Below the pieces are notes generated by a model. That model made no database searches. It had not been told where the DNA came from and was given only the letters and a program-made list of their open reading frames with translations. From positions 23,242-87,241 of the forward strand of contig JAEVEY010000140.1 of assembly GCA_016842045.1 (NCBI GenBank): 64,000 nucleotides of DNA, in the 5' to 3' direction. The stretch is from Candidatus Thermoflexus sinensis. Lineage in GTDB: Bacteria > Chloroflexota > Anaerolineae > Thermoflexales > Thermoflexaceae. Below, piece by piece: positions 1 to 64,000 of the stretch (positions within the stretch are counted from its first letter, which is position 1; each line of letters opens with the position of its first letter). The position numbers and the translations under genes are program-made.

Positions 1-1
1 T

Positions 2-268
2 CCCGGAGCGCGGGTGACGGTGCTGGCCCCCTATTTCTTCTTCGGCCTGGGCTTCTTCGAAGTCCCAGCCGCCGTGCTGTTAGTGATGTGGTTCCTGCTC
101 CAGTTCATTAACGGCATGGCCGCGATCACCACCGCCAGCCCCTCCGTGGGCGGCATCGGCTGGTGGGCCCACATCGGCGGATTTGTGGCCGGCTGGCTGC
201 TGGTCCGCCTCTTCGCCCGTCGCCCCCGGCCTCGCCCGGTCTGGCCCTCCGATTGGTATGAGTGGTGA
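2..268 (+). CDS. Rhomboid-family intramembrane serine protease, C-terminal part (gene starts before the window)
   Basis: Frame is open from base 2 (PGARVTVL...). Hydrophobic helices and GWWAHIGGFVAG match the rhomboid catalytic-His helix (AHxGG). Confidence 0.85.
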   Translation, partial: PGARVTVLAPYFFFGLGFFEVPAAVLLVMWFLLQFINGMAAITTASPSVGGIGWWAHIGGFVAGWLLVRLFARRPRPRPVWPSDWYEW

Positions 269-409
269 ACACCGGGCAAAATTGAGTTAAAATCATAAAA
301 AATTCAGAAAATATAATTTTGCTGCCATCCCTAAGAGACATCTAAGAGACATGGCGGCTCCAGAAGATCGACGCCTTTTGAGAATCCCTGGTTGAGGCGA
401 AGGGAACCG

Positions 410-1108
410 ATGATGAATGGGAAACCACTGATCCTGCTCATCGATGATGATACGTTATTACGGGATTTGTTGACGCGAGCACTGATCCAGAATGGCTATG
501 AGGTGCTCGCCGCAGGCACAGGAAGTGAGGGGCTTTCCCTGTTCGACCTCCACCATCCGGATGTGGTGATCCTGGATGTGCTGCTTCCCGACATCGAGGG
601 CTGGGAAGTCTGTCGGCGCATCCGGCGGGTCTCCACCGTACCCATCCTCTTCCTGACCGCTTTGGAGGAGATCCCGGATCGGGTGCGCGGGCTGGTCCTG
701 GGTGGGGATGATTACATCGTCAAGCCCTTCGCGGTGGAGGAGCTGCTGGCACGGGTGGAAGCGATCCTGCGGCGGGTGCGCCAGGCCACCCCTGCGGCAT
801 CCCCCGTCCTGGAGATAGGGAACGGAGCGCTGCTCATCGACCGGGAGCGACGTCAGGTGCGGTTTCAGGGCCAGCCCCTGGACCTCTCCCCCATTGAATA
901 TGCGATCCTGGTCGCCCTGGCCGAGCGGGCTGGACGTGTGGTTTCCATCCCTGAGTTGCTCACCCTGGTCTGGGGGGGACCTCAGGAAGGATCCCTCCAG
1001 GCTCTCCGCTGGTATATCTGGAATCTCCGCCAGAAGATGGAAGCCAACCCCAAGCGTCCGCGCTGGATCCAGACGGTGCGCCGGCAAGGCTACCGCCTGA
1101 ATCCTTAG
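410..1108 (+). CDS. OmpR/PhoB-family two-component response regulator
   Basis: Receiver domain (LLIDDD, VILDVLLP, GGDDYIVKPF) plus winged-helix output (LSPIEY..L..L, YIWNLRQKME, IQTVRRQGY). ATG 410 chosen over TTG 392. Confidence 0.93.
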   Translation: MMNGKPLILLIDDDTLLRDLLTRALIQNGYEVLAAGTGSEGLSLFDLHHPDVVILDVLLPDIEGWEVCRRIRRVSTVPILFLTALEEIPDRVRGLVLGGDDYIVKPFAVEELLARVEAILRRVRQATPAASPVLEIGNGALLIDRERRQVRFQGQPLDLSPIEYAILVALAERAGRVVSIPELLTLVWGGPQEGSLQALRWYIWNLRQKMEANPKRPRWIQTVRRQGYRLNP

Positions 1109-1171
1109 TTTGATTTTCAGGTGGGTCGGGCGCTGCAACGCCCGACCCACCTGAAAACCTGAGGGCGAAGG

Positions 1172-2446
1172 TCAACGGCGTGAGTCCGGATCTGCTTGCT
1201 CCCCTAACAGGGGAAGCAGGATGGGATGGACATCGCACCAGGGCTCCCCATCGTTGTATTCCAGAAGGCTCAGGCTGGCCAGGAACTCCCGCGTGCGTTC
1301 GTTGTTGACAAAGGCCCGCGTGCGATGATAGCGCAATAGCTCCCCATAGTCCTCCGGCCGCAGGGTTCCCCGATAGTCGTTCTGCAACTGGACCACCGCG
1401 CTTTGCATCTGGGGGAGACCGATCCGATCCTGGCCAGCCGCAAGCCCGTGCAGGATCGCCGACTGGATCAGCTGGATCAGGGTCAGAGGGATCCCGCCGC
1501 TCATCCGGACGGCCAGGTCGATCGCCTCGGGGTCGATGAGATAGGGCTCCACCCGGCGCTCCACGATCTCTCGCATCACCCGGTATCCTTCAGGCCGCAG
1601 CTGTCCCTGGCGATCGTAAACCATCACGTTGGGGACGATAAAGCGTTCGCTGAAATGGCTGCGGATTTGCAGGAACTCGCGGGCATAGCGCAGGGCGATG
1701 GGGAAAGTGAACAGGATATGGGCACGCAGTTCCGCCAGCAGGGCCGCATGGTTCAGAAAGAGCCCCATGGCCCGTTCGAAGGAGAGCTTGTCCAGATCCT
1801 CCACCATCACCAGGACTGGCCGTCGGGCGTTCGAACGGATCTCCTCAATCAGCCGGTTGGTGCGGGAGACCAGTTCGAAGAGCCGAAGCTCCGCCCGCTC
1901 CCGGACCATACGCCGGGTGCTGCTCTCGGTCTTGACCCGCCCCTCCAGCTTAAGGGCCAGGAGGTTCAGCGCCGCCTCGGCCGAGGCCTCCCGGGATGGG
2001 CTGACCATCTCCTCCTCCACGATCTCGTGAGTGAGCCACCGGTACAGGTCCTCCAACATCCCAACGCCCACCAGCCCCCGCTTGCGGCCTTTGAGGATGC
2101 GTTCATCCGTGGCCTGCTGGAGCAGACGCAGGGCGATGGCAAGGATGAGATCCACATAAGTGAGGTCGGTGAGATTCAGGATCTCCAGCACCGAGAAGTG
2201 GACGATGAAGAACCGGCCTTTCAGGAGGCCCGCCAGGCGGTTGAGCTCGGTGCTCTTGCCGCTCCCCCGATGGCCGGAGAAGAGCACCTTCACCGGCTCG
2301 TCCATGGCCTCCAGATAGGCCTTCAACTCGTGGGTTGGCACATCCGGCCGCTCGACATAGTAGGCGGCCAGCGCCTTCCCCGATAAGGGGACCCGGGGAT
2401 CGAACAGGTTCAGTGCCTCCTTTAGCGTGCGCGCGCGGATGGCCAT
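1172..2446 (-). CDS. P-loop NTPase / AAA-type ATPase of unknown function
   Basis: Walker A GHRGSGKS, Walker B VMVEDLDK, C-terminal LLEY...WCDVHP. 424 aa ORF. Confidence 0.8.
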   Translation of the reverse strand: MAIRARTLKEALNLFDPRVPLSGKALAAYYVERPDVPTHELKAYLEAMDEPVKVLFSGHRGSGKSTELNRLAGLLKGRFFIVHFSVLEILNLTDLTYVDLILAIALRLLQQATDERILKGRKRGLVGVGMLEDLYRWLTHEIVEEEMVSPSREASAEAALNLLALKLEGRVKTESSTRRMVRERAELRLFELVSRTNRLIEEIRSNARRPVLVMVEDLDKLSFERAMGLFLNHAALLAELRAHILFTFPIALRYAREFLQIRSHFSERFIVPNVMVYDRQGQLRPEGYRVMREIVERRVEPYLIDPEAIDLAVRMSGGIPLTLIQLIQSAILHGLAAGQDRIGLPQMQSAVVQLQNDYRGTLRPEDYGELLRYHRTRAFVNNERTREFLASLSLLEYNDGEPWCDVHPILLPLLGEQADPDSRR

Positions 2447-2607
2447 CGGTCCTCCGTCCTTTTCGGGATGCGGAGCGCTTCCCCGAGCAAGCGGGGAGGA
2501 TCCCCCTTCCTCCCTCCTGCCCCGAGGGGTTCAAAGAACATCCACGGGGGCTGAGCTGAAGGCCCTCAGCCCTGCTTTCCCAAACTGAAGGGAGGGAGGC
2601 GGTGAAT

Positions 2608-3135
2608 TCACCGGGCGAGGAAGATCTCTGTGCCGCAATAGGGGCAGCGGATCACCCCTTTCCCGGCCAGCTCCAGCGCCCCACCGCAATTCGGGCATTT
2701 GCCGGCATCCCGCAAAGCTGCCGCCTCAGCGGAATACAGCCATCCTTCCGCCCAGTTGATATATCCAGAGAAGAGCCCCAGATGCACCAGATCGTAAATC
2801 CACGCCCGCACCTGGTCCCGGCTCGCCCGGAGCTCCAGGGCCACATCCGACAGGGCCACTTTCCCCCGAGCCTGGATCAAGCCCAGCAGCTGACGCTGTT
2901 TCTCCGCGGCCTCTGCTTCCTGGGCCTCCACGCTGCCCCGTCGCCACAGATAAATCCCGGCCCCCATCAGGGGCGAGAAGACCATAAAGATCAGGAAAGC
3001 CCCTATGGCGAACCCACCGGGGGTCAACGCCCCCCGGGCTCCCTGGACCGCGAGGAACCCCAGGAAGGCCATCATCAGGAACACCCCCACCCCGATGAGG
3101 ATCCAGCCCAGGGTCTGCATCGTGCGTGGATGCAT
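2608..3135 (-). CDS. Membrane protein: 2 TM helices, PCI-like winged helix, C-terminal zinc ribbon
   Basis: Two hydrophobic N-terminal segments, then RGKVALSDVALEL...GLFSGYINW, then CPNCG-x-CPYCG. GGAGG-like RBS upstream. Confidence 0.75.
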   Translation of the reverse strand: MHPRTMQTLGWILIGVGVFLMMAFLGFLAVQGARGALTPGGFAIGAFLIFMVFSPLMGAGIYLWRRGSVEAQEAEAAEKQRQLLGLIQARGKVALSDVALELRASRDQVRAWIYDLVHLGLFSGYINWAEGWLYSAEAAALRDAGKCPNCGGALELAGKGVIRCPYCGTEIFLAR

Positions 3136-3274
3136 GAAGCCTCCCGCTGCTTTGCCTATTTTTAACTCTGGGGTTTTCGGGGGCTGGGGGCTGAAAGCCC
3201 CTGGCTCAGCTCCCGAAAGATTTTTTCTCCCCCCTCCCCGCGACCCCAGGGGCCGCGGGGAGGGGGGAGAAAAC

Positions 3275-3293
3275 CCTCAGTTTGCAACGGAGC
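3275..3293 (+). repeat. Partial copy of the TTGCAACAGAGC-type end (family D), next to a hairpin module at about 3221-3272
   Basis: CCTCAGTTTGCAACGGAGC resembles the copies at 43545, 45794 and 52531. Confidence 0.5.
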
Positions 3294-3304
3294 GTTTTTA
3301 TTTA

Positions 3305-3489
3305 TAGGAGTTACGCAGTTGGTTTTCTCCTGGGGGTTTGGGGGGAGTCGCGCGCCGAAGGCGCGCGACTCCCCCCAAAAAATATATTTATCCCCCCTCC
3401 CCACGGCTCTTTGGGCCGTGGGGAGGGGGGATAAAGGAGGGTGGGGCCATTCTACCTCTTCTCGCGAGCCCCGAACTGCGTAACTCCTT
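3305..3489. mobile_element. MITE, TAGG-TIR family, long subtype B
   Basis: TIRs TAGGAGTTACGCAGTT / AACTGCGTAACTCCT(T). 6 bp direct repeat TATTTA on both flanks. Two internal GC hairpins. Confidence 0.85.
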
Positions 3490-3492
3490 TAT

Positions 3493-5322
3493 TTATCCAA
3501 ACCCGCTTCGCCCGCCTCCACCTCCTCCACCGCCGAAGCTGCTCCCCCCGCTCCAGCGCCCGCTCCCTCCCCGATCCGATGGGGGACGGCTGACCAGGGT
3601 GTCCGCCGCGGTGTTTAGCATCGCGGTCAGGCTATCCGCAAACGCGTTCAGGCTCCCCGTCAACGAAGTGGCCATATCGTCCAGGGAAGGTACTCCCGGA
3701 CCTTCCCCGGAGGGAGTGGGCACGGCGTGCCCCGGAACCCGTCCCGGAGCGGAATCTGGGACAGGACGGACCCAGGGACGATACCAGGGCGGTGGCGGGA
3801 GGTCCGGCGCGATTTCCTGCCATTGCCGCAGGAACCGACGTTCCATCCCGAAGGCAACGGCGTAGGGAAGATACTGCTCCAATCGGGCACGGGCTTCCTC
3901 CGGCGCTAACTGTTGCATGCGGCGCAGCCCTCGAGCGAAGGCCCGCCAGCGGGCCGCCAGCTCCGCCCCCTTCCGTGTCTTCCGGGGCATATGGGGAGCG
4001 ATCAGAAACCAGGCCAGCGCTGTCCCTCCCAGACCGACCACGACCGCCCACAACCCCCACAGCCCCTGCCCGCCCCAGTTCCCCGCGCCGATGCCGGTCA
4101 GCACCGCCAGACCGCCGGTCAGGAAAGCCAGAAGCCGATAACCACCCCGCACCCGATCCGGACGACCGACGAACCAGCCCGCCTGGGCAACGGCACGATA
4201 GAGGGCAGCCTCGATCTCGGGCAGGCGCTGGAAAAAGCGATAGCGGAGCTCCCTTAAGCGCCGGGCGGAAGCCCCATCCAGAAGCGCTCGCAGCAGGACG
4301 GCCTCGAACGGCCGCAGATCCGCTTCCTGACCGGTCCGCCGCAGGACGAAATCGTGGGTGAAGCCTTCGCGGACCTCCTCTATCGTGAGCACTCCCCGCC
4401 GGGCCAGGTCAACCACCGTCGCCAGGATATCCCGGAGATCCGCCTGCTCGTCCAGCAGCACCCCGACCATCGCCGGCGGATCGGCCGAAGGGGGCTCCGC
4501 CAGCTCGTCCGGGACTATCCCCACATAGGGGTCTCGCCCTCGCCAGGCCCAGACCATCAGGGCCAGGACAGGTCCACCCACCAGCATCAGGAGCCCCAGG
4601 GCCAGCAGGCCCAGGTTATACAGCGGAAGGCGATCTTCCCAGACCTGCCAGGCCGGAGGTTCCGGGGGGAGGATCCCGTGGGGGAATTGCACCCGGATCT
4701 CGAAGGATTCGTCGGGCTGAAGCGGACGTCGGGCCTGGAAGCGAACCGTCTGCCCGTTCTCCAGAACCATGCCATCCGCAGGGCCGTAAGCGGCGATCCG
4801 CTGGGCGATCGCCCCCGGAGGCAGGAACACGGTGACTGTGCTGCTACGGATCTCGTAGGCATGCTCCGCGGGCAGCGGGTTCCACCAGAGCTGATCTCCC
4901 TCCGGATACCGTCGAACCGCGCCCCGAACCCGGTAGCGAAGATGGAAGGTCCGAACGGTGCTGGTGGTCGGAGGAAAGAACCAGCGCACGATGATCGTGT
5001 CCCCGCTTTCCTCCACTTCGTAAGTGAACGGCTGGCCGGAGGCCTCGCGACGATAGACCCCCTGATCATCCCGGAGATCCAGGATGACGATCCCCTCGGT
5101 TCGTCGAAGCGGGATTTCCCGAAATCCACGGCGGAACGTTCCGATGAAGCGGATGGCCTGATGCTCCGTGATCTCCAGCGTGCCATCGGCCAGCACCTGG
5201 ATCTCCACATCCAGGCGCTCCGCGATGGGGGTGGGGGACTGGGCGTGGAGGATAGGGGCCAGCGCCACCCAGCCGATGAAGACAAGCCCGATCCCGATGC
5301 CCCAGAGAAGCCTCTTCCTCAT
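3493..5322 (-). CDS. DUF2207-type membrane protein with Gly-rich C-terminus
   Basis: Signal peptide, DGTLEITE..I.F motif, WWNPL, TM helices, YLPYAVAFG, terminal GGSSFGGGGGGGGRSGFG. Confidence 0.85.
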   Translation of the reverse strand: MRKRLLWGIGIGLVFIGWVALAPILHAQSPTPIAERLDVEIQVLADGTLEITEHQAIRFIGTFRRGFREIPLRRTEGIVILDLRDDQGVYRREASGQPFTYEVEESGDTIIVRWFFPPTTSTVRTFHLRYRVRGAVRRYPEGDQLWWNPLPAEHAYEIRSSTVTVFLPPGAIAQRIAAYGPADGMVLENGQTVRFQARRPLQPDESFEIRVQFPHGILPPEPPAWQVWEDRLPLYNLGLLALGLLMLVGGPVLALMVWAWRGRDPYVGIVPDELAEPPSADPPAMVGVLLDEQADLRDILATVVDLARRGVLTIEEVREGFTHDFVLRRTGQEADLRPFEAVLLRALLDGASARRLRELRYRFFQRLPEIEAALYRAVAQAGWFVGRPDRVRGGYRLLAFLTGGLAVLTGIGAGNWGGQGLWGLWAVVVGLGGTALAWFLIAPHMPRKTRKGAELAARWRAFARGLRRMQQLAPEEARARLEQYLPYAVAFGMERRFLRQWQEIAPDLPPPPWYRPWVRPVPDSAPGRVPGHAVPTPSGEGPGVPSLDDMATSLTGSLNAFADSLTAMLNTAADTLVSRPPSDRGGSGRWSGGSSFGGGGGGGGRSGFG

Positions 5323-5482
5323 TGCTTTCCCTCGTAAGGGGTTTGAAGCGGGGTCGCCTCCGGCACCCCGTCCCCGGATTTGAGCTCTACCTGTACAGTT
5401 GCGATCCTGAGGGTCGCGGGGAAGAAGACAAAAATCGCCAGACGATCGAACAGCCCATTCCCGCTTGATTTTAACAGGGAAA

Positions 5483-5623
5483 TAGGAATTACGCCGTTGA
5501 AAGCTCTAAAGGTGGGACGGAATGGCCCCACCCCCTTTCTCCCCCCTCCCCGCGGCCCTTTGGGCCGCGGGGAGGGGGGAGAAAAATCCTTGCCCCCATG
5601 GGAAACGAACTGCGTAAGTCCTA
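5483..5623. mobile_element. MITE, TAGG-TIR family, short subtype A (reverse orientation)
   Basis: TAGGAATTACGCCGTT ... AACTGCGTAAGTCCTA, 141 bp, near-identical to the reverse complement of the copy at 23115. Confidence 0.85.
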
Positions 5624-5814
5624 AAGGAAAGTTGGGGCGCGGGGGCCAGCGCAGCGTTTTGGGGGCGCGTCTCCCGATGCGCCGATAAAGGGCAGGATTG
5701 GCGATGGAGCGGGTCCAGGCTGCCACCAGGGAGCTCCTCATCGCATCTAAAATAAGGAGACCGGAAGTGTTCGAGGCCACCTGCTACTCGAAGTCCACTC
5801 GGGAGGAAACCTGG

Positions 5815-6360
5815 ATGCCGAAATCATGGGCGCTGGGGATCGCGCTGATCGCGCTGGTCGGTGGCGCCTGGCTGATCGGGAGCCGGGTTCGCGAGGCCGG
5901 GCTTGCCGTTCGAGAGGCTCCTCAACCCGGTTATCGGGCGCCCGGCTTTTCACTGCGCACCCTCGATGGAGAATCCCTCTCGCTCTCTGATCTGCAGGGC
6001 CGGACCGTGGTGTTGAATTTCTGGGCCACCTGGTGCCCGCCATGCCGGGCGGAGATGCCCGCCTTTCAGCGGCTCTACGCCCGCTATGCGGATCGAGGGC
6101 TGACCGTGATCGGGGTGAACGCCACGCTGGGGGATGACCTGGCGGCGGTATTTGCCTTCCGCCAGCAATATCATCTGACATTTCCGATCCTGCTGGATGA
6201 AACCGGCCAGGTGAACCGGCGCTATCGGGTGACGGCCCTTCCCACAACGTTCTTCATCGACTCCCGTGGGATCATCCGGGATGTGGTGGTCGGCGGCCCG
6301 CTGAGCGAGGCGGCCATCGAAGCCCGCCTATCCGAGATCCTTCCAGCAGGGAACCGCTGA
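5815..6360 (+). CDS. TlpA/ResA-family membrane-anchored thiol-disulfide oxidoreductase
   Basis: N-terminal TM, VVLNFWATWCPPCRAEMP, ALPTTFFID. GGAGG RBS before ATG 5815. Confidence 0.9.
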   Translation: MPKSWALGIALIALVGGAWLIGSRVREAGLAVREAPQPGYRAPGFSLRTLDGESLSLSDLQGRTVVLNFWATWCPPCRAEMPAFQRLYARYADRGLTVIGVNATLGDDLAAVFAFRQQYHLTFPILLDETGQVNRRYRVTALPTTFFIDSRGIIRDVVVGGPLSEAAIEARLSEILPAGNR

Positions 6361-7088
6361 TGTTACCCGCGCTCTCCCTGGGTCCGTTCACCCTACCCAC
6401 CCGGCCCGTCCTCCTGCTGCTGGGCCTGTGGCTGGGGGTGAGCCTCGTGGAACGGGAGGGGCGGCGGCGGGGAATCGGTGGGGTCCTGGCGATAGACGCT
6501 TTGTGGGGCCTGACTGCGGGCTACATCGCGGGCCGGATGGGGGCTTTGCTCCTCTACGGTCTTTCCTCGCCATGGGATCTGCTCAGCCTCATCCGCCCGG
6601 TCGATCCCACGCTGGCTCCTATCCCGGCCCTTCTGGTGGCCGCAGGCGTGATCGCCTGGCGCTGGCATCGGCATCGGATCCCCTGGGGCGTCGGACTGGA
6701 TGCAATGGCGCCCCTGCTTTTGGGGATCGCCCTCGCATGGGCCTTGGGGGATTGGGCGGAGGGCCGCCGGTATGGGGAACCCACCTCCATCCCATTCCTG
6801 GCGATGTTAGGCGGAGGAGAACGCCATCCGGTCCAGCTTTATGAAGCCGGTCTGGTGGTTCTGGGGTTCGCGGTCTGGTACCGGATTCGAAAACACCTGC
6901 AGGTTCCTGGAAGCTCATTCGTGTTGGCTCTGGTCCTTTACAGCGCGACGCGGCTGACCACGGAGGGATTTCGGGCGGAGAGCCCCACGTGGATGGGATT
7001 CCGGGTTCCTCAGCTCCTGGCGTTCGCCGGGCTCATGCTCGGACTGTGGGGGCTTGCCTGGATGGAGGGGCGATCCCGCGATCCGTAG
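6360..7088 (+). CDS. Prolipoprotein diacylglyceryl transferase (Lgt)-family membrane protein, divergent paralog
   Basis: Polytopic. AGRMG, YGEPT..P, RHPVQLYE and RLTTEGFR match Lgt signatures. TGATG coupling to the upstream gene. Confidence 0.7.
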   Translation: MLPALSLGPFTLPTRPVLLLLGLWLGVSLVEREGRRRGIGGVLAIDALWGLTAGYIAGRMGALLLYGLSSPWDLLSLIRPVDPTLAPIPALLVAAGVIAWRWHRHRIPWGVGLDAMAPLLLGIALAWALGDWAEGRRYGEPTSIPFLAMLGGGERHPVQLYEAGLVVLGFAVWYRIRKHLQVPGSSFVLALVLYSATRLTTEGFRAESPTWMGFRVPQLLAFAGLMLGLWGLAWMEGRSRDP

Positions 7089-7108
7089 GACAACTGCTTG
7101 CAGTTGTC

Positions 7109-8137
7109 CTACGGATAGATAAGTACCTTTAGGGCTTCATAGGCCCGCATGGCCTGATAGCCCCGGGAGGTTTCCTCCAGGGGCAGGCGATGGGTGATCA
7201 GGCGCTCCACCGGCAGGCCTTCCGCGAGAAGGCGTAAGGCTTCCTGCATATCCGGTGGTCCCGCCGAGTAGCTGGGGATCACCCGGATCTCGCGGAAATA
7301 CAGGGTGTAAACGTCGACCGGCCAGCGGGCCTCCGGTGGCGTTGGGGTGAACAGCAGGAGCGTCCCTCCGGAGGCCACCAGGGACCATCCCAGTTCGATG
7401 GCCTCCACAGATCCCGGGCCCACCACCACGAGATCGGCGCCCAGGCCCTCGCTCTCCGCGTGGATTCGCTCCACGGCCTCGAAGGCCGGCACGGGGATCA
7501 GGCCCATCTCCGATCCGACCTCAAGGCGCGCCGGGATCCGATCGATCCCCCACACCCGCTCGGCCCCCCAGCGCAGCGCCACCAGCCCGTGGAGCAATCC
7601 CATCACCCCCAGCCCGATCACCGCCACCCGATCCCCCTCCCGCAACCCCGCCCGCCGCAGCGCCTTCACCACCGTGGCCAGGGGCTCCGTGAACGCCGCG
7701 GCCTCATCATTCACGTGAGGGGGGATGAGCAGGAGATCCCGCTCCACCACCGGTGGGGGAACGATCGCATACGTGCTCAACCCGCCGGGGATCAGGCGGG
7801 TGGCCCGCCAGGTCGGGCAATGGACGTAATCGCCTCGCTGACAAAACCGACAGGAGCCGCATGGCGCGTGATGATGGATCACCACCCGCTCCCCACCCCG
7901 GAAGGAGGTCACCCCGGGACCAACCTCCACCACCTCCCCCACCAGCTCATGGCCGGGGGTGAAGGGAGCCTTTTTCGCCATATACCAGTCCATCAGCTCC
8001 CCCGGGCACAGGCCGCACACCCGGATCCGCACCAGTACCTCCCCGCGCTGGAGCGGACGGAGGGCCACTTCCTCCACCTGCAGGTCGTCCCGGCTCCGAT
8101 AGAGGAGCGCCCTCGTTCGTTCCACCACCGATACCAC
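7109..8137 (-). CDS. Zinc-dependent medium-chain alcohol/polyol dehydrogenase
   Basis: CGLC, GHELVGEV, structural-zinc CGSCRFCQRG...C, Rossmann VIGLGVMG. Confidence 0.9.
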   Translation of the reverse strand: MVSVVERTRALLYRSRDDLQVEEVALRPLQRGEVLVRIRVCGLCPGELMDWYMAKKAPFTPGHELVGEVVEVGPGVTSFRGGERVVIHHHAPCGSCRFCQRGDYVHCPTWRATRLIPGGLSTYAIVPPPVVERDLLLIPPHVNDEAAAFTEPLATVVKALRRAGLREGDRVAVIGLGVMGLLHGLVALRWGAERVWGIDRIPARLEVGSEMGLIPVPAFEAVERIHAESEGLGADLVVVGPGSVEAIELGWSLVASGGTLLLFTPTPPEARWPVDVYTLYFREIRVIPSYSAGPPDMQEALRLLAEGLPVERLITHRLPLEETSRGYQAMRAYEALKVLIYP

Positions 8138-8221
8138 CTCCTGGCCCTGGCAAGTGGATCAGAACATTAGGGGGGATCACCCGGAGAAATCCCAGCGGCC
8201 TGGCCTTCTATGAAGCTCAAA

Positions 8222-8266
8222 GCCGGGAGGGGCAGCCGCAGATTCGTCGCGGCTGCCCCTCCCGGC
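8222..8266 (-). terminator. Strong GC hairpin downstream of the PTS IIC gene (possible terminator or mRNA stabiliser)
   Basis: GCCGGGAGGGGCAGCCGC / GCGGCTGCCCCTCCCGGC 18 bp perfect stem. No clear U tract. Confidence 0.5.
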
Positions 8267-8288
8267 ATCTTACACCCTTACGCCTTCT

Positions 8289-9680
8289 TTACGCCTCCGC
8301 CGGGGCTCCAGCGGCCACCTCCCAGGCCTTCGGGTTCCGCTGGTAAAGGAAGATCAGAACGGCCAGGACGGCCAGCAGGATCAACAGCCCAATTACCCCC
8401 GCCAACCGCACGGCGCTTACGAAGACGAACGGCGGCCAGAGGAAGCCATCGGCAATGCTGGTGATCCGCACCGCACCCTCTGGCATCTGGAACCCGGAAG
8501 CCACCGCCGCCGAGGTGAAGAGATCCGCCATCCCGGTCGCGATATAGAAGCCCACCGCCAGCGTGAGGGTGCCCGCAAGAATCATTCGGAAGATGTTCCC
8601 CCGCATCAAAGGGGCGAACATCGCCACCACGAAGGGGATCACCGCAAGGTCTGCGAAGAGGATCACCCGGTTGCCGGGCAGGATAGCGCTGAGCAGGATC
8701 GCCACCGGCACCAGCACCAATGCGGTCGAGATAGCAGCCGGATGGCCGATTAGGATCGCTGAATCCAGCCCAATGTAGATCTCTCGACCGCCCGCCCGCC
8801 GCTGCATGAAGTCCCGGGCTGCCTCCGAGACCGGGATCAAGCCCTCCATCAGGATTTGCACCATCCGCGGCAGAAGGAGCATCACCGCCGCCAAGTTCAT
8901 CGCCGTCTTGAGAACCTTCACCACCACAGTCTGAACATCACCGGCGTTATAGAAACCCAGGATCCCGAGGATCAGACCGATGATCAGTCCCAGAATCACC
9001 GGTTCCCCCGCGACCCCCAGCCTCCGGCGGATGGCCTCCGGGTCTGCCTGCACATCCCGTAGACCCGGGATCCGATCGATGATCCAGTTCACCACAATCG
9101 CGATGGGCACTCCTGGAGCGGTGGTCAGATGAGGAATCGAAATCCCCGGGAGGCTGTAGAAGCGCTGAACTGCGGGAGCTGTCCAGTCAGCGAAAAAGAG
9201 CGCCAGCGCAGCGGCGATCGCTGCAGCCAGAAGGCCAAAGAGGAGATTTCCCGTGGCAGCCACGACGAGCGAGCCGATGAACGCGAAGTGCCAGTAGTTC
9301 CAGACATCAATGTCCAGGGTTTTGGTCAGACGGGTCACCAGCATCACGATGTTCACAAGCAGTGTGAGAGGGATCACCCACAGGCCGACCGCGGAGCCGA
9401 AAGCGATGGCCGCCGCCGAGGGCCAGCCTACGTCCACCACGTCCCGCTGGATGCCCGTGTTCTTCACCATCGCCTGGGCGACCTCGGAGAGGTTGGTCCA
9501 CATCAGGCCGATGACCAGGTTGATCCCAATGAAGGCAATGCCAATGGTCACACCGGCCCGAAACGCCCGCCCAGGCTGCGCCCCCAGGGCGACGGCAAAA
9601 AGGAAGATAATAATGGGCAATGCAACGGTGGCTCCCAGATTATCAATGATCGCCTTCAATGTGCTCAGGAAGACCTCCAT
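8289..9680 (-). CDS. PTS galactitol-family (Gat) EIIC permease
   Basis: DVGWPSAAAIAFG, TKTLDIDVWNYWHFAF and YIGLDSAILIGHP are GatC-family signatures. Confidence 0.92.
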   Translation of the reverse strand: MEVFLSTLKAIIDNLGATVALPIIIFLFAVALGAQPGRAFRAGVTIGIAFIGINLVIGLMWTNLSEVAQAMVKNTGIQRDVVDVGWPSAAAIAFGSAVGLWVIPLTLLVNIVMLVTRLTKTLDIDVWNYWHFAFIGSLVVAATGNLLFGLLAAAIAAALALFFADWTAPAVQRFYSLPGISIPHLTTAPGVPIAIVVNWIIDRIPGLRDVQADPEAIRRRLGVAGEPVILGLIIGLILGILGFYNAGDVQTVVVKVLKTAMNLAAVMLLLPRMVQILMEGLIPVSEAARDFMQRRAGGREIYIGLDSAILIGHPAAISTALVLVPVAILLSAILPGNRVILFADLAVIPFVVAMFAPLMRGNIFRMILAGTLTLAVGFYIATGMADLFTSAAVASGFQMPEGAVRITSIADGFLWPPFVFVSAVRLAGVIGLLILLAVLAVLIFLYQRNPKAWEVAAGAPAEA

Positions 9681-9793
9681 GGCTACCTCCTTTTACGTGG
9701 GATGGAAGAAACACGGCGTTCTTCTACTCAGACCACCAGAGGCAGTCCCCGGGGGTTTGCCTCTTCCCATCCACGCTTCATTCCTCCTCTCGA

Positions 9794-10084
9794 TTAGCGC
9801 TTCCGCAAGATATCCGCAATCTGATCCAGCACCTGATCCTTACCGATCCCCGTTAGGAAGGCCAGCGTTTGGATGACCGGGATCCCCAGGTCCTGAGGAA
9901 CGGGGGTAGTGGTCACCACCAGGTCAAAATCCTTGGCCAGCGCTGGGACCTCTGCCGCCTTGCATTGGCGAGTGACCACCGGGATGCCCCGTGCCGCCAA
10001 TCCCTCCTCGATCGCTTTTGCGACCACTGTGGAGGTCGCAATAGCCGTTCCACAGGCCACCAGCACCCGCTTCGGTTGAGTCAT
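9794..10084 (-). CDS. PTS galactitol-family EIIB
   Basis: VLVACGTAIATST phosphoacceptor Cys loop. GGAGG RBS before ATG 10084. Confidence 0.92.
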   Translation of the reverse strand: MTQPKRVLVACGTAIATSTVVAKAIEEGLAARGIPVVTRQCKAAEVPALAKDFDLVVTTTPVPQDLGIPVIQTLAFLTGIGKDQVLDQIADILRKR

Positions 10085-10213
10085 AGGCACCTCCCGACCG
10101 AATCATAGCTTCATGATGAGTCCCTGAATCCTGCGAAAAAGGCCTTCTCCTTGCAAACTCTCCGAAACGCAGAGAGAAAAAGCACTCCAGACCAGATGGG
10201 CATCCGGTCGAAG

Positions 10214-10705
10214 TTAGGGGAGCCCCAGACGCTCGATCAATTCCTCAGGCGAACTGGACTCGTAGACTCGTTGGACCCGTTCCGGATCCTGAAACAGCTG
10301 CGCCAGACGCCGTAACATCTCAATCTGTCCGTGGGGCTCATTCAGTGCCATCACGATTACCACCGAAGTCCATACGATTTCCTCCGGGTTCGCCATGTTC
10401 CGAAAGGCTACTGGGCGCTCCAGCGTGGCGATCGCCAGCGCAGGAACAATCACATGCTCTACATCGGCGTGTGGGATCGCCACGTGCAGATCACCGGCCA
10501 GCGGGAGGCCCGTCGGGTTCGTCCGCTCCCGTTCCAGGACCGCCTCTACGAACGAGGGCCGGACAAACCCTTCCTCCTCCAGGCGCGCGGCTAGATGCCG
10601 GATTACCTCCTCCGCGGAGGAAGCCTTCATCCGCACCATAATCAGACGCGGCGATACGACCACCTCTGGCGTCGCTGGAGGAGCTTCCCGACGTCCTTCA
10701 TCCAT
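10214..10705 (-). CDS. PTS EIIA (fructose/mannitol/galactitol class)
   Basis: LERERTNPTGL...VAIPHAD motif with the phospho-His. Confidence 0.92.
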   Translation of the reverse strand: MDEGRREAPPATPEVVVSPRLIMVRMKASSAEEVIRHLAARLEEEGFVRPSFVEAVLERERTNPTGLPLAGDLHVAIPHADVEHVIVPALAIATLERPVAFRNMANPEEIVWTSVVIVMALNEPHGQIEMLRRLAQLFQDPERVQRVYESSSPEELIERLGLP

Positions 10706-10715
10706 CGCTTCCCCC

Positions 10716-12017
10716 TTACCCCAGCAGGATCCCTGGCCGCTCCAGAGCGATGCGCAGATCCTCCAGGAACCGCGCCGCCTGGGCGCCGTCCACGATGCGA
10801 TGATCGGCCGTGAGCGTGAGGGTGGCCATCGAACGGACCTCCACTCGATCCCCTTCTCCGACGACGGGCCGCCTGGCCACCCGCCCGACGGCCAGGATGG
10901 CCGCCTGGGGCGGGTTCAGGATCGCGGTGAAGCGATCCACCCCATACATCCCCAGGTTCGAGATGGTGAAGGTCCCACCCTGCAGGTCCTCCGGCCGAAG
11001 CCGTCCTTCCCGCGCCCGGGCGGCTTTCTCCTCCAGCTCGCGGGCGATCTCCGTCAGGCCCTTTCGGTCCGCGGCGGGCACCACCGGCACCACCAGGCCC
11101 TCCGGTACTGCCACCGCCACCCCGATGTTCACATCCTCCCACTCCAGGATCTCCTCCCCCTCCAGGGTAGCGTTCAGGGCGGGGTGCCGCCGCAGGGCCC
11201 AGGCGCAGGCCCGGATCAGGAGGGCCGTCAGGGTCACCCGAACCCCGACCGCCCGCTCCGCCCAGGCGGAAAGATCCTCCACAACACCCAATGCCCGGTC
11301 CATCACCACGTCTATACTGACCGTGAATTGAGGCGCCTCCCGAACGCTTCGGGTCATCCGCTCCGCGATGGCTCGCCGCATCCCGGTAAGGGGCACACGT
11401 CGGCGCACGGCCATACGGGGCAGAGCTTCCACCTCCGCGATCCGCTGCATCCCCGCTGCGGCCCGCAACACATCCGCCGACTGGATCCGGCCTCCCGGGC
11501 CGGTCCCTTCCACTTTCCGCAGATCCACACTTAGCTCCCGGGCCAGCCGTCGAGCGGCCGGGACAGCCTTCACCTTTCCTTCGTAAGCTTCTCCCACCTC
11601 CTGTCGGGCCAGATACGCTTCCACATCGGCCTTCGTCACCCGTCCACCCGGGCCTGTCCCGGGCACGGCGGAAAGATCCAGGCCGTGGGCCTGGGCCAGC
11701 CGCTCGGCCAGCGGCGTCGCCCGTGGCGCAGCCGGGGAAGGGAGTGGGGATGGCGCTGGCGCCTCTGACCAGACCTCGCCGGGCAACAGGATATAAGCGA
11801 TCGGCTCTCCAATGGGCACCACCTCCCCGGGGCTTGCGCGGATCCCGATCAGGGTGCCGCTGGCTGGCGCCTCCACTTCCATCGCCACCTTATCCGTTTC
11901 CACCTCGAGGATGGCCTCGCCCTTCGCGACGGTCTCCCCTTCCCGCTTCAGCCAGCGAAGGATCTTCCCGCTCTCCTGTGCCATTTCAAATTTCGGCATG
12001 ATCACCGGCACCGGCAT
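10716..12017 (-). CDS. Dihydrolipoamide acyltransferase E2 of a 2-oxoacid/acetoin-type dehydrogenase complex
   Basis: Lipoyl domain (ETDKVAME), two E3/E1-binding repeats (GTGPGGRV/I), catalytic DHRIVDG. Confidence 0.93.
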   Translation of the reverse strand: MPVPVIMPKFEMAQESGKILRWLKREGETVAKGEAILEVETDKVAMEVEAPASGTLIGIRASPGEVVPIGEPIAYILLPGEVWSEAPAPSPLPSPAAPRATPLAERLAQAHGLDLSAVPGTGPGGRVTKADVEAYLARQEVGEAYEGKVKAVPAARRLARELSVDLRKVEGTGPGGRIQSADVLRAAAGMQRIAEVEALPRMAVRRRVPLTGMRRAIAERMTRSVREAPQFTVSIDVVMDRALGVVEDLSAWAERAVGVRVTLTALLIRACAWALRRHPALNATLEGEEILEWEDVNIGVAVAVPEGLVVPVVPAADRKGLTEIARELEEKAARAREGRLRPEDLQGGTFTISNLGMYGVDRFTAILNPPQAAILAVGRVARRPVVGEGDRVEVRSMATLTLTADHRIVDGAQAARFLEDLRIALERPGILLG

Positions 12018-12065
12018 CCCAACCCCCCGAGGTCGACGTTGGGGTTGATTGGCCCGTCCTCCCGG

Positions 12066-14123
12066 CTAAAGCTCCAGCCGTGCCAGCCGTCGAGCCGCCT
12101 CGACGATATCTTCCACCTGGGGCACGGCCGCGCGCTCCAGCCGGGGGTGATAGGGAATGGGAACATCCGCCCCGCCCAACCGAACGATGGGGGCCTCCAG
12201 ATAGGCGAAGGCTTCGCTTTGAGCGATATGGGCGGCCAGCTCCCCGCCGAAGCCGCCCAGGGTCGGCGCTTCATGCACGATCAACAGCTTCCCGGTCTTC
12301 TTCACGGAAGCGATCACGGTCTCCGCGTCGTAGGGCTTCAGGGTGCGCAGATCGATCACCTCCGCCTCGATCCCTTCTGCCGTTAGCCGCTCCGCTGCCT
12401 CCAGGGCGCGGAGCACCATCAGGGAGTAAGCCACGATCGTCAGGTGTCGACCGGCCCGCCGCACCACCGCGCGCCCCAGGGGCACCACATAGGGCGCCTC
12501 CGGCACCGGCCCGCGGGCCCGGTAGAGCAACTTGTGCTCCACGAAGATCACCGGGTTCTCATCCGCCAGCGCGGCCAGCAGCAACCCCTTGGCATCGTAA
12601 GGTGTGGCCGGCGCCACCACCTTTAACCCGGGCACATGCACGAACCACGCCTCCAGGCTCTCTGAATGCTGGGCCGCCGCGCCGGTCCCGGAGCCGCCGG
12701 GGAGCCGGATCACCAGGGGCACCCGGGCCTTCCCGCCGAACATGTAGCGCACCTTCGCCGCCTGGAGGACGGTTTGTTCCATCGCCAGAGTCACGAAATC
12801 CATGAACTGCATCTCCACGATGGGCCGCATCCCGGTCAGCGCTGCGCCCACCCCAGCTCCTACAATCGTGTTCTCGGAAATGGGCGTGTCCCGCACCCGC
12901 TCCGGCCCGAACCGTTCGATCAGCCCCTGGGTGACCCCGAAAGCGCCGCCATAGACGCCGATATCTTCCCCCATCAGGAAGACTCGCTCGTCGGCCGCCA
13001 TCGCCTGGGCCATCGCCTCCCGCAGCGCCTCCGCGTAAGACAGCTCCCGCGTCCCCGCAGGCGGCTCCACGGCCGTCTCCGGCCCAAAAGTCCGCTGGAT
13101 CCAGCGGGGCGGGATCGAGGGGTCCTCCACGTAGACGTCCTCGGTCAGCTGCGCCACCGCCGGCTCCGGATCTCCCTCAGCGGCCTGCAGGGCCTCTTCG
13201 ATCGCCTGCCGGGCCCGCGCCTCCAGCTCGGTCGCCTCGGCCTCGGAGAGCCAGCCCCTGGCGATCAACCAGCTCCGGAAGCGGGCGATGGGATCCCGGG
13301 CCATCCAGGCCTGCACTTCGTCTTTCGTGCGATAGACCTGACGGTCGCTCTTGGAGTGTCCCCTGTAGCGATAGGTAAGCGCTTCGATGAGCGTGGGGCC
13401 CTCTCCGCGCCGCGCCCGCTCCACCGCTGCCCGCACCGCCCGATAAACAGCCAGGACATCCATGCCATCCACGGTCTCCCCGGGGATCCCGTAAGCGGCC
13501 GCCCGATCTGCCACCCGGGGGACGGCCATCGCTTTCCGGATCGGCATGGACATGGCGTACTGGTTGTTCTCGCAAAGGAAGATCACCGGCAGCCGCCAGA
13601 TGGCGGCCATGTTCAGCCCTTCGTGGAAGTTCCCATGGTTAGCCGCCCCATCCCCGAAGAAGCACAGCACCACCCGATCCTGCCCCTGCAGACGGATGCT
13701 CAAGCCCGCGCCCACCGCGATCGGGATCCCGCCGGCGACGATCCCATTGGCGCCGAGGTTCCCGCGCTCCAGGTCCGCCAGGTGCATCGACCCGCCCCGA
13801 CCCCGGCACACGCCGGTTTCCTTCCCTAACAACTCCGCCAGCATCGCCCGGATGTCCTGCCCTTTGGCGATGGCGTGGCCGTGGCCTCGATGGGTCGAGG
13901 TGATGGAATCGTCCGGCCGGAGCGCAGCGATCGCTCCCACCGCCACGGCCTCCTGGCCGATGGAAAGATGCATCGTGCCGTGCATTTTCCCGGCCGCGTA
14001 AAGCTGTTCCACGGTCTCTTCGAAGGCCCGGATGAGATGCATCTGATAGAGCCAGTCCCGCAGACGCTCCGGGGGAAGATCGATCTCTGCCTCCAGGGCC
14101 GATATCGTCGGTGTCTCACGCAT
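12066..14123 (-). CDS. Fused E1 alpha-beta TPP-dependent dehydrogenase (acetoin/2-oxoacid dehydrogenase-like)
   Basis: Alpha half: [19 protein letters not shown] motif GDGA...ENNQY, GHSKSD. Beta half: GEDIG..GG, DTPISE, EMQFMDF, QHSES. Confidence 0.93.
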
Positions 14124-15072
14124 AGGCCATCGCTCCTTCCAGGGCTAACACGGCGGCAGCGGCCTCGGCGTCGGTCACCAGCACATCCACATAGCCGCCA
14201 CGAAGCGCTGCCCGGATGGCCGGTGCCTTCGCAACGCCGCCTGCCACAGCGATCACCGTGGGGATCCGGCGCAGGGCTTCCGGCTCCAGGCCCACCACCC
14301 GTCGGTTCAACGGATGATCCAGAAGGTTCCCCTCCGCATCCAGCGCCCGGGCCAGCACATCGCCCACCGCGCCGGCCGTCCGCAACGCTTCCAGCTCGGC
14401 CTCGGTGAGGTAACCTGCCCGCCGCAGGCTGGAAAGACGGGGATCCACCGAGCCGATCCCGATCAGGGCCACATGGACTTTGCGGGCTATCGCCAGCGTC
14501 TCCGCAATCGCGCGCTCGCGCTGCAGCGCCTGGGCGACCGCTTCGCTTTCCACCAGCAACGGGGCGTGCAGATGTCGGACCGGGGCCTCCAGCTTCTCCG
14601 CCAGCCAGCGGGCGAGCTCCGGCCCATCGATCATGGGATCGCCCGCTCCGAGGGCGCCGATGATCTGGATCACCTGCGCTCCTTTCACCGGGAGCTCCGG
14701 CATCGCCCGCACCACCTCGTAAACCGCCGTTCCCCAGCTGATCCCGATCCGAACGCCAGGGCGCAACCGCTCCTGCAAGGCACGGGCCCCCAGCTCCCCC
14801 AGGCGACGCAGGAGCAAACGGGAATCGGAGGGAGGATCAGCGAGGACACGGGCTTCCCGAAGAGGGAAGGCGCTCTGCAGGGCTTTCGCCAGCTGGGGAT
14901 CCGTTTTGAGGGGATGGCGAACCCGGATTTCCACCAGGCCGCGGGCGCGGGCTTCTTTGAGGTAGCGGGAAACCATCGAACGCGAGCACCCCAACCGGCG
15001 GGCGATCGCCGCCTGATCCAGGCCCTCCTCGTAATACCAGGACGCGATCTCGGCCAATCGCTCGTCATCCAT
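14116..15072 (-). CDS. SorC/LsrR/DeoR(Bacillus)-family sugar-phosphate-binding transcriptional regulator
   Basis: N-terminal HTH ([24 protein letters not shown]) plus sugar-binding domain ([24 protein letters not shown]...LVTD). Confidence 0.92.
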
Positions 15073-15114
15073 AGGGAGGTCGCAAATGTGAATAAAGAGT
15101 CAACTTCTTCAACG

Positions 15115-15143
15115 ATTGTAAGAGCAGGGGGGCTTACTGTCAA
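15115..15143 (-). promoter_or_regulatory. Sigma70-type promoter of the regulator-E1-E2-PTS operon
   Basis: Minus strand TTGACA-17 bp-TACAAT, about 40 bp upstream of the regulator start. Confidence 0.75.
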
Positions 15144-15379
15144 GAGGGAGCCATCCGGTGAGGGGGCGCGTCCCATTTTCGTCGGTGGCTTCTATCCGGC
15201 TCCTTGCGCTCGCCTTTTGTCTCCTTCCAGAACCCCTGCAGGCATTAGCCTGGGGGCTTTGCAGATGGAGTCGCCGCCTCGGAAGCTGACTCAAGGCGAT
15301 CGCTTAAAGCCTTCGCCAACCTCTTGAGAAGGGCGTCAATGAGGGTTGAAGCCCGGTGCTCTGGCGCTCAGGGCGACGG

Positions 15380-15600
15380 GGTAGTAATGTGGGGTGCAGG
15401 GATCCGAAGGCTTTTGGGAGGAGGCTGGAGAGGATCCGGGAGACGGTTCTTCACCGGTGCACTCGTTGTGGCTGCCTCCACATCATCCGCAATGGACGCC
15501 GCGCCCGTGGAGACCCCAGGTATCGGCGCAGGGATGGTGACGCCATCCGGGGGTGGAAGACCGGGGTGCGCTGCACCGATTCCTGGAGCTCCCAGGATCT
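15380..15600 (+). pseudogene. IS1-family transposase relic (degenerate zinc-finger domain joined to a TDxW segment)
   Basis: Translates CTRCGCLHIIRNG...PRYRRRDG (cf. CPxCGSxxIxKNG...RYRCxxC), then VRCTDSWSS (cf. IS1 TDxWxxY). GGTAGTAATG at the left resembles an IS1-type end. Confidence 0.55.
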
Positions 15601-15615
15601 CGGGTTAAAATTAAA

Positions 15616-15801
15616 TAGGAGTTACGCGGTTGGTTTTCTCCTAAGGGTTTTGGGGGGAGTCGCGCGCCGAAGGCGCGCGACTCCCCCCAAAGAATATATT
15701 GATCCCCCCTCCCCACGGCCCTTTGGGCCCTGGGGCGGGGGGATAAAGGGGGGTGGGGCCATTCTACCTCTTCTCGCGAGCCCCGAACTGTGTAACTCCT
15801 A
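15616..15801. mobile_element. MITE, TAGG-TIR family, long subtype B
   Basis: TAGGAGTTACGCGGTT ... AACTGTGTAACTCCTA. Flanks TTAAA / TTAAG. Near-identical to 3305-3489. Confidence 0.85.
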
Positions 15802-16010
15802 TTAAGAATGATGCCGTCAACTTTCTTCCTTTTTTGGGGCTGGGCCCGGCGCCTTCGGTGCCCGGCCCAGTTTCTCAAACCCGGGGCGAAAAACGGATCA
15901 GGCTGTGTCGTTCCTTCATCGGAGGATTCGAAGCCGTCGCGAAACGGAAAAATCCGTTGCCTCTCGAGCCGATCACAGGAGTCCGTCTCTTTGGCGTCCA
16001 GAGGTGTCCC

Positions 16011-16238
16011 ATGGCGGCGACGACGTTCAGTGAGGCGGAGCGGAAGGTTCTGATCTACCTGCGGGACCACCGGGGATATCATAGCCCTTACACCATCGCC
16101 CGGGATCTGGCGATGAACCCCCGGGAGGTCATCCGGATTCTGGAGGAGCTCTCCGCCCGGGGGCTGGTGCGCCAGAGCCTGGCCAACCCGGTTTACGGCA
16201 TCACCGATCAGGGGCGGGCCGCCATTGGGGAGGGATAA
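16011..16238 (+). CDS. Small winged-helix DNA-binding protein (75 aa)
   Basis: GAGGTG RBS. SEAERKVLIYL...SPYTIARDLAMNPREVIRILEELSARGLV...YGITDQG is a typical wHTH pattern. Confidence 0.75.
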   Translation: MAATTFSEAERKVLIYLRDHRGYHSPYTIARDLAMNPREVIRILEELSARGLVRQSLANPVYGITDQGRAAIGEG

Positions 16239-16476
16239 CGGGACCTCCCCGGGTGACGGTTCAGGACCTGCTGTGAGAAAAGGCAGGGATGAGCCGGCCT
16301 TTGCTCATTCCCGCGAGGGATGGGGATTGCTTTTTGCAAGAGCAGCGCTGCGAACCGTTCTCCAGACGGGAGCGAAGGGGTTACGCCGTTTCCTTTCCCC
16401 CTTATCGTAGCGCTCCTCTCCGCTCGAAAGGCCCGCATCCGCCGCCCCCTTGCCTTCTGGATCTCTCCGGGAAAGC

Positions 16477-16514
16477 AAAAAACGGGGCGGGCGGCATTGC
16501 CGCCCGCCCCGTTT
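16477..16514 (-). terminator. Rho-independent terminator of rpsT
   Basis: 16 bp GC stem followed by a T6 tract on the minus strand, 20 bp after the rpsT stop. Confidence 0.85.
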
Positions 16515-16534
16515 CTCTGAACCTGCCGGTCTTC

Positions 16535-16825
16535 TCAGGCTGATGCGGTCGCCTGAACCGGACCGAAAGTTCGATGGAACTGCTGCATCAGGCGGGACTT
16601 GAGGCGGGCGGCGGTGTTCCTGTGGATCACCCCCTTGCGAGCCGCCCGGTCCAGCTCCCGATAAGCCTCCTGAATGGCCTTCCTCGCCGCTTCCAGGTCA
16701 GCCTGGGCAATAGCCTGACGGGCGTACTTCACAAAAGTGCGGACCCGTGTGCGAATCGCGCGGTTCCGTTGTCGTCGCCGTTCCGATTTACGCAGCTCTT
16801 TCAACGCGGATTTTGTGTTCGGCAA
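16535..16825 (-). CDS. rpsT: 30S ribosomal protein S20
   Basis: MPNTKSALKELRKSERRRQRNR, LDRAARKGVIHRNTAARLKSRL. TTG start with GGAGG RBS. Confidence 0.97.
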   Translation of the reverse strand: MPNTKSALKELRKSERRRQRNRAIRTRVRTFVKYARQAIAQADLEAARKAIQEAYRELDRAARKGVIHRNTAARLKSRLMQQFHRTFGPVQATASA

Positions 16826-16918
16826 GGATGCACCTCCTGGGCCTGGGATCTTCCGAAACGACCATATGGGTATTCTATCCGGGGTGCTGGACTTTCGTCA
16901 ACTGATCGGAGATCTGCC

Positions 16919-17009
16919 CGGGGCTTTTCCGTCCTCATACCGTTCGGGTCGAGCAGATGGCCTCACCTCCCTGGGTTCCCCCAAACCTCCATGGGAACGC
17001 TCAGATGAT
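16919..17009. mobile_element. Truncated, internally deleted copy of the CAGGG-ended MITE (family C)
   Basis: GGGCTTTTCCGTCCTCATACCGTTCGG ... ATGGGAACGCTCAGATGAT, cut off exactly where the TAGG MITE begins. Confidence 0.7.
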
Positions 17010-17151
17010 TAGGACTTACGCAGTTCGTTTCCCATGGGGGCAAGGATTTTTCTCCCCCCTCCCCACGGTCCTTTGGGCCGTGGGGAGGGGGGAGAAAGGG
17101 GGGTGGGGCCATTCCGTTCCACCTTTAGAGCTTTCAACTGCGTAACTCCTA
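17010..17151. mobile_element. MITE, TAGG-TIR family, subtype A
   Basis: TAGGACTTACGCAGTT ... AACTGCGTAACTCCTA, 142 bp. No flanking direct repeat. Confidence 0.87.
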
Positions 17152-17216
17152 AACGTATAATGTGAGGAGGGGGGTGGAAGGTGATGGAGATCGACCCATG
17201 AAGAGGAGCGCCAGGG

Positions 17217-18824
17217 ATGCTGACGGATTTTCGGGTTCGACAGCGAGATTATCTCCTGGAGATCACCCGGGCGATCACGGCGCAGCTGGATCTGGATGCG
17301 GTATTGCGGCTGGTCGTCGAGGCAGCGGCGGAGATGCTGGCCGGGCAGGTGGCATTTATCGCTCTGCGGGAAGAAGACGCCTTTGCCATCCGCGCTGCAT
17401 ACGGTTTGCCGGAAACCCGATGGGAGGAGCTGGATGCCCTGCTGGCCAAACTCCCCGTGTATCCGGAGGCCTGGGGGCGAGCGGAAGTGGAACGGGTGCT
17501 CACCCAGATCGCCCGCTGGCTTCGCGTGGAGGCCCAGCAGGCCGTGGCCCTTCCCCTGATGGTGGGAGAGGATCTTCTGGGCCTCCTGGTGGTTTTCCGC
17601 ACCTTTGGGACTGCGTTCACTTATGATGATCGACTGGTCCTGCGCGCCTTCGCCGATCAGGCCGCCATCGCGGTCCATAATGCCAAGCTATATCAGCAAC
17701 TGGCGACGGAGAAGCGACGGTTAGAAGCGATTATCGAGGCCACCGCCGATGGGGTGATCATCCTCGATCCTGCCCATCGGATCCAGGTCTTCAACCGGGC
17801 AATGGCCCGGTTGACGGGATGGTCCCCCTCCGAAGTCCTCGGCCGCCCTCACGATGAGGTGGTGATTCTCAACCCCCGCCGCTCTGGAATGACCCTGGCG
17901 GAGGCGGAGGCCGGGGGCTGGCCCCTGGCCGGGGATAAGCCGATCTATGTGGAGGGGGATCTGATCCGCCGCGATGGGGGACGGGTGGCGGTGGGGATCA
18001 CGTACTCCCCCCTGCTGGACCGCACGGGCCGTCTGGTGAACATCATCGGCGTGGTTCGGGATATGACGCGCATCCGCGAGGCCGAGGAGCTGAAATCCAC
18101 GTTCATCTCGATCATTTCCCATGAGCTCAAGACGCCTGTCTCGATCATCAAGGGATACGCCGGGACGTTGCGGCGGGAGGATGCCACCTGGGATGCCAGG
18201 ATGGTGCGACAGATCGCCGCGATCATTGAGGAGGAAGCGGATCGGTTGACCCAGCTGATCGATAATCTCCTGGATGCCTCCCGGTTGCAGGCGGGGGCGC
18301 TGGAATTGCAATTTGTGGAAGTGGCGCTGGACGAGCTGGCGGAACGGGTGGCGGATCGATTTCGTCCTCAGACGGACCGGCACTTCATTGTGGTGGATTT
18401 CCCCCGGGATTTCCCGCTGATTCAGGGCGATCCTCGCCGGCTGGAGCAGGTGCTGGCGAATCTGGTGAGCAACGCCATCAAGTATTCCCCTCAAGGAGGA
18501 ACCATCCGGATCTCCGGACGCGTGACGCCGCGGGAGGTGATCGTCACCGTCACCGATGAGGGGATTGGGATCCCGCCGGAAGAGCAGGAGCGGATCTTCG
18601 AGCGGTTCTATCGGGCCAGCGCGGCCCGGGCACGGCAGACCCCCGGGACCGGATTGGGGTTGTATCTGGCCCGGGCGATTGTGGAAGCCCATGGGGGGCG
18701 GATCTGGGTTGAGAGCACTCCGGGGCGCGGCTCCTCGTTCAGCTTCTCCATCCCGCGCCCTCGCGGATCCTCCGGGGGCGCGCCGGAGATGCGCCCATCG
18801 AAAGGGACAGATGCACAGGCATGA
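17217..18824 (+). CDS. Sensor histidine kinase (GAF-PAS-HisKA-HATPase)
   Basis: ADQAAIAVHNA (GAF), DGVIILD...FNRA (PAS), SHELKTP, NLVSNAIKYS, DEGIGI, GTGLGL. Confidence 0.93.
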   Translation: MLTDFRVRQRDYLLEITRAITAQLDLDAVLRLVVEAAAEMLAGQVAFIALREEDAFAIRAAYGLPETRWEELDALLAKLPVYPEAWGRAEVERVLTQIARWLRVEAQQAVALPLMVGEDLLGLLVVFRTFGTAFTYDDRLVLRAFADQAAIAVHNAKLYQQLATEKRRLEAIIEATADGVIILDPAHRIQVFNRAMARLTGWSPSEVLGRPHDEVVILNPRRSGMTLAEAEAGGWPLAGDKPIYVEGDLIRRDGGRVAVGITYSPLLDRTGRLVNIIGVVRDMTRIREAEELKSTFISIISHELKTPVSIIKGYAGTLRREDATWDARMVRQIAAIIEEEADRLTQLIDNLLDASRLQAGALELQFVEVALDELAERVADRFRPQTDRHFIVVDFPRDFPLIQGDPRRLEQVLANLVSNAIKYSPQGGTIRISGRVTPREVIVTVTDEGIGIPPEEQERIFERFYRASAARARQTPGTGLGLYLARAIVEAHGGRIWVESTPGRGSSFSFSIPRPRGSSGGAPEMRPSKGTDAQA

Positions 18825-19074
18825 AAAGCCCGAGGAAGAATTTCCCCGGGCCGGGAAGGCCGCCGAAGGCGGCCCGCATCCCGAATAGAGTATCTGAAAA
18901 CTTCATATGACTGAGCCGGAAGACCGGCCCCCATCGGCGCTCGGAGACGCATCGGCCAGCGAAGGTTAAAGCAAACCCCCAGGGCTCCCTTCCTCCAGGG
19001 AACAGTGGTATAAGTGAATTGTAAAGTAACGCCGCCTCTTCCATCACCCTGGCTGGATCAGCGCGAAAGGCCTC

Positions 19075-22000
19075 ATGTCGTTCGTCCACCTGCACGTCCA
19101 CAGCGAATATTCTTTGCTGGATGGCCTCAGCCGACTCGATGACCTGGTCCGCCGGGCGGTCGAGATGGGCATGCCCGCGATCGCCCTGACGGATCACGGC
19201 GTCCTGTATGGGGCCGTCGCGTTTTATCAGAAAGCCCAGGAAGCGGGGATCCGCCCGATCCTGGGGATGGAAGCCTATCTGGCCCGCCGCACGATCCAGG
19301 ATCGGGAACCGGACGATCGAAGCCTGTATCACCTCACCCTCCTGGCGATGGATGAAACCGGATGGCGCAACCTGATCCGGCTGGCCACCATCGCTCAGTT
19401 AGAGGGTTTCTACTATAAGCCGCGCATCGACAAGGCCCTGCTGGAACGCCACGCAGAGGGGCTGATCGTTCTCTCCGGATGCCCCTCGGCGGAGATTCCC
19501 CGATTGCTGGCCCAGGGGCGGATGGAGGAAGCGGAGGCTGTTGCGGCCTGGTTCGCCGAACGTTTCCCTGGCCGCTTCTTCCTGGAACTGCAATCCCACC
19601 CAGGGGTCCCGGAGCTGGAGGACATCAATCGCGGCCTGCTGACGCTCTCCCGACGCCTGAACCTCCCCCTGGTGGCCACCAACGATGTCCATTATGTCCG
19701 CCCCGAGGACGCCGGGCTCCAGGATGTCCTGCTGTGTATCCAGACGGGGAAGCGCCTGAAAGAGCCCGGCCGGATGAAGATGAGCGATCAGACCTACTAC
19801 CTTCGCTCCCCGGAGGAGATGCGAGCGCTCTTCGCGGAGATCCCCGAAGCCCTGACCAGCACGCTTCGGATCGCGGAGATGTGTTCGCTGACCCTGGAGT
19901 TGGGCCGACATCGCCTGCCCCGGTTTGAACCCCCGCCGGGGTTCCCGGACCCCGCCGCGTATCTCCGCCATCTGGCCGAGGAAGGCTTCCGGGCGCGCTT
20001 CCCCCAGCCCAAACCGGGCTATCGGGAACGGCTGGACTATGAGCTGGAGATCATCCATCGGATGGGGTTTGACACCTACTTCCTGATTGTGTGGGACCTC
20101 ATCCGCTATGCGCGGGAGCGGGGGATCTGGTGGAATGTGCGGGGCTCCGGCGCGGGGAGCCTGGTCGCTTACTGCCTGGGGATCACCCGGGTGGATCCCA
20201 TTGAGCTGGACCTGATTTTCGAGCGTTTCCTGAACCCGGCCCGCGTGTCGATGCCGGATATCGACATCGATTTCCCGGACGACCGACGGGATGAGATGAT
20301 CCGTTATGCGGTAAGCCGTTACGGGGCCGATCGGGTGGCCCAGATCATCACCTTCGGAACGATGAAGGCCCGGGCGGCCGTCCGGGATGTCGGGCGGGCG
20401 CTGGATCTCCCGCTGCCGGAGGTAGATCGTGTGGCCCGGCTCATCCCGGCCATCCCCGGCAAGGATGTTTCGATCCGCGATCTCCTGGATCCCTCCAACG
20501 AGGAAGGGCGAGAGCTACGCCGCCTGTATGAGGAGAAAGATTACATCCGGGAATTGCTGGATCTGGCGATGCAGCTGGAGGGAACGGTGCGCCATGCCGG
20601 AACCCACGCCGCCGGCGTAGTGATCGCCGATCGACCGCTGGTGGACTATGTCCCGCTGCATCGGCCCACCGGCGTGAAAGGAAGTGCCCGGGAGGAAAAC
20701 GGCGAGGGGAACGGGGAAGGGGAGGCCCTCCTGCCGGTCACCCAGTTCGATATGGAGGCCCTGGAGGCGCTGGGGTTGCTCAAGATCGACTTCCTGGGCC
20801 TCTCCACCCTCACGGTGATGCGGGAGACCTGCGATCTGGTGGCCCGTCGGCATGGCGTCCGGCTGGATCTGGAGACCATCCCCACCGATGCGCCGGAGGC
20901 CTACGCGTTGCTAAGTCGAGGCGAGACCGTGGGGGTGTTCCAGGTGGAAGGTCGCGGGTTCAGCCGGATGATGCGGGATCTCAAGCCTCGCGCCTTCTCC
21001 CACGTGATGGATGCCTTAGCCCTTTATCGCCCGGGCCCGCTGGAGTATATCCCCAACTACATCCGTCGCATGCGCGGTCAGGAGCTCATCGAATACCGCC
21101 ACCCCCGATTGGAGCCGATCCTCCAGCGCACGATGGGCATCCTGGTCTATCAGGAGCAGATCATGCGGGTGGCCATCGACCTGGCAGGCTACACGCCCTC
21201 GGAGGCGGACGAGCTGCGCAAGGTGGTGGCCAAGAAGAAGGGCGAAGCTTTCCCGAAGCAGCGGGCGAAATTCCTTGAAGGCTGCGTCCGCAACGGCATC
21301 CCGCAGGAGATCGCCGAGGCGATCTGGGGGGACATCGAGTTCTTCGCCCGCTACGGCTTCAACGCCGCCCACGCCGCCTCTTACGCGGTGATCACCGTCC
21401 AGACCGCCTATCTGAAGGCGAAATACCCGGTGGAGTATCTGTGCGCCCTGATGACGGTGGACCGGGACAAGACCGAGAAGATCGGCCTTTATGTGGCGGA
21501 ATGCCGACGGCTGGGAATCCCGGTCCTGCCGCCCGATATCAACCGGAGCGAGGCGACGTTCACCATCGAGCGAACGCCGGACGGAAAAGAGGCCATCCGG
21601 TTCGGGCTGGCGGCGGTGAAGAATGTGGGGGAAGGGGCGGTCGCCCGCATCCTGGCCGCTCGTCAGGAGGGCGGCCCGTTCCGCGATCTGGACGATCTGG
21701 CCCGGCGGGTGGATCTGAGGGAGATCGGCCGGCGGGCCATGGAGTCGCTGATCAAGGCAGGGGCCCTGGGAGCCTTTGGGAACCGGGCGCAGCTCCTGGA
21801 GATCCTGGATCGCCTGATGGAGGCCAGCGCCCGCTACCATCGGGAGCGTCAGCAGGGGATGCTCAGCCTTTTCGAGCTGAGCGGCGTATCCGTGGAGGCG
21901 GCCTCGCTGATCGGTTCGCTCCCTGCGCTTCCAGAAGTCGAGGAAACCCAGATCCTGGAATGGGAGAAGGATCTCGTCGGCACATATCTCTCAGAGACCC

Positions 22001-23007
22001 CGCTCACCCGACAATGGCCTCTGTTGCAACAGCTCATCACGCATACCACCACGGATCTGAGCGAGGAGACGCATGGCCAGATCGTGAAGCTGGCGGGCAT
22101 CGTGCGGACGGTGCGAACCACCACCACACGGACCGGGGAGACGATGGCCTACGTGTCCATGGAGGATATCCACGGGACGGTGGAGGTGGTGATCTTCCCA
22201 CGGCTCTGGAAGCAAAAGGGGAACCTGGTGCGTCCGGAAGCGATCCTGATCGTCGTTGGCAGGGCGGAGGTGGGCGGACGTGAGCCCCGGGTCGTGGCGG
22301 AGGACCTGCGGGATCAGGACACGCTCGTGCGGCCGCTGGAGGATCTCCGGGAGGAAGAAGCCTTCGTTGCGCTGTGGGAGAATATGGAGGAACCGCCTTC
22401 CGCTGTGAGGACAGGCCTCGAGGACAGCAGTGCCCTGGCAGGCCCGGTCCTGGAGAAGCCCTCTTTGAGCACCCCGGACTCCATGAGCGGACGCGAAGGC
22501 GAGCCCCCAGGGGCCCCCGGCGAGGGTTTGCGATCCGGGAGACATGAGGAGACCACATCCCATCTCCCCGCTCCTTCAGCGGAAGCCTCATGGTCTCCGG
22601 AGAATTCGGGCTGGCATCCATCGCCGAACGTCGGGAAGGCGGCGCGCGCCCCGGATCTGGAAGGTTCGCCTTCGGATTCCCTCGGCCCGACGAAGGAGGA
22701 GAGGCCGTCCGGGGAACCGACGGCTCCCCCAGGGCCGAGAGCCGCCCCATCGCGCCATATTCTCGTTTATTTCTATCGGACCGAACAGTTAGAAGAGGAT
22801 CTCCGTCGTCTTCAGGAAGTTCATCGGGTGCTGACGGAGCGGCCGGGTCCGGATCCGTTTAGCGTGGTGGTGGTGTATCCGGATCGGCGGCAGGTTCGTC
22901 TGCGGTTTCCCCATCACGGCACCACGTATTCCCCAGAGTTGCTGGCCCGCCTGGAGAGCCTCCTGGGCCCGGATTCGGTGCGGGTTTTGCCCTTCCAATC
23001 GTCTTAG
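19075..23007 (+). CDS. dnaE: DNA polymerase III alpha subunit
   Basis: PHP domain HLHVHSEYSLLDG, GSGAGSLVAY, PDIDID, YGFNAAHA, HhH and OB-fold regions. Confidence 0.97.
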   Translation: MSFVHLHVHSEYSLLDGLSRLDDLVRRAVEMGMPAIALTDHGVLYGAVAFYQKAQEAGIRPILGMEAYLARRTIQDREPDDRSLYHLTLLAMDETGWRNLIRLATIAQLEGFYYKPRIDKALLERHAEGLIVLSGCPSAEIPRLLAQGRMEEAEAVAAWFAERFPGRFFLELQSHPGVPELEDINRGLLTLSRRLNLPLVATNDVHYVRPEDAGLQDVLLCIQTGKRLKEPGRMKMSDQTYYLRSPEEMRALFAEIPEALTSTLRIAEMCSLTLELGRHRLPRFEPPPGFPDPAAYLRHLAEEGFRARFPQPKPGYRERLDYELEIIHRMGFDTYFLIVWDLIRYARERGIWWNVRGSGAGSLVAYCLGITRVDPIELDLIFERFLNPARVSMPDIDIDFPDDRRDEMIRYAVSRYGADRVAQIITFGTMKARAAVRDVGRALDLPLPEVDRVARLIPAIPGKDVSIRDLLDPSNEEGRELRRLYEEKDYIRELLDLAMQLEGTVRHAGTHAAGVVIADRPLVDYVPLHRPTGVKGSAREENGEGNGEGEALLPVTQFDMEALEALGLLKIDFLGLSTLTVMRETCDLVARRHGVRLDLETIPTDAPEAYALLSRGETVGVFQVEGRGFSRMMRDLKPRAFSHVMDALALYRPGPLEYIPNYIRRMRGQELIEYRHPRLEPILQRTMGILVYQEQIMRVAIDLAGYTPSEADELRKVVAKKKGEAFPKQRAKFLEGCVRNGIPQEIAEAIWGDIEFFARYGFNAAHAASYAVITVQTAYLKAKYPVEYLCALMTVDRDKTEKIGLYVAECRRLGIPVLPPDINRSEATFTIERTPDGKEAIRFGLAAVKNVGEGAVARILAARQEGGPFRDLDDLARRVDLREIGRRAMESLIKAGALGAFGNRAQLLEILDRLMEASARYHRERQQGMLSLFELSGVSVEAASLIGSLPALPEVEETQILEWEKDLVGTYLSETPLTRQWPLLQQLITHTTTDLSEETHGQIVKLAGIVRTVRTTTTRTGETMAYVSMEDIHGTVEVVIFPRLWKQKGNLVRPEAILIVVGRAEVGGREPRVVAEDLRDQDTLVRPLEDLREEEAFVALWENMEEPPSAVRTGLEDSSALAGPVLEKPSLSTPDSMSGREGEPPGAPGEGLRSGRHEETTSHLPAPSAEASWSPENSGWHPSPNVGKAARAPDLEGSPSDSLGPTKEERPSGEPTAPPGPRAAPSRHILVYFYRTEQLEEDLRRLQEVHRVLTERPGPDPFSVVVVYPDRRQVRLRFPHHGTTYSPELLARLESLLGPDSVRVLPFQSS

Positions 23008-23114
23008 TCAGGGAAGGTGGAGCGGGGCTACGGCAATACCGTGCCCCGTTCCACCGGTGGCTCCCCTCTTCCACGTTGAGTTTCCTGCTGCAGAGAGACC
23101 CTCTGTTTTTCGGA

Positions 23115-23255
23115 TAGGACTTACGCAGTTCGTTTCCCATGGGGGCAAGGATTTTTCTCCCCCCTCCCCACGGCCCAAAGGGCGTGGGGAGGGGGGAGAA
23201 AGGGGGGTGGGGCCATTCCGTCCCACCTTTAGAGCTTTCAACTGCGTAACTCCTA
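23115..23255. mobile_element. MITE, TAGG-TIR family, subtype A
   Basis: Intact TIRs. 5 bp direct repeat TCGGA on both flanks. Confidence 0.9.
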
Positions 23256-23361
23256 TCGGATTCAGGATGCTTGGGTGCGATCCTATCGGTGCCCGCTTCC
23301 AAAATTCCCTGGACGCGAAGGAAGGTTAAGATAGAAGCAGGAAGATGAGGAGAGAGGAGCC

Positions 23362-23949
23362 ATGGGGTTCTGGCTGGCTCTCGCGGCGTATCTGGTGGGC
23401 TCGGTTCTCCCGGCGGAGCTTTTCGTGCGCTGGAAAACCGGTCGCAGCCCTCATGAGTTCGAAGATAACCCGGGCGGCGGAGGGGCATGGCGCCTGGCCG
23501 GGCCGGTGGCCGGTATCATCACCATCCTGTTTGACCTGGGGAAGGGCGCGGTTCCTACCTGGATCGCGCTCCGGTGGGGGCTCAGCCTGCCGGAGCTGAT
23601 CGCGGTCGCTGTCGCCCCGGTGATCGGCCATTGCTGGCCGTTTTATAAGGTCATCCGCCTGGAGCGAGGCGGGCGGGGTTTGGGGCCCGCAACAGGGGCG
23701 TTGTTTGCGCTGGCGTTTCGGGAGGTGATCCCCGCGTATGTGCTGGGCGCTCTGGCAGCCTATCGCTTCCGCTGGCTTCCCAGCGTGGGCATTGTTGCCT
23801 TCCCCCTTGGCTTAATCCTGATGCTCCTGTGGAAGGTCCCTCCAGAACGACTGGCGGTGGCTTTCGCGGTGATGCTGGTGGTGCTGGTTCGAAACGTGGG
23901 CCTGCTGTGGACGGTGGTTCAGACCCGGGGGAGGCGGTTGCCCCATTGA
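23362..23949 (+). CDS. plsY: Glycerol-3-phosphate acyltransferase PlsY-like
   Basis: YLVGS, NPGG, DLGKG, VIGHCWPFY, GGRG motifs in a polytopic protein. Confidence 0.8.
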   Translation: MGFWLALAAYLVGSVLPAELFVRWKTGRSPHEFEDNPGGGGAWRLAGPVAGIITILFDLGKGAVPTWIALRWGLSLPELIAVAVAPVIGHCWPFYKVIRLERGGRGLGPATGALFALAFREVIPAYVLGALAAYRFRWLPSVGIVAFPLGLILMLLWKVPPERLAVAFAVMLVVLVRNVGLLWTVVQTRGRRLPH

Positions 23950-23985
23950 AGGGTTGAGGATCCGATCGCCTGTTCAAAGCCAGAG

Positions 23986-24708
23986 ATGGAGCGCTCCTCG
24001 AAATTCGAACCACGGGTGGTCGCGTTGACGGGGGCGGGGATCTCCGCGGAAAGCGGGGTGCCGACCTTTCGAGGGCCCGATGGCCTCTGGGGGCGGTATC
24101 GCCCGGAGGAGCTGGCAACACCCGAGGCCTTCGCCCGTGATCCATCCCGGGTCTGGGAATGGTATGCATGGCGCCGGGAGGTGATCGCCCGTGCGGAGCC
24201 CAACCCCGCCCATCGGACGCTGGCCGAGATGGAAGCAGCCCTGCCAGGCTTCACCCTCATCACCCAGAATGTCGATGGCCTGCATCAACGGGCCGGCAGC
24301 CGCCGGGTCATCGAGTTGCACGGGAATCTCTGGCGTGTGCGGTGCGTCCGGGAAGGGCGAACATGGGAGGACCTTCGGGTTCCATTGCCGGAGATCCCGC
24401 CTCGCTGTCCCACCTGTGGGGCGCTGCTTCGCCCGGATGTGATCTGGTTCGGCGAGCCGCTTCCCCCCACGTTATGGCAACGTGCCGTGGAAGCGGCTCG
24501 GGAGGCGGAGATCTTCCTGGTGATCGGCACTTCGGGGATTGTGGAACCGGCGGCCAGCCTCCCCCGCCTGGCTCGAGCGCATGGGGCTTACCTGGTGGAG
24601 TTCAACATCGAGGACACCCCCCTAACACCTCTCATGGATGAGATCTGGCGCGGCCCGGTCGGCGAGACGCTGCCGCGCTGGTGGGCCCGCTTTCAAAAGA
24701 GGGCATAG
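23986..24708 (+). CDS. cobB: NAD-dependent protein deacylase (sirtuin, class III)
   Basis: [29 protein letters not shown], CxxC pairs, [13 protein letters not shown]. Confidence 0.93.
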
Positions 24709-24828
24709 AACGCCAGGGCAGGCCCGAGGACCCGCCTGGGCCCATCCCCTTTCGCTCTCCGCGGTCCCGGCGAAGCAAGGTCAACTGAGGTTGCCCTCTC
24801 TCTGTCTCTAAGATGGCGCTCATATGGT

Positions 24829-25015
24829 TAGGACTTACCAGTTCGTTTCCCATGGGGGCTTTGGGGGCGGAGCGGGGCGCCGAAGGCGCCCCGCTCCGCC
24901 CCCAAGGGATTTTTCTCCCCCCTCCCCACGGCCCAAAGGGCCGTGGGGAGGGGGGAGAAAGGGGGGGTGGGGCTATTCCGTTCCACCTTTAGAGCTTTCA
25001 ACTGCGTAACTCCTA
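24829..25015. mobile_element. MITE, TAGG-TIR family, subtype A carrying an extra GCC-GAA-GGC hairpin module
   Basis: Same ends and core as subtype A plus an inserted palindrome GGGGCGGAGCGGGGCGCC-GAA-GGCGCCCCGCTCCGCCCC. 187 bp. Confidence 0.87.
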
Positions 25016-25439
25016 TGGGAAACGCCAAGCTCTTCCTCCAGACAGGATGACCTCCCTCGTTCCGATAGCCCACCAGATAGGCCCCTCCCCTTGAAGCCCT
25101 CCGGATCGAAAGCGACCAGGCCCAATGAACCGTGAGACACCGATTTGCTCTCCGTACCTTTCAGGAGGGGCACCCCAGACGGCTGAATCAACTCAAAACC
25201 TCCAGAAGAGGAAAGATCTTCGATAGACCCCGTGAGAGAGCATGCCAGAGCAAGCATACCCTTCATTACTGTAACCCGCTTTTTACCGAATTCCAACCTT
25301 TATATGGACAATAAAGTCATCTGTCTCTATGTTCTCACGGATTTCGAGGCTGGGCAGGCCGCCGGGGGCTCGCTAAGCCACGAGGGCGACATAATTCCTT
25401 CAGATTTTCTGCTCTCCCACCTGAAAGGAGACCTGTGCG

Positions 25440-26237
25440 ATGAATTTCCACAAGATCAGGATCTGGGGTGTGATCATCTTGTTGTTCGGGCTGCTCTATA
25501 CGATGCATGCGCAGGGGCAGGTAAAGGCGGATCATGACGGCAACCCGAATATCGCGGATATTGTGCTCACCGTCCCTCAGACCTATGTGCTCTGCCCAAC
25601 CGGGACGGACTCCGATGTAGTGGCTCTGAGCAACGTGGGCACCCGCTGGCTGAGGGGTTATGTCCAGCTGGACTTTGTGATCCCCAATAACGGGGGCCGC
25701 CAGATGGTGCAGCGGTGGGACGTGTTGCAGGGTGGAGATTATCGTCTGGAGGTTACCTATCCGGCCTGGGAGACGTGGCCGGAAGGATTCTTCGAGATGC
25801 ACGTGGATCTGGTTTTCGAGATCTACCCGACGGAGGCGGATGCCCGGGCAGGCACCAATCTGCTTGGGACCATCGGGCCGGGGCATCCCTGGGATATCTT
25901 CTGTCTGGCCGAGCGGCCTATCGCCACTCCTTCCCCCTCACCGACGCCTACATTGACCCCAACCCCCGGGGTGGTTCCGCCGCCTCCTCCCACACCCACG
26001 CCGATCCCCAGCCCGCTGCCCACGGAAGCGCCAACCGCTGTGCCGCCGGTGGCTCCACCCGTTCCATCTCCGGCGGATCCCACCCCACTTCCCACAGAGC
26101 CTTTAAATGGAGAGCTGCTGGGCCGCACCGGTGTGGGGCGCTCTCCTTCACCCATCCCCTGGCTCATCGGGCTGGTTCTCTGGGTCACAGGAGGCATTGC
26201 ACTGGGGTTGCGCGCGCGCCGCCGGAGCCAGCGGTAA
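25440..26237 (+). CDS. Predicted sortase-anchored surface protein
   Basis: Signal peptide, globular domain, Pro/Thr linker, LGRTG, hydrophobic helix, basic tail RARRRSQR. Confidence 0.8.
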   Translation: MNFHKIRIWGVIILLFGLLYTMHAQGQVKADHDGNPNIADIVLTVPQTYVLCPTGTDSDVVALSNVGTRWLRGYVQLDFVIPNNGGRQMVQRWDVLQGGDYRLEVTYPAWETWPEGFFEMHVDLVFEIYPTEADARAGTNLLGTIGPGHPWDIFCLAERPIATPSPSPTPTLTPTPGVVPPPPPTPTPIPSPLPTEAPTAVPPVAPPVPSPADPTPLPTEPLNGELLGRTGVGRSPSPIPWLIGLVLWVTGGIALGLRARRRSQR

Positions 26238-26311
26238 ACGATCGTGGAGCGACGTTTCAAAGCAGGAGGCACTCCCTTCCGCAACACTTTTGAACCTGAG
26301 AGGTCACTCGA

Positions 26312-27025
26312 ATGAAGGCTCCTGCATACTGGATTCTGGGTCTTGGGCTGGTTCTGGGGGGGATCCCCGGGGCCGTATCCTCCGCATGGGAGGGAGAGGA
26401 GATCCCCCTCGCTATGCCGGGGCCCTCGGCGTGGAAGGCCGCTATCCCTTCCGCTTCGATGGAACGGATCCCTCAGGCTGCGGTGGCTATGGAAGATCCG
26501 CTCCAGCGGAAGGCGCTGGAACATCAGGTGGGGGCAAAGGCGCCAGAGGAGCCTGCCCTTGCTCCGGCCGAAGGGCTCCCCGAACGCCTGGTGATTTCAT
26601 CCATCTCCCTGGACGCGCCGATCGTTCCCGCGGGATCCCGGGTGGTTTCGATCCAGGGGCGTCGTTATCGGGAATGGCAGGCCCCGGATCGTTACGCGGC
26701 GGGATGGCATCCCACCTCGGCGCGGGCGGGGATGCCCGGCAACATGGTGCTCAGCGGCCACAACAACATCGCCGGGTCCGTATTCCGCCGCCTGGCCGAT
26801 GTGAAGATCGGAGATCGTGTCTGGATCTACACCCGCGACCGCGTTTTCCTCTACGAGGTGACCGAACGCCATGTTCTTCTGGAGCGAGGTCAGCCCCTGC
26901 TGGTTCGGGAGTCGAACGCCCGCTGGATCGGGGCGTTTCCAGACGAGCGGCTGACGCTAACCACCTGCTGGCCTCCGTGGAGCAATTCCCATCGCCTGAT
27001 TGTGATCGCCCGTCCGGTGCGGTGA
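26312..27025 (+). CDS. Sortase (class D/F-like)
   Basis: N-terminal anchor, GNMVLSGHN, F..L, LTLTTCWP, catalytic Arg in HRLIV. Confidence 0.9.
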   Translation: MKAPAYWILGLGLVLGGIPGAVSSAWEGEEIPLAMPGPSAWKAAIPSASMERIPQAAVAMEDPLQRKALEHQVGAKAPEEPALAPAEGLPERLVISSISLDAPIVPAGSRVVSIQGRRYREWQAPDRYAAGWHPTSARAGMPGNMVLSGHNNIAGSVFRRLADVKIGDRVWIYTRDRVFLYEVTERHVLLERGQPLLVRESNARWIGAFPDERLTLTTCWPPWSNSHRLIVIARPVR

Positions 27026-27075
27026 GTTCCCCTCTCCTTCACGGAAGGGCATTCAGGGGCCCCGCCATCGTTTAC

Positions 27076-27232
27076 CCGGGCTGTTCTGTCCTCATACCGT
27101 TCGGGCCAGTGGATGGCCCCGGCCTGAAGGGCTGGGGAGGAGGGATGAAAAGATGTTTGGGGTGAGCCAGGCACCAGAGGCGCCTGGCCCACCCCAAACC
27201 TTCATGGGAACGCTCCGATGATGAAAAATCTG
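27076..27232. mobile_element. Degenerate copy of the CAGGG-ended MITE (family C)
   Basis: GGGCTGTTCTGTCCTCATACCGTTCGG ... ATGGGAACGCTCCGATGATGAAAA. Confidence 0.65.
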
Positions 27233-27475
27233 AGGATGGCATGGAGGATGATTGAGGCCCTTTTCAGGGGTGGGTGATGCCTGGGGGCGCTGGGGGAAGA
27301 AGGAACAGGCGTGGTGGAGGTGGGGTCCTGGCAAACACCCCTTTGCCCGAAAGGGCATTAAGACATCCCCCGGCGGCCGTGAGCAGGATCCAGATGAGGA
27401 TTCGTTGGAAAGCCCCCAATGCCCGAAAGGGCATGAAGGCCCAGGATCAGATCCCGTATGAGAGCGAACACGGGC

Positions 27476-27510
27476 AGGAGTTACGCAGTTCGGGGCCCGC
27501 GAGAAGAGGT
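27476..27510. repeat. Solo end of TAGG MITE subtype B
   Basis: AGGAGTTACGCAGTTCGGGGCCCGCGAGAAGAGGT matches the subtype B end. The rest of the element is absent. Confidence 0.7.
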
Positions 27511-27795
27511 GTTCGCCTTTAACTGGGGCACCAGATGGCGAGCAGCCCGTCGTCAATGCGCGTCTGGAAGATGGGAATCAAGATGGTGGTCATTGGAGAT
27601 GGCGACTCCATCCATCTCCATTGTGTTTCCCACCGGGAAATTCTGGTCGCCATGGGAGACCCCGGCGGATGCGCTGGGCCGCGCCGGTGGAGGCGGCGCT
27701 GCTGGCAACAGCGGTCATCTTCCCCACGCCCGCCAGGCCATGGAGAGGGGAACCCGGAGTGGGACTGAATAGGGATCCCTCCGGGGAAAGATCGT

Positions 27796-28047
27796 CTACG
27801 AGCGAAGGGCTTCCTCTAACCACTGCCGCAGCAGCTCCGGAGCCGGAACCTCCCTGACGCTGACCAGGACGTCATTGATCACTAGGCCCGGGATGAGATC
27901 CAGGGGGATGTAGCGCCGGATCTCATCCGGGTCGTCCACTTTCTCCACCCGCACGTCCGTCCTTCCCAGATCGATCAGGATCTGGTCCACGAGGGCCTCC
28001 AACCGGAGGCAATTCACGCATCCTGTCCCCAGGATTCGGACGATCAT
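27796..28047 (-). CDS. Small redox-active disulfide protein (thioredoxin fold, CxxC)
   Basis: MIVRILGTGCVNC...PGLVINDVLV..REVP. ATGA overlap with the ArsR gene. Confidence 0.85.
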   Translation of the reverse strand: MIVRILGTGCVNCLRLEALVDQILIDLGRTDVRVEKVDDPDEIRRYIPLDLIPGLVINDVLVSVREVPAPELLRQWLEEALRS

Positions 28048-28409
28048 ATTCGCCTCCTCAGCCGTTTCGGGGAGCGCTTGCGGGGGTTCGGGTGGCATGT
28101 CGGGCATGGGCAGCCGCTAAGGCGTCGGGGAAGGGCGGGGACTGCTGAGCGGAGCAGCAGATCCATCCATCGAAGCTGCCCCAACTCAGTGAGCTCATAA
28201 AACACCAGCTGGCCCTGCCGGCGCGCGGAGACCAGCCCGGCCTGCCGCAGGAGACGCAGCTGTTGAGAGATATACGGCTGGGGCCTGTTCAGAAGCCGCT
28301 GGAGATGGCACACGCATGCCGGCCCTTTCCGGAGTATGGCCAGAATCCGCAACCGATCCGGATGGGCCATCGCCTTCAGGTATTGAATCAACGGAGACGT
28401 GGCCTTCAT
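28044..28409 (-). CDS. ArsR/SmtB-family transcriptional repressor
   Basis: KAMAHPDRLRIL, ACVCHL, SQQLRLLRQAGLV, C-terminal CPCPTC. Confidence 0.9.
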   Translation of the reverse strand: MKATSPLIQYLKAMAHPDRLRILAILRKGPACVCHLQRLLNRPQPYISQQLRLLRQAGLVSARRQGQLVFYELTELGQLRWMDLLLRSAVPALPRRLSGCPCPTCHPNPRKRSPKRLRRRI

Positions 28410-28605
28410 CTTCTTTCTCCAATCCAGAGCAGAGGCAAGGATTTCCTTACGTCAATCGTAATCGATTATCGGGGTCCGGGGGGCGCGCCCTCCAGACCAT
28501 CAATTTTCGGTCCCCTTCCCCCACGGCCCTCTGAGCCATGGGAGGAAGGCGAAAGAGCCTATCCCCGAACGCTGCGAACGTTACCGGAAGAAACTTGTCG
28601 ATCCT

Positions 28606-29715
28606 CTAAGACCCCGCACGCTGGACTCCGGGGGCCGGTGGTCGGAGCAGCTCACCATTGAGAACGCCCCTCAGCGTCTGAAGGAAGACGACGGCCCAGA
28701 AGCATAGCAGTAGCATCCAGAGCGCAATCGCGATTCCGTGAAGGGTGGGGGCGTGGAACACATCCCCCAGCAGAAAGGTGGAGACCGTGTAAGCTCCCAG
28801 AGGGAAGGTGAACGCCCACCAGCTCATTGCAAAGGGGAAAGTTTCCCTCATGTAGCGGAAGAGCAACAGGATCGCGATTGGCAGCCACCAGACCCCAAAG
28901 CCCCACAGGATCAACCCTCCCAAAGGGAGGATCCAGGCGCCTTCAGGATTTCCCAGCCTCATAAGCGGCAGGGCGGTTTCGGAGAGCCGAACCAGCACGA
29001 TGCTACCCACTCCTACAGGGCCTAAACCGATCCATAGGGTGGGGCCGAGATGCGGATGGGGAAGGGGGTGAGCGACCAGCCGCATAAACAGTAAAGCCAG
29101 GACAATCAGGAAGAGCAGGAGCCCGATCCCTGTGAACGCGAAAGCGATCAGACTCACGGCATAGCCCAGCTCCGGGGAGCCCCATGTTGGGATCAATGGG
29201 GCTGCGGTGGCAGGGACCACAATGGCGGCTACCGGCGGGATGAACCAGCCACCGTGGACATGATCCAGAGGGATGTGCTCAGAGGTAAACCACCGATAAG
29301 GGATGAGCACCCCGAACAGGAACGTCGTGATGACCCCGGCCACCCACAATCCCTGTGCGATCGGAGTGGCCGTCGCGTCGCCAAGGATAGGACGGCCAAT
29401 CGCTACGAAGTTAAGGGCCAGCACCATCAGGCCGACCGGCATGGTGGAATAAAACGGGCCACGTATGGGATGGCCCAGATCCGCCCAGGCGTCCTGAGGA
29501 AACAGGACCCAGCGCATTCCCCACGGGATCAGGAGAAGTCCGCAAAGCAGGGTGTTCAGGATCCAGAGAGCGATCGACACGGCACGCAGAGTATGCATCC
29601 ATGCAGCGACATGCAATGTGGCCACGGCCAGAATGCCTGTGCCCATCACCGAGGCGAACCAGCCAGGGTGGAAATGGCGAACCACGTCGTCCCAGCATAA
29701 CGGGCGCTGATCCAT
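28606..29715 (-). CDS. TDT/SLAC1-family anion transporter (tellurite/dicarboxylate/sulfite class)
   Basis: PGWFASVMGTGI, WFIPPV, FAMSWWAFTFPLG. About 10 TM segments. Confidence 0.9.
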   Translation of the reverse strand: MDQRPLCWDDVVRHFHPGWFASVMGTGILAVATLHVAAWMHTLRAVSIALWILNTLLCGLLLIPWGMRWVLFPQDAWADLGHPIRGPFYSTMPVGLMVLALNFVAIGRPILGDATATPIAQGLWVAGVITTFLFGVLIPYRWFTSEHIPLDHVHGGWFIPPVAAIVVPATAAPLIPTWGSPELGYAVSLIAFAFTGIGLLLFLIVLALLFMRLVAHPLPHPHLGPTLWIGLGPVGVGSIVLVRLSETALPLMRLGNPEGAWILPLGGLILWGFGVWWLPIAILLLFRYMRETFPFAMSWWAFTFPLGAYTVSTFLLGDVFHAPTLHGIAIALWMLLLCFWAVVFLQTLRGVLNGELLRPPAPGVQRAGS

Positions 29716-29746
29716 GGATATGCCCTCCCAGGAATAATCTACTCAC

Positions 29747-29778
29747 ATTTTATATGCAAATTATCTTATATGCAAATT
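29747..29778 (-). promoter_or_regulatory. Sigma70-like promoter overlapped by a 13 bp tandem direct repeat (candidate operator)
   Basis: Minus strand TTGCAT-17-TAAAAT. TTATATGCAAATT occurs at 29750-29762 and 29766-29778. Confidence 0.65.
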
Positions 29779-30291
29779 TTTTGATATCTATTCATCTTCG
29801 CTGTGGTTCGTTATGAGCAAGGCCCGCGATCCGATAAAGCCCCAGCGAGGCGGGAGGCATTTTCAGAAACTGGCTGTGCTGAGCCTGGAGATCGCGCCTC
29901 GTGCCTGTGCCTCGTTGAAGATCACACGGAAAGGGGAGGGGAAAGAAGCCAGATTGGCCCGGTCGGAATCAGGCTCTTGAAGACGAGGGGGGGTGAACCC
30001 CAGAGGGCTGCGCGGAAGCAGGTCGTGTCCTCTGGTAAAATGAATAGAACAGGAATTATGTGGCGGATCTCCTCTCCTGGATTTTTGAGGCTGGCCCCGG
30101 CACCGGAGGCACTGTGCCCAGCCCAAAAATGAGCCTTATCCCCCTTCCCCGGCCGGGAGAGAGAAGGGTTGCTCTGAGCGAAGCGTTCTCCCTCCTGGTG
30201 GGCTCTGTCGCACAGGGAGAGGAGCCATCGGGAAAATCATCCCGATTCCATGGGGCGGCTATCTGAACCTGCGTGGAGTGGGAATCCCGCG

Positions 30292-31368
30292 ATGTCCCGT
30301 TACGTTCTCCGTCGTCTGACCTCGATGATCCCGGTGCTCTTCGGGATCCTGCTCGTGGTGTTCGTGATGGTCCGGCTGATCCCCGGCGATCCATGCCTGG
30401 TGATGCTGGGGGAGCGGGCCACCAAGGCCCAGTGCGAGGCCTTCAAGGAGCGCTTTGGCCTGCACGATCCCCTTCCGGTTCAGTTCGTTCGTTACACCAT
30501 TCAGATCCTCCAGGGGGATCTGGGGACTTCTATCAGCACCGGACGGCCGGTGGCGGTGATCCTGGCCGAGCGGCTCCCGATGACCATCGAGCTCACCATC
30601 GGGGCGATCCTGTTCGCGACCGTGGTGGGGATCACCCTGGGAACGCTCTCCGCCATCCATCAGAATTCCCCCATCGATGTGGCGACGATGGTCCTGGCCA
30701 ACATCGGGGTCTCCATGCCGGTGTTCTGGCTGGGGTTAATGCTGGCCTATGTGTTTGCGCTGGTATTCAAAGACACCCCGCTTTTCCTTCCGCCCTCCGG
30801 GCGTCTCTCGCCCGGGCTCACGTTGCCGCCGCTGACCCGGGTGTGGGGGCTGGAGGATGTGGAGGGGTTCCCGCGGGTGGCATTGATCTTTCTCTCGAAT
30901 TCCGTGCTCTTCAACAGCGTGGTAACCGGGAACTTCGCGGCGTTCTGGGATGCCCTGCGCCATCTCATCCTTCCCTCGGTGGCCGTGGGGACCATCCCGC
31001 TGTCCATTATTGCTCGCATGACCCGTTCCAGCCTGCTGGAGGTGCTGGGGGAGGATTATATCCGGACCGCGCGGGCGAAGGGACTGCGGGAACGGATCGT
31101 CCTGGCCCGCCACGCGATGCGCAATGCCATGATCCCGATTGTGACCGTGGTTGGCCTGCAGACGGGGAGCCTCCTCTCCGGGGCGGTGCTCACCGAGACG
31201 GTGTTCGCCCTGCCGGGGGTGGGGACCCAGCTGGTCTCAGCCATCCTGGCCCGGGATTATCCGGTCGTTCAGGGGTTCACCCTGGCCGTGGCGATCATGT
31301 TCGCTCTGGTGAACCTTATCGTGGATCTCTCATACGCTTACCTGGATCCTCGGATCCGGCTGGAGTAG
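30292..31368 (+). CDS. Peptide/nickel ABC transporter permease DppB/OppB-like
   Basis: RLIPGDP, GDLGTS, RLPMTIEL, EAA loop DYIRTARAKGL, RDYPVVQG. Confidence 0.92.
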   Translation: MSRYVLRRLTSMIPVLFGILLVVFVMVRLIPGDPCLVMLGERATKAQCEAFKERFGLHDPLPVQFVRYTIQILQGDLGTSISTGRPVAVILAERLPMTIELTIGAILFATVVGITLGTLSAIHQNSPIDVATMVLANIGVSMPVFWLGLMLAYVFALVFKDTPLFLPPSGRLSPGLTLPPLTRVWGLEDVEGFPRVALIFLSNSVLFNSVVTGNFAAFWDALRHLILPSVAVGTIPLSIIARMTRSSLLEVLGEDYIRTARAKGLRERIVLARHAMRNAMIPIVTVVGLQTGSLLSGAVLTETVFALPGVGTQLVSAILARDYPVVQGFTLAVAIMFALVNLIVDLSYAYLDPRIRLE

Positions 31369-31387
31369 AGTTTGTCGCAACGAGGAA

Positions 31388-31432
31388 ACTCTTTAAGGGG
31401 TGGGCCGCGTACGCGGCCCACCCCTTAAAGAA
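31388..31432. repeat. Long intergenic palindrome between the two permease genes
   Basis: CTTTAAGGGGTGGGCCGCGTACGCGGCCCACCCCTTAAAG is perfectly self-complementary. Confidence 0.7.
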
Positions 31433-31462
31433 ATTCCATAGATTCGGGAAGGATGCGAATCG

Positions 31463-32404
31463 ATGAGCGCGATCGCTCCTCCTCTGACGAGGGAACTGGT
31501 TACGCCCCGGCGTTCGCCGACGATGGAGGCCTTGCGCCGCCTGATCCGTCATCGGTCCGCCCAGGCGGGCTTCTTCCTGCTGGGTCTGATGGTTTTCGCG
31601 GCGATCTTCGCCGATGTCATCGCGCCTTACGATCCGATCAAGCCCTTGACGGGTGTGCAACGCCGGTCACCGCCCTGCATCCACCTGCTGGGATGCCCGC
31701 GAGATCGATCGCAGCATCTCTTCGGCATCGATGGCAACAACCGGGACCTGTTCTCCCGGGTGATCTACGGCTCCCGGCTTTCGTTGCAGATTGGCTTCTC
31801 CACCATCACGTTCGCCATCGTTGTGGGGGGATTGTTGGGGGCGATTGCGGGGTATGCAGGGGGATGGCTGGATAACGCGATCATGCGGGTGATGGATGTG
31901 ATCCTGGCCTTCCCCAGCCTGCTGTTGGCGATCGCCATCGTCAGCGTGCTGGGGCCAGGGCTGATCAACGCCCTGCTGGCCATCGGCTTCGTCTCCATCC
32001 CGGTCTACGCCCGCATCGTCCGGGCCGCTGTCCTGGCCGTGAAGGAGCTGGACTATGTGATGGCGGCCCGGGCGGTGGGCGCTTCCCCGTTGCGGGTGCT
32101 GTTTGTTCACATCCTCCCCAATGCCCTGACCCCGCTGATCGTCCAGGGCACCCTGGGGATCGCCACAGCCATCCTGGACGCGGCAGCGCTTTCCTTCCTG
32201 GGGCTGGGAGCAGAGGTGCCGAAGCCGGAATGGGGATTGATGCTTGGGGAGGAGCGGAACAGCGTGTTTAATGCCCCGCATCTGGTGTTTTTCCCGGGCA
32301 TCGCCATCATGTTAACTGTGCTGGCCTTCAATCTGTTGGGGGATGGCCTGCGTGATGCGCTGGATCCCCGGCTGAGCTATCGAGGGTATGAGAAACGGGT
32401 TTGA
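31463..32404 (+). CDS. Peptide/nickel ABC transporter permease DppC/OppC-like
   Basis: HLFGIDGNNRDLFSRVIYGSR, DYVMAARAVG, HILPN, FNLLGDGLRDALDP. Confidence 0.92.
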   Translation: MSAIAPPLTRELVTPRRSPTMEALRRLIRHRSAQAGFFLLGLMVFAAIFADVIAPYDPIKPLTGVQRRSPPCIHLLGCPRDRSQHLFGIDGNNRDLFSRVIYGSRLSLQIGFSTITFAIVVGGLLGAIAGYAGGWLDNAIMRVMDVILAFPSLLLAIAIVSVLGPGLINALLAIGFVSIPVYARIVRAAVLAVKELDYVMAARAVGASPLRVLFVHILPNALTPLIVQGTLGIATAILDAAALSFLGLGAEVPKPEWGLMLGEERNSVFNAPHLVFFPGIAIMLTVLAFNLLGDGLRDALDPRLSYRGYEKRV

Positions 32405-32471
32405 TGAAAGGATGGCTGCTGGCTTCTCCCATTCGCGATGGGCCAGGACGAGGTATCCATTCGGCGGTTTT

Positions 32472-32662
32472 CAGGGCTTTTTCATCATCTGAGCGTTCGC
32501 ATAGGGATTTAGGGCAAGCCAGGCGGCTCTGGTGCCCGGCTCGCCCTAAATATCATTTTCATCTTCATCTCCCCCCTATGGCCTTCGGGCCGTGGGGAGG
32601 GGAGATCCAGAGGGGTGGGCCCATCCGCTGGGCCTGACCAGTATGAGGGCAGGAAAGCCCTG
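32472..32662. mobile_element. CAGGG-ended MITE (family C), best-preserved copy, ISAs1-like
   Basis: Terminal inverted repeat CAGGGCTTT...AAAGCCCTG. Flanks CGGCGGTTTT / CGGCGGTTTG (9 of 10 bp direct repeat). Confidence 0.8.
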
Positions 32663-32794
32663 CGGCGGTTTGCCGAATTTCGGAGGAGGCGTGGGGTAGG
32701 GGTAAGATAGATTTTAGAATTGCGTCGCTGGCCTTCTTCCCCAGGTTTGGGGGAGGGGCTCCTCCAGATTCTGCGTTTCAGGAGCGGTAAGGTT

Positions 32795-35548
32795 ATGGAA
32801 AAGCAGAATTCGGTTCCGATGAGTGCTGCGCAGATCCGACAGGCCTTCCTGGACTTCTTTGCCGCCCGGGGCCACACCATTGTTCCCAGCTCCTCCCTGG
32901 TGCCGGTTGGGGATCCCACCCTGCTGTTCACAAACGCAGGGATGAACCAGTTCAAGAACGTGTTCCTGGGCCTGGAGACCCGTCCCTACAAGCGGGCGGC
33001 CTCCGTCCAGAAATGCATGCGGGTTTCCGGGAAGCACAACGATCTGGAGAACGTCGGCCCCAGCCCGCGCCACCACACCTTCTTCGAGATGCTGGGCAAT
33101 TTCTCCTTCGGCGACTATTTCAAGCGCGAAGCCATCCACTATGCCTTTGAATGCCTGACTCAGGTCTACGGCCTGGATCCGGCGCGGCTGGTCTTCACCG
33201 TTCACCAGGACGACGACGAGGCCTACCGGGTCTGGGTGGAGGAAATCGGGGTCCCGCGGGAGCGGGTCTTCCGCATGGGCGATAAAACCAACTTCTGGAT
33301 GATGGGGGACACCGGCCCATGCGGGCCCACCTCCGAGATCCACTACGACTGGGGTCCTGAATACTGCACCTGTGGGGACCCGAACTGCAGCGTGGCGCTG
33401 GACAACGGGTGCGACCGCTGGCTGGAGTTGTGGAACCTGGTCTTCATGCAGTTCGACCAGAAGGCGGATGGCACCCGGGTGCCGCTCCCCCGGCCTGGAG
33501 TGGATACCGGGATGGGCCTGGAGCGGCTGGCGGCGGTGCTCCAGGGCGTATTCTCCAACTACGAGACGGATCTGTTCGTTCCCATTATGGAACGAACCCG
33601 CGAGGTGCGTGGGCACACCCGAGAGGAGATGAAAGTGCACATCGTCGCCTACCGGGTGATCGCCGATCACACCCGCGCGGCCTCTTTCCTGATCGCCGAT
33701 GGGGTGTTGCCCGGGAACGTGGGGCGGGGCTATGTGCTGCGGATGATCATCCGTCGCGCCGCGCGCTTCGGCCGCAAGATCGGCTTTGAGGAGCCGTTCA
33801 TGGCCCGCGTTGCCGAAGCGGTGGTCGAGATCATGGGCGGGCATTACCGGGAGCTGGTGGATCGCCGGGAGCATATCTTCCGCACGCTCACCCAGGAGGA
33901 GGAGCGCTTCCTGCGCACCCTGGACCTGGGGCTCTCCCGGCTGGAGGAGGTGCTGGAGGAAGTGGCCGCCCGGGGCGATCGCGTGGTGCCAGGGGAGGAA
34001 GCGTTCCGGCTTTACGATTCCTACGGGCTGCCGCTGGAGATCACCCGGGATGTGGCCCGGGAGCGCGGGTTCGCCGTGGACGAGGCCGGCTTCCAGCGGG
34101 CGCTGGCCCAGCAGCGGGAGCGGGCCCGGGCAACGGAGCGCTTCGAGCTGGACACGGAGCAGCTCGCCCGTTACCGGCGGCTGCTGGCCACTCTTCAGGA
34201 CAAAGGCCTGGTGGGCGATCAGGGAGTGGAATACGATCCCTACAGCGGGACCGAGCGTGAGACCACGGTAGCTGCCCTGCTGGTCGATGGGGAGATGGTT
34301 CAGGTCGCCCGTCCGGGGGACCGGGTGGAGGTGGTCCTGCCAGCGACCTGTTTCTATGTGGAGAGCGGCGGCCAGGTGAGCGATATCGGCCATATTGCGC
34401 GTTATCCGGAGGGCGGAGGCGATCCGCTGTGGGAGATCGAGGTGGAAGACACCCGCCAGCCGATCCCGGGCCTGATCGTGCATGTCGGCCGGGTGAAGTC
34501 TGGCCATCCCCGGGTAGGGGATCCTGCGTGGGCGGTGGTGGACTTCGAGCGCCGCTGGGACATCATGCGCAACCACACCGCGACCCATCTCCTTCATGCG
34601 GAGCTGCGCGCCCTCCTGGGCTCCCATGTGGTTCAGGCCGGCTCCCTGGTGGCGCCGGATCGGCTGCGTTTCGATTTCACCCATGGGGCGTTGCTCAGCC
34701 AGGATGAGCTGGACGCCATCGTCTACGACATCAACACGGCCATCCTGATGGACTACCCGGTCAACGTCAGCTACGAGCCGTATCAGCAGGCCATTGCCAG
34801 CGGCGCCATGGCCCTGTTCGGCGAGAAGTATGGGGAGATCGTCCGGGTGGTCCGGATCGGCTGGCCGGATGAGCCGCCCATCAGCGCCGAGCTGTGCGGC
34901 GGCACCCATGTGTATAACACCTCCCAGATCGGCGCCTTCGTGATCACCTACGAGGGCGGGGTGGGCTCCGGAGTTCGCCGTCTGGAGGCAGTCACCGGCC
35001 GGGAGGCGGTGCGGCTGATCCAGGACCGCATGCGCCGCCTGACCCACGCGGCGACCTACCTGGAGGTCCGGCCGGAGGAGGTGGACCGCAAGGTCCTGGA
35101 TCTCCTCGACCGGATCCAGTCTCTGGAGAAGGAGCTGGCGCGGCTTCGCCGCGAGGTGGCCCGTCAGGAGTTCGAGGCGATGTTCCGCCAGGCGGAGCGG
35201 GTCGGGGAGATCACGGTGCTGGCCGCCCAGAGCCGGGTCGGGGATATCGAGCAGTTGCGGGAGATGACGGACTGGTTCCGCGAGCGGGTGCGGACGAACG
35301 GGGTGATTGTGCTGGCCTCGGTGATCGGCGGGCGTCCGAATTTTGTGGCGGCGGTGACCCCTGACCTGGCCGAACGGGGCCTGGACGCGGTGCGGGTGGT
35401 GCGAGCGGTCGCTCAGGTTGTGGGCGGAAGCGGCGGCGGCCGGCCCACCCTGGCCCAGGCCGGAGGTCGCGACGCGAGCAAAATCGGTGAGGCCCTCCAC
35501 CAGGCTCCGCGGCTGGTTTCAGAGTGGTTGAAGCAACGCCCCTCATGA
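32795..35548 (+). CDS. alaS: Alanine--tRNA ligase
   Basis: DPTLLFTNAGMNQFK, RHHTFFEMLGNFSFGDYFK, DTGMGLER, HTATHLLH, ELCGGTHV, GGSGGG..AQAGG. Confidence 0.98.
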   Translation: MEKQNSVPMSAAQIRQAFLDFFAARGHTIVPSSSLVPVGDPTLLFTNAGMNQFKNVFLGLETRPYKRAASVQKCMRVSGKHNDLENVGPSPRHHTFFEMLGNFSFGDYFKREAIHYAFECLTQVYGLDPARLVFTVHQDDDEAYRVWVEEIGVPRERVFRMGDKTNFWMMGDTGPCGPTSEIHYDWGPEYCTCGDPNCSVALDNGCDRWLELWNLVFMQFDQKADGTRVPLPRPGVDTGMGLERLAAVLQGVFSNYETDLFVPIMERTREVRGHTREEMKVHIVAYRVIADHTRAASFLIADGVLPGNVGRGYVLRMIIRRAARFGRKIGFEEPFMARVAEAVVEIMGGHYRELVDRREHIFRTLTQEEERFLRTLDLGLSRLEEVLEEVAARGDRVVPGEEAFRLYDSYGLPLEITRDVARERGFAVDEAGFQRALAQQRERARATERFELDTEQLARYRRLLATLQDKGLVGDQGVEYDPYSGTERETTVAALLVDGEMVQVARPGDRVEVVLPATCFYVESGGQVSDIGHIARYPEGGGDPLWEIEVEDTRQPIPGLIVHVGRVKSGHPRVGDPAWAVVDFERRWDIMRNHTATHLLHAELRALLGSHVVQAGSLVAPDRLRFDFTHGALLSQDELDAIVYDINTAILMDYPVNVSYEPYQQAIASGAMALFGEKYGEIVRVVRIGWPDEPPISAELCGGTHVYNTSQIGAFVITYEGGVGSGVRRLEAVTGREAVRLIQDRMRRLTHAATYLEVRPEEVDRKVLDLLDRIQSLEKELARLRREVARQEFEAMFRQAERVGEITVLAAQSRVGDIEQLREMTDWFRERVRTNGVIVLASVIGGRPNFVAAVTPDLAERGLDAVRVVRAVAQVVGGSGGGRPTLAQAGGRDASKIGEALHQAPRLVSEWLKQRPS

Positions 35549-35565
35549 TCCCCGATGAAAGGCGG

Positions 35566-35594
35566 GTAGGGGCGAGGCATTGCCTCGCCCCCAC
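35566..35594. repeat. GTAG-type REP-like palindrome between convergent genes
   Basis: GTAGGGGCGAGGCATTGCCTCGCCCCCAC. Confidence 0.55.
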
Positions 35595-35599
35595 AAAAT

Positions 35600-37054
35600 T
35601 TATCGCATGATCAAGGGAAGCATCGCCCGATAGACCTCCGGCACCACCCGGAGCACCACCTGGAGATCCCGCTCCGGGGTTTCCACCAGGACTGACGTGG
35701 AAAGCGGAGAAGGCACTGCCACTCGCACCCGCAAGGTCCCCGTGTAGACGCCAATGCCTCTTCCGGCTGGGTCCGCAGTGAATGATAAGGGTTGGCGATC
35801 GCTTCCTGAGCTGAGATCCGGCGTAAGCGGGAAATCCGGGGAGGAGACGCTCAATACCGACCACGTGAAGGGGTCCGGGGTGTGTCCCTGCAGCCGGAAG
35901 GCTCCCCGCAAGGGCGCAGGGACATCCACGTCCGACAACAACATCAGCGGCGTGTTCCATGCGAACCGCGCCGGAACTTTGTTCTTCGCCATGTCGCGCA
36001 AAGCGGCTTCCGCCGGGCGGCCCTTGATGTCATAGAAGCGCATCTGATCACAGGGGGAGAAGTAATTGGGCGGGGCCTCGCCGAATCCATAATTGAAAAC
36101 CAGCATGGCCCCCATCCATGGCCAGTTCGCGTCGGCCCACTGGTAGGCCTGCACGAGGTAGGTGGCCTGATCCTGAGGGGAGACCACCTGCCACTGCCGT
36201 CCGCTGAAGGAAGGATCGTTCCAGCACTCCGGTCGGCCGACCTGACGGGGATCCACCAGCCATCCGAACTCCGTCGCCCAGATCGGCTTGTTCACGCCGA
36301 ACTCGCTGACCATGATCTGGCGGATCACTTCCACGGTTCGGAAGCAGAAGTCATTGGGCCCGCATTCCGGCGATCCGGGGGCGGCGAGCGCCGGCGCGGC
36401 GAATCCATAGGGGTGGAAGCCCAATGCATCGAAGCAGCTGGCCGCCCCTGCCTGGAGCATCTCCCGCAGGAACTCCCGCTCGTCCTGGTAGTATCCGGGG
36501 CACCATCCCACACCGGGTGCGCAATAGCCTTTGTGACCATTCCAGGTGAAGGGCACACGGCCGGTCGGGGCCAGCCCGGCTGAGACCACGATGGCCGTGG
36601 GGTCCGCCCGCTTGATTCGACGATAGGCCTCGCACAGGACCCGGGTGTAATCCGCGGCGTTGGGGGGCGCGGCCCAGCCGTAGGAGGCGTCCAGGTTCGG
36701 CTCATTGCCGATCTCCCATGCCTCGATCCAGTCCGCCTGGGTTCTGGCCTCGTTCTCCAGCCAGTCCCCCCATGCGCTCAGGTTGTTCAACGTGCCGGCG
36801 TGCACATCCACCCGTCGCAGGACCCGATAGGGGAGCCGGCTTCCTGGGGAGCCGAACACCTTGGTCCAGTCAAAGCCCATCGCTCCAATGCCGGGGTCAG
36901 AGGAGCTCAACGGGTTGACGCCGTAACCCAGATGGGGGTTGGATTGAGCACGGGCATCCGGGGAAACCGAAGAGGAAACAATGGCCATCCCCAGGCCGAT
37001 TCCCACCAGCCACACCCGCAGCAGCTTCCACCAGCTTCTGGATCGGACTTTCAT
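35600..37054 (-). CDS. Exported clan GH-A glycoside hydrolase-like protein with C-terminal LPLIMR motif
   Basis: Signal peptide, acid/base WEIGNEPN, nucleophile IWATEFGW. Start set to ATG 37054 with GGAGG RBS. Confidence 0.8.
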   Translation of the reverse strand: MKVRSRSWWKLLRVWLVGIGLGMAIVSSSVSPDARAQSNPHLGYGVNPLSSSDPGIGAMGFDWTKVFGSPGSRLPYRVLRRVDVHAGTLNNLSAWGDWLENEARTQADWIEAWEIGNEPNLDASYGWAAPPNAADYTRVLCEAYRRIKRADPTAIVVSAGLAPTGRVPFTWNGHKGYCAPGVGWCPGYYQDEREFLREMLQAGAASCFDALGFHPYGFAAPALAAPGSPECGPNDFCFRTVEVIRQIMVSEFGVNKPIWATEFGWLVDPRQVGRPECWNDPSFSGRQWQVVSPQDQATYLVQAYQWADANWPWMGAMLVFNYGFGEAPPNYFSPCDQMRFYDIKGRPAEAALRDMAKNKVPARFAWNTPLMLLSDVDVPAPLRGAFRLQGHTPDPFTWSVLSVSSPDFPLTPDLSSGSDRQPLSFTADPAGRGIGVYTGTLRVRVAVPSPLSTSVLVETPERDLQVVLRVVPEVYRAMLPLIMR

Positions 37055-37342
37055 CGGTAGACCTCCCGGCGTCGTATCAGGGTGGGTAGTAAGAATGATA
37101 CGCTTCGGGCTCCGGCACAAATCCTGCAGTTCGCTTGCCGATCCTGGCTGGGGGAGGGAAGAGCATCTTCTTCCCAAACTTTCGGTGAGCCATATCGGGG
37201 GGCGGAATGGGTGAGGGCCGTCTCGCTGTCTATCTGATCCCCTCCGTGAATCCTCTCCCCACATCGCGAGACGGCCTGGGGAGAGGGAGAAGGTTGGAGT
37301 GGCAGGCCGCCTCCGCCCGAAACCTCCCTGGAAAAGAACGGG

Positions 37343-38191
37343 TTACCGTTGCCACCAGTCCTTGCGGGACCGGGGATCCATGAACACGTTGTTATCCCGC
37401 ACCCCCACATCGATCTGCGCCCCTCGCGCCCGGCCAATGGGCTGCCCGCCGCGGACGGCTGGCAGCCATCCCCGCCCGCCGGCGTTCCACTGCTGGTAGA
37501 GGCCCAGCAGGGAGGGCTCCACGCAGATCCCGGTGATATAGACGGTGTATCCCTGTTGCGTGCTATCTTCGCCGGTGTATTTCAGGGTGATCTGTTGGGT
37601 ATCCGCATACAGGACCAGCGCGTCGAAACCATTGCCGATATTGTAACCGCTGTCGGGGACGTAGATGATCTCACCGGGGTTCACCCGGAAGCCGGCGATC
37701 GTGACCGGGGGCCATCCAGGGGGTGGCGGCAGAGGCCGGTGGTTCTGCCAGTCCCAGCCGTTGTTTTTGTAAACGTTCTGGAAAACCGGGATGCGGTGAT
37801 CGCCGAACAGGAAGCGAAACTGGGGTGCCATGGAATCGAAGTCCCCTCCATACTCCACGAGCCCTTTATACTCGTTGACCGGCACGTAGCCCAGGAGAAG
37901 CAGATTGTAATCCGGGTTGGCGGCGACATCAAAGGAGACCGGGTTGATGACGGGGAAAGTCTCATAGGAGACGCCGGGGATCGGTTCGCAGACGCTCCGG
38001 GAAACCAGCGGGAGATAAACGCGATGAGTGGCCGCGATCTGATAAGAGGCGGTAGGGGTAGGGGACACGGTGTCATAGGCCCGAGGGGCGGAGGTCATTC
38101 CAGCCTCCCCGTAGATCCCGTAGAGGATCCAGACCAGCCCCAGGGCCGCCGCCCATCCACTTCCGCCCAGCCATTTGCCCTGCCGAACCAT
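37343..38191 (-). CDS. Exported/membrane-anchored hypothetical protein with RVYLPLV motif
   Basis: N-terminal hydrophobic helix, Thr/Pro linker, HRVYLPLVSR, then a domain I do not recognise. GGAGG-like RBS. Confidence 0.75.
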   Translation of the reverse strand: MVRQGKWLGGSGWAAALGLVWILYGIYGEAGMTSAPRAYDTVSPTPTASYQIAATHRVYLPLVSRSVCEPIPGVSYETFPVINPVSFDVAANPDYNLLLLGYVPVNEYKGLVEYGGDFDSMAPQFRFLFGDHRIPVFQNVYKNNGWDWQNHRPLPPPPGWPPVTIAGFRVNPGEIIYVPDSGYNIGNGFDALVLYADTQQITLKYTGEDSTQQGYTVYITGICVEPSLLGLYQQWNAGGRGWLPAVRGGQPIGRARGAQIDVGVRDNNVFMDPRSRKDWWQR

Positions 38192-38588
38192 CCGCTCCTC
38201 CTGGTCTTGAGGCTTCCATTAAGGTGGGTGTGGCGATTCCGCCATTCTCGCACAACACGATCCGGATCTGGGCGTTTCCTGCGGGTTTCCTCCCGGAGCT
38301 TGGGGGACCGAGCCGCGCTTTTGGTACGCGGCTCGGCCCTCAAATTGTTTTTCATCCCCCCTCCCCGCGGCCCATTGGGCCATGGGGAGGGGGTGGACAG
38401 GGCCACCGAAGGTGGCCCTGTCCACCCCAAAAAACCTGAATGGATTTTGAGCCCCTTTTCACCTCGAAACCGACATAAGCCCGCATCGTTCCAGGTGGGC
38501 GAGCTTAGCCCCGGCAATCCTGGGCTGAGTCCAGGCCTGAGCGCATCCTTCCGCGCCGCTGTGCCGCGAGGAGAGATCAGAGGGAGCT

Positions 38589-39653
38589 TCAGCGAATTTG
38601 GGTTTCCTGTTCTTCAGCCTCCACGGCTGTCGCGGCCTGGGGGCTGGTTGAGGCCACGAAGAACGTCCAGGTGTAAGTCTGCCCGTTCACCGTGATGGAG
38701 ACCGTATAACGAGAGCCGGGGGAGAGAGGATCCCTGGGGATCATGACGATGGCATCCCGGCTGTTCAGGATCTGGCGCCCTAACCGTTGCTGGTTCCCAT
38801 CGGGGTTTGTGTAATTTGTTTCATCAAACACGCAGCGTTCCACCGGCACGCCGTCCCGCCACAGGCCATGACCCGTCACGGAGGGGGTTAAGGAGCCGGT
38901 CCCCAGAAGCAGCAGGATGGGAAGGCCTGTCGGGGCGGTATAGCCACAGTGGGTCAGGGGATCCGGGTATTCCCCAACCTGGAAGGCGCGCAGGGGGGTA
39001 GTGCTCCCGTCGCCTGGCCAGCGGATGGGGAAAGAGACGCCTGCTGCGCTGGTTCCCAGCCCACGCCATATATCCAGCGCAGCCCCCATCTGAAATCCGC
39101 CGTCCGCCTCCCGATAGGAGCCGTAGCCCACCTGGATCAGGCGGGGATCCAGCATCCCCACGGCGTGGAAAGGCGCCTGCATCCAGACATCGATCGCATA
39201 CGCATCGGAGGCGGTGGCGCTGGAGCTCACCATCACGTTCGCGTTCCGTCCACACTCATCCCCTTCCCGGGTGTACCATTGGTTCTGATGATCCTCGGCG
39301 TGGGTGATCACATCGTTCTTCACCATATACCGGGCGTGCTTCCAGCAGCCATCATTCCACTCAGGTCGTTCGGCTACCGGGGGCAGCCCGGCCATCGCGC
39401 GATAAGCGTTCAGGCGGGCGAGCCATTCCGTGGGGAGGGTGGCGGGGGGACGGAGGATCAGGGGAAGGAACACTCGATAGGTGGTTGCGCTTTCGGCGGC
39501 CTCCACGCGGGTTCCTGGTTCCACAAAGGCAAAGCCCGAGGCGCCCTCAGGGCTCCCATTTCGAAAGAACCATCCCACCAAACTGACCAGCAATACCAGC
39601 TCCCAAATCCCTCTCCGAATCCATCGCCTCCAGATCCCCCATTCCTTATCCAT
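38589..39653 (-). CDS. CAP (SCP/Tpx-1/Ag5) domain exported protein with RVFLPLI motif
   Basis: LARLNAYRAMAGLP, HARYM, WMQAPFHAVGML, VGYG. Start trimmed to ATG 39653 because the longer ORF runs through the tRNA. Confidence 0.82.
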   Translation of the reverse strand: MDKEWGIWRRWIRRGIWELVLLVSLVGWFFRNGSPEGASGFAFVEPGTRVEAAESATTYRVFLPLILRPPATLPTEWLARLNAYRAMAGLPPVAERPEWNDGCWKHARYMVKNDVITHAEDHQNQWYTREGDECGRNANVMVSSSATASDAYAIDVWMQAPFHAVGMLDPRLIQVGYGSYREADGGFQMGAALDIWRGLGTSAAGVSFPIRWPGDGSTTPLRAFQVGEYPDPLTHCGYTAPTGLPILLLLGTGSLTPSVTGHGLWRDGVPVERCVFDETNYTNPDGNQQRLGRQILNSRDAIVMIPRDPLSPGSRYTVSITVNGQTYTWTFFVASTSPQAATAVEAEEQETQIR

Positions 39654-39864
39654 CGTTCTGTGCTCCAGAGTTTGGGTCAGGTTGGTTATAACCATTTTAC
39701 TCGGTTGGATTTGGGTTGTCAAGAGGGGGGATCGATCTGAAATGGGTGAGGAAGGTCTGGAGGGCACCGGAGGCGGCCTTGTCGTCAGCCTCCCATTCAT
39801 CTGGAGCCCAGGAAAAATAGCCCGGGCCCCTGCATCCATTCGGTCTTCCCAGGGCCCGGGCTCC

Positions 39865-39956
39865 TGGCGGAGGGGGTGGGATTCGAACCCACGAGGGGCG
39901 GAAACACCCCTACGCGCTCTCCAGGCGCGCGCCTTCGTCCACTCGGCCACCCCTCC
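39865..39956 (-). tRNA. tRNA-Ser (anticodon GGA), CCA encoded
   Basis: Acceptor GGAGGGG/CCCCTCC-G-CCA, D-loop GAGTGG, anticodon arm GCGCGC-CTGGAGA-GCGCGT, long variable arm, T arm GTGGG-TTCGAAT-CCCAC. Confidence 0.97.
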
Positions 39957-39971
39957 GGACCGCATTTTTAT

Positions 39972-40113
39972 TAGGACTTACGCAGTTCGTTTCCCATGGG
40001 GGCAAGGATTTTTCTCCCCCCTCCCCACGGCCCAAAGGGCCGTGGGGAGGGGGGAGAAAGGGGGGTGGGGCCATTCCGTCCCACCTTTAGAGCTTTCAAC
40101 TGCGTAACTCCTA
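39972..40113. mobile_element. MITE, TAGG-TIR family, subtype A
   Basis: Intact TIRs. 6 bp direct repeat TTTTAT on both flanks. Lies 15 bp upstream of the tRNA. Confidence 0.9.
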
Positions 40114-40298
40114 TTTTATTATAACGCATGCCGTGGGGAGAGGGGAGAGAAACCATTTTTCAAAGCCCACCGAATCGAAAGGAACCAGGCTGGAGGAGCC
40201 TGTGAGACGCGGATTCGCCTTTCGCAACCTTCAAGAGGGAGACGATCCGCCGGATCCCACGGCCCTCCCGTCCGCATCTCTGCCTGCTTTTTCTCCCC

Positions 40299-41369
40299 TC
40301 AGGACGGTGATGGGGAACTGCTCAGTGGCCAGATGAACACATCCTCTGCGGGGATCGCCAGAGATAGCTGTTCCCCTCGGCGGACGGATGTAGCGCCAGC
40401 CGGCAGGATCAGCCGAAGCTGTCCTTCCCCAACCCGTAACCATACTTCCCGATGGAGCCCCCGGAATAGGCTATCGATCACCTCGCCGGCCAGCACATTG
40501 AGGGGCTCTGTATCCCTGGATCGAAGCGTGTGGCGGATCAGGACGAGAGCCGGGTCATGGGGCCGCACAGGCCCGCGAGGCCGACCCCGCAGCACCCCGA
40601 GAGGTGTCCGAACTTCCACGATCTCATCCACGGCCAGCACCTGCCCCTCCAGGAAGGTGCCCAGATCCAGAAAGCGCGCCACGAAAGGGGTAGCAGGATC
40701 CTGATACAAGGCCTCCGGCGGGCCGATCTGCTCGATCCTTCCCCGGTGGAGGATCAGCACCCGATCGGCGACCGCCATCGCCTCGCTCTGATCGTGGGTG
40801 ACGTAAAGGGCGGTCATCCGTTCGGCTTTCAGGAGCTCCCGGATCTCCTTCATCAGTTGCTCCCGCAACGCCCGGTCCAGGGATCCCAGCGGCTCATCCA
40901 GCAGCAGGATCGCCGGCCGCGGGGCCAGGCTGCGGGCCAGGGCGACCCGCTGTTTCTCTCCCCCGGAGAGGGTGTGAACCTCGCGACGCTCATAACCGGA
41001 TAACCCGACCTGGCTCAGCAACGCCCGCACCCGATCCCGGATCTCCGGTTCCGGAAGCCGCTGCATGCGCAGCCCAAAGGCGATGTTTTCAAAGACGTTC
41101 AGATGGGGGAAGAGGGCATATTCCTGAAACATGAGGCCGATCCGGCGTCGGTGCGGGGGAACGCCAGCGAGGTCCTGGTCATCGAGGAGGATCCGCCCCT
41201 CATCGGGGGGCTCCAGGCCGGCGATGAGGCGCAGCAGCGTGCTCTTTCCGCTCCCGCTGGGGCCCAGGACGACCATGATCTCCTCATCGGCCACCTCGAA
41301 CGTGACGTGATCGAGGGCCACCTGGTCGCCATAGCGACGGGTCAACCCGATGATCTTCAGGTCAGGCAT
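40299..41369 (-). CDS. ABC transporter ATP-binding protein (PotA/ThiQ/FbpC class, TOBE domain)
   Basis: GPSGSGKS, FQEYALFPHL, LSGGEKQRVALAR, LLLDEP, VTHDQSEA. Confidence 0.92.
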   Translation of the reverse strand: MPDLKIIGLTRRYGDQVALDHVTFEVADEEIMVVLGPSGSGKSTLLRLIAGLEPPDEGRILLDDQDLAGVPPHRRRIGLMFQEYALFPHLNVFENIAFGLRMQRLPEPEIRDRVRALLSQVGLSGYERREVHTLSGGEKQRVALARSLAPRPAILLLDEPLGSLDRALREQLMKEIRELLKAERMTALYVTHDQSEAMAVADRVLILHRGRIEQIGPPEALYQDPATPFVARFLDLGTFLEGQVLAVDEIVEVRTPLGVLRGRPRGPVRPHDPALVLIRHTLRSRDTEPLNVLAGEVIDSLFRGLHREVWLRVGEGQLRLILPAGATSVRRGEQLSLAIPAEDVFIWPLSSSPSPS

Positions 41370-41532
41370 AGGTCTCGCCGATCCCTCCGTCCTGGATTCC
41401 GGTTGTCGCTCATGGAGCGGCCGGCCGCAAGCCTGGCATCCCTGCTTCCGCGCGTCCATCCCTTTTCCTTTCTGCCCCGCTGGATCGCGCGAAGAGGCAA
41501 GAAGGGGGAAAGGTCTTCTTCTGCCTGGAGTT

Positions 41533-42618
41533 TCAGGATGCTCGCGCTGTCAAGCGACCTGAGGCATGAAGCCCCGTTCGCTCCAGCAATGCCGCGACGT
41601 TGTCGCGCCATGTTGCTCGATCCTCTCGCCCCTCGGCCAGATCCTCGAGGATCCGTGCGAGGGCGGCGTGGACCGGGGTGGGAACTCCGGCGCGAGCCCC
41701 GTGGCGCACCACTGCGCCGCAATAGGCTTCGAGCTCCAGCCGGGCACCTCGCTGCAGGTCCTGGTGCAGCGAGGGAAGTTTCTCTCCCCGCCCCCGCGCT
41801 CCCATGGCGGCCAGGATCGGTCGGAGGAGGGGGTCAGGCCCCCAGCGTATCGCCCAGGCCAGCAGCGGGACCGGATATCCGGGAAGCGGGACGGGCCGGA
41901 GGCCCAGCGCCCGCATCACGGTCAGGGCTTCCCGGAACGCCGCCCGCTCCACGGCGAACGTCCGGGGATCGCGGAGCACCCGCTCCGTGGGCCAGTCCAG
42001 GATCGCGCAAGTGGCGTTGGCGATCAGGTTGAGCAACAGCTTCGACCACTTCATCGCCCGGGGGTCCGGGTAGAGGCGGGTGGAGAAGCCAGCCATCTGC
42101 AGGAGCGCCTGCCATTCCCGCAGATCCTGAACCGGGGCCATGGGGGCCAGCCCCAGCCCGCCACGGGTCCGTTCCAGCCGGACGACTCCCGGCGCGACCA
42201 CGGAGACCGGCTGGGTGAGCGTTCCGGCCACCACCCGCTCCGCTCCGAACGCCGTGGCGAGCCGGGCTTCCCCATCGACGCCGTTCTGCCAGCAGAACAG
42301 CAGGGGGGAACGCCATCCCTTGCGCTGGATGGCCGCGATCGCCGCCTCCGTATCGTAAGCCTTCACGGTCAGGAAGATCGCGTCCACCTCCGAATGGACC
42401 GCGTCCAGGTCGGAGATGGCGTGAGGCCGGGTGGTGAGTTGCAGGCCATCCGGACGCAGGAGGGTCAGCCCGTGGCGCTGGATCGCCTCGGCCACATGAG
42501 GGCGGCCGAGGAGGATCACCTGGTGGCCGAAGGCGCTCAACATCGCCCCCAGATATCCTCCCACCGCCCCGGCGCCGAAGATCAGGATCCGTCGAACGGG
42601 AACGGATTCCACGGGCAT
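41533..42618 (-). CDS. panE: Ketopantoate reductase family
   Basis: GAGAVGG, TVKAYD, QNG, KWSKLLLN, SLHQDLQRG..LE. Confidence 0.85.
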   Translation of the reverse strand: MPVESVPVRRILIFGAGAVGGYLGAMLSAFGHQVILLGRPHVAEAIQRHGLTLLRPDGLQLTTRPHAISDLDAVHSEVDAIFLTVKAYDTEAAIAAIQRKGWRSPLLFCWQNGVDGEARLATAFGAERVVAGTLTQPVSVVAPGVVRLERTRGGLGLAPMAPVQDLREWQALLQMAGFSTRLYPDPRAMKWSKLLLNLIANATCAILDWPTERVLRDPRTFAVERAAFREALTVMRALGLRPVPLPGYPVPLLAWAIRWGPDPLLRPILAAMGARGRGEKLPSLHQDLQRGARLELEAYCGAVVRHGARAGVPTPVHAALARILEDLAEGREDRATWRDNVAALLERTGLHASGRLTARAS

Positions 42619-42625
42619 GATAGGC

Positions 42626-43390
42626 TCAGGCCTTCGCCCGGGCCGTCTCATGGATGATCCCCAGGAATGTCTCCGCCTTGAGGCTCGCCCCGCCCACCAG
42701 CGCTCCATCGATGGTGGGGCGGCAGACGAACTCCGCGATGTTCTCCGGGGTCACGCTCCCTCCATACAGGACTCGCACCCGCCGCGCCACTTCCGGCCCG
42801 AAGAGCTCCTCCAGGGTCCCCCGAACCCAGCGCTGGATCACCTCTTCCGCATCCGCCCCGGTGGCCGCCCGGCCGGTCCCGATGGCCCAGACGGGCTCGT
42901 AGGCGATGACCAGACCAGCGGCCTGCTCCGGCGAAAGCCCTTCTAAGGCGCGCCGGGTCTGGGTGGCCACCACGGTTCCGGTCTCCCCGGCCTCCCGCTG
43001 GGCCAGTGTCTCCCCCACACACAGGATGGGGATCAGACCGTGGCGCAGAGCGGCGAGGACTTTGCGGCGGATCATCTCATCATCTTCATGGAAATACTGG
43101 CGACGCTCCGAGTGACCGATGATCACATACTGGCACCATTCTTTCAGCATCACCGGGGAGATCTCCCCGGTGAAGGCTCCGGCGTCCTCCCAGTGAACGT
43201 TCTGAGCCCCCAGGCGGATCGAGGAGCCCTGAAGCACAGCGTGGACGGCGGGGATCGCGGTGAAGGGGGGGCAGAGGACAACTTCCACCGTTTGGGTCTG
43301 GAGACCTTCCCGGATCGCCCGGGCCAGCGCCTGCCCCTCCGTTGCCGTTTTGTTCATCTTCCAGTTCCCGGCGATCAGTGGTTGTCGCAT
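42626..43390 (-). CDS. tpiA: Triosephosphate isomerase
   Basis: AGNWKMNK, IGHSERR, AYEPVWAIGTG, LYGGSV, GALVGGASL. Confidence 0.98.
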   Translation of the reverse strand: MRQPLIAGNWKMNKTATEGQALARAIREGLQTQTVEVVLCPPFTAIPAVHAVLQGSSIRLGAQNVHWEDAGAFTGEISPVMLKEWCQYVIIGHSERRQYFHEDDEMIRRKVLAALRHGLIPILCVGETLAQREAGETGTVVATQTRRALEGLSPEQAAGLVIAYEPVWAIGTGRAATGADAEEVIQRWVRGTLEELFGPEVARRVRVLYGGSVTPENIAEFVCRPTIDGALVGGASLKAETFLGIIHETARAKA

Positions 43391-43544
43391 GGTTCACCTC
43401 TTGGAAGGATCCGGAAGATTTGTGGTGGAGGGCGAGACCGTTAGAGGCGACCTTGCCCTCACAAAGTTCCCGCTCATTTGGGCTGAACCGGTGCTGAAGA
43501 CACCCGTTCAGCTCCAGAACCATGTTGCTTCATGGCTTGTGGAG

Positions 43545-43578
43545 GGAGGTAAATAAAGCCCCCAGTTTGCAACAGAGC
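43545..43578 (+). repeat. Family D repeat (GGAGGTAAAT..AAGCCCCCAGTTTGCAACAGAGC)
   Basis: Matches reverse-oriented copies at 45794-45827 and 52531-52565. Confidence 0.7.
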
Positions 43579-43897
43579 ACTTTTATCTATTTTAAGCCAG
43601 ACCTTCGCGCCGGTTCTCATCTCTGCGCCACCAGACGGCACCGGGAGGGCTGGGAAGGCATGCTCAGGACCTGCTGTCACCCCGCCTTTTACTGGCTCTC
43701 AGACGATAATTGACGCCATACAGGTTCGGTGCTAACTTAGCGATAAGCGGATCGAGGTGGAGCCTGCCCCCAAAGGTATAAATTACCTTAGCCCCAAACG
43801 ATATTTCCCCCGGGATCTTTTGGGCCTCGGGGAGGGAAGGGAAAACCGCAGGCAAAGGTGCAGACGCTCAACCCAAAGAGGTTGGGGTGGTCATCGA

Positions 43898-45079
43898 ATG
43901 GCTGAAACGATCCTGGTTGTCGATGATGATGTGCAGGCGGTCAAGCTGATCAGTTTGCTGCTCCAGCGGAAGGGATATCGGGTCACTGCCGCGACCAGCG
44001 GTGCTCAGGCGCTGGCCAGGGCGGAAACCGAGCAACCCGATCTGATCATCCTGGATGTGATGATGCCGGATATGGATGGGCTGGAGGTTTGCCGTCGCCT
44101 GCGAGCGAACCCCAAGACCTCCGGGATCCCCATCCTGATGTTCACCGCGAAGACAGCGGTGGCGGATAAGATCGCCGGCTTCCAGGCGGGCGCGGACGAT
44201 TACCTGACCAAGCCCGTGCATCCGGCGGAGTTGATCTCCCGGGTGGAGGCCCTGCTGCAGCGAGCCGCCCGTCTGAAGGCCGAGGCCACTGCCGGGATCC
44301 AGGCTGCGACCATCGGTTTCCTGGGCGTGAAGGGAGGAGTGGGAACGTCCACTGTGGCGCTGAACACGGCGGTGGCCCTCGCCCAGGGAGGCGGTCACCT
44401 TCCCCCGACGGTCCGAACTCCCCCTCCCGATTTCCGCTATCCTCGAGTGGTGCTGGCGGATCTGGCCCCGCATGGGGGATTGGCCTGCCTGCTTCGACTC
44501 TCCCAGGCTCTGGGGCTGCCCAATGTCCTGGCGTATCCACCTCAGGAGCTGGACCCTCCCACCATCGAAAAATATCTCACGCGCCATGTCAGCGGGCTGC
44601 GGATGTTGCTGGCCCCTTATACCCCGCGGCCGGTGATGCTTTCTGCCGCCCACATCCGCACCCTGGCCCGTCATCTGGCCGCGCTGGGTGATTATGTGCT
44701 CTTTGAAATGGGGCATACGCTGGATGATGGGGCCCGGGCGTTGCTGGGGGAGCTGCGTTATCTGGTCCTGGTCATGGAGCCCACTTCCCTGGCTCTGGTC
44801 CATGCGCGTGAGCTCATCCACGTGTTATCCCAGCTCGGATGGGTCACTCAGCAACTCGGGCTGGTGATCGTGAACCGGGCAGTCTCCGGGATCGCCCTGA
44901 CCCGGCGGCAGATCGAGGAGGCGCTTTCCATCGAACCAATCGGTTTCATTTCCCCGGCCCCTGAGCTGGCCCACCAGGCTGCCGATCAGGGGATCCCGAT
45001 CATTATGCTTCAACCGGAGGGCCTGCTGGCGGAACAGTTCCGCGAGCTGGCCCGGCGTCTGGTGGCTCTCACGAGGTGA
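43898..45079 (+). CDS. Receiver domain fused to TadZ/CpaE-like (inactive MinD-type) domain
   Basis: LVVDDD, IILDVMMP, GADDYLTKP, then GVKGGVGTST (Walker A Lys replaced by Thr). Confidence 0.85.
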   Translation: MAETILVVDDDVQAVKLISLLLQRKGYRVTAATSGAQALARAETEQPDLIILDVMMPDMDGLEVCRRLRANPKTSGIPILMFTAKTAVADKIAGFQAGADDYLTKPVHPAELISRVEALLQRAARLKAEATAGIQAATIGFLGVKGGVGTSTVALNTAVALAQGGGHLPPTVRTPPPDFRYPRVVLADLAPHGGLACLLRLSQALGLPNVLAYPPQELDPPTIEKYLTRHVSGLRMLLAPYTPRPVMLSAAHIRTLARHLAALGDYVLFEMGHTLDDGARALLGELRYLVLVMEPTSLALVHARELIHVLSQLGWVTQQLGLVIVNRAVSGIALTRRQIEEALSIEPIGFISPAPELAHQAADQGIPIIMLQPEGLLAEQFRELARRLVALTR

Positions 45080-45783
45080 AGATGCCAATTCATGCTCGTC
45101 CGATCCATCCCTGGGATGTCTCGCCGGAAGAGGCGGTCCTGATCCAGCAACAGCTCCGCGCTCGGGTGATCCGGACAGGCCCTATGCCGGAACCTGGCGC
45201 GATCATCGTCGGGGTGGATGTCGGCTTTCGAGGCGACGTCGCCCGGGCGGCTGCAGTGGCCGTGCGGTTCCCGGATCTCACGCCACTCTCCCAGGCCGTC
45301 GCAGAGGTCCCCGTGACCTTTCCCTACATCCCGGGCCTGCTGGCTTTCCGGGAGGCCCCAGCCATCCTGGCAGCTCTGGAACGCCTGGAGCTCGAACCTC
45401 ACCTGCTGATGGTCGACGGCCATGGGATCTCCCACCCCCGTCGGATGGGGATCGCAACCCATCTCGGGGTTTACCTGGATCTCCCCTCGATCGGGTGTGC
45501 GAAGTCGAAGCTGTGGGGGCGCTATGAGATGCCGCCGGATGAGCCGGGCGCCTGGACGCCGCTCCGGGATGGGGAGGAGGTCATCGGTGCCGTGTTGTGC
45601 ACGCAGGCAGGGACCAGCCCGGTGTTTGTCTCCATCGGCCATCGCATCTCTCTGGAGAACGCGATCGCCACCGTGATGGCCTGCGTTCGGGGTCACCGGC
45701 TTCCAGAGCCCACCCGCCTGGCCCATCTGGCGGCCGGAGGGGCCGATGTGGTCTCCTCGGCCCGGCAGCCCCGTCTGCTGTAG
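45076..45783 (+). CDS. nfi: Endonuclease V (deoxyinosine 3' endonuclease)
   Basis: GVDVGF, FPYIPGLLAFRE, MVDGHGISHPRRMGIATHLG, IGCAKS, GHRI, LPEPTRLAH. Confidence 0.95.
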   Translation: MKMPIHARPIHPWDVSPEEAVLIQQQLRARVIRTGPMPEPGAIIVGVDVGFRGDVARAAAVAVRFPDLTPLSQAVAEVPVTFPYIPGLLAFREAPAILAALERLELEPHLLMVDGHGISHPRRMGIATHLGVYLDLPSIGCAKSKLWGRYEMPPDEPGAWTPLRDGEEVIGAVLCTQAGTSPVFVSIGHRISLENAIATVMACVRGHRLPEPTRLAHLAAGGADVVSSARQPRLL

Positions 45784-45793
45784 GAAAAAGGTT

Positions 45794-45827
45794 GCTCTGT
45801 TGCAAGCTGGGGGCTTAATTTACCTCC
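45794..45827 (-). repeat. Family D repeat, followed by a REP-like hairpin
   Basis: GCTCTGTTGCAAGCTGGGGGCTTAATTTACCTCC. Confidence 0.7.
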
Positions 45828-45979
45828 TTCCCCACGCCGCTTTGCGGCGCGGGGAAGGAGCAAGCGCGGAACCCGAGCGGGCACCGCCAGGATCGCAAAG
45901 GGGCCGAAAGAAGAGGGACGGATAGGACCTGTAGGGAGGGCCGGTCTGCCCCTGTCGAACTCATGGGGGAGGCGTTCCC

Positions 45980-47083
45980 ATGGCGAGACTGCTGGTGGTG
46001 GATGATGACCCCGACGCCCGACGCTTGATCGGACTGGTGCTTCGGCGTGCAGGCCACGAGATCCTCTACGCAGAGGATGGCTTCCAGGCGCTGGAGGTGA
46101 TGGTCCGGGAGCATCCGGATCTCATCATCCTGGATCTGATGATGCCCGGGATGGACGGTTTTGAGGTCCTGGAAGCTATGCGTCAGCGGGTCGATTTGCA
46201 AGGCCTGCCGGTGATCGTGCTGACCGCCAAAGCGCAGGTGGCTCCGGCGGCGGAGCAGAAGCGTCTGGATGTGCAGGCCTACCTGACCAAGCCCGTTTCC
46301 GCTGAAACCCTGCTGCAGACCGTGCAGGAGACCCTGCAGGCGACCCATCAGGTTCTCCCTTCAGGAGGCCAGGCGCTGGAGATTGCCTGTGGGGAGAGCT
46401 GGCCAGGCAGCGCAGGGGAGTTCCTGGCCCCAGCGCTGGCGGCCGCCCTGGCCGCGCATGCCCCAACGTTCCTGGTCGATGTGGAAGGACAGGGGCGAGG
46501 GGCGATGGTTTTTGATACAGAGCCCCGCCTGACAGCGGAGGACCTGGAAGTGGGACGGGATCCCATCCAGGGCCTGATCCCGATTCAGGAGCGCTTCCAG
46601 GTCTGGTCCGTCTACGGAAAGCCCAGCCCCGCCATGGTGCAACGGGTGGCGGAGCGGCTGGCCTCCCAGGCTGGATTCTTAGTCTGGATGGTCGGGGATC
46701 CCACCGGGCCGGTGGCCATACAGATCCTCCCTCGGTGCCAGCGGATTTTTATCACCTTTGAGAGCCATGGGCCTGGGATGCGGCGGGCGCGGGTCGTGCT
46801 CCGCCAGCTGGAGGAGCTGGGCCTTCGATCGCCCCAGGTCTGGCCGATCTGGGTGCGACGCTGGACTGTTCCCGAGCCGTGGACGGAGATGGAGATCCAG
46901 AACCGGCTGGGGGGCGTCCCCATCCGGGTCTGGCCGGTGGATCCGGTGACCGCCCATCGAGCCCTGCAGGATGGTCGGCCGATCCAGGAGATCGAGCCGG
47001 AAAGCCCCACTGCCCATCGCATCCGGGAATGGGCTGGTGAGATCCTGGAGCTTGCGAAAAGGGTGCCCCGTGAGGGATCCTGA
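45980..47083 (+). CDS. Receiver domain fused to a highly degenerate TadZ/CpaE-like domain
   Basis: LLVVDDD, IILDLMMP, AYLTKP. The C-terminal part keeps MinD-like spacing but has no Walker A. Ends A.R...G.PI.E..P.SP.A. Confidence 0.75.
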   Translation: MARLLVVDDDPDARRLIGLVLRRAGHEILYAEDGFQALEVMVREHPDLIILDLMMPGMDGFEVLEAMRQRVDLQGLPVIVLTAKAQVAPAAEQKRLDVQAYLTKPVSAETLLQTVQETLQATHQVLPSGGQALEIACGESWPGSAGEFLAPALAAALAAHAPTFLVDVEGQGRGAMVFDTEPRLTAEDLEVGRDPIQGLIPIQERFQVWSVYGKPSPAMVQRVAERLASQAGFLVWMVGDPTGPVAIQILPRCQRIFITFESHGPGMRRARVVLRQLEELGLRSPQVWPIWVRRWTVPEPWTEMEIQNRLGGVPIRVWPVDPVTAHRALQDGRPIQEIEPESPTAHRIREWAGEILELAKRVPREGS

Positions 47084-47101
47084 ACATTTCAGGAGGTCGT
47101 C

Positions 47102-48412
47102 TTGAGCCAGCAGGATTTGCCACTACCCTCCGAACATTACGCCCGGCTTCGGACCTGGTTGATCCAGCAACTTCGGAAGGGTCCGGAGCCCCCGCCGATA
47201 GGGGTGACGCCGGAGAACTGGCGCTGGGTCCATGAGCGGGTGAGCCAGTTACTGGCCTCCGCGCGGGTTTCCCTGCCTCCAGAGGCGCTGGAGCGGCTGG
47301 TGGACGAGGTCGGGGACGAGGTTGTAGGCTATGGTCCTATCGGGCCGCTGATGCGTGACCCCTCGATCACCGAGATCATGGTGAATGGCCCTGATCAGAT
47401 TTACGTGGAGCGGGCTGGGAAGATCATCGAAGTCGATGTGCGATTCCGGGATGAGCATCATGTGATGGAGGTCATTGAGCGGATTCTCAAGCCTCTGGGG
47501 CGTAGGGTGGACCGTGTCTGGCCGATGGCTGATGCCCGCCTTCCGGACGGCTCGCGGGTGAATGTGATCATCCCGCCCTGTGTCCTGAACGGGCCCACCA
47601 TCACGATTCGGAAATTCCCGGCGCGGCGGCTGACCGTGGAGGACCTCATCCGCTTTGGGACCATGACGCCGGAGATGGCAGAGTTCCTGCGAGCATGTGT
47701 GATCGCTCGATTAAACATCGTCGTCTCCGGCGGGACCGGTTCGGGGAAGACGACCTTGCTGAACGTGCTTTCCGCGTTCATCCCGGAGGAGGAACGCATC
47801 ATCACCATTGAGGATGCGGCAGAGCTTCAGTTGCAGCAGCGCCATGTGGTGCGGCTGGAGGCGGCGCCTGCCCTGCCGGATGGAACGGGGAGGGTTACCA
47901 TTCGGGATCTGGTGATCAACGCCCTGCGCATGCGACCTGATCGGATCATCGTGGGGGAATGCCGGGGGCCGGAGGCCCTGGATATGCTCCAGGCCATGAA
48001 CACCGGCCATGAGGGCTCAATGACCACCATCCACGCGAACAGCCCTCGTGACGCTCTTTCCCGTCTGGAAACGATGGTGTTGATGGCTGGCATGGAACTT
48101 CCCCTGCGGGTGGTTCGCACGCAGATCGCCTCGGCGATCGATCTCATTGTGCAGCAGGAACGGCTGCGGGATGGCTCGCGGAAGATCACCCGCATCACGG
48201 AAATCCAGGGGATGGAAGGGGACACGGTGGTGTTGCAGGATCTCTTTGTCTTCCAGGCGAAAGCGATCGGGGAGGAACAGGGGAAGGTGGAGGGGGTCCA
48301 TCGGCCAACTGGGATCCGACCGCATTTCATGTCCCGCCTGGAGGCCGTCGGCATCCGGCTCTCCCCGCAGATCTTCGGGGTGGGAACGTTTCCCGTGGGT
48401 CGGACGCGGTGA
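47102..48412 (+). CDS. cpaF: CpaF/TadA-family secretion ATPase
   Basis: EIMVNG, DARLPDGSRVN, SGGTGSGKTT, TIEDAAEL, LRMRPDRIIVGECRG, AMNTGHEGS..TIHANS. Confidence 0.92.
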   Translation: MSQQDLPLPSEHYARLRTWLIQQLRKGPEPPPIGVTPENWRWVHERVSQLLASARVSLPPEALERLVDEVGDEVVGYGPIGPLMRDPSITEIMVNGPDQIYVERAGKIIEVDVRFRDEHHVMEVIERILKPLGRRVDRVWPMADARLPDGSRVNVIIPPCVLNGPTITIRKFPARRLTVEDLIRFGTMTPEMAEFLRACVIARLNIVVSGGTGSGKTTLLNVLSAFIPEEERIITIEDAAELQLQQRHVVRLEAAPALPDGTGRVTIRDLVINALRMRPDRIIVGECRGPEALDMLQAMNTGHEGSMTTIHANSPRDALSRLETMVLMAGMELPLRVVRTQIASAIDLIVQQERLRDGSRKITRITEIQGMEGDTVVLQDLFVFQAKAIGEEQGKVEGVHRPTGIRPHFMSRLEAVGIRLSPQIFGVGTFPVGRTR

Positions 48413-48601
48413 TGGTGGGCTCTGCCGGCTTTGCGCGCGGAGGGCAGGATCCCTCCTTAAGAGGCAGGGAGCCGGCGCAATCGGCGTGACGCCGGACGCC
48501 GTTGCGTTTCTCTCTGGGGTTTTTCGGCTGGGCCGGGCGCCGAAGGGGCCCCGCCCAGCCCGAGGAATAAAGCAGAAGCGGTCTCCACGCTCTTCTTGAA
48601 C

Positions 48602-48841
48602 CTACTTCAGGCGAGCTGCCAGCGCCTGACGGATCTCCTCCACCTCCGCATGGCGCCCCAGCTGTTTTTTGGAGAACACCAGTTCGCCGTTCACTCGAAC
48701 CTCGAAGACGCCCCCGCTGGAAGGGATGAGCGTCCAGGAGGCGACCTGCCCTTCGAACTCTTTCAGCAACTCTTCGGTCAACCTGACCGCTCGAGGGAGA
48801 TACCCTCAGACCGCACAATACTCGATCTCCACGCGCAGCAT
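48602..48841 (-). CDS. SelW/SelT/SelH (Rdx)-family selenoprotein, 79 aa, selenocysteine at codon 12
   Basis: Manual translation MLRVEIEYCAV-U-GYLPRAVRLTEELL...LIPSSGGVFEVRVNGELVFSKKQLGRHAE. TGA at 48808-48806 is in the CxxU position. GGAGG RBS and SECIS-like hairpin present. Absent from the ORF track. Confidence 0.92.
48775..48789 (-). promoter_or_regulatory. Candidate bacterial SECIS apical hairpin
   Basis: CGGTC-AGGTT-GACCG starts 16 nt after the in-frame TGA and can be extended by CTC/GAG pairing. Confidence 0.7.
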
Positions 48842-49033
48842 AGAGACCTCCGTGGTTTGAAGATTAAGAGCTTGCTTTCCTCTATTTCAGGGTTGAGGCA
48901 GTCTCCCATGGAGAGGGATAACCAGCTGGACAGGCTTCGCCGCTCCTCCTCCCCACGGCCTGAAGGGCCGTAGGGGGAGGAGAGAAATCGTTTTTGGGGG
49001 TTCGGCGGGGCCTTCGGCCCATGCTAAACCCTA

Positions 49034-49124
49034 TAGGAGTTACGCAGTTCGGGGCTCGCGAGAAGAGGTTGAATGGCCCCACCCCCCTTTATCCCCCAGG
49101 AGAAAACCAACTGCGTAACTCCTA
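49034..49124. mobile_element. Internally deleted TAGG MITE subtype B (91 bp, reverse orientation)
   Basis: Both TIRs intact, hairpin core lost at an ATCCCCC junction. Flanks CCCTA / CCTTA. Confidence 0.82.
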
Positions 49125-49142
49125 CCTTAAAATGGACAGGCG

Positions 49143-49556
49143 CTAAGGCACATCGTTATAGGTCCAGAGGCGATTCGCCAGGAAATTCCAGAAGAGCGCA
49201 ACCCCCACAGCGATCACCTGAGCGATGTTCACACCCCACCTCATCCCCAGACGAGGGATCAGGAGCCCCGAGACCGCCCCGAACACAGCCAGGTTGATCC
49301 CCAGACCGGCAGTGTTCACCATAAAGAACTGGGAGATCTGCTGCCAGATAGGCTTCGAGCGGGACTCTGGATAGGTCCAGTAGCGGTTCCACAGAAAATT
49401 GTTCACCACCGCAGCCGTGAACGAAACCCCCTTCGCCAGGATGGGGATCCATCCGCCCAGGAAAATCAGTCCGTTCAGAATCCCCGTGTCCACCACAAAG
49501 CCCACCGTTCCCACGACGCAGAATTTCAGGAAGCGCACGATCTCCTTGCGATACAT
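49143..49556 (-). CDS. GtrA-family membrane protein
   Basis: RFLKFCVVGTVGFVVD, NNFLWNRYWTY, WNFLANRLWTY. Confidence 0.9.
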   Translation of the reverse strand: MYRKEIVRFLKFCVVGTVGFVVDTGILNGLIFLGGWIPILAKGVSFTAAVVNNFLWNRYWTYPESRSKPIWQQISQFFMVNTAGLGINLAVFGAVSGLLIPRLGMRWGVNIAQVIAVGVALFWNFLANRLWTYNDVP

Positions 49557-49627
49557 TCGATAAAGATCTCCCGACGCAGGTCGAAGGAAAAGCCTTCTTT
49601 CCACAGGACGGCCTCCACGTTGATGGG

Positions 49628-49643
49628 TAGGACTTACGCAGTT
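49628..49643. repeat. Solo TAGG MITE terminal repeat
   Basis: TAGGACTTACGCAGTT with no adjacent element body. Confidence 0.65.
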
Positions 49644-49663
49644 GGGCTTCTAACAAAGGGAAG

Positions 49664-51142
49664 TTAAGGAGCCTCTCGTGCTGGCTCCCGAACCAGGAGC
49701 TCCACCCATGCCCCATACAGAGCGATCAGCAGGGGCAGGTTTGCCACGTAAAGATTATCGAAGAACTGATGGACATGCAAATGCATCCACGCCGCCATCA
49801 CCCCCGCGGCCAGTCCCCTCCGCCATCCTGTATTTCGTCGCCATGCTCGCCAGGTCTGGGCCCCGATGACGACCCAGAGCAGCAGGTAAAGCAGCAGGCC
49901 AATCAGCCCGGTTTCCGCGGCCATGTTCAGATAGATATTATGGGCGTGGCCCAGCGGGTGCGGCCAGCGGATCAGGGCATAGGCCGGATAGGCGGCGGCG
50001 TAGTTCCCGAATCCAACTCCCCGCCATGGATGAGCCCGGATCATTTCCACCGCGGCCTGCCAGTGGGCCAGCCGCTCGATGATCGCGAAGTTCGCCTCGT
50101 TCACCTCCACCCCGCGTACATCCGTGATCTGGAGCTCCTCCATCGCCCCCGCCAGGCGATCCCGGATGGGGGCCGGGATCCATCCGGCAGCCCACAGGAA
50201 GGCCCCGGTCAGGACCAGAGCCGCCAGCGCGGCGAACCCCCATCGGCTTCGAGCGGGCAACATCCCGATCAGCGTTCCCATCGCGATGGCCGCTCCCAGC
50301 CACGCGCCCCGGGACCAGGAAACGATCAGGGCCAGGAGCGCCAGGCCTCCAACACTGAGCGCCCCCAGCCCCAGCCCGATCTCCCGGGCGGACCGCTGGG
50401 GATGGCCCAGCAATCCGAAGGCGAGGCCCAGCGCGACCGGCGCGATCAGGCCCATCATCCCGGCGAAGGGGTTGGGTTGTTGAAACGTCCCATAGGCTCG
50501 ATAAAAAGGGAGGCCAGGAAGCAGGAAATGCTCCGGCCCGGTCCCGCGCAGGAATGCCTGCCAGATCCCGACGCCAGCCTGGATAGCGCCGGAGGTCAGG
50601 GCGATCCCAAGGAGAACCCGCTGGATACGAGGGGAGGCGGTGAGGACCATAATCGCCACCAGCCCGATCTGCGCCCATTTGATCCATTCCGGGAGCCCAT
50701 CTTCCCATGATGAGGCCCAGGAAAGGGAGATCAGGGCATAGCTCAGGAAGAGCCCATACGCCCAATCCCATCCCCAGCGGGGAAGCCGAAGGTCTCGCTG
50801 AGCCAGCCCGCGCCATCCCCAGGCCAGGAGGGCCAGACCCAGGAAGATCTGAGCGCTGTTGAGGGGCGGACGCCAGAGTTCGTTTTCCAGCGGTGCCAGC
50901 GGCCCGGTGAGCAGCGCCAGCCCCAGGCCGGCCTCCGGAACCCGCAGGAGGAAAGCAAACGCGGCGATGACGGCAGCGAACCCGACAGGGACCTCCGGTT
51001 TCCACACGAGCAGCAGCCCCAGGACGAAGGCCAGGATCCCCCACCATAGCTCCGGATGGAGCGGCCACTTCCTCCATCGGAGGCCCTGGGGGAGTCGCTC
51101 CATCGGATTTGTGAGACCGGGCTTTAGGTGGACAGGCAGCAT
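49664..51142 (-). CDS. O-antigen ligase / Wzy_C-family membrane protein
   Basis: RAYGTFQQPNPFAG, SWSRGAWLG, RLAHWQAA, GVGFGNY, HAHNIYL..AAETG. Start may be 51103. Confidence 0.88.
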   Translation of the reverse strand: MLPVHLKPGLTNPMERLPQGLRWRKWPLHPELWWGILAFVLGLLLVWKPEVPVGFAAVIAAFAFLLRVPEAGLGLALLTGPLAPLENELWRPPLNSAQIFLGLALLAWGWRGLAQRDLRLPRWGWDWAYGLFLSYALISLSWASSWEDGLPEWIKWAQIGLVAIMVLTASPRIQRVLLGIALTSGAIQAGVGIWQAFLRGTGPEHFLLPGLPFYRAYGTFQQPNPFAGMMGLIAPVALGLAFGLLGHPQRSAREIGLGLGALSVGGLALLALIVSWSRGAWLGAAIAMGTLIGMLPARSRWGFAALAALVLTGAFLWAAGWIPAPIRDRLAGAMEELQITDVRGVEVNEANFAIIERLAHWQAAVEMIRAHPWRGVGFGNYAAAYPAYALIRWPHPLGHAHNIYLNMAAETGLIGLLLYLLLWVVIGAQTWRAWRRNTGWRRGLAAGVMAAWMHLHVHQFFDNLYVANLPLLIALYGAWVELLVREPAREAP

Positions 51143-51268
51143 GTTTTTTGTTCGAGCGCTCCGCCTGGACTGAGCAAGGCATTTCTCTCTTCTTCCCCGC
51201 GGTCCGAGGAGCCACCGGGGGAATCAGGCTCTCTCATGCCCTCATCAGGGGTCTTCATGGGGGTTAGG

Positions 51269-51441
51269 CCGGGTTTTTCTGTCATCCTACTATTCGGGTC
51301 CAGCGGATGGCCCTACCCCTGGGATCCCCCCTTCCCTACAGCCCTCTGGGCCGTGGGGAAGGGGATGAATGGGGGGCGAGCCGGGCGCCAAAGGCGCCCG
51401 GCTCGCCCCTATGGGAACGCTCAGATGCTGAGAAGGCCCCG
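51269..51441. mobile_element. Degenerate copy of the CAGGG-ended MITE (family C)
   Basis: CCGGGTTTTTCTGTC...AGCGGATGGCCC, both hairpin modules, ATGGGAACGCTCAGATG. Flanks share GGGGGT. Confidence 0.65.
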
Positions 51442-51539
51442 GGGGGTGGGCTGGAGACCTTCATCCCTCGCTCTACCCCCCAGGAAGGGCAGGAGAAGAA
51501 CGGCGGCCCCACTCCTTCATTTGAGCGGACGAAGCGGAT

Positions 51540-52484
51540 CTACCGTGCTTTCAGCCGCTCCTCAAACCATCGGATCGTTCGCCGCAGGCCCTCTTCCAGG
51601 GGGATCTGTGGACTCCATCCCAGGCGCTGGCGGGCTTTCGTGATATCCGGGCAACGGCGCTGGGGATCCCCTGGGATCCGCCGATCCGGCAGAAAGCGGA
51701 TCCCGGCTGGGTTCCCGGTGAGGCAGTTGATGATCTCCGCAAAGGTGAGGATGCTGACCTCCTCCGGGTTCCCCAGGTTCACCGGCTCATGTTCCTCGAC
51801 CTCGAGGAGCCGCACAATCCCTTCCACCAGATCATCGATGTAACAGAAGCTGCGAGTTTGCGAGCCATCGCCGTAAACGGTGAGGGGCTCCCGGCGCAGG
51901 GCCTGACCGATGAAATTCGGCACCACCCGTCCATCATCCAGCCGCATGCGGGGACCGTACGTGTTAAAAATGCGGACGATGCGGGTATCCACGTCGTGAA
52001 CCCGATGGTAAGCCATCACCATTGCCTCAGCGAACCGCTTGGCCTCATCATAGACACCTCGCGGTCCGATGGGGTTCACATGGCCCCAGTAAGTTTCCGG
52101 CTGGGGATGAACCTGGGGGTCCCCATAGACCTCGCTGGTGGAGGCCAGCATATAACGGGCCCCCTTGACCCGCGCCAGGCCCAGGGTGTTGTGGGTCCCC
52201 AGCGCTCCAACTTTCAGGGTCTGAATGGGGTATTTCAGATAATCCATCGGGCTGGCCGGGGAGGCGAAGTGAAGCACCGCGTCGAGCGGCCCTTCCACAT
52301 AGAGGAAGTGGGTCACGTCATGGCGGATGAAGCGAAAGCGGGGGTGTCCCATAAGATGGGCGATGTTGTCTGGTGTCCCGGTCAGGAAATTATCCACGCC
52401 GATCACTTCGTGGCCGTCTGCGAGGAAGCGATCGCAGAGATGGGAACCGATAAAGCCGGCAGCGCCGGTGATCAGGATGCGCAT
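51540..52484 (-). CDS. UDP-glucuronate decarboxylase (UDP-xylose synthase)-like SDR
   Basis: [51 protein letters not shown]. Confidence 0.9.
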
Positions 52485-52530
52485 CGAGCGTTCCACCTTA
52501 CATGGAGATCGAGGATTGGATTGCGTTGTT

Positions 52531-52565
52531 GCTCTGTTGCAAACGGGGAGCCTTATTTACCCTCC
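52531..52565 (-). repeat. Family D repeat
   Basis: GCTCTGTTGCAAACGGGGAGCCTTATTTACCCTCC. Confidence 0.7.
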
Positions 52566-52597
52566 CCGCGTCGGAGCATCGTGCTATCCTTTTCCTG

Positions 52598-53260
52598 TTA
52601 ACCAAGGGCAAGCCTCCATCGGGCGAAGAGGATGAGGAAGAGGGCTTCCAGCAAGGTGAGCCCGCCGATCCACACCGCGGCGTCAAACCAGAATTTCTCC
52701 GGATACAGCCGGATCAGGGTATCCGTGGGCAGGAAAAGCCATGTGTCTCCTTCGAAGAACAGCCGGTGGAACAGAGTGAACGCGGTATCGAAGCTCAGGA
52801 GGAAGCCCAGCAGGATCCCCAGGACCAGCCCCAGGGTGAGGAGGCCTCCCCGGTTCAGGCTCTGCCAGGCCATCGGGCGGGTTGCGGGGGAAAACCAGAG
52901 ACACGCCCAGGCCCCGATGAGGGCCAGGGCCAGTATCAGGCCCACGCGGAAAGCGATCCCCTGCAAAACATACACATCCTGCATGTGCCGGATCTCCCGC
53001 TCATTGAAAGCCGGCCGGCCATCCGCAAAGCGAACTTCCCGCAGGATGCTTGCTCCGGGCGGCTGGGTCACGGAGCGAAGCCCTGTCAGGGCGAGTTCCA
53101 GCCGTTCCGCCGGGCTCATCCCGTAGAGATCCGGCGGGAAATCAGGCCGCATGTATTCCAGGCGAATAAACCAGTCATTCATCAACAGACGGACGTTCAG
53201 CAGGAGCAACACGACAGGTAGCGAAAGGATGATCACAGCCGAGAGCACGCGGGATAGCAT
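52598..53260 (-). CDS. DUF1461/TIGR01906 membrane protein (Lit lipoprotein intramolecular transacylase family)
   Basis: [43 protein letters not shown]. Confidence 0.8.
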
Positions 53261-53474
53261 GGACACACTCCTTCCCTGGGGTTCCTTAGGATCTCGTTTC
53301 AGGCTCCAGCTGGACATGGAAGATCCGGGGAAGAGAGATCGGAGCGAGGGCGAAGCCGTCCACCTGATCCCTCTGCTCCCACGCCTTCAGGCGACCTTCC
53401 CGGCCCCAAAATTCCCTGGGGAGGGATCCATCGTTTTGCGGAACACGCGAGATTCGCAGCATAAGTTTAGGAAG

Positions 53475-54305
53475 TCAACGTTCTACCCAGGCAATGCCTA
53501 CGGCCCCCGGGCCCACATGGGCGCCGATGGCCGGGCAGGCCTGGAGGATCGGGATTTCCATAGCCCGGCGCTCCTGGAGACGGCGGGCCAGATCCTGGGC
53601 GGCATCCCGCGCATCGGCGTGAAGGATCGCCAGCGCCTCCAGATCCGTTCGCTGCGCAGCGATCTCGCTCAGGCGTTCCACTGCCCGATGCCAGGTCCGA
53701 ACCCGTTCCAGAAGCGTTGCTCGCCCTTCATGGACCTCAATCAGCGGCTTGAGGTGGAGCAGGGCGGCTGCGAAGGCACGGATCCAGTCGATCCGTCCGC
53801 TCCGATGCAGGTAGTTTACATCTTCCACCGTGGCCAGCAATCGCACGCGAGGCCGAAGCGCCTGCAGGTGACGGAGGATCTCCTCTGGAGAGGACCCTTC
53901 CCGAGCCCAGCGAGCCGCATAACGCACCTGCCATCCCAGCCCCATGGAGACTTGCCCCGAGTCAAAGACATATACACGAGGGCGCGTTATGGCCTGCGCC
54001 GCCAGGCGGGCTGCATGACAGACAGCGCTGAAGGCACTCGCCACGTGGATCGATAGGATGACTTCAGCCTCCTCTCCCAGCTGGCGATAGACGACCTCGA
54101 AATCCCCAGGGCTGGGGGCGGCGGTTTGGGGGAGGATCCTGCCGGCCCGCAGACGCCTGTAAAAGACCTCCCGCGAGATCTCGAGATCGTCCCGATAGAC
54201 CTCCTCCCCGAAGCGCACATACACCGGCACCACGGTGATCCCTTCTTCCGCGATCCACCCCGGGGGGAGGTCGGCTGTGCTATCCGTGACAATCCGAACG
54301 CGCAT
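53475..54305 (-). CDS. DegV-family fatty-acid-binding protein (FakB)
   Basis: IVTDSTADL, TAAPSPG, FDSGQVS, YLHRSGRI, LHLKPLI, AHVGPGAVG. Confidence 0.92.
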   Translation of the reverse strand: MRVRIVTDSTADLPPGWIAEEGITVVPVYVRFGEEVYRDDLEISREVFYRRLRAGRILPQTAAPSPGDFEVVYRQLGEEAEVILSIHVASAFSAVCHAARLAAQAITRPRVYVFDSGQVSMGLGWQVRYAARWAREGSSPEEILRHLQALRPRVRLLATVEDVNYLHRSGRIDWIRAFAAALLHLKPLIEVHEGRATLLERVRTWHRAVERLSEIAAQRTDLEALAILHADARDAAQDLARRLQERRAMEIPILQACPAIGAHVGPGAVGIAWVER

Positions 54306-54330
54306 TGAACTCGTCTCGAAGCAGGTTGGG

Positions 54331-55167
54331 CTACTCTTTAATCATAACCCCCAGCCCATCGAAGCCGATCCACGCTGCCATGGAGGGGCCGTAAGGACGA
54401 ACCACGAGTTCCCGGGCATGCATCGCTTCCTGCAAGCGTTGAGCGAAGGCCTGAGCCTCCTGAGGAGACCGCGCGGGCCCGTAAAGAACCCCCACCCGTT
54501 CTGCCCTGGCGAACTCGGCCGCGAACTCGATCAGCTTTTCAAGGGCCTTCTCTGTGGAGCGGGCTTTTTCCAGGGGGAGCAGGGCTCCTTCCTCCATCAT
54601 CAGGAATGGCCGGATCCCCAGCATCGTTCCCAGGATCCGCTGGGTTTTGCTCAACAACCCGTTCCGCTCCAGGGCTTCCAGGCTCTCCGTGACGAAAACA
54701 GTGTAGAGGCGTGAGAGCATGCCTCGTAGAAGCCGAACGATCTCATGGACAGGCTGGCCCTGAGCGGCCAGGCGGAGGGCCGCCTCAGCGATCCAGCCCT
54801 GGGCGATCCCCATGGTCTGGGTATCGATCACATGAACCGGGCACCGTCCCAGCACGGCGGAGGCAGCGGCCCGGGCCCGGGCGACCAGTGGGGAGAGCCG
54901 GCCGGAGTGCAAAACGGCCACAATGGCGGAAGTGCTGGGGGCCAGCTGGGTGTAAAGCGCCTGAAGCTCTTCCTCCGTCGGCGGCTCCAGCGTGAAGGCC
55001 TTCGTTCGATCTGCAGGCGGCCAGAGTTCAGGAGGGATCCCATCCACCCCTTCCCGAAAGGTTTGATGATCCACCCGGATAGTCAGCGGGATCCAGACCA
55101 GCAGGTCGTCCGGCAGATCGGTTGTGCTCAGCAGCGCGGCGCTATCCACCAGCACCCGGATGGGCAT
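54331..55167 (-). CDS. DegV-family protein, divergent paralog
   Basis: VLVDSAA, HSGRLS, IDTQT, LERNG, LGIRPFL. Confidence 0.85.
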   Translation of the reverse strand: MPIRVLVDSAALLSTTDLPDDLLVWIPLTIRVDHQTFREGVDGIPPELWPPADRTKAFTLEPPTEEELQALYTQLAPSTSAIVAVLHSGRLSPLVARARAAASAVLGRCPVHVIDTQTMGIAQGWIAEAALRLAAQGQPVHEIVRLLRGMLSRLYTVFVTESLEALERNGLLSKTQRILGTMLGIRPFLMMEEGALLPLEKARSTEKALEKLIEFAAEFARAERVGVLYGPARSPQEAQAFAQRLQEAMHARELVVRPYGPSMAAWIGFDGLGVMIKE

Positions 55168-55336
55168 AGATGAACTTTCCTCCGCTTCCCATGATTTTGG
55201 ATGTGGGCCCGGATGCCTCTGGTGCCTGGGCCCACACCGGAGATCAATGTTTTCCCCTTCCCACGGCCCTTAAGGCCGTGGGAAGGGGAAAAAGAGGGAT
55301 AGGGCTCCTAAGGGATCAGGATGTTTGAATCCGCTC

Positions 55337-57070
55337 TTATTCTGCGCTCAGGATGTAAGGATAGTGAGGCTGCCCCGCTTCCACCACCTCGATCTGTTGC
55401 TGGAGGTAGCGGGAACGGAGCAGCTCGATCAGGCGGGCGGTTTGCGAAGGGTCCGCCTCCGCCCCCACATAAAGGGTGAGCAATTCGGCAGAATCCGCAT
55501 CCATCGCCTCAAGGGTCCTCCGGGCGACCTCCTCCAGGTCGTCCCCTGCGGCCACCAGATGATCCTCCACCAGTCCGATCCATTGTCCCTGGCGGGCGGT
55601 CACGCCCTCCAGTTCCACATCTCGCGTGGCCCGAGTGATCTCGCCGCTGCGCACCAGTCGCAGTGCCTTTTCCATCGCCTGCAGATTGCTTTCCAGATCC
55701 GCCTCGGCCCGGTATGCCACCATAGCCGTCACGCCCTGAGGCAGGGTGCGGGTAGGGAGGATCTCCACGCGCTTATCCGGAACCAGCTCCGCAGCCTGCC
55801 GGGCCGTTAACACCACGTTGGGATTATTCGGCAACACAATGATCTGATCCGCGGGCAATTCTTTCAGGAGCTCGACGAATTGCTGGGCGCTGGGGTTCAT
55901 GGTCTGTCCACCGCGAAGGGTTGCGCTGGCCCCCAGGCTGATGAAGATCCGGGCCCATCCCTCGCTGGGAACCACGGCGATCGTGGCGACCTGGCCGGGT
56001 TGCAACGGGGGAGGAGCGCTCTCCATCGCTCGGGCCCGCTCCTGGATAAATTGCTGATACTGAGCCTGCATATCCTCCACCACCACATCCCGTAAGCTAC
56101 CCCAGCGGATCGCGTAGCTGAGCGGCTGCCCGGGATCATGAACGTGCAGGTGAACCTTCACCGTGCTCGCATCGCCGACAACCAGGACGCTATCCCCCAT
56201 CGCCTCCAGGTCGCGGCGGATCTGGTCCACATCCAGATGGCGGCCCACCAGGATGAACTGGACATCATAGCCGTAGCCCTCCGATCCGGGCTCCAGCGCG
56301 TCGGCCGCCCGGGCGCCTGTAGAGGATGGAGCCGCCATCAGAGCTTCCTCCTCGATGGGTTCCCCTTTCAAGCAGCGAAGCATTCCCTCCAGGATCAGAT
56401 AGAGTCCCTGTCCGCCTGAATCCACCACCCCGGCTGCCTTCAGGATGGGGAGCAGGTCGGGCGTGCGTTGCACCGCCTCCCGGGCCCGACGCACCACCTG
56501 TTCCATAACCTCCATGAGATCCCCGCCACGCCGGACGGCATCGATGGCCGCCTCACTGGCCTCCCGGATCACCGTCAGGATCGTTCCCTCGACCGGCTTC
56601 ATCACGCCGCGGTAAGCGGTGCGGGTAGCCTCCTCAAGGGCGAGGGCCAGGTCTTCCGCTGTGATCGTTGGGCGGCGATCGATCACCTGAGCCATCCCCC
56701 GCCAGATCTGAGAGAGGATCACCCCGGAGTTCCCCCGCGCGCCCATCAACGCCCCCCGGGCCACCCGCTGGAGCAGCACCCCCACCTCCTCATGATCCGA
56801 CGCGCTGGCGATCTCCTGCCAGGCTGCCTCCATGGTCAGCAGCATATTGGTTCCGGTGTCCCCATCCGGGACCGGGAACACGTTCAGGGCGTTCACCAGT
56901 TCATGGTGTCGGCGAAGCCAGAGCAACGCCGCCCGGATCATCGCTTTAAATGTGGGCCCATCAATGGCCTGAGGGGCCGGTCGTGAGGATGAAGACCCTT
57001 CCCGTTGCACGTCATCCTCCTGAGAATCGAGCTCCTGTCTGGATTGCTCTCCCACGGCCCGAAGGGCCAT
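55337..57070 (-). CDS. DAK2-domain fatty acid kinase subunit A (FakA/YloV)
   Basis: NALNVFPVPDGDTGTNM, GARGNSGVILSQ, PVEGTILTV, VDSGG, GQTMNPS, GQPHYPY. Start uncertain. Confidence 0.93.
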   Translation of the reverse strand: MALRAVGEQSRQELDSQEDDVQREGSSSSRPAPQAIDGPTFKAMIRAALLWLRRHHELVNALNVFPVPDGDTGTNMLLTMEAAWQEIASASDHEEVGVLLQRVARGALMGARGNSGVILSQIWRGMAQVIDRRPTITAEDLALALEEATRTAYRGVMKPVEGTILTVIREASEAAIDAVRRGGDLMEVMEQVVRRAREAVQRTPDLLPILKAAGVVDSGGQGLYLILEGMLRCLKGEPIEEEALMAAPSSTGARAADALEPGSEGYGYDVQFILVGRHLDVDQIRRDLEAMGDSVLVVGDASTVKVHLHVHDPGQPLSYAIRWGSLRDVVVEDMQAQYQQFIQERARAMESAPPPLQPGQVATIAVVPSEGWARIFISLGASATLRGGQTMNPSAQQFVELLKELPADQIIVLPNNPNVVLTARQAAELVPDKRVEILPTRTLPQGVTAMVAYRAEADLESNLQAMEKALRLVRSGEITRATRDVELEGVTARQGQWIGLVEDHLVAAGDDLEEVARRTLEAMDADSAELLTLYVGAEADPSQTARLIELLRSRYLQQQIEVVEAGQPHYPYILSAE

Positions 57071-57141
57071 AGGAAAGATAGATCGAAAAGCCCGAGGGGG
57101 AAGATCCAGCCTCTCGTCCCAAAGGCAGAATGATCTTCCCT

Positions 57142-57489
57142 TTATTGCTGAAGCTGCAAACTCTGAATATGAACGTTCACTTCCGCTACCGGAAGGCCGG
57201 TGGTTTTCTCCACCTGATATTTGATGGTGTGCTGCACGCTGCGGGCGACGGCGATCAGCCGGACCCCATATGCCAGGATGAGGTAGACATCGATCACCAG
57301 GCCATCCGGCCGCTCCCGGATCTCAATGCTCCGTCGAGCGTCGGGAGCGAAGAAATTGGCGACCACATCGGTCATACGGTGCGAAGCCAGACCGACGACT
57401 CCATAGCACTGTGCGAGGGCCTGGGCGACGATCGTGGCAATGGCTGTGGGCAGCACCTCGATCCGCCCCAGTTCATTCTGTTCTTTCAT
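57142..57489 (-). CDS. Asp23/Gls24-family protein (YloU-like)
   Basis: LGRIEV...IA.IV, CYGVVG, YGV, V..VNVHI. Usual position upstream of fakA. Confidence 0.9.
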   Translation of the reverse strand: MKEQNELGRIEVLPTAIATIVAQALAQCYGVVGLASHRMTDVVANFFAPDARRSIEIRERPDGLVIDVYLILAYGVRLIAVARSVQHTIKYQVEKTTGLPVAEVNVHIQSLQLQQ

Positions 57490-57589
57490 GGTTTCCGACT
57501 CCTCTGAGGTCTGGCCGGCAAACCGATTGCGTGGATCCCCGGAAGCCTCCTGAAACGGAGCGCGCGGCGAGGGCTCCCACCCCGGTTAA

Positions 57590-57709
57590 CTCCCCCCAAA
57601 AATATATTGATCCCCCCTCCCCACGGCCCAAAGGGCCGTGGGGAGGGGGGATAAAGGGGGGTGGGCTCATTTTACCTCTTCTCGCGAGCCCCGAACTGCG
57701 TATCTCCTA
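57590..57709. mobile_element. Partial TAGG MITE subtype B (left end lost)
   Basis: Core hairpin and right end AACTGCGTATCTCCTA match 3305 and 15616. Confidence 0.8.
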
Positions 57710-57779
57710 TTTATCTTAACCCAACTTGCTACCGCTTCATCCAGATGGGTTTTAGGGATCTGAGATGATGAAGGCCAAC

Positions 57780-58045
57780 GACCCCACCCCCTTGATTCCC
57801 CATCCCCACGGCCCCAGGGGCTGTGAGGAGGGGAAATCAAAAGCATTTTGGGGGCGCGAGCCGGGCACCTTCGGTGCCCGGCTCGCCCCAGACCCCCAGG
57901 GAGCCAAAACGAAAGTGGAGTGGGCGAATCACCCCACCCCTCTGGATCCCCTCCCTGCGGCCCAAAGGGCCACAGGGAGGGGATGAAAGATTGGAGGCGG
58001 GTCGGGCGTCTTTGGTGCTTGGCCCGCCTCCAAACGCATAACTCC
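57780..58045. repeat. Tandem pair of degenerate two-hairpin units (BIME-like mosaic)
   Basis: Two units, each CCCCACCCC..GATCCCC, hairpin 1 (CGGCCC-loop-GGGC), then hairpin 2 (CGGGC..GGTGC..GG). Confidence 0.6.
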
Positions 58046-58333
58046 AAATTATGGATGAAGCCCTGCCCCGATTCCCTCTCGAACGCTGGAGGTGCAGGAT
58101 GCTGGGCCTGAGGCCGGCCGACAGGACGCGCCCGGAGGTTTCAGGTGGAGTCTCGAGGATTCTGGGGCCCCGCCTCTTCGCCTGGAAGGGGACAGGCAGC
58201 AAGTTGCGTTAAAATATGGATTGATATACAACGCGGCATGGGGATAGTACGCGTGGATGATCTCAAAGGATTGGGAATGGGGCAACGTGCTGCCTCACCG
58301 GTGAAGGATTTTTCTCTTCGTGGAGGGGGACCC

Positions 58334-59236
58334 ATGATGACTGGGGAAGTTCAACGTGCCTATGGGACCGTAACCGTGAAGCGAGGGCTCGCCCAGATGC
58401 TGAAGGGCGGCGTGATCATGGATGTCACCAATGCGGAGCAGGCTCAGATCGCGGAGGAGGCGGGCGCGGTAGCCGTAATGGCCCTTGAACGGGTTCCTGC
58501 GGATATCCGGGCTCACGGCGGGGTGGCCCGGATGGCGGACCCCGAAAAGATCCTCGAGATTATGGAGGCGGTCACCATCCCGGTGATGGCCAAATGCCGG
58601 ATCGGCCACTATATGGAGGCGAAGATCCTGGAAGCCCTTGGGGTGGACTTCATCGACGAATCCGAGGTTCTGACCCCTGCGGACGAGCAATATCACATCA
58701 ACAAATGGGAATTTAAAGTCCCCTTCGTCTGCGGTGCGCGGGATCTTGGAGAAGCCCTGCGCCGGATCGCTGAGGGGGCGGCGATGATCCGATCCAAAGG
58801 GGAGGCGGGGACCGGGAACGTGGTGGAGGCGGTACGCCATGCCCGGGCGATCATGGGCGCCATCCGACGAATCCAGGGGATGGGAGAGGAAGAGCTGGTG
58901 GCCTACGCGAAGGAGATCGGCGCTCCTTATGAGCTGGTCCTGGAAACGCGGCGCCTCGGGCGCCTGCCGGTCGTCCTCTTCGCCGCCGGCGGGATCGCCA
59001 CTCCAGCCGATGCGGCGCTGATGATGTGGTTGGGGATGGATGGCGTGTTCGTGGGAAGCGGGATCTTCAAGAGTGAGAATCCGTATAAGCGGGCGCGAGC
59101 GATCGTGGAGGCCGTGACCTACTGGCAGGAACCGGAGATCCTGGCCATGGTCAGCCGGAACCTGGGCGAGCCGATGTATGGCATCGATGTCCGGCAGCTC
59201 ACGGAGGCTCAGCGCCTCGCGCTGCGCGGGTGGTGA
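58334..59236 (+). CDS. pdxS: Pyridoxal 5'-phosphate synthase lyase subunit
   Basis: [56 protein letters not shown]. Confidence 0.98.
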
Positions 59237-59342
59237 GGCCCTTCCGTTTTCCCTTCCCGCAGCTTGAAGGGCTGAAGCATAGGGAAAGCGGAATCACGCG
59301 ATCTGCTGGCGGTCGGATCACCCCTTATCTTTCAGGAGGTGC

Positions 59343-59939
59343 ATGGTGCGGATCGGGGTGCTGGGATTGCAGGGGGATTACCTGGAGCACCATCAGATGC
59401 TTCGCCGGCTAAATGTGGAGACGGTGGATGTCCGTCTCCCTTCCCATCTGGAAGGAGTGGACGGCCTGATCATCCCGGGTGGGGAGAGCACCACCATCGG
59501 CGCCCTGGCGGAGCGCTATGGTTTGATGGAGCCGCTCCGCCGCATAGCCGAGGCGGGCGTGCCGATCTGGGGCACCTGCGCCGGCATGATTTTTCTGGCC
59601 CGGGATGTGGGCCGTCCTCAGCCCACCCTGGGCCTGATGGATATCCGGGTGCGGCGGAACGCCTTCGGCCGTCAGATCGATAGCTTTGAGGCGGATCTGG
59701 AGATCCCGGCCCTGGCCCGGATAGGGGATCCCCGACCCTTCCATGCGGTCTTCATTCGGGCTCCGCTGATCGAGGCGGCAGGACCTGATGTGGAAGTCCT
59801 GGCCCGTCTGGAGGATGGAACTATTGTGGCTGCTCAGCAGGGACATCTGCTGGCCACCGCCTTCCATCCTGAACTGACGGACGACACCCGGTTTCATCGA
59901 TATTTCCTGGAAATCGTTCGACAGGCTTCCCGCCGATGA
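59343..59939 (+). CDS. pdxT: Pyridoxal 5'-phosphate synthase glutaminase subunit
   Basis: GVLGLQGD, PGGEST, WGTCAG, RNAFGRQ, AVFIRAP, FHPEL. Confidence 0.98.
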   Translation: MVRIGVLGLQGDYLEHHQMLRRLNVETVDVRLPSHLEGVDGLIIPGGESTTIGALAERYGLMEPLRRIAEAGVPIWGTCAGMIFLARDVGRPQPTLGLMDIRVRRNAFGRQIDSFEADLEIPALARIGDPRPFHAVFIRAPLIEAAGPDVEVLARLEDGTIVAAQQGHLLATAFHPELTDDTRFHRYFLEIVRQASRR

Positions 59940-60778
59940 TCCGATCCTTGCGGATAAGGGATGGCCCGCGTTTCCTGGCGGCCGCCCACACGGGTTTATA
60001 TCTGGATGAGCGCACGGCACGGGTCGATCGCTTCCATCCAATCGAGGCCGCCACTGTTTCCATGTTCTTGCCGGACCTGGCCCCGGTGCTGACCCTTTCC
60101 GATCGCTCAGGAACGTGTTTTCTCCAATTGAGCCGTCGGGGCCGAGGGGAGGAGGGGCGCCTGCTTTTTATGGCGCCCGCGCCGGTGACCTCAGATCTGG
60201 AGATGATAGCCGGGTGGGAGACGGCCTTTCGTGCGGTCACGGAATGGTCGGCCGCCCATGGGATCCGGCGTCTGGTGGCGGAGGTGGCGCTGGATGAACT
60301 GCGGCCGGCCCTTCTCCATCGCCTGGGCTTCGAGCGAACCCGTCGTTACACGGTGTGGTCGGGCCCTGCCGGGGTGGTGGAGCGGGCCTTTCAGGCACTT
60401 TCCGGCCGCGAGCCCACGATCCACGCTTCATCGTGGGCGCTCTATCGGGGGGCAAGGGGAGCCTGGGTCGAGGAAATCCGAAGCATGCCGGAGGATCCGC
60501 TCCGGGAGCTGGCGCAGACCCTCACGGATCTGGGCGTCCGCTGGCGGCATCCGGTTTACGTGCAGGTTCGCCGGGAAACCCCGGAGGTGGCCGAAGCTTT
60601 ACGGGCGCTGGGGTTCCATCCGGCTTTCACCATGTGGCGGATGGTGCGATGGATCGCGGTCCCCCTTCGATTGCCGTCCGCGGAGGAACTGGAAACGAGC
60701 GCCCTGACCTCCCTGGCGTTCTACTTCCATCCGGCGACGCGCTCGCCGATTTGGGAGCGGGCCGTAGACTCCGGATAG
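59936..60778 (+). CDS. Hypothetical protein (possibly degenerate GNAT-like fold)
   Basis: 280 aa ORF with ATGA overlap to pdxT and coding-like composition. No motif I can name firmly. Confidence 0.65.
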   Translation: MIRSLRIRDGPRFLAAAHTGLYLDERTARVDRFHPIEAATVSMFLPDLAPVLTLSDRSGTCFLQLSRRGRGEEGRLLFMAPAPVTSDLEMIAGWETAFRAVTEWSAAHGIRRLVAEVALDELRPALLHRLGFERTRRYTVWSGPAGVVERAFQALSGREPTIHASSWALYRGARGAWVEEIRSMPEDPLRELAQTLTDLGVRWRHPVYVQVRRETPEVAEALRALGFHPAFTMWRMVRWIAVPLRLPSAEELETSALTSLAFYFHPATRSPIWERAVDSG

Positions 60779-60825
60779 CAAGAGCGTAGCGGATCGAAGA
60801 CACGCCGGTTGATGGACTATGGGAA

Positions 60826-60877
60826 GGGGGTAGGGACGAGCAGCCTGGTCGCTCGCTCCCACCCCCTTCATTTTATC
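60826..60877 (+). terminator. Probable terminator after the pdxST operon
   Basis: GAAGGGGGT.GGGA.CGAGC / GCTCGCTCCCACCCCCTTC stem followed by ATTTTAT. Confidence 0.55.
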
Positions 60878-61289
60878 TGGGCCACTGGGCACCTGGTCTG
60901 CCCCAAAACTCCTGAGGGAGAGCTGACGGTGTAACCCTCATGGAGGCGAGTCAGAGAGCGCGCTTTCAGCATGCCGCCCGATGGCCAGGAAGGAGGGTTT
61001 TCGGGGACGGGAGGCCTTCGACCATCGAATAGCATCTGATCCGAATCGTCAGGGTTGCCGCGGAGCGAGTTCTTCTTTGATATAATGGGCTTGAACATAC
61101 AGGAACCGCTGCTTCTTCCACGTTCGTTTTAGGGATATGCGGTGGAGGAAGAGGATGGCCCCTTCCTCTTCCCTGCGGCCCGAAGGGCCGCAGGGAAGAG
61201 GAAAAAATCTTTTAGGGGCTGGGCTGGGGGCCAAAGGCCTCCAACCCAGCCCCTAAAAACCACCGATTTGTTAGGGAAAGGGAATTCCC

Positions 61290-61823
61290 ATGACCCAACC
61301 TGGAATTCGAACGGGAACCATTACCGTCGATTTCCTGACCCCTACCCATCGGATCTCCGCCCAGATGGTGCTAAGAGGCCGGGTTCTGGGGGACGTTTTA
61401 AACGATGTCCGTACCTCCTTCATTCCCCTGGAAACCGTGTTCCTCTCGCGCCTGGAGGAGCCCGCCCGTATCCTCAAAAGCTTTGGGGCCGCCATCCTGA
61501 GCAAAAACCACATCACTATGGCCATCGTCAACGTGGGCGTTGAGATGGCCCTGAAGACCGTCTCCCCTGCCTATGGCTCTCGAAAAGTGTATGGCGTATT
61601 CGCCACCATACCCGGCTTTGAGATCGAGGGGACCATTGAATTCGTGGGCCGGCCTGATCTTCATGCGCTCCTGGTGACGAATGTGGAGCGCTTTATCCCG
61701 ATCATGAATGCGAAGGCGGTGATGAGCGAGCGGCCCGAGATGAATTTCGCCGGCGAGTTGATTTTCGTGAACCGAGATTTCATCGGCCTGCTCTCGTTAA
61801 GTGGAGAGGTGGCTCAAGGATGA
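61290..61823 (+). CDS. Small protein with two internally repeated halves (DUF6812-like)
   Basis: Both halves show V...T..(H/F)(R/E)I.G/A ... L+ ... FIP(L/I) ... (S/N)(K/R)..I. ATGA overlap with the next gene. Confidence 0.65.
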   Translation: MTQPGIRTGTITVDFLTPTHRISAQMVLRGRVLGDVLNDVRTSFIPLETVFLSRLEEPARILKSFGAAILSKNHITMAIVNVGVEMALKTVSPAYGSRKVYGVFATIPGFEIEGTIEFVGRPDLHALLVTNVERFIPIMNAKAVMSERPEMNFAGELIFVNRDFIGLLSLSGEVAQG

Positions 61824-62929
61824 CCCGCATCCTGGTGATCGATGATGATATCGAGCTCCTTCAGATGGTCCGCGTGATGCTGGAGCGGGCCGGGTTCGAG
61901 GTGTTCACCAGCGCGGATGGTGCGGATGGGATTGAGAAAACCCGCCAGCTCCGGCCGGATCTGGTGATCCTGGATTTGATGATGCCAGAGATCGATGGCT
62001 TTCAGGTCCTCCAGGCCATCCGGAACGATCCTCTGGTCAACGACACGCCAGTCCTGGTCCTCACAGCACGGGCCCAACCGGTGGATCGGGAGGCCGCCCT
62101 TGCTGCTCGGGCGGATGATTATCTGGCCAAGCCGGTCTCCCAGAAGGAGCTCCTGGACCGGGTGCAGGAGGTGCTGAACCGGCGCCGGCGAGCGGGCGGC
62201 CAGGGTTCGGTTGTGCTCTTCCTGGGTCTTCGAGGGGGAACCGGAACCACCACGCTGGCGGTGAACACCGCGCTGGCGCTGATTCGCAGCGGCCCTGTGG
62301 TGCTGTGGGATGCCAGCCTGAGCTCCGGCCATGCGGGGCTTCATCTCCGGATCGCTCCACGGATCTCCTGGCTGGACTGGTGGCGGGATGGGTGTTCCAA
62401 GGAGAATCTGGAAGCTCATCTGACGCCCCATCCGGCCGGGCTCAGCCTGTTCCCCGCCCCCCTCATGCCGGTTACGGAGGCCGTTGAAGAATCCCTGGTG
62501 AGCCTGACGCTGGACGTTCTGCGGGAACGTTTCACTTTTGTGGTCATCGATGGGCCCTCCACGCTGGTGCCCCTTGGCCTTGTCTTCTGTCAGCATGCGG
62601 ATCAGATATTCCTGGTGATGAACCCCGAGGTGGGCTCCCTGCAGACCACGGTGATGACCCTGCGCGCCCTGCAATCGGCGGGGATCCCGCTGGAGCGAAT
62701 GCACGTCGTGGTGAATCATGCAGCGGGGCCGGGCACGTTGAATGCCCAGACGATTGAGCGCGCGCTGGGCCGGGCGCCGATGCTGACCGTGCCGTTTGAC
62801 CCCAATCAGGCGGTGGCGCTGGTCCAGGGCACCCCGCTCATCCTGAGCCACCCGAATGGTCCCCTGGCGATAGCGGCACAGCGACTGGCCGGACACATTC
62901 TATCCGCTGTGCGCCAGCCAGGGGGTTGA
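61820..62929 (+). CDS. Receiver domain fused to TadZ/CpaE-like domain
   Basis: LVIDDD, VILDLMMP, ADDYLAKP, then GLRGGTGTTT, VVIDGP, VVNH, A..QG.PL. Confidence 0.85.
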   Translation: MTRILVIDDDIELLQMVRVMLERAGFEVFTSADGADGIEKTRQLRPDLVILDLMMPEIDGFQVLQAIRNDPLVNDTPVLVLTARAQPVDREAALAARADDYLAKPVSQKELLDRVQEVLNRRRRAGGQGSVVLFLGLRGGTGTTTLAVNTALALIRSGPVVLWDASLSSGHAGLHLRIAPRISWLDWWRDGCSKENLEAHLTPHPAGLSLFPAPLMPVTEAVEESLVSLTLDVLRERFTFVVIDGPSTLVPLGLVFCQHADQIFLVMNPEVGSLQTTVMTLRALQSAGIPLERMHVVVNHAAGPGTLNAQTIERALGRAPMLTVPFDPNQAVALVQGTPLILSHPNGPLAIAAQRLAGHILSAVRQPGG

Positions 62930-63213
62930 TGTCCGCGGATGAAACCAGGAGCAGCAGCAAAGCCGCTGCCCCTGGCTCTTATGAATGGGGGAATTTCAAG
63001 GTTTCAGGGTGTGGAGGCATACCTTCGGCGTGCCCTCACCTTGAGAAACTCCCTCTTTCTCCTCACAGCCCCCGGGCTGTGGGGATGAGCTTCATCCCAT
63101 CCCTCTAACAGAAACCCGCGGCGCAAGCCCTGCGTGAATGGAGCAAGCCGTCGCAGGCTGAGGAACCCGAGGCTTTCCCGGATGAAAGCGATCTTTCCAT
63201 CAGGAGGGGGACG

Positions 63214-64000
63214 ATGAGCATTTTCGAGCTCTTCTGGATCTTCCTGATTTTCAGCACCATGTTTCCCGCCCTGCAACGCCGGCTTCTGGAGGAAGCTCGC
63301 GCGCGGCTGATGCGTCAGATCGAGCGTCGACGAGGCACGCGCCTGATCACGATGATCCATCGTCAGGAGACCATCGGGTTTTTCGGACTCCCCATCTCCC
63401 GTTACATTGACATCGAGGATTCCGAGCAGGTCCTCCGGGCGATCCGGTTGACCCCTCCGGATATGCCTATCGATCTGATCCTCCACACACCGGGTGGTCT
63501 GGTTCTGGCCGCCGAGCAGATCGCCCAGGCGCTGGTCCGCCATCCGGCGAAGGTGACTGTGTTCATCCCCCATTATGCGATGTCCGGTGGGACGTTGATC
63601 GCGCTGGCAGCGGATGAGATCGTGATGGACGAGAACGCTGTGCTGGGCCCGGTGGATCCTCAGCTGGGGCAGTATCCGGCGGCTTCAATCCTGAGGGTGG
63701 TGGAGACCAAGCCGCTGGCGAACATTGAGGATCACACCCTCATCCTGGCGGATATCGCCCGCAAGGCGATGGAGCAGGTGCGTTCGACGGTGATCGAGCT
63801 GCTCACCGCCAATGGGATGGATCCGGAGCGGGCGACGATGATCGCGGAGGCTCTGAGCAGCGGGCGCTGGACGCATGATTATCCGATCTCGGTTCGGGAA
63901 GCGCAGGCGCTGGGATTGCCAGTTCGCGTTGGATTGCCTGAAGAGATCTATCATCTTATGGAAATGTTCCCGCAAGCCACCCCGCGGCGTCCCTCGGTAG
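63214..64000 (+). CDS. ClpP-class serine protease-like protein (SDH/DUF114 family), runs off the window
   Basis: Manual translation from ATG 63214 (GGAGG RBS): IHRQET, DLILHTPGGLVLAAEQIA, PHYAMSGGTLIALAADEI, GPVDPQ, WTHDYPI. Missing from the ORF track because there is no stop. Confidence 0.9.
   Translation, partial: MSIFELFWIFLIFSTMFPALQRRLLEEARARLMRQIERRRGTRLITMIHRQETIGFFGLPISRYIDIEDSEQVLRAIRLTPPDMPIDLILHTPGGLVLAAEQIAQALVRHPAKVTVFIPHYAMSGGTLIALAADEIVMDENAVLGPVDPQLGQYPAASILRVVETKPLANIEDHTLILADIARKAMEQVRSTVIELLTANGMDPERATMIAEALSSGRWTHDYPISVREAQALGLPVRVGLPEEIYHLMEMFPQATPRRPSV

Follow-up and report, generated by a model that had tools for sequence, protein, structure and literature searches.

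Acetoin dehydrogenase (AcoA/AcoB/AcoC/AcoL) pairs a heterotetramer-type E1 with a lipoyl E2 and cleaves an acyloin, CH3-CO-CHOH-R, into acetyl-CoA and R-CHO. The operon studied here encodes an E1 of the same broad branch with a lipoyl E2, for which the same type of cleavage is proposed, with R being a phosphorylated diol rather than methyl, so that glyceraldehyde 3-phosphate would replace acetaldehyde as the product. However, the operon lacks E3 and AcoR, members of its subclade have a fused E1 alpha-beta, and the genetic setting of the pair is that of SorC-regulated PTS/ABC sugar operons. In profile and structure comparisons, the E1 matches the alphaproteobacterial/mitochondrial 'y'-type pyruvate dehydrogenase best, and the E2 shows the lipoyl, PSBD, and catalytic domains typical of such proteins; the differences from this complex are a borderline score, a better-matching paralogue in the genome, a clade that never lies by Lpd or LipA/B, and the regulatory and transport context.

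DXP synthase (Dxs), a thiamine diphosphate (ThDP) enzyme of the transketolase/E1 superfamily, uses the same pair of hydroxyethyl-ThDP and glyceraldehyde 3-phosphate, and an Escherichia coli pyruvate dehydrogenase E1 mutant is capable of DXP formation (PMC3424233). The reaction proposed for the operon pair would be the formal reverse, with oxidation instead of carboxylation and coupling to lipoamide, CoA, and NAD. To our knowledge, the conversion of DXP to acetyl-CoA and triose phosphate by an E1/E2 pair has not been described so far.

In the MTA-isoprenoid shunt of Rhodospirillum rubrum (MtnP/MtnA, the DeepYkr RLP Rru_A1998, and the cupin Rru_A2000), the cupin is an MTXu-5P sulfurylase releasing DXP and methanethiol (PMC4958253), and DXP then enters the MEP pathway. 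Relatives of our operon likewise combine MtnK, MtnA, a 3qfw-like RLP, and a cupin with E1/E2 in one operon; here, in contrast, the MEP pathway is absent, E1/E2 would act as a catabolic sink, and the operon under study holds the E1/E2-PTS part only. DXR-II (DRL) of Brucella and Chloroflexus has homologues with all diagnostic residues in a sister operon, but the direction predicted for them is from MEP to DXP, following uptake by a polyol PTS. The EIIA, EIIB, and EIIC proteins belong to the same families as those of the galactitol (Gat)/ascorbate (Ula) PTS, and the Zn-dehydrogenase has weak similarity to GatD (75 bits). Unlike these systems, the operon has no tagatose-phosphate kinase, aldolase, or UlaD-G, its EIIC falls under the galactitol-specific cut-off, and E1/E2 takes the position of the C-C cleaving aldolase.

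Operon organization and regulation

The operon is SorC/DeoR-type-regulated and combines the genes of a Gat-family PTS with those of an E1/E2 ThDP/lipoyl complex without its own E3. It lies within a 64,000-nucleotide window, the whole stretch of DNA analyzed, from a hot-spring Chloroflexota, Thermoflexus-like genome. Profile searches and translations placed all genes on the minus strand in the order promoter, SorC-type regulator, fused E1alpha-beta, E2, EIIA, EIIB, Gat-class EIIC, hairpin, and Zn-dehydrogenase, and every gene named in the initial annotation, together with its promoter, was recovered at the coordinates given there. That annotation had also listed aldolase, kinase, isomerase, and transketolase as missing, which holds for the operon flanks; the flanking genes encode peroxiredoxin, Lgt, DUF2207, a histidine kinase, and DnaE.

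The sigma-70-like promoter TTGACA-17-TACAAT (15115–15143; 11/12 positions match) is separated by 43 nt from the regulator ATG. It was the single match in 8.8 kb (6800–15600), a count that is not significant because shuffled sequences also yield about one site (mean 1.2), so that its support comes from position. The DeoR-Bsu/LsrR-like regulator (14116–15072; 318 aa) combines an N-terminal HTH with PF04198 (223 bits), as expected of the SorC family. It scored 218 bits with the DeoR model and 166 bits with the LsrR model, both under cut-off and hence as an equivalog of neither, and its closest solved structures were B. subtilis DeoR (160 bits) and LsrR (137 bits), with CggR at just 45 bits. Its nearest characterized relatives respond to deoxy-pentose 5-phosphates, and the regulator presumably senses a phosphorylated sugar intermediate.

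The regulator stop and the E1 start overlap by 8 nt, and the remaining junctions have gaps of 10–123 nt. Downstream of E1 and E2, the PTS consists of an EIIA_2-type EIIA (10214–10705; 163 aa; PF00359) with the histidine motif AIPH in its translation, a GatB-like EIIB (9794–10090; 98 aa; PF02302) with the N-terminal cysteine motif VACGT, and an EIIC of the Gat family (EIIC-GAT; 8289–9680; 463 aa). The EIIC is a family member by PF03611 only, since its score against the galactitol-specific TIGR00827 was 466.4 bits (cut-off 542.2). The queries used detected no other EIIC in this genome, and the protein is 75–82% identical to EIICs from E1/E2 operons of other Chloroflexota.

The hairpin that had been annotated before the dehydrogenase gene (8223–8265, between EIIC and the dehydrogenase) proved real and strong, with a perfect 17–19 bp stem and an energy of about -47 to -50 kcal/mol (z = -5.8), followed by merely a weak T-tract; it is a possible terminator or attenuator. 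A cupin gene occupies its place after EIIC in the relatives L006 and L004. The Zn-dependent medium-chain dehydrogenase (7109–8137; 342 aa; PF08240 + PF00107) more likely starts at 8128 than at 8137, and in T. hugenholtzii an 81% identical orthologue follows the operon. Its recurrence was confined to one distant operon type, the SorC-E1-E2-ABC-FGGY-cupin operon of L019/L020, whose Zn-dehydrogenase has the operon's enzyme as its best match in our genome at only 36% identity. The dehydrogenase probably, though not certainly, belongs to the operon.

The E1/E2 pair and its Chloroflexota clade

The fused E1alpha-beta (12066–14123; 685 aa) matched E1_dh, Transket_pyr, and Transketolase_C (PF00676, PF02779, and PF02780) with 325, 161, and 134 bits. 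The ThDP motif GDG...NN and YRYRGHS were read in the translation and are invariant in our alignment (A1), and the hallmarks of a heterotetramer-type ThDP E1 are present, including the conserved YRxxGHS histidine and the beta-subunit glutamate. A diagnostic active-site change tied to a phosphate-bearing substrate was sought in E1 and none was found. The E2 dihydrolipoyl acyltransferase (10716–12017; 433 aa) contains a lipoyl domain (ETDKV), two E3-binding stretches, and a catalytic domain (DHRIVDG), that is, the lipoyl, subunit-binding, and catalytic elements of an E2, and scored under every NCBIfam equivalog cut-off. Lpd, LipB, and LipA are encoded on other contigs of the genome (Lpd on contig C10).

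Comparison of 54 Chloroflexota clade loci with 30 outgroup loci revealed a recurrent sugar context. In the E1 tree, 48 rows formed a clade with 98% SH-aLRT support, separate from the genome's own paralogues. SorC genes were found in 24/54 clade loci, PTS genes in 13/54, and sugar-type neighbours in 43/54, each against 0/30 in the outgroup; the proximity of E1 homologues to PTS or sugar genes, on which the initial annotation had made its reading depend, was therefore borne out. Conversely, neither Lpd nor LipA/B lay near E1/E2 in any of the 54 clade loci, whereas 10 of the 30 outgroup loci carried Lpd and 15 carried LipA/B. Starting from the EIIC side, three of four loci picked on contig size alone carried E1/E2 in the same operon, and E1-PTS adjacency persisted to 57% E1 identity in fused and split subclades alike. 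The simplest operons (L001, L082–L084, and L094) contain SorC, E1, E2, and PTS genes only and would constitute the full route if the PTS product itself is the E1 substrate. An acyloin-type sugar phosphate is the most likely substrate for cleavage by the complex.

The same complex could instead be a sugar-responsive pyruvate dehydrogenase that oxidizes pyruvate, including that formed from PEP in the PTS cycle, and is merely co-regulated with transport while enzymes encoded elsewhere handle the sugar phosphate. The E1 alpha part narrowly passes TIGR03182 (PDH E1 alpha, subgroup y; 401.5 vs. a cut-off of 393.85), the beta part lies above the PRK09212 threshold, PDH/BCKDH E1s are nearest to the E1 among solved structures, the catalytic motifs are all those of ordinary E1/E2 proteins, and EI and HPr genes directly adjoin E1/E2 in L009/L010. 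However, the genome contains four further E1 systems, and the C117 paralogue of the C117+C99 system outscores the operon E1 with TIGR03182 (440.3 bits), which makes it the better pyruvate dehydrogenase candidate; further paralogues have x-type or BCKDH-like scores. Each of the 21 related genomes searched had 3–11 matches to the E1 family model. The annotation of the related T. hugenholtzii JAD2 lists a pyruvate:ferredoxin oxidoreductase (PMC8129789). The clade is also represented in operons that have an ABC transporter but no PTS and in an MtnK-MtnA-RLP-cupin operon, which is a source of no pyruvate, E3 and lipoylation genes adjoin outgroup complexes but never the clade pair, and the regulator resembles DeoR/LsrR rather than CggR. 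We therefore consider this explanation unlikely, and by sequence comparison the pair is judged distinct from the housekeeping pyruvate dehydrogenase.

DXP-linked neighbours and the predicted cleavage

As the substrate of this sugar-phosphate cleavage, we lean towards DXP or a closely similar pentulose 5-phosphate with a substituent at C1, which E1/E2 would split into acetyl-CoA and glyceraldehyde 3-phosphate with the Gat PTS supplying the substrate. We infer DXP cleavage wholly from gene context; the substrates of E1/E2 and of the PTS and the roles of the regulator and the Zn-dehydrogenase are likewise predictions.

DXP-linked neighbours were found in 15/54 clade loci. L023 is a tight co-directional operon, SorC-E1-E2-cupin-ribose-type binding protein-ABC-MtnK-MtnA-RLP, in which MtnK scored 475 bits with TIGR01767 and MtnA lay above its equivalog cut-off, and L017/L022/L024 have the arrangement RLP-cupin-Dak1-Dak2-isomerases-E1-E2. 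These four relatives thus carry both an RLP and an Rru_A2000-type cupin; the RLP matches 3qfw (E = 1e-109) and the cupin PDB 3jzv, which is Rru_A2000 (E = 4e-49). Xylulokinase-like kinases also occur among the neighbours of the relatives' E1/E2. In L006 (Thermoflexus sp.) and L095 (Ornatilinea-type), a cupin of the L023 subgroup (44–46% identity) directly follows the Gat PTS genes, with the Thermoflexus cupin being only distantly related to Rru_A2000 (58–62 bits).

A second operon type, SorC-E1-E2-GutM-Gut-PTS-DXR-II-HPr-EI, has a glucitol-type PTS. The DXR-II homologue of L073 scored 327 bits against B. abortus DXR-II (3upy) and retains G121, E174, F178, K191, K193, T229, H250, R320, Y322, and V351 (B. 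abortus numbering), which include the diagnostic residues G121, K191, K193, T229, H250, R320, and V351 (PMC3847144). All four DXR-II homologues picked on contig size alone showed the SorC-E1-E2-Gut-PTS-DXR-II arrangement, and a Gat EIIC with 78% identity to that of the operon under study is encoded in one of these loci as well. Among the genomes searched, Dxr was absent from 37/38, Dxs from 22/22, and IspG from 28/29, and HMG-CoA reductase of the mevalonate pathway was present in 20/22; with Dxs, Dxr, and IspG absent and mevalonate used, DXP has no known sink in these genomes. The operon's own genome has no homologue of RLP or DXR-II, its cupin lies on a separate contig (C110), and the locus does not encode the MTA-isoprenoid shunt, so the DXP argument reaches the operon only through orthology of E1 (56–77% identity to E1 of DXP-linked operons) and EIIC. 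Identity of the E1 to its own-genome paralogues was 39–52% (alpha) and 52–56% (beta).

Some clade contexts show no obvious DXP involvement, which suggests that the clade may use several substrates: UlaD-like with PanB and BMC shell genes, UlaD-like with UlaE-like (L097), and ABC with FGGY, GpsA-like, and RpiB genes. Another sugar-derived carbonyl could accordingly undergo the same type of cleavage, such as a ketopentose or ketohexose phosphate giving glycolyl-CoA and an aldose phosphate (oxidative transketolase-like), phospho-AI-2, or, by oxidative decarboxylation, a phosphorylated 2-oxo sugar acid. UlaD-, UlaE-, and AraD-like genes adjoin E1/E2 in L003, L097, and the BMC loci, GpsA-like, RpiB-like, and FGGY genes occur in ten loci, and the LsrR likeness of the regulator fits such substrates, as does the Gat/Ula EIIC family, which transports polyols and ascorbate; the T. 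hugenholtzii PTS is annotated 'ascorbate' (PMC8129789). However, no UlaD-, UlaE-, or GpsA-like partner lies near the operon in its own genome, cleavage of an L-pentulose phosphate would by our reasoning give the wrong triose enantiomer, and the neighbours that indicate one defined metabolite all indicate DXP, which makes such a substrate quite unlikely here. A classical acetoin or branched-chain 2-oxoacid dehydrogenase beside the PTS by chance would suit the database names of close homologues ('acetoin:DCPIP oxidoreductase', '2-oxoisovalerate dehydrogenase E1') and the proteolytic lifestyle of Thermoflexus (PMC8129789), but it is highly improbable given the conserved PTS adjacency in both subclades, the paralogues with x-type or BCKDH-like scores, and the failure to find acoL/E3, an AcoR-type activator, or butanediol dehydrogenase in the flanks or related loci.

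In the favoured DXP cleavage, E1-bound thiamine diphosphate would attack the C2 carbonyl, the C2-C3 bond would break with departure of D-glyceraldehyde 3-phosphate, and the hydroxyethyl group would be oxidized onto the E2 lipoyl arm and leave as acetyl-CoA, after which Lpd from contig C10 would re-oxidize dihydrolipoamide. The PTS might take up a deoxy-pentulose and phosphorylate it, which in the case of deoxyxylulose would yield DXP directly, or take up a deoxy-pentitol that the Zn-dehydrogenase would then oxidize; in either case the regulator would respond to the phosphorylated intermediate. That the PTS meets free deoxyxylulose in the environment is conjecture. The initial annotation had proposed an oxidative cleavage replacing the aldolase step, and this idea stands in part: its 1-deoxy-ketose phosphate form, yielding acetyl-CoA and an aldose phosphate, appears largely sound, as genes that make or convert DXP share the relatives' operons in MEP-less genomes, whereas its glycolyl-CoA/ordinary-ketose form draws weak support from the UlaD-like loci. 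The prior oxidation of a polyol phosphate that it also assumed is not required, since the simplest related operons have no dehydrogenase, and the PTS substrate may already be a ketose.

For the clade as a whole, it seems an even proposition that this Chloroflexota-specific E1/E2 is a DXP dehydrogenase (acetyl-transferring), the missing DXP sink of mevalonate-using bacteria fed by several routes. MEP-pathway overflow would supply deoxyxylulose through the Gat PTS and methylerythritol through the Gut PTS and reversed DXR-II, while the SAM by-products methylthioribose or 5-deoxyribose would arrive through MtnK/MtnA-RLP-cupin, both feeds converging on DXP and then on acetyl-CoA and glyceraldehyde 3-phosphate. 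If true, this would account for the retention of active DXR-II and 'isoprenoid shunt' enzymes by MEP-less organisms; active DXR-II has already been noted in Chloroflexus, a mevalonate-only user (PMC3847144).

Organization of the operon and its genomic setting

Analysis of the window revealed that every gene named in the initial annotation is present, exactly as described, on the minus strand between 7109 and 15143: a SorC-family regulator (14116–15072), a fused E1alpha-beta of 685 aa (12066–14123), E2 (10716–12017), PTS EIIA (10214–10705), EIIB (9794–10090), a Gat-family EIIC (8289–9680), and a Zn-dependent dehydrogenase (7109–8137). The regulator stop and the E1 start overlap by 8 nt, the remaining intergenic gaps are 10–123 nt, and the catalytic motifs of E1, E2, EIIA, and EIIB are all intact. 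The flanking genes (peroxiredoxin, Lgt, DUF2207, histidine kinase, and DnaE) are unrelated. The proposed promoter, TTGACA-17-TACAAT, lies at 15143–15115, 43 nt 5' of the regulator ATG, and is unique in the region, but this count equals the shuffle expectation, shuffled sequence also yielding one site. An Rfam search of the region gave no matches. A hairpin at 8223–8265, after EIIC, has a perfect stem of 17–19 bp, a poor T-tract, and a folding energy of approximately -47 to -50 kcal/mol (z = -5.8). Among solved structures, the regulator is nearest to DeoR (160 bits), LsrR (137 bits), and SorC (116 bits), with CggR at 45 bits; the DeoR and CggR scores rule out a CggR-like glycolytic regulator over a pyruvate dehydrogenase (PDH).

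The window belongs to contig C148 of a 3.44 Mb assembly (94.5% complete), in which its EIIABC was the sole EII complex found with the queries used. EI and HPr are encoded on contig C83, beside DhaM-like and DhaK/DhaL-like genes. This locus (C83:16588–26745) groups EI, HPr, a DhaM-like EIIA, a GlpD-like flavoprotein, an FGGY kinase, and DhaL/DhaK-like genes, so that the general PTS proteins seem to be part of a dihydroxyacetone/glycerol locus. The lipoamide genes also lie outside the window: Lpd (E3) on C10, LipB/LplA on C140, and LipA on C133. In the published T. hugenholtzii analysis, every Thermoflexus genome is credited with the PTS, under the label of an 'ascorbate' transporter; pyruvate oxidation is assigned to other genes, and the PTS-adjacent E1/E2 goes unmentioned (PMC8129789). 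No single substrate that supports growth of T. hugenholtzii is known (PMC8129789).

The T. hugenholtzii orthologue of the Zn-dehydrogenase (81%) lies downstream of the operon, with approximately 1.6 kb, including a truncated cupin (L004:15734–16111), between EIIC and the dehydrogenase and a second cupin after the latter. A Thermoflexus MAG (L006:6770–7273) carries an intact cupin directly 3' of EIIC, and the window has only the bare hairpin at this position (8138–8288), a pattern suggesting that the gene was lost in steps inside a single genus. The second cupin is kept on C110 of the window genome (80% identical), beside a dehydrogenase paralogue. The window dehydrogenase is also the best match in its own genome (36%) to the dehydrogenase of the related L019/L020 operons, and this match together with the synteny makes its membership of the operon probable. 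Its substrate could be a deoxy-pentitol phosphate, which it would oxidise, or an aldehyde product. A start at GTG 8128, 8 nt after AGGAGG, appears likelier than one at 8137, which would leave no spacing between the Shine-Dalgarno sequence and the codon. The Zn-ADH of locus L003 was ruled out as an orthologue by comparison.

The E1 clade and its gene neighbourhoods

We collected 80 genome loci with an E1 alignment, built a tree from the concatenated alpha and beta parts, and compared it with the paralogues of the window genome. The window E1, which is 92–93% identical to proteins of Thermoflexus species, belongs to a clade of 48 rows (SH-aLRT 98%) that is separate from these paralogues and is labelled Chloroflexota throughout, bar one MAG labelled Firmicutes. 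Two subclades make up the clade, one with fused E1alpha-beta (29 rows, 100%) and the other with split subunits (19 rows). Residues peculiar to it include T50, M51, H48, H78, R359, and R572, and these were compared with human E1alpha. The outgroup comprised Acidobacteriota, Gemmatimonadota, archaea, and others, with identities of approximately 40–45%.

Genes were called by GC3-minus-GC2; longest-ORF calling favoured antisense ORFs in high-GC DNA. The initial annotation had called for a neighbourhood analysis of E1 homologues beside PTS and sugar genes, and such adjacency was found, with SorC near E1/E2 in at least 24 of 54 clade loci (a lower bound, because gene calls were imperfect in some lower-GC loci) and PTS genes in 13 of 54, compared with 0 of 30 outgroup loci in both cases. 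Conversely, Lpd (0/54 versus 10/30) and LipA/LipB (0/54 versus 15/30) were confined to the outgroup, which makes the clade a module without E3, set in sugar-uptake operons. Five contexts recurred: SorC-E1-E2-Gat EIIABC(-HPr-EI) (A); an ABC transporter with an FGGY kinase, a GpsA-like dehydrogenase, and an RpiB-like isomerase (B); RuBisCO-like protein (RLP)-cupin-Dak1-Dak2-isomerases (C); GutM-Gut PTS-DRL oxidoreductase-HPr-EI (D); and UlaD/HPS-like-BMC shell-PanB-SDR-ABC (E). The simplest related operons (L001, L082–L084, and L094) contain SorC, E1, E2, and PTS genes and nothing else.

Sampling from the EIIC side (four homologues of 76–78% identity, picked solely for long contigs) revealed E1/E2 in the operon in three cases. 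Among these three, the EIIC of L094 exactly matches a protein labelled Thermanaerothrix daxensis, and that of L095, which is followed 3' by a cupin of the L023 subgroup, matches one labelled Ornatilinea apprima just as exactly.

Deoxyxylulose 5-phosphate-linked genes and isoprenoid pathways

The context C cupin matched PDB 3jzv, 'Rru_A2000' (E = 4e-49), and the accompanying RLP matched 3qfw (E = 1e-109); after these matches an erythritol/apiose-type reading of the RLP-Dak-RpiB context was dropped. Rru_A2000, a cupin-type 1-methylthioxylulose-5-phosphate sulfurylase, forms methanethiol and deoxyxylulose 5-phosphate (DXP) from a substrate supplied by the DeepYkr RLP Rru_A1998 (PMC4958253; PMC6302742). 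In locus L023, a tight, co-directional operon runs SorC-E1-E2-cupin-ribose-type binding protein-ABC ATPase-permease-MtnK-MtnA-RLP, with MtnK at 475 bits (cut-off 275) and MtnA above its equivalog cut-off. It is predicted to encode all steps from external methylthioribose to DXP, which would leave E1/E2 alone without a task. MtnK-family kinases adjoin clade E1 in both L021 and L023; in L021, SorC lies 3' of E1, and the other strand encodes MtnK. In L019/L020, the cupin is directly 5' of a Zn-dehydrogenase gene, within SorC-E1-E2-ABC-FGGY-...-GpsA-like-XylB, and MtnA lies 8 kb upstream.

The 'DRL' oxidoreductase of the context D operons scored 327 bits against Brucella abortus DXR-II (3upy) and retains G121, E174, F178, K191, K193, T229, H250, R320, Y322, and V351, the ten residues diagnostic for DXR-II versus inactive relatives (PMC3847144). 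All four DXR-II homologues sampled, again picked solely for long contigs, lie in operons with SorC, E1alpha, E1beta, E2, GutM, Gut PTS, HPr, and EI, whose E1 is 56–62% (alpha) and 67–69% (beta) identical to that of the window; one of the four also has a Gat EIIC that shares 78% identity with that of the window. XylB-like kinases recur near clade E1/E2, and E. coli xylulokinase phosphorylates deoxyxylulose. All three enzymes have DXP in common: the cupin and the kinase both make it, and for DXR-II it is a substrate or a product.

Among clade-carrying genomes, Dxr was absent in 37 of 38, Dxs in 22 of 22, and IspG in 28 of 29, and HMG-CoA reductase was present in 20 of 22; the single exceptions for Dxr and for IspG are both the MAG with the Firmicutes label. 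With the DXP-based (MEP) isoprenoid genes absent, no sink is known in these organisms for DXP from the cupin or DXR-II. Chloroflexus likewise has an active DXR-II yet uses mevalonate only, which was left unexplained (PMC3847144).

Proposed route and alternative readings

From the genes present, the structure of the clade, the synteny, and the missing pathways, all of which were observed, we infer that E1/E2 probably, if by no means securely, splits DXP or a close 1-substituted pentulose 5-phosphate to acetyl-CoA and glyceraldehyde 3-phosphate. The simplest operons form a full route if the PTS product is the E1 substrate, which gives the following model. The Gat PTS would take up and phosphorylate a deoxy-pentulose, deoxyxylulose giving DXP directly; E1 would split the product, releasing glyceraldehyde 3-phosphate and leaving a hydroxyethyl-ThDP intermediate for E2 to convert to acetyl-CoA; Lpd on C10 would close the cycle, and the DeoR/LsrR-like repressor would sense the phosphate ester. 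The chemistry would resemble that of acetoin dehydrogenase on CH3-CO-CHOH-R, with a phosphorylated diol here as R. For the window, this DXP reading draws on orthology, not on DXP-linked genes in its own locus.

A sugar-induced PDH is an unlikely alternative. It fits the borderline score of the window E1 against the PDH profile TIGR03182 (401.5 bits, cut-off 393.85), but it is at odds with the operons that have no PTS, with the methylthioribose operon, with the absence of E3, and with the regulator type. The genome contains four further E1 systems, on C117 + C99 (440 bits), C59 (357 bits), C147 (338 bits), and C84 (207 bits, x-type), and these, with the higher-scoring C117 + C99, rule out the housekeeping PDH as the identity of the window E1. 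The E1 family model gave 3–11 matches in each of the 21 related genomes searched. The paralogue at C147:10386–12995 (53% identity) is likewise a fused E1alpha-beta, and its N-terminal extension of approximately 200 aa has no assigned domain.

We consider it rather improbable that E1/E2 acts on a different sugar-derived carbonyl, a reading suited to the UlaD-like, UlaE-like, GpsA-like, and BMC contexts; the clade may use more than one substrate. L097:5814–15895 runs EIIA-EIIB-EIIC-small protein-AP_endonuc_2 (UlaE-like)-OMPdecase (UlaD-like)-E1alpha-E1beta-E2, an ascorbate-pathway-like set with UlaF replaced by E1/E2, which suggests that the clade may also take non-deoxy pentulose phosphates. 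A transaldolase-family gene lies upstream of this operon. Same-clade E1-E2 genes also occur in BMC loci of Caldilineae/Anaerolineae MAGs (L003:13530–19260, L012, L016, L030, L031, and L046), followed 3' by a gene for a UlaD/HPS-like protein of 364 aa, three BMC-H/T shell genes, and EutN, and further 3' by genes for a PanB that scores above its equivalog cut-off, for an SDR, and for a sugar ABC transporter. DERA and aldehyde dehydrogenase were not found in these loci, a misfit with an SPU-type microcompartment (SPU6 being the type described for Chloroflexi), and they may represent an uncatalogued microcompartment locus. A classical acetoin or branched-chain enzyme is very improbable given the conserved synteny.

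To our knowledge, DXP is known solely as a biosynthetic intermediate, and neither DXP cleavage by an E1/E2 nor E1/E2 operons linked to a PTS turned up in our literature searches. The enzyme is of a known kind; novelty would lie in its class of substrate, in the architecture of the operon, and in the convergence of three feeder routes. If DXP cleavage is correct, a sugar phosphate would join the substrates of 2-oxoacid/acetoin-dehydrogenase-type complexes and DXP would gain a catabolic fate, which would explain why bacteria that lack the MEP pathway carry RLP and cupin genes of the 'MTA-isoprenoid shunt' and possibly why mevalonate-only Chloroflexus has an active DXR-II (PMC3847144). It would also suggest that Chloroflexota cross-feed on deoxyxylulose, methylerythritol, or methylthioribose from MEP-using neighbours, and would provide concrete candidate carbon sources for T. 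hugenholtzii. The relevant cultured strains are T. hugenholtzii JAD2 and those whose EIIC is identical to that of L094 or L095.

A protein of 127–150 aa with a hydrophobic N-terminal stretch and no Pfam match, absent from the window, follows Gat EIIC in five loci (L084:15527–15964, L003:3971–4423, L095:10467–10874, L096:10468–10854, and L097:10480–10863). Its pairwise identities are 20–48%, and it may be a PTS accessory protein.

Follow-up and report, generated by a model that had tools for sequence, protein, structure and literature searches.

The YLP-box of three adjacent exported proteins in Thermoflexus: a conserved short peptide and candidate envelope tether

Filamentous members of the Chloroflexota are dominant in hot-spring mats, activated sludge and sediments, where they feed by secreted hydrolases, and they have a layered envelope without an outer membrane. 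A short motif on exported proteins of this phylum is already described by NCBIfam, which curates it as "YLP-box putative sorting motif-containing protein" in two models, NF050076 (sort_motif_YLP, 11 positions) and NF053834 (ultrashort_CTERM, 10 positions). The neighbouring accession NF050077 is the unrelated pilus protein FilA. The entry consists of database models alone, and a literature search on "YLP-box" or YLPLV in Chloroflexota returned no paper, tested function or partner. We analyzed a stretch of 64,000 nucleotides, hereafter the window, from the hot-spring bacterium Candidatus Thermoflexus sinensis, in which three adjacent genes carry the same motif, in the same lineage and on the same class of carrier, exported multi-domain proteins. 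A sequence-only reading of this DNA had proposed an undescribed envelope-display system, a claim that the curated models overtake.

All three genes lie on the minus strand, and translation of that strand places one YLP-box copy in each, confirming to the base the positions first read. The glycosidase ORF (35600-37054) encodes a 484-aa precursor of a predicted exported GH-A enzyme (PslG/GH39/GH158-like), and its final 10 residues form a degenerate box, YRAMLPLIMR (35603-35632; 35600-35632 with the stop codon). The next ORF (37343-38191) encodes an exported hypothetical protein of 282 aa with an unmatched fold; its canonical box, HRVYLPLVSR (37997-38026), is positioned on the N-terminal side of the domain. 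The third (38589-39653) encodes an exported CAP/PR-1 (YkwD-like) protein of 354 aa, with YRVFLPLILR (39450-39479) upstream of the CAP domain. The start of this last gene is fixed by a tRNA-Ser (39865-39956) just upstream. All three are copies of the YLP-box, [FYH]-R-V-[YF]-L-P-[LVI]-[VI]-x-[RK]. The hypothetical protein passes both NCBIfam cut-offs, the CAP protein passes that of NF050076 in a six-frame search, and the glycosidase has no match; annotation as YLP-box proteins is due for all three. Their closest homologues are from Thermoflexus spp., and the trio is syntenic only within this genus.

The glycosidase is composed of a signal peptide, a TIM barrel (residues ~43-355), an Ig-like β-sandwich (362-471) and a C-terminal tail bearing the box. 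It has no Pfam match. Its AlphaFold2 model (mean pLDDT 93) shows the TIM barrel, and the top Foldseek matches are PslG (5bx9, E = 1.8e-11), GH158 and GH39 (E = 1e-11 to 1e-9). The NEP (N117-E118-P) and TEFGW (T261-E262) motifs are invariant in 78 homologues. By its modeled barrel, the acid/base Glu in NEP and the nucleophile Glu ending strand 7, the protein is assigned to clan GH-A glycoside hydrolases, with a predicted activity, and the model indicates that it is PslG-like. The box begins straight after the last β-strand, which ends at residue 471, and the tail is unpacked in the model, where the pLDDT drops from 80 to 50. This tail is nevertheless kept in more than 100 homologues, down to ~40% identity. 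In orthologues the box reads EVYRDYLPLIQR followed by the stop, the canonical form being YLPLIQR and stop; the window's own copy (AMLPLIMR) stays under the NF050076 threshold. Within the family, 30 of 68 C-terminal boxes terminate exactly at the basic residue.

In the hypothetical protein, an N-terminal hydrophobic segment and a variable linker precede the box, which ends three residues ahead of the invariant Cys68 (CxPIPGV) that opens the conserved domain. The protein has 1,348 homologues, no Pfam match and no significant PDB fold match, and AlphaFold predicts its domain (68-282) with a pLDDT of ~97, compared to 45-58 for residues 1-66. HRVYLPLVSR scores 15.1 bits against NF050076 (cut-off 15) and 12.8 bits against NF053834 (cut-off 10), and 19.5 bits in the six-frame search. 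Across 65 homologues the Pro is 98% and the preceding Leu 86% conserved, and the box columns (58-63) carry 2.5-4.2 bits, whereas the upstream linker columns carry 1.1-2.2 bits. In three homologues a peptidoglycan-binding LysM module is found where the signal and box would stand. These homologues also lack a signal peptide, which weakens the argument for an anchor swap; they may be proteins of another sort (phage-type, for instance) rather than a like-for-like replacement. The family was also considered as a universal partner of the box and rejected, as all its members fall in the class to which the window belongs; its absence from box-rich genomes of other classes marks it as cargo.

The CAP protein has an N-terminal hydrophobic segment, the box, a Pro-rich linker, the CAP domain and a C-terminal β-rich region. 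Pfam PF00188 matches residues 78-187 (E = 5e-10, 40.7 bits; gathering cut-off 21.1), placing the protein in the CAP/PR-1 family, and 612 homologues were found. Against NF050076 its box scores 11.9 bits in hmmscan, whereas the six-frame search gives 15.6 bits and so passes the cut-off. The box is retained before the CAP domain in 84 of 112 homologues, followed by a linker with a median of 12 aa and up to tens of residues, 64% of which are P/T/S/A. This order of signal, box, P/T/S/A-rich linker and domain resembles the domain, wall-spanning stalk and anchor design of known wall-anchored proteins. The motif had been described as always set off by a linker; this holds only in part, as in the other two proteins the box lies close to the opening Cys or directly behind the last strand.

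To place these copies in context, the pattern [FYW][LM]P[LMV][IV].[RK] was run on 2,779 crude gene calls of the window's genome. It matches 18 proteins (the genome has about 19 carriers), compared to 2.2 ± 1.6 in shuffled proteomes and 2 for the reversed pattern, an eight-fold enrichment. Half of the boxes (9/18) are no more than four residues from the C-terminus, where 1.4% would be expected, a 35-fold excess. An N-terminal hydrophobic segment is present in 14 of the 18 carriers against a background of 26% (Fisher p = 7e-6), and three of the four exceptions are threshold, start-codon or contig-end artefacts. The carrier domains are unrelated (PLD+LTD, GSDH, LVIVD, DUF11/CARDB, GH39, β-helix, Amidase_3, Kelch, GHL10, LamG+fn3, CAP and GH-A), and the box stands at the N- or C-terminus of the mature protein or in a linker between domains. 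C-terminal boxes are followed by 0-4 residues, and in three carriers of this genome they end exactly on the basic residue. The core consists of six or seven contiguous hydrophobic residues between Arg/Lys. The sequence-only reading of a portable motif on exported proteins with unrelated domains, seen at N-terminal, C-terminal and internal positions, is thus upheld. The motif is also typical of Chloroflexota, in agreement with that reading; none of 14 control genomes of other phyla has a match at the same threshold. Boxes occur in all 15 Thermoflexus genomes (4-15 matches each), and other genomes have more than 20 box proteins, with a patchy distribution among related families. Variants that end in His or without a basic residue slip under the NCBIfam thresholds. 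In filamentous Chloroflexota, the YLP-box is a short linear peptide found specifically on exported proteins.

Conservation of this peptide runs deep. In all three families the box is still present at 40-50% identity, although the linkers beside it have diverged freely, and both boxes for which AlphaFold2 models were obtained, those of the glycosidase and the hypothetical protein, are unpacked low-confidence tails beside domains with pLDDT above 95. The box is under strong purifying selection and lies outside the folded domains. A DNA repeat was ruled out, since synonymous codons differ among the copies, which indicates selection on the peptide; the choice of Tyr and Leu codons at the box is ordinary once the Leu-Pro context is allowed for.

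The reading that we tentatively favor is that the box is a non-covalent tether, usable in either orientation, that would hold exoproteins on the multilayered envelope through a candidate receptor. Sec export would expose a hydrophobic peptide flanked by basic residues. This peptide, in an extended form, could then bind non-covalently to a putative component of the envelope, candidates being a peptidoglycan-associated inner layer, a shared outer layer or a protein lattice. Once bound, it would keep hydrolases and adhesins on the filament, sometimes via a Pro/Thr-rich stalk. Cryo-ET of relatives has shown layered envelopes with a protein lattice (PMC13319060, PMC7332563). A bound peptide needs no directional chemistry, so that such a tag would work equally at the N-terminus, at the C-terminus or in a linker. 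Where C-terminal boxes end on the basic residue, cleavage behind it would lack a leaving group, and a membrane-retention segment is absent from all of them. We count in favor of the tether the enrichment and the specificity for export, the deep conservation, the unpacked boxes, the CAP stalk design, the LysM replacement, the failure of the directional transpeptidases and the absence of SLH. Against it, no receptor was found among the candidates examined, and no gene recurs beside box genes, whether in the window's genome or across 80 related loci. Some N-terminal boxes come after a segment that may stay uncleaved and anchor the protein in the membrane, in which case another tether would be superfluous; the box hydrophobics are contiguous and do not alternate as in classical donor strands; and the L-P-x-[VI] core with at least two further residues formally fits a sortase-like cut. 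The surface docking signal proposed from the sequence therefore stands in part. Docking or retention fits the anatomy best (a disordered terminal peptide, the CAP stalk, either orientation), but the suggested β-strand addition to an S-layer or sheath was pure inference; no receptor was found, and cleavage or processing may take place. With less confidence, the box can be pictured as a ligand for surface display by a type of system yet to be described in bacteria, in which an unstructured peptide of 7-10 residues might dock in either orientation, non-covalently, in a dedicated receptor of the multilayered envelope and so keep dozens of hydrolases, proteases and giant adhesins attached to each cell, with no need for sortase, exosortase, C25 or SLH.

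A different and in our view unlikely explanation is that the box is the recognition and cleavage site of a putative extracytoplasmic enzyme (a divergent sortase, another transpeptidase or a protease), so that a C-terminal box would lead to covalent attachment to the wall or a polymer and an N-terminal box would free the domain from its membrane anchor. The curators' label of putative sorting motif agrees with this, and the core L-P-x-[VI]-x-[RK] is reminiscent of LPxT|G, at least two residues always following the β-branched position. However, no transmembrane segment or charged tail holds the substrate, and the opposite topological outcomes for N- and C-terminal boxes are awkward. The known enzymes give a mixed picture. 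Sortases are found in 21/21 box-positive genomes, yet also in 18/23 box-free ones, and for the four of this genome there are about three canonical L[PG]RTG substrates (with a transmembrane helix and RRR), one adjacent in the window. Sortase presence is thus not discriminating, and the enzymes have substrates of their own; a divergent sortase retains some probability. Outside the window's own genome, C25 (PF01364) accompanies boxes in 16/16 box-rich genomes, and it occurs in 0/25 box-free genomes of other classes, a sharper contrast than for the control cargo family DUF11. It is missing, however, from the window's own genome and 11 other Thermoflexus genomes (12/15), including a closed one, all of which carry boxes; it is found in two genomes (G320 and G316) where box scores stay under the cut-off; and C25 proteins themselves end in a box. 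A C25/PorU-type peptidase as the obligate enzyme is thereby ruled out for Thermoflexus. Exosortase (PF09721), with 0/6 Thermoflexus genomes, 3/28 overall and absence from 19 of the 21 box-positive genomes tested, is ruled out by absence. SLH domains were found in none of 58 Chloroflexota genomes sampled, which makes them uninformative as a complementary anchor. As the machinery in Thermoflexus, C25/PorU, exosortase and SLH need no further consideration. For the Litorilinea surface filament GhlA, the published peptide table ends 30 residues short of the C-terminus and is therefore silent on processing.

The other explanations appear less probable still. The box could act as a hydrophobic wedge flanked by basic residues that inserts, without a protein receptor, into the cytoplasmic membrane from outside or into a lipid- or polymer-rich outer layer. 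We regard this as improbable. The contiguous core between Arg/Lys, the freedom of position and the lack of a partner gene would suit it, but a generic patch needs neither the near-invariant Pro (98%) nor the preceding Leu and aromatic, which point to sequence-specific recognition; seven residues would have weak membrane affinity, and the patchy family distribution suggests a partner gained and lost rather than general physics. Chaperones, too, classically bind hydrophobic cores with basic flanks, and isomerases favor Leu-Pro sites. On those grounds the unstructured, position-free box might be gripped by a factor for export or folding, be it a chaperone, a peptidyl-prolyl isomerase or a quality-control protease, and would then be no localization signal. 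We consider this very improbable: a C-terminal tag is translated last and cannot guide the folding or export of the domain upstream, the conservation is too specific, and general chaperones are universal while the box is lineage-restricted. That the similarity is coincidental, or the box merely a structural strand of each domain, is hardly credible despite the shortness of the motif and the sub-threshold glycosidase copy; the enrichment over shuffles, the C-terminal excess, the export specificity, the conservation in three families and the lack of packing in two high-confidence models already refute it.

The YLP-box marks a large share of the Chloroflexota exoproteome. Its partner, if identified, would open the envelope biology of the phylum and could yield a very small display tag.

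Several known systems share features with the box. Like LPXTG substrates of sortase, it has a short L-P core on exported surface proteins. LPXTG signals, however, are tripartite (pentapeptide, transmembrane segment, charged tail), whereas the box lacks a transmembrane helix or basic tail, is also N-terminal and internal, and is not tracked by sortase presence; it falls outside that class. The T9SS of Bacteroidota offers another parallel, in that C25 co-occurs with boxes in several Chloroflexota classes and bears the tag, as PorU bears the CTD. In contrast to the 10-residue box, the CTD of the T9SS folds into a domain of ~80 residues, and most box-carrying Thermoflexus lack C25, which sets the box apart from that class. 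PEP-CTERM/exosortase and PGF-CTERM/archaeosortase are likewise lineage-specific C-terminal tags on many unrelated exported proteins, but they include a transmembrane helix together with an Arg-rich tail, and the box, with no transmembrane segment after it, is not a member. The functional analogy with SLH, LysM, dockerin-cohesin and donor-strand complementation is retention of exoenzymes on the envelope, often via a Pro/Thr stalk. SLH/LysM-type anchors are folded modules of 40-70 residues and donor strands have alternating hydrophobics, whereas the YLP-box is an unstructured peptide of 7-10 residues.

The YLP-box ([FYH]-R-V-[YF]-L-P-[LVI]-[VI]-x-[RK]) is a conserved, unstructured peptide found specifically on exported proteins, at termini or domain junctions, and three adjacent minus-strand genes of the window carry it. 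Translation recovered exactly the three peptides reported by the sequence-only reading: YRAMLPLIMR, the final residues of a glycosidase (35600–37054), HRVYLPLVSR in a hypothetical protein (37343–38191) and YRVFLPLILR in a CAP protein (38589–39653). A tRNA-Ser(GGA) gene (39865–39956, minus strand) directly precedes the CAP gene, and a mechanical 458-aa ORF (38589–39965) runs through it; the CAP gene start is therefore placed near 39653. Downstream of the set lies the convergent gene alaS. The source assembly is 3.44 Mb in 212 contigs (window, C148:23242–87241). Window proteins are 72–100% identical to counterparts in Thermoflexus species and MAGs, and the three-gene arrangement is kept only within Thermoflexus.

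NCBIfam already holds two models for the box, NF050076 (sort_motif_YLP) and NF053834 (ultrashort_CTERM), under the name "YLP-box putative sorting motif-containing protein". The hypothetical protein exceeds both cut-offs, while the CAP protein scored 11.9 bits by hmmscan and 15.6 bits in a six-frame search against an NF050076 cut-off of 15. The glycosidase copy, without the aromatic residue, was missed by the NCBIfam models; its Thermoflexus orthologue ends in EVYRDYLPLIQR. Our literature search found no paper on the YLP-box. Since NCBI already curates this motif, the "undescribed" system proposed earlier is no new kind of thing. What is new here is a Thermoflexus counter-example to the C25 hypothesis, C25 peptidases that are themselves tagged, quantified conservation of the box in three families and two structure models with the box outside the fold.

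The hypothetical-protein family has 1,348 homologues and lacks a Pfam domain. Its domain begins at an invariant Cys, and in 99 of 120 homologues the box stands 2–10 residues (median 4) ahead of this Cys; the linker upstream is hypervariable. Box columns 58–63 of the alignment carry 2.5–4.2 bits, compared with 1.1–2.2 bits for upstream linker columns; conservation reaches 98% at the Pro and 86% at the Leu before it. The glycosidase tail, E[IV][HY]RxYLPx[IV]x[RK], survives in over 100 homologues, at identities as low as ~40%, and 30 of the 68 regex-positive sequences have its basic residue as their final one. The CAP family has the box upstream of the CAP domain in 84 of 112 homologues, with a linker in between that is 64% Pro/Thr/Ser/Ala and has a median length of 12 residues (interquartile range 9–18, sometimes tens).

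AlphaFold2 modeling of the hypothetical protein (65-sequence alignment) gave a pLDDT of ~97 for residues 68–282, whereas residues 1–66, box included, are predicted without secondary structure (pLDDT 45–58). The domain has no significant fold match in the PDB (best, M23 peptidase NMB0315, E = 0.07), and Cys68 and Cys223 are invariant in the family. Three homologues have a LysM module in place of signal and box, hinting at an undescribed cell-wall-active domain. In the closed Thermoflexus genome G306, the orthologue matches in two pieces ~1.1 kb apart (G306:C1:1988056–1989905; profile 43–198 and 192–283) and may be an interrupted gene or pseudogene. The glycosidase model (78 sequences, mean pLDDT 93) combines a TIM barrel with an Ig-like sandwich. 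The final strand of the sandwich stops at residue 471, and beyond it the box forms an unpacked tail in which pLDDT drops from 80 to 50. Foldseek placement with PslG, GH158 and GH39, together with invariant predicted catalytic motifs NEP and TEFGW, bears out the "GH-A" label.

In a crude set of 2,779 gene calls, which covers 87% of the source genome, [FYW][LM]P[LMV][IV].[RK] matched 18 proteins, against 2.2 ± 1.6 in shuffled proteomes, so that chance resemblance is very improbable; the reversed pattern matched only 2. Nine of the 18 matches fall within 4 residues of the C-terminus (1.4% expected); a further five come after an N-terminal signal or anchor, and three lie internally. Exported proteins are overrepresented: 14 carriers have an N-terminal hydrophobic segment, compared with a rate of 26% among the remaining proteins (Fisher p = 7e-6), and three of the other four are accounted for by the threshold, a wrongly chosen start codon or the end of a contig. 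A match at a histidine kinase C-terminus is probably chance. Carrier domains are unrelated and extracellular (PLD+LTD, GSDH-like propeller, LVIVD, DUF11/CARDB, GH39-like, beta-helix, Amidase_3+fn3, Kelch+DUF11, GHL10, LamG+fn3). Synonymous codons differ between copies and codon choice at the box is ordinary, which indicates selection on the peptide. The earlier view of a portable signal on exported proteins was sound.

Across the phylum, 63 of 301 sampled genomes have at least one over-cut-off match. Box-rich genomes (up to 22 or more matches) are concentrated in few families, and matches are lacking from most families in the window's own class. Each of the 15 Thermoflexus genomes yields 4–15 matches; 14 control genomes outside the phylum yield none. 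The HMM undercounts boxes, since variants below the NF050076 cut-off exist: His-ending C-termini (IFLPLIMH, IYLPLIVH) and QFLPFVS (QFLPFVSTT), which has no basic residue, come from genomes lacking any box over the cut-off. Genomes without an over-cut-off box may therefore still use the tag. At locus L109 (39–1283, plus strand), a secreted lectin-like protein beside the homologue in genome G320 ends in VPLTVLPAALGLALAAAYTLRRRR, a different anchor of transmembrane segment and Arg tail; YLP-boxes in G320 are few or degenerate.

Of 17 box-rich genomes, 16 have a C25 peptidase (PF01364, the PorU/gingipain family), as against 0 of 25 box-free genomes from other classes, a sharper contrast than for the control cargo family DUF11. 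However, C25 is absent from the window's genome and 11 other Thermoflexus genomes (closed G306 included), all box-carrying; G320 and G316 have C25 with no over-cut-off match; and 9 of 12 C25 proteins examined end in a box themselves (e.g., SRVYLPLIRR). These findings rule out C25 as an obligate enzyme and leave it as cargo or a lineage-specific accessory at most. The tagged C25 peptidases at loci L099–L107, in nine genomes, are ~900–1,200 aa long; other C-termini read YRVDVPLLQR and IFLPLIMH. At Chloroflexia loci C25 adjoins DUF11 proteins, at least one ending in a box (YFIPLIGR), and the pair looks like a conserved surface module. Exosortase was found neither in Thermoflexus nor in 19 of 21 box-positive genomes tested, and SLH in 0 of 58 genomes; the box is independent of C25, exosortase and SLH. 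No neighbour of box genes recurs in the source genome or across 80 related loci. Within its own class, the hypothetical-protein family occurs in 11 of 13 box-positive and 1 of 26 box-free genomes; its absence from box-rich genomes of other classes rules it out as a universal partner and marks it as cargo.

The box may be a retention tag, a reading we favor tentatively, in which the peptide would dock non-covalently on an envelope component and so retain the exported protein. In related filamentous Chloroflexota, cryo-ET reveals, besides the cytoplasmic membrane and peptidoglycan, an inner layer, a shared outer layer and a lattice-like protein layer (PMC13319060; PMC7332563); these layers are possible docking surfaces. 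Cleavage or sorting by an enzyme is less likely; such an enzyme could be a divergent sortase that acts on L-P-x-[VI]|x-[RK]. All 21 box-positive genomes tested have sortase, but so do 18 of 23 box-free ones, and the four sortases of the source genome have three classical substrates. One, an exported 265-aa protein with a long Pro/Thr linker (25440–26237, plus strand), has LGRTG, then a transmembrane helix and finally RARRRSQR at its C-terminus and directly precedes a class-E-like sortase (TLTTCWPP; 26300–27022, plus strand); two LPRTG substrates (contigs C101 and C193) and three sortases complete the set. Direct insertion of the box into a hydrophobic layer is improbable, use as a chaperone or isomerase handle slightly more so, and other mechanisms share a similarly small remainder.

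Several features favor a retention tag. It is usable in either orientation, with which directional transpeptidation is incompatible, and a cut at an N-terminal box would free the domain rather than anchor it. The LysM modules standing where signal and box would be point the same way. C-terminal boxes often run to the very last residue of the protein, and no membrane-holding segment accompanies any of them; this differs from the sortase signals here, in which L[PG]RTG is followed by a transmembrane helix and then a basic tail. Lastly, the CAP family's order of box, stalk and domain is the mirror image of wall-anchored proteins.

Follow-up and report, generated by a model that had tools for sequence, protein, structure and literature searches.

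Small proteins of the SelW-like family, about 80 residues long with a CxxU motif near the N-terminus, were catalogued among prokaryotic selenoproteins by Zhang, Fomenko and Gladyshev in 2005, when they formed the most abundant of the selenoprotein families in the Sargasso Sea data set (PMC1088965). SelW-like selenoproteins were also analysed across genomes by Zhang et al. in 2006 (PMC1794560). For the bacterial members the literature gives no function (PMC1088965). Glutathione and 14-3-3 have been reported as partners of mammalian SelW, which need not apply here (PMC1088965). Structures have been solved for Cys-type bacterial Rdx proteins, with PDB codes 3dex (SAV_2001), 2fa8 (Atu0228), 2p0g (a SelW-related protein of Vibrio cholerae), 2obk, 2ojl and 2oka.

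We have analysed a stretch of 64,000 nucleotides from Candidatus Thermoflexus sinensis (the window), which very probably carries a genuine selenoprotein gene of the SelW-like (Rdx) family, encoding 79 residues, with the UGA at codon 12 read as selenocysteine (Sec). The evidence considered comprises the gene anatomy, the family and fold, the Cys/Sec column, a hairpin that tracks the TGA, the Sec machinery and the coding-like evolution of the codons before the UGA. The gene has the length, the N-terminal CxxU and the GG..FE..SK core of the catalogued prokaryotic SelW proteins; like them it has an in-frame UGA, closely followed by a small hairpin that contains G, and has homologs with Cys at this column. 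There is no essential difference from them; the particulars are a Thermoflexus/Anaerolineae-class branch, a very short SECIS (6 bp, 3-nt loop), a presumably thermophilic host, and public records that hold a truncated stub only. The original prediction had placed the gene in a known family, in agreement with the catalogues of 2005-2006 (PMC1088965, PMC1794560).

Gene structure and locus

The gene is read directly from the minus strand of 48602-48841; a plus-strand reading of the same segment is nonsense and was rejected. The features of the locus are as follows.

48602-48841, minus strand: complete SelW-like/Rdx selenoprotein gene, 79 residues when translated with TGA = U, from ATG (48841-48839) through the UGA-Sec codon 12 to TAG (48604-48602)
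48847-48851, minus strand: Shine-Dalgarno sequence GGAGG, read directly, 5 nt upstream of the ATG at 48841
48806-48817, minus strand: redox motif Cys9-Ala-Val-Sec12 (TGT GCG GTC TGA), with the Sec codon at 48808-48806, marked by the invariance of C9 and of the C/U12 column
48576-48592, minus strand: terminator-like hairpin with a T-run behind it, 10 nt past the Rdx stop; a consensus match only, of a kind whose number is comparable to that in shuffles

The frame consists of 79 sense codons and the stop TAG, and its single TGA (48808-48806) is codon 12, in the context MLRVEIEY-C-A-V-U. Read with TGA as U, the product is MLRVEIEYCAVUGYLPRAVRLTEELLKEFEGQVASWTLIPSSGGVFEVRVNGELVFSKKQLGRHAEVEEIRQALAARLK. 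Its core motifs are GGVFEV (residues 43-48) and NGELVFSK (residues 51-58). The original prediction had described just such a frame, with a ribosome-binding site, one TGA at the CxxU position and the family motif GGVFEV..NG.LVFSK, and each of these elements is present.

The gene is apparently monocistronic and stand-alone. A gene for a CpaF-like ATPase, ending at 48412, is convergent with it, and a gap of 300 nt (48841-49143) separates its start from an upstream GtrA-like gene (49143-49604, minus strand). A scan for promoter consensus sequences gave nothing of the sigma-70 type upstream of the gene. Gene-neighbourhood comparison identified no functional partner and no neighbour conserved beyond the genus: the genuine shared neighbours (O-antigen-ligase-like, GtrA-like, CpaF and receiver-TadZ-like) are restricted to the genus, and the largest neighbourhood cluster is the antisense shadow of the Rdx gene itself. 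Two strong, GC-rich hairpins flank the gene: that at 48526-48560 (16-nt stem, 3-nt loop) lies between the convergent CpaF-like and Rdx stops, and that at 48943-48982, with a nested stem of 9-10 nt, precedes the Rdx start by about 100 nt. Either may be a terminator, or a copy of one of the small repeats with hairpins that occur elsewhere in this genome.

Family assignment and predicted fold

The protein belongs to the Rdx / SelT-SelW-SelH family by curated HMM cut-offs, motif position and fold. It scores 83.5 bits against Pfam PF10262 (Rdx; cut-off 22.6), 96.4 bits against NCBIfam NF041051 (cut-off 88) and 71.2 bits against NCBIfam TIGR02174 (CXXU_selWTH; cut-off 34.2), and the HMM matches begin at residue 3-4. 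An AlphaFold2 model, built with 40 homologs as input, has a pLDDT of 97.5 and a pTM of 0.86. It shows a thioredoxin-like fold with the element order beta1(2-9)-alpha1(15-32)-beta2-beta3-beta4-alpha2, in which Cys9 and Sec12 are located at the beta1/alpha1 junction.

In a Foldseek search the model matched the six bacterial Rdx structures with TM-scores of ~0.9, against 0.71 for mouse SelW and ~0.6 for thioredoxins. The likeness to the bacterial structures extends to sequence (E-values of 3e-13 to 1e-7), with individual TM-scores of 0.84-0.94 and an rmsd of ~1 Å; however, these proteins carry CxxC and a helix 1 of the RAAWMAQELL type, and their genes have neither the UGA nor the hairpin. Mouse SelW (PDB 2npb) and MIEN1 (2ljk) have the fold and the CxxU position in common with the Thermoflexus protein (TM 0.71, E-value 4e-7). 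The eukaryotic SelW system differs in its recoding signal, which is a SECIS in the 3'-UTR served by SBP2/eEFSec, whereas the element of the Thermoflexus gene lies within the coding region and would be read by SelB.

Conservation of the UGA codon

Each of the 29 matches from the class (34-99% identity) contains a single in-frame TGA, and in every case it occupies the C-x-x-U column, as in the Thermoflexus gene. Among named loci from many phyla (n = 57), the Sec codon is TGA in 39 and TGC/TGT in 18. Counted as distinct genes overall, TGA occupies the Sec column in 56/56 TGA-type orthologs, and 21 others have TGC/TGT. The expectation that homologs would show Cys or Sec here is borne out: an alignment of 40 diverse homologs is invariant at C9 and C/U12 and nowhere else, and the closest database proteins of full length have Cys, reading CAPCGY. 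Within the genus, codons 1-11 contain 12 synonymous and 3 nonsynonymous variants (67:11 downstream of the UGA). This bias indicates that the stretch before the UGA is translated in the same frame.

A single base change suffices to turn TGC or TGT into TGA, and the gene might accordingly be taken for a former Cys-type Rdx gene inactivated by such a mutation, all the more as a diverged second copy in a related metagenome-assembled genome (MAG) does look decayed. We regard this reading as very unlikely, and as the least probable of all those considered. In 56 distinct genes from many phyla, with frames otherwise intact, the TGA occupies one and the same column, purifying selection is strong on both sides of it, and the hairpin is conserved together with it in a genome with complete Sec machinery (see below). 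As judged from these comparisons, conservation effectively refutes inactivation, and a functional Sec codon is the preferred explanation of the TGA.

The second copy just mentioned (G012:C289:1261-1485) occurs in one related MAG and is 80% identical. Its SECIS stem is broken by a C-C mismatch, it shows odd substitutions (ECCAVUGDLL, with an additional Cys), and its 3' end runs on. A paralog in decay would look like this, as would a contig that is chimeric or a contaminant. The public label of its stub is "Rdx family protein [Thermoflexus sp.]".

Truncated annotation

One further feature concerns the way in which the gene has been called.

48779-48781, minus strand: internal TTG, the Leu21 codon inside the predicted SECIS, used as a false start in gene calls and giving a 59-aa stub that lacks the redox motif

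The original prediction held that the open reading frames listed here are only antisense shadows. Such shadows of 125 and 63 aa are indeed present, but the table-11 list also includes a same-strand 3' fragment of 59 aa (48602-48781). Its remark that genes of this kind are easily missed or miscalled is matched by the public Thermoflexus orthologs in the protein collection, which are stubs of 55-60 aa beginning MTEELL from which the redox motif has been lost. The names given to them, where there are any, are Rdx family protein and selenoprotein W-related protein. That annotation pipelines cut selenoprotein genes short is well recognised (PMC13326102).

If the public calls were taken at face value, the real product would be the 59-aa C-terminal fragment started at the TTG at 48781, and the UGA would end a short upstream frame; gene callers treat all Thermoflexus orthologs in this way, and the table-11 reading frame does exist. 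Missing from such a fragment, however, would be strand beta1 and all of the CxxU motif of a fold modelled with high confidence, and the HMM matches start well upstream of it. In-frame conservation, with the synonymous bias given above, extends over the 11 codons before the UGA, and these have a GGAGG of their own. In addition, the TTG position holds non-start codons (CUG, AUA, GCG) in several orthologs. We therefore consider the fragment very unlikely to be the product, and the full 79-residue selenoprotein remains the favoured one.

A SECIS-like hairpin downstream of the UGA

The mRNA downstream of the UGA contains a short hairpin within the coding region.

48775-48789, minus strand: predicted SECIS element, with 5' arm CGGUCA (48789-48784), loop GGU (48783-48781) and 3' arm UGACCG (48780-48775)

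A spacer of 16 nt separates the hairpin from the UGA, and the distance from the UGA to the loop is 22 nt. The original prediction had drawn it, with the same spacing, as CGGUC-AGGUU-GACCG; the hairpin is present, and is better described as a 6-bp stem, CGGUCA/UGACCG, with a GGU loop. The E. coli fdhF SECIS has the loop GGUC, which the GGU loop of the Thermoflexus element resembles.

When 27 distinct orthologs are aligned without gaps, 96.9% of the cells of the six pairs are paired, compared to 14-46% in slid controls. Compensatory double changes are found at 4/6 pairs, and 0/500 shuffles reach the observed values, although these covariation counts, like the Sec/Cys contrast below, are uncorrected for phylogeny. 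The loop starts with G throughout the same alignment, and RNAalifold predicts this helix on the ortholog alignment and nothing else. The codons of Val19 and Thr22 (GUC/ACC) switch jointly to Ala/Ala (GCC/GCG) or to Thr/Val (ACC/GUG); the pairing between the two codons is the reason why residues 19 and 22 covary. The predicted SECIS (codons 18-23, 48775-48790) in this way constrains the protein sequence, with coupled amino-acid changes that keep the stem. Cys-type relatives have the unrelated helix-1 sequence RAAWMAQELL in place of the SECIS-encoded residues.

Of 56 distinct Sec genes, 47 combine all 6 bp of the stem with a loop that starts with G, compared with 0/21 Cys genes (Fisher p ~4e-12, uncorrected for phylogeny); the other 9/56 Sec-type orthologs depart from this strict stem-plus-loop rule. 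In the three Cys genes nearest to the Sec clade only 3-5 weak pairs remain, and their loops (AUC, AAC and CGC) have lost the loop G. On this comparative evidence, namely covariation and the tracking of the TGA, with the Cys forms as the decisive control, we assign the hairpin as the putative SECIS element of the gene.

Published criteria for bacterial SECIS elements describe a loop of 3-9 nt in the form N1-G-[G|U]-N-N2, with G at loop position 1 or 2, a stem of 4-16 bp, a distance of 16-37 nt from the UGA to the loop, and a minimum free energy of -7.5 kcal/mol or below (PMC13188914). The hairpin agrees with all of them (loop A-GGU-U, 6 bp, 22 nt, -7.8 kcal/mol with dangling ends). Compared with the bacterial SECIS consensus of the bSECISearch model, the element has a stem of only 6 bp, no bulged U and no conserved lower helix. 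At gathering thresholds Rfam gives no match at the Rdx locus; its only match in the window is a tRNA elsewhere.

The hairpin is thermodynamically modest. The bare 15-mer has a folding energy of -6.5 kcal/mol at 37 °C and of about -1 kcal/mol at 75 °C, and the ensemble probability of the helix is 0.08-0.18 (131-nt context, 37 °C). The folding energy of the 66-nt region is no better than that of shuffles (z = -0.16), so that stability alone cannot support the SECIS call. A UGA-proximal helix proposed by RNAfold (GAGGG/CCCUC) was considered as part of the SECIS and rejected: it is paired in 51.9%, like the slid controls, and is genus-specific.

Selenocysteine machinery

A Sec codon implied, as the original prediction noted, that selA, selB, selC and selD would be found elsewhere in the genome. 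The assembly, a MAG of 212 contigs that is 94.5% complete, contains them all: selA (557 bits), selB (307 bits, together with a C-terminal piece), selD (376 bits) and a tRNA-Sec (80 bits) all lie over curated cut-offs, and the tRNA-Sec has the anticodon UCA according to ARAGORN. The selD gene (L010:1357-2400, on G000:C106) has a UGA of its own (L010:1531-1533), at the catalytic SCAG-U-ASK position. The best SECIS candidate of selD is an 8-bp stem, CUGGCGCA/UGCGCCGG, with the loop CGUGC, starting 24 nt after its UGA; this loop is unlike the GGU of the Rdx element and the same as that of a thioredoxin-like candidate (see below). TGA is the commonest stop in the window, where it ends 17/32 long reading frames, and therefore has not been reassigned.

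selB was searched in the same 61 related genomes as the Rdx gene in order to exclude a binning artefact. It scores over the cut-off in 53/61, including 28/28 of those with a TGA-type Rdx gene, and the Rdx gene is present in 0/8 genomes without selB (one-sided hypergeometric p ~0.005, calculated by hand). A closed, one-contig genome of the same genus (G006) has both selB and a TGA-type Rdx gene.

These data also bear on the identity of the inserted residue, which is not distinguishable from sequence: the UGA might be read through as Cys or Trp by a near-cognate or mis-charged tRNA, with the hairpin acting as a generic stimulator of read-through. In some systems Cys does replace Sec at UGA under selenium limitation. 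Against such decoding, the hairpin has features of the SelB type (a small G-first loop, 22-nt spacing) that are lost exactly where the codon is TGY, the gene and selB co-occur in 28/28 genomes, and selA, selD and tRNA-Sec are kept in the genome. Insertion of Cys or Trp thus seems highly improbable, and insertion of Sec is the reading that we adopt.

Other candidate selenoproteins

Genome-wide scans, which were heuristic (a hairpin or redox-motif filter plus codon log-odds) and not exhaustive, recovered selD, the Rdx gene and one further candidate. The latter (G000:C204:3627-4118, minus strand) lies outside the window and encodes 164 aa, with N-terminal membrane helices and a thioredoxin-like domain containing the motif WFSNY-U-LGC (UxxC). 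Its Pfam Thioredoxin_2 and Thioredoxin scores are just under the cut-off. A hairpin, AUCCUGC-CGUGC-GCAGGAU (7 bp, loop CGUGC), starts 19 nt after the UGA, and ~25 relatives in the class have exactly one in-frame TGA each. The Rdx protein and this candidate were considered as a dedicated redox pair, which was rejected: outside the genus their co-occurrence is only partial.

No Sec-type formate dehydrogenase was found in the genome, the best TIGR01591 match scoring 354 bits against a cut-off of 666, and its molybdopterin oxidoreductases contain no in-frame stop. It thus seems that the Sec machinery has no clients other than SelD and small redox proteins.

Proposed mechanism and implications

We infer SelB-SECIS recoding from the established bacterial pathway. 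Translation would start at the ATG at 48841. With the UGA of codon 12 in the A site, SelB-GTP carrying Sec-tRNA(Sec, UCA) would be held by the hairpin 16 nt downstream, so that Sec would be inserted and the chain would not terminate. The ribosome would then unwind the hairpin, decoding it as A-V-R-L-T-E, and read on to the UAG. The predicted product is a cytoplasmic protein of thioredoxin fold with Cys9-x-x-Sec12 at the beta1/alpha1 junction. Judged from the family, this motif most likely cycles between the selenol/thiol and selenenylsulfide forms, as in an oxidoreductase of the thiol-disulfide type.

The family, the recoding mechanism and the problem of mis-annotation are already well described, and the gene opens no new question. 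Its main value is the correction of the annotation of the Thermoflexus Rdx gene, since stubs without the active site would cause proteomic and comparative studies to miss the selenoprotein. It also illustrates, with good controls, how a bacterial SECIS of minimal size keeps its stem through coupled Val/Thr to Ala/Ala to Thr/Val changes.

For the organism, the selenoproteome may be unusually small and purely of the redox type, as far as scans that are not exhaustive can indicate. We suggest, as a possibility that is less likely than not, that the Sec apparatus could be kept for three products only (SelD, Rdx and the UxxC membrane protein) and for no formate dehydrogenase or other catabolic selenoenzyme, that the persistence of the trait could be due to the two redox ones, and that the Rdx SECIS, predicted to be almost melted at the ~70 °C of its host, would not form beforehand but would be captured or induced through SelB. 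The gene adds to the sketchy picture of selenium use among thermophilic Chloroflexota.
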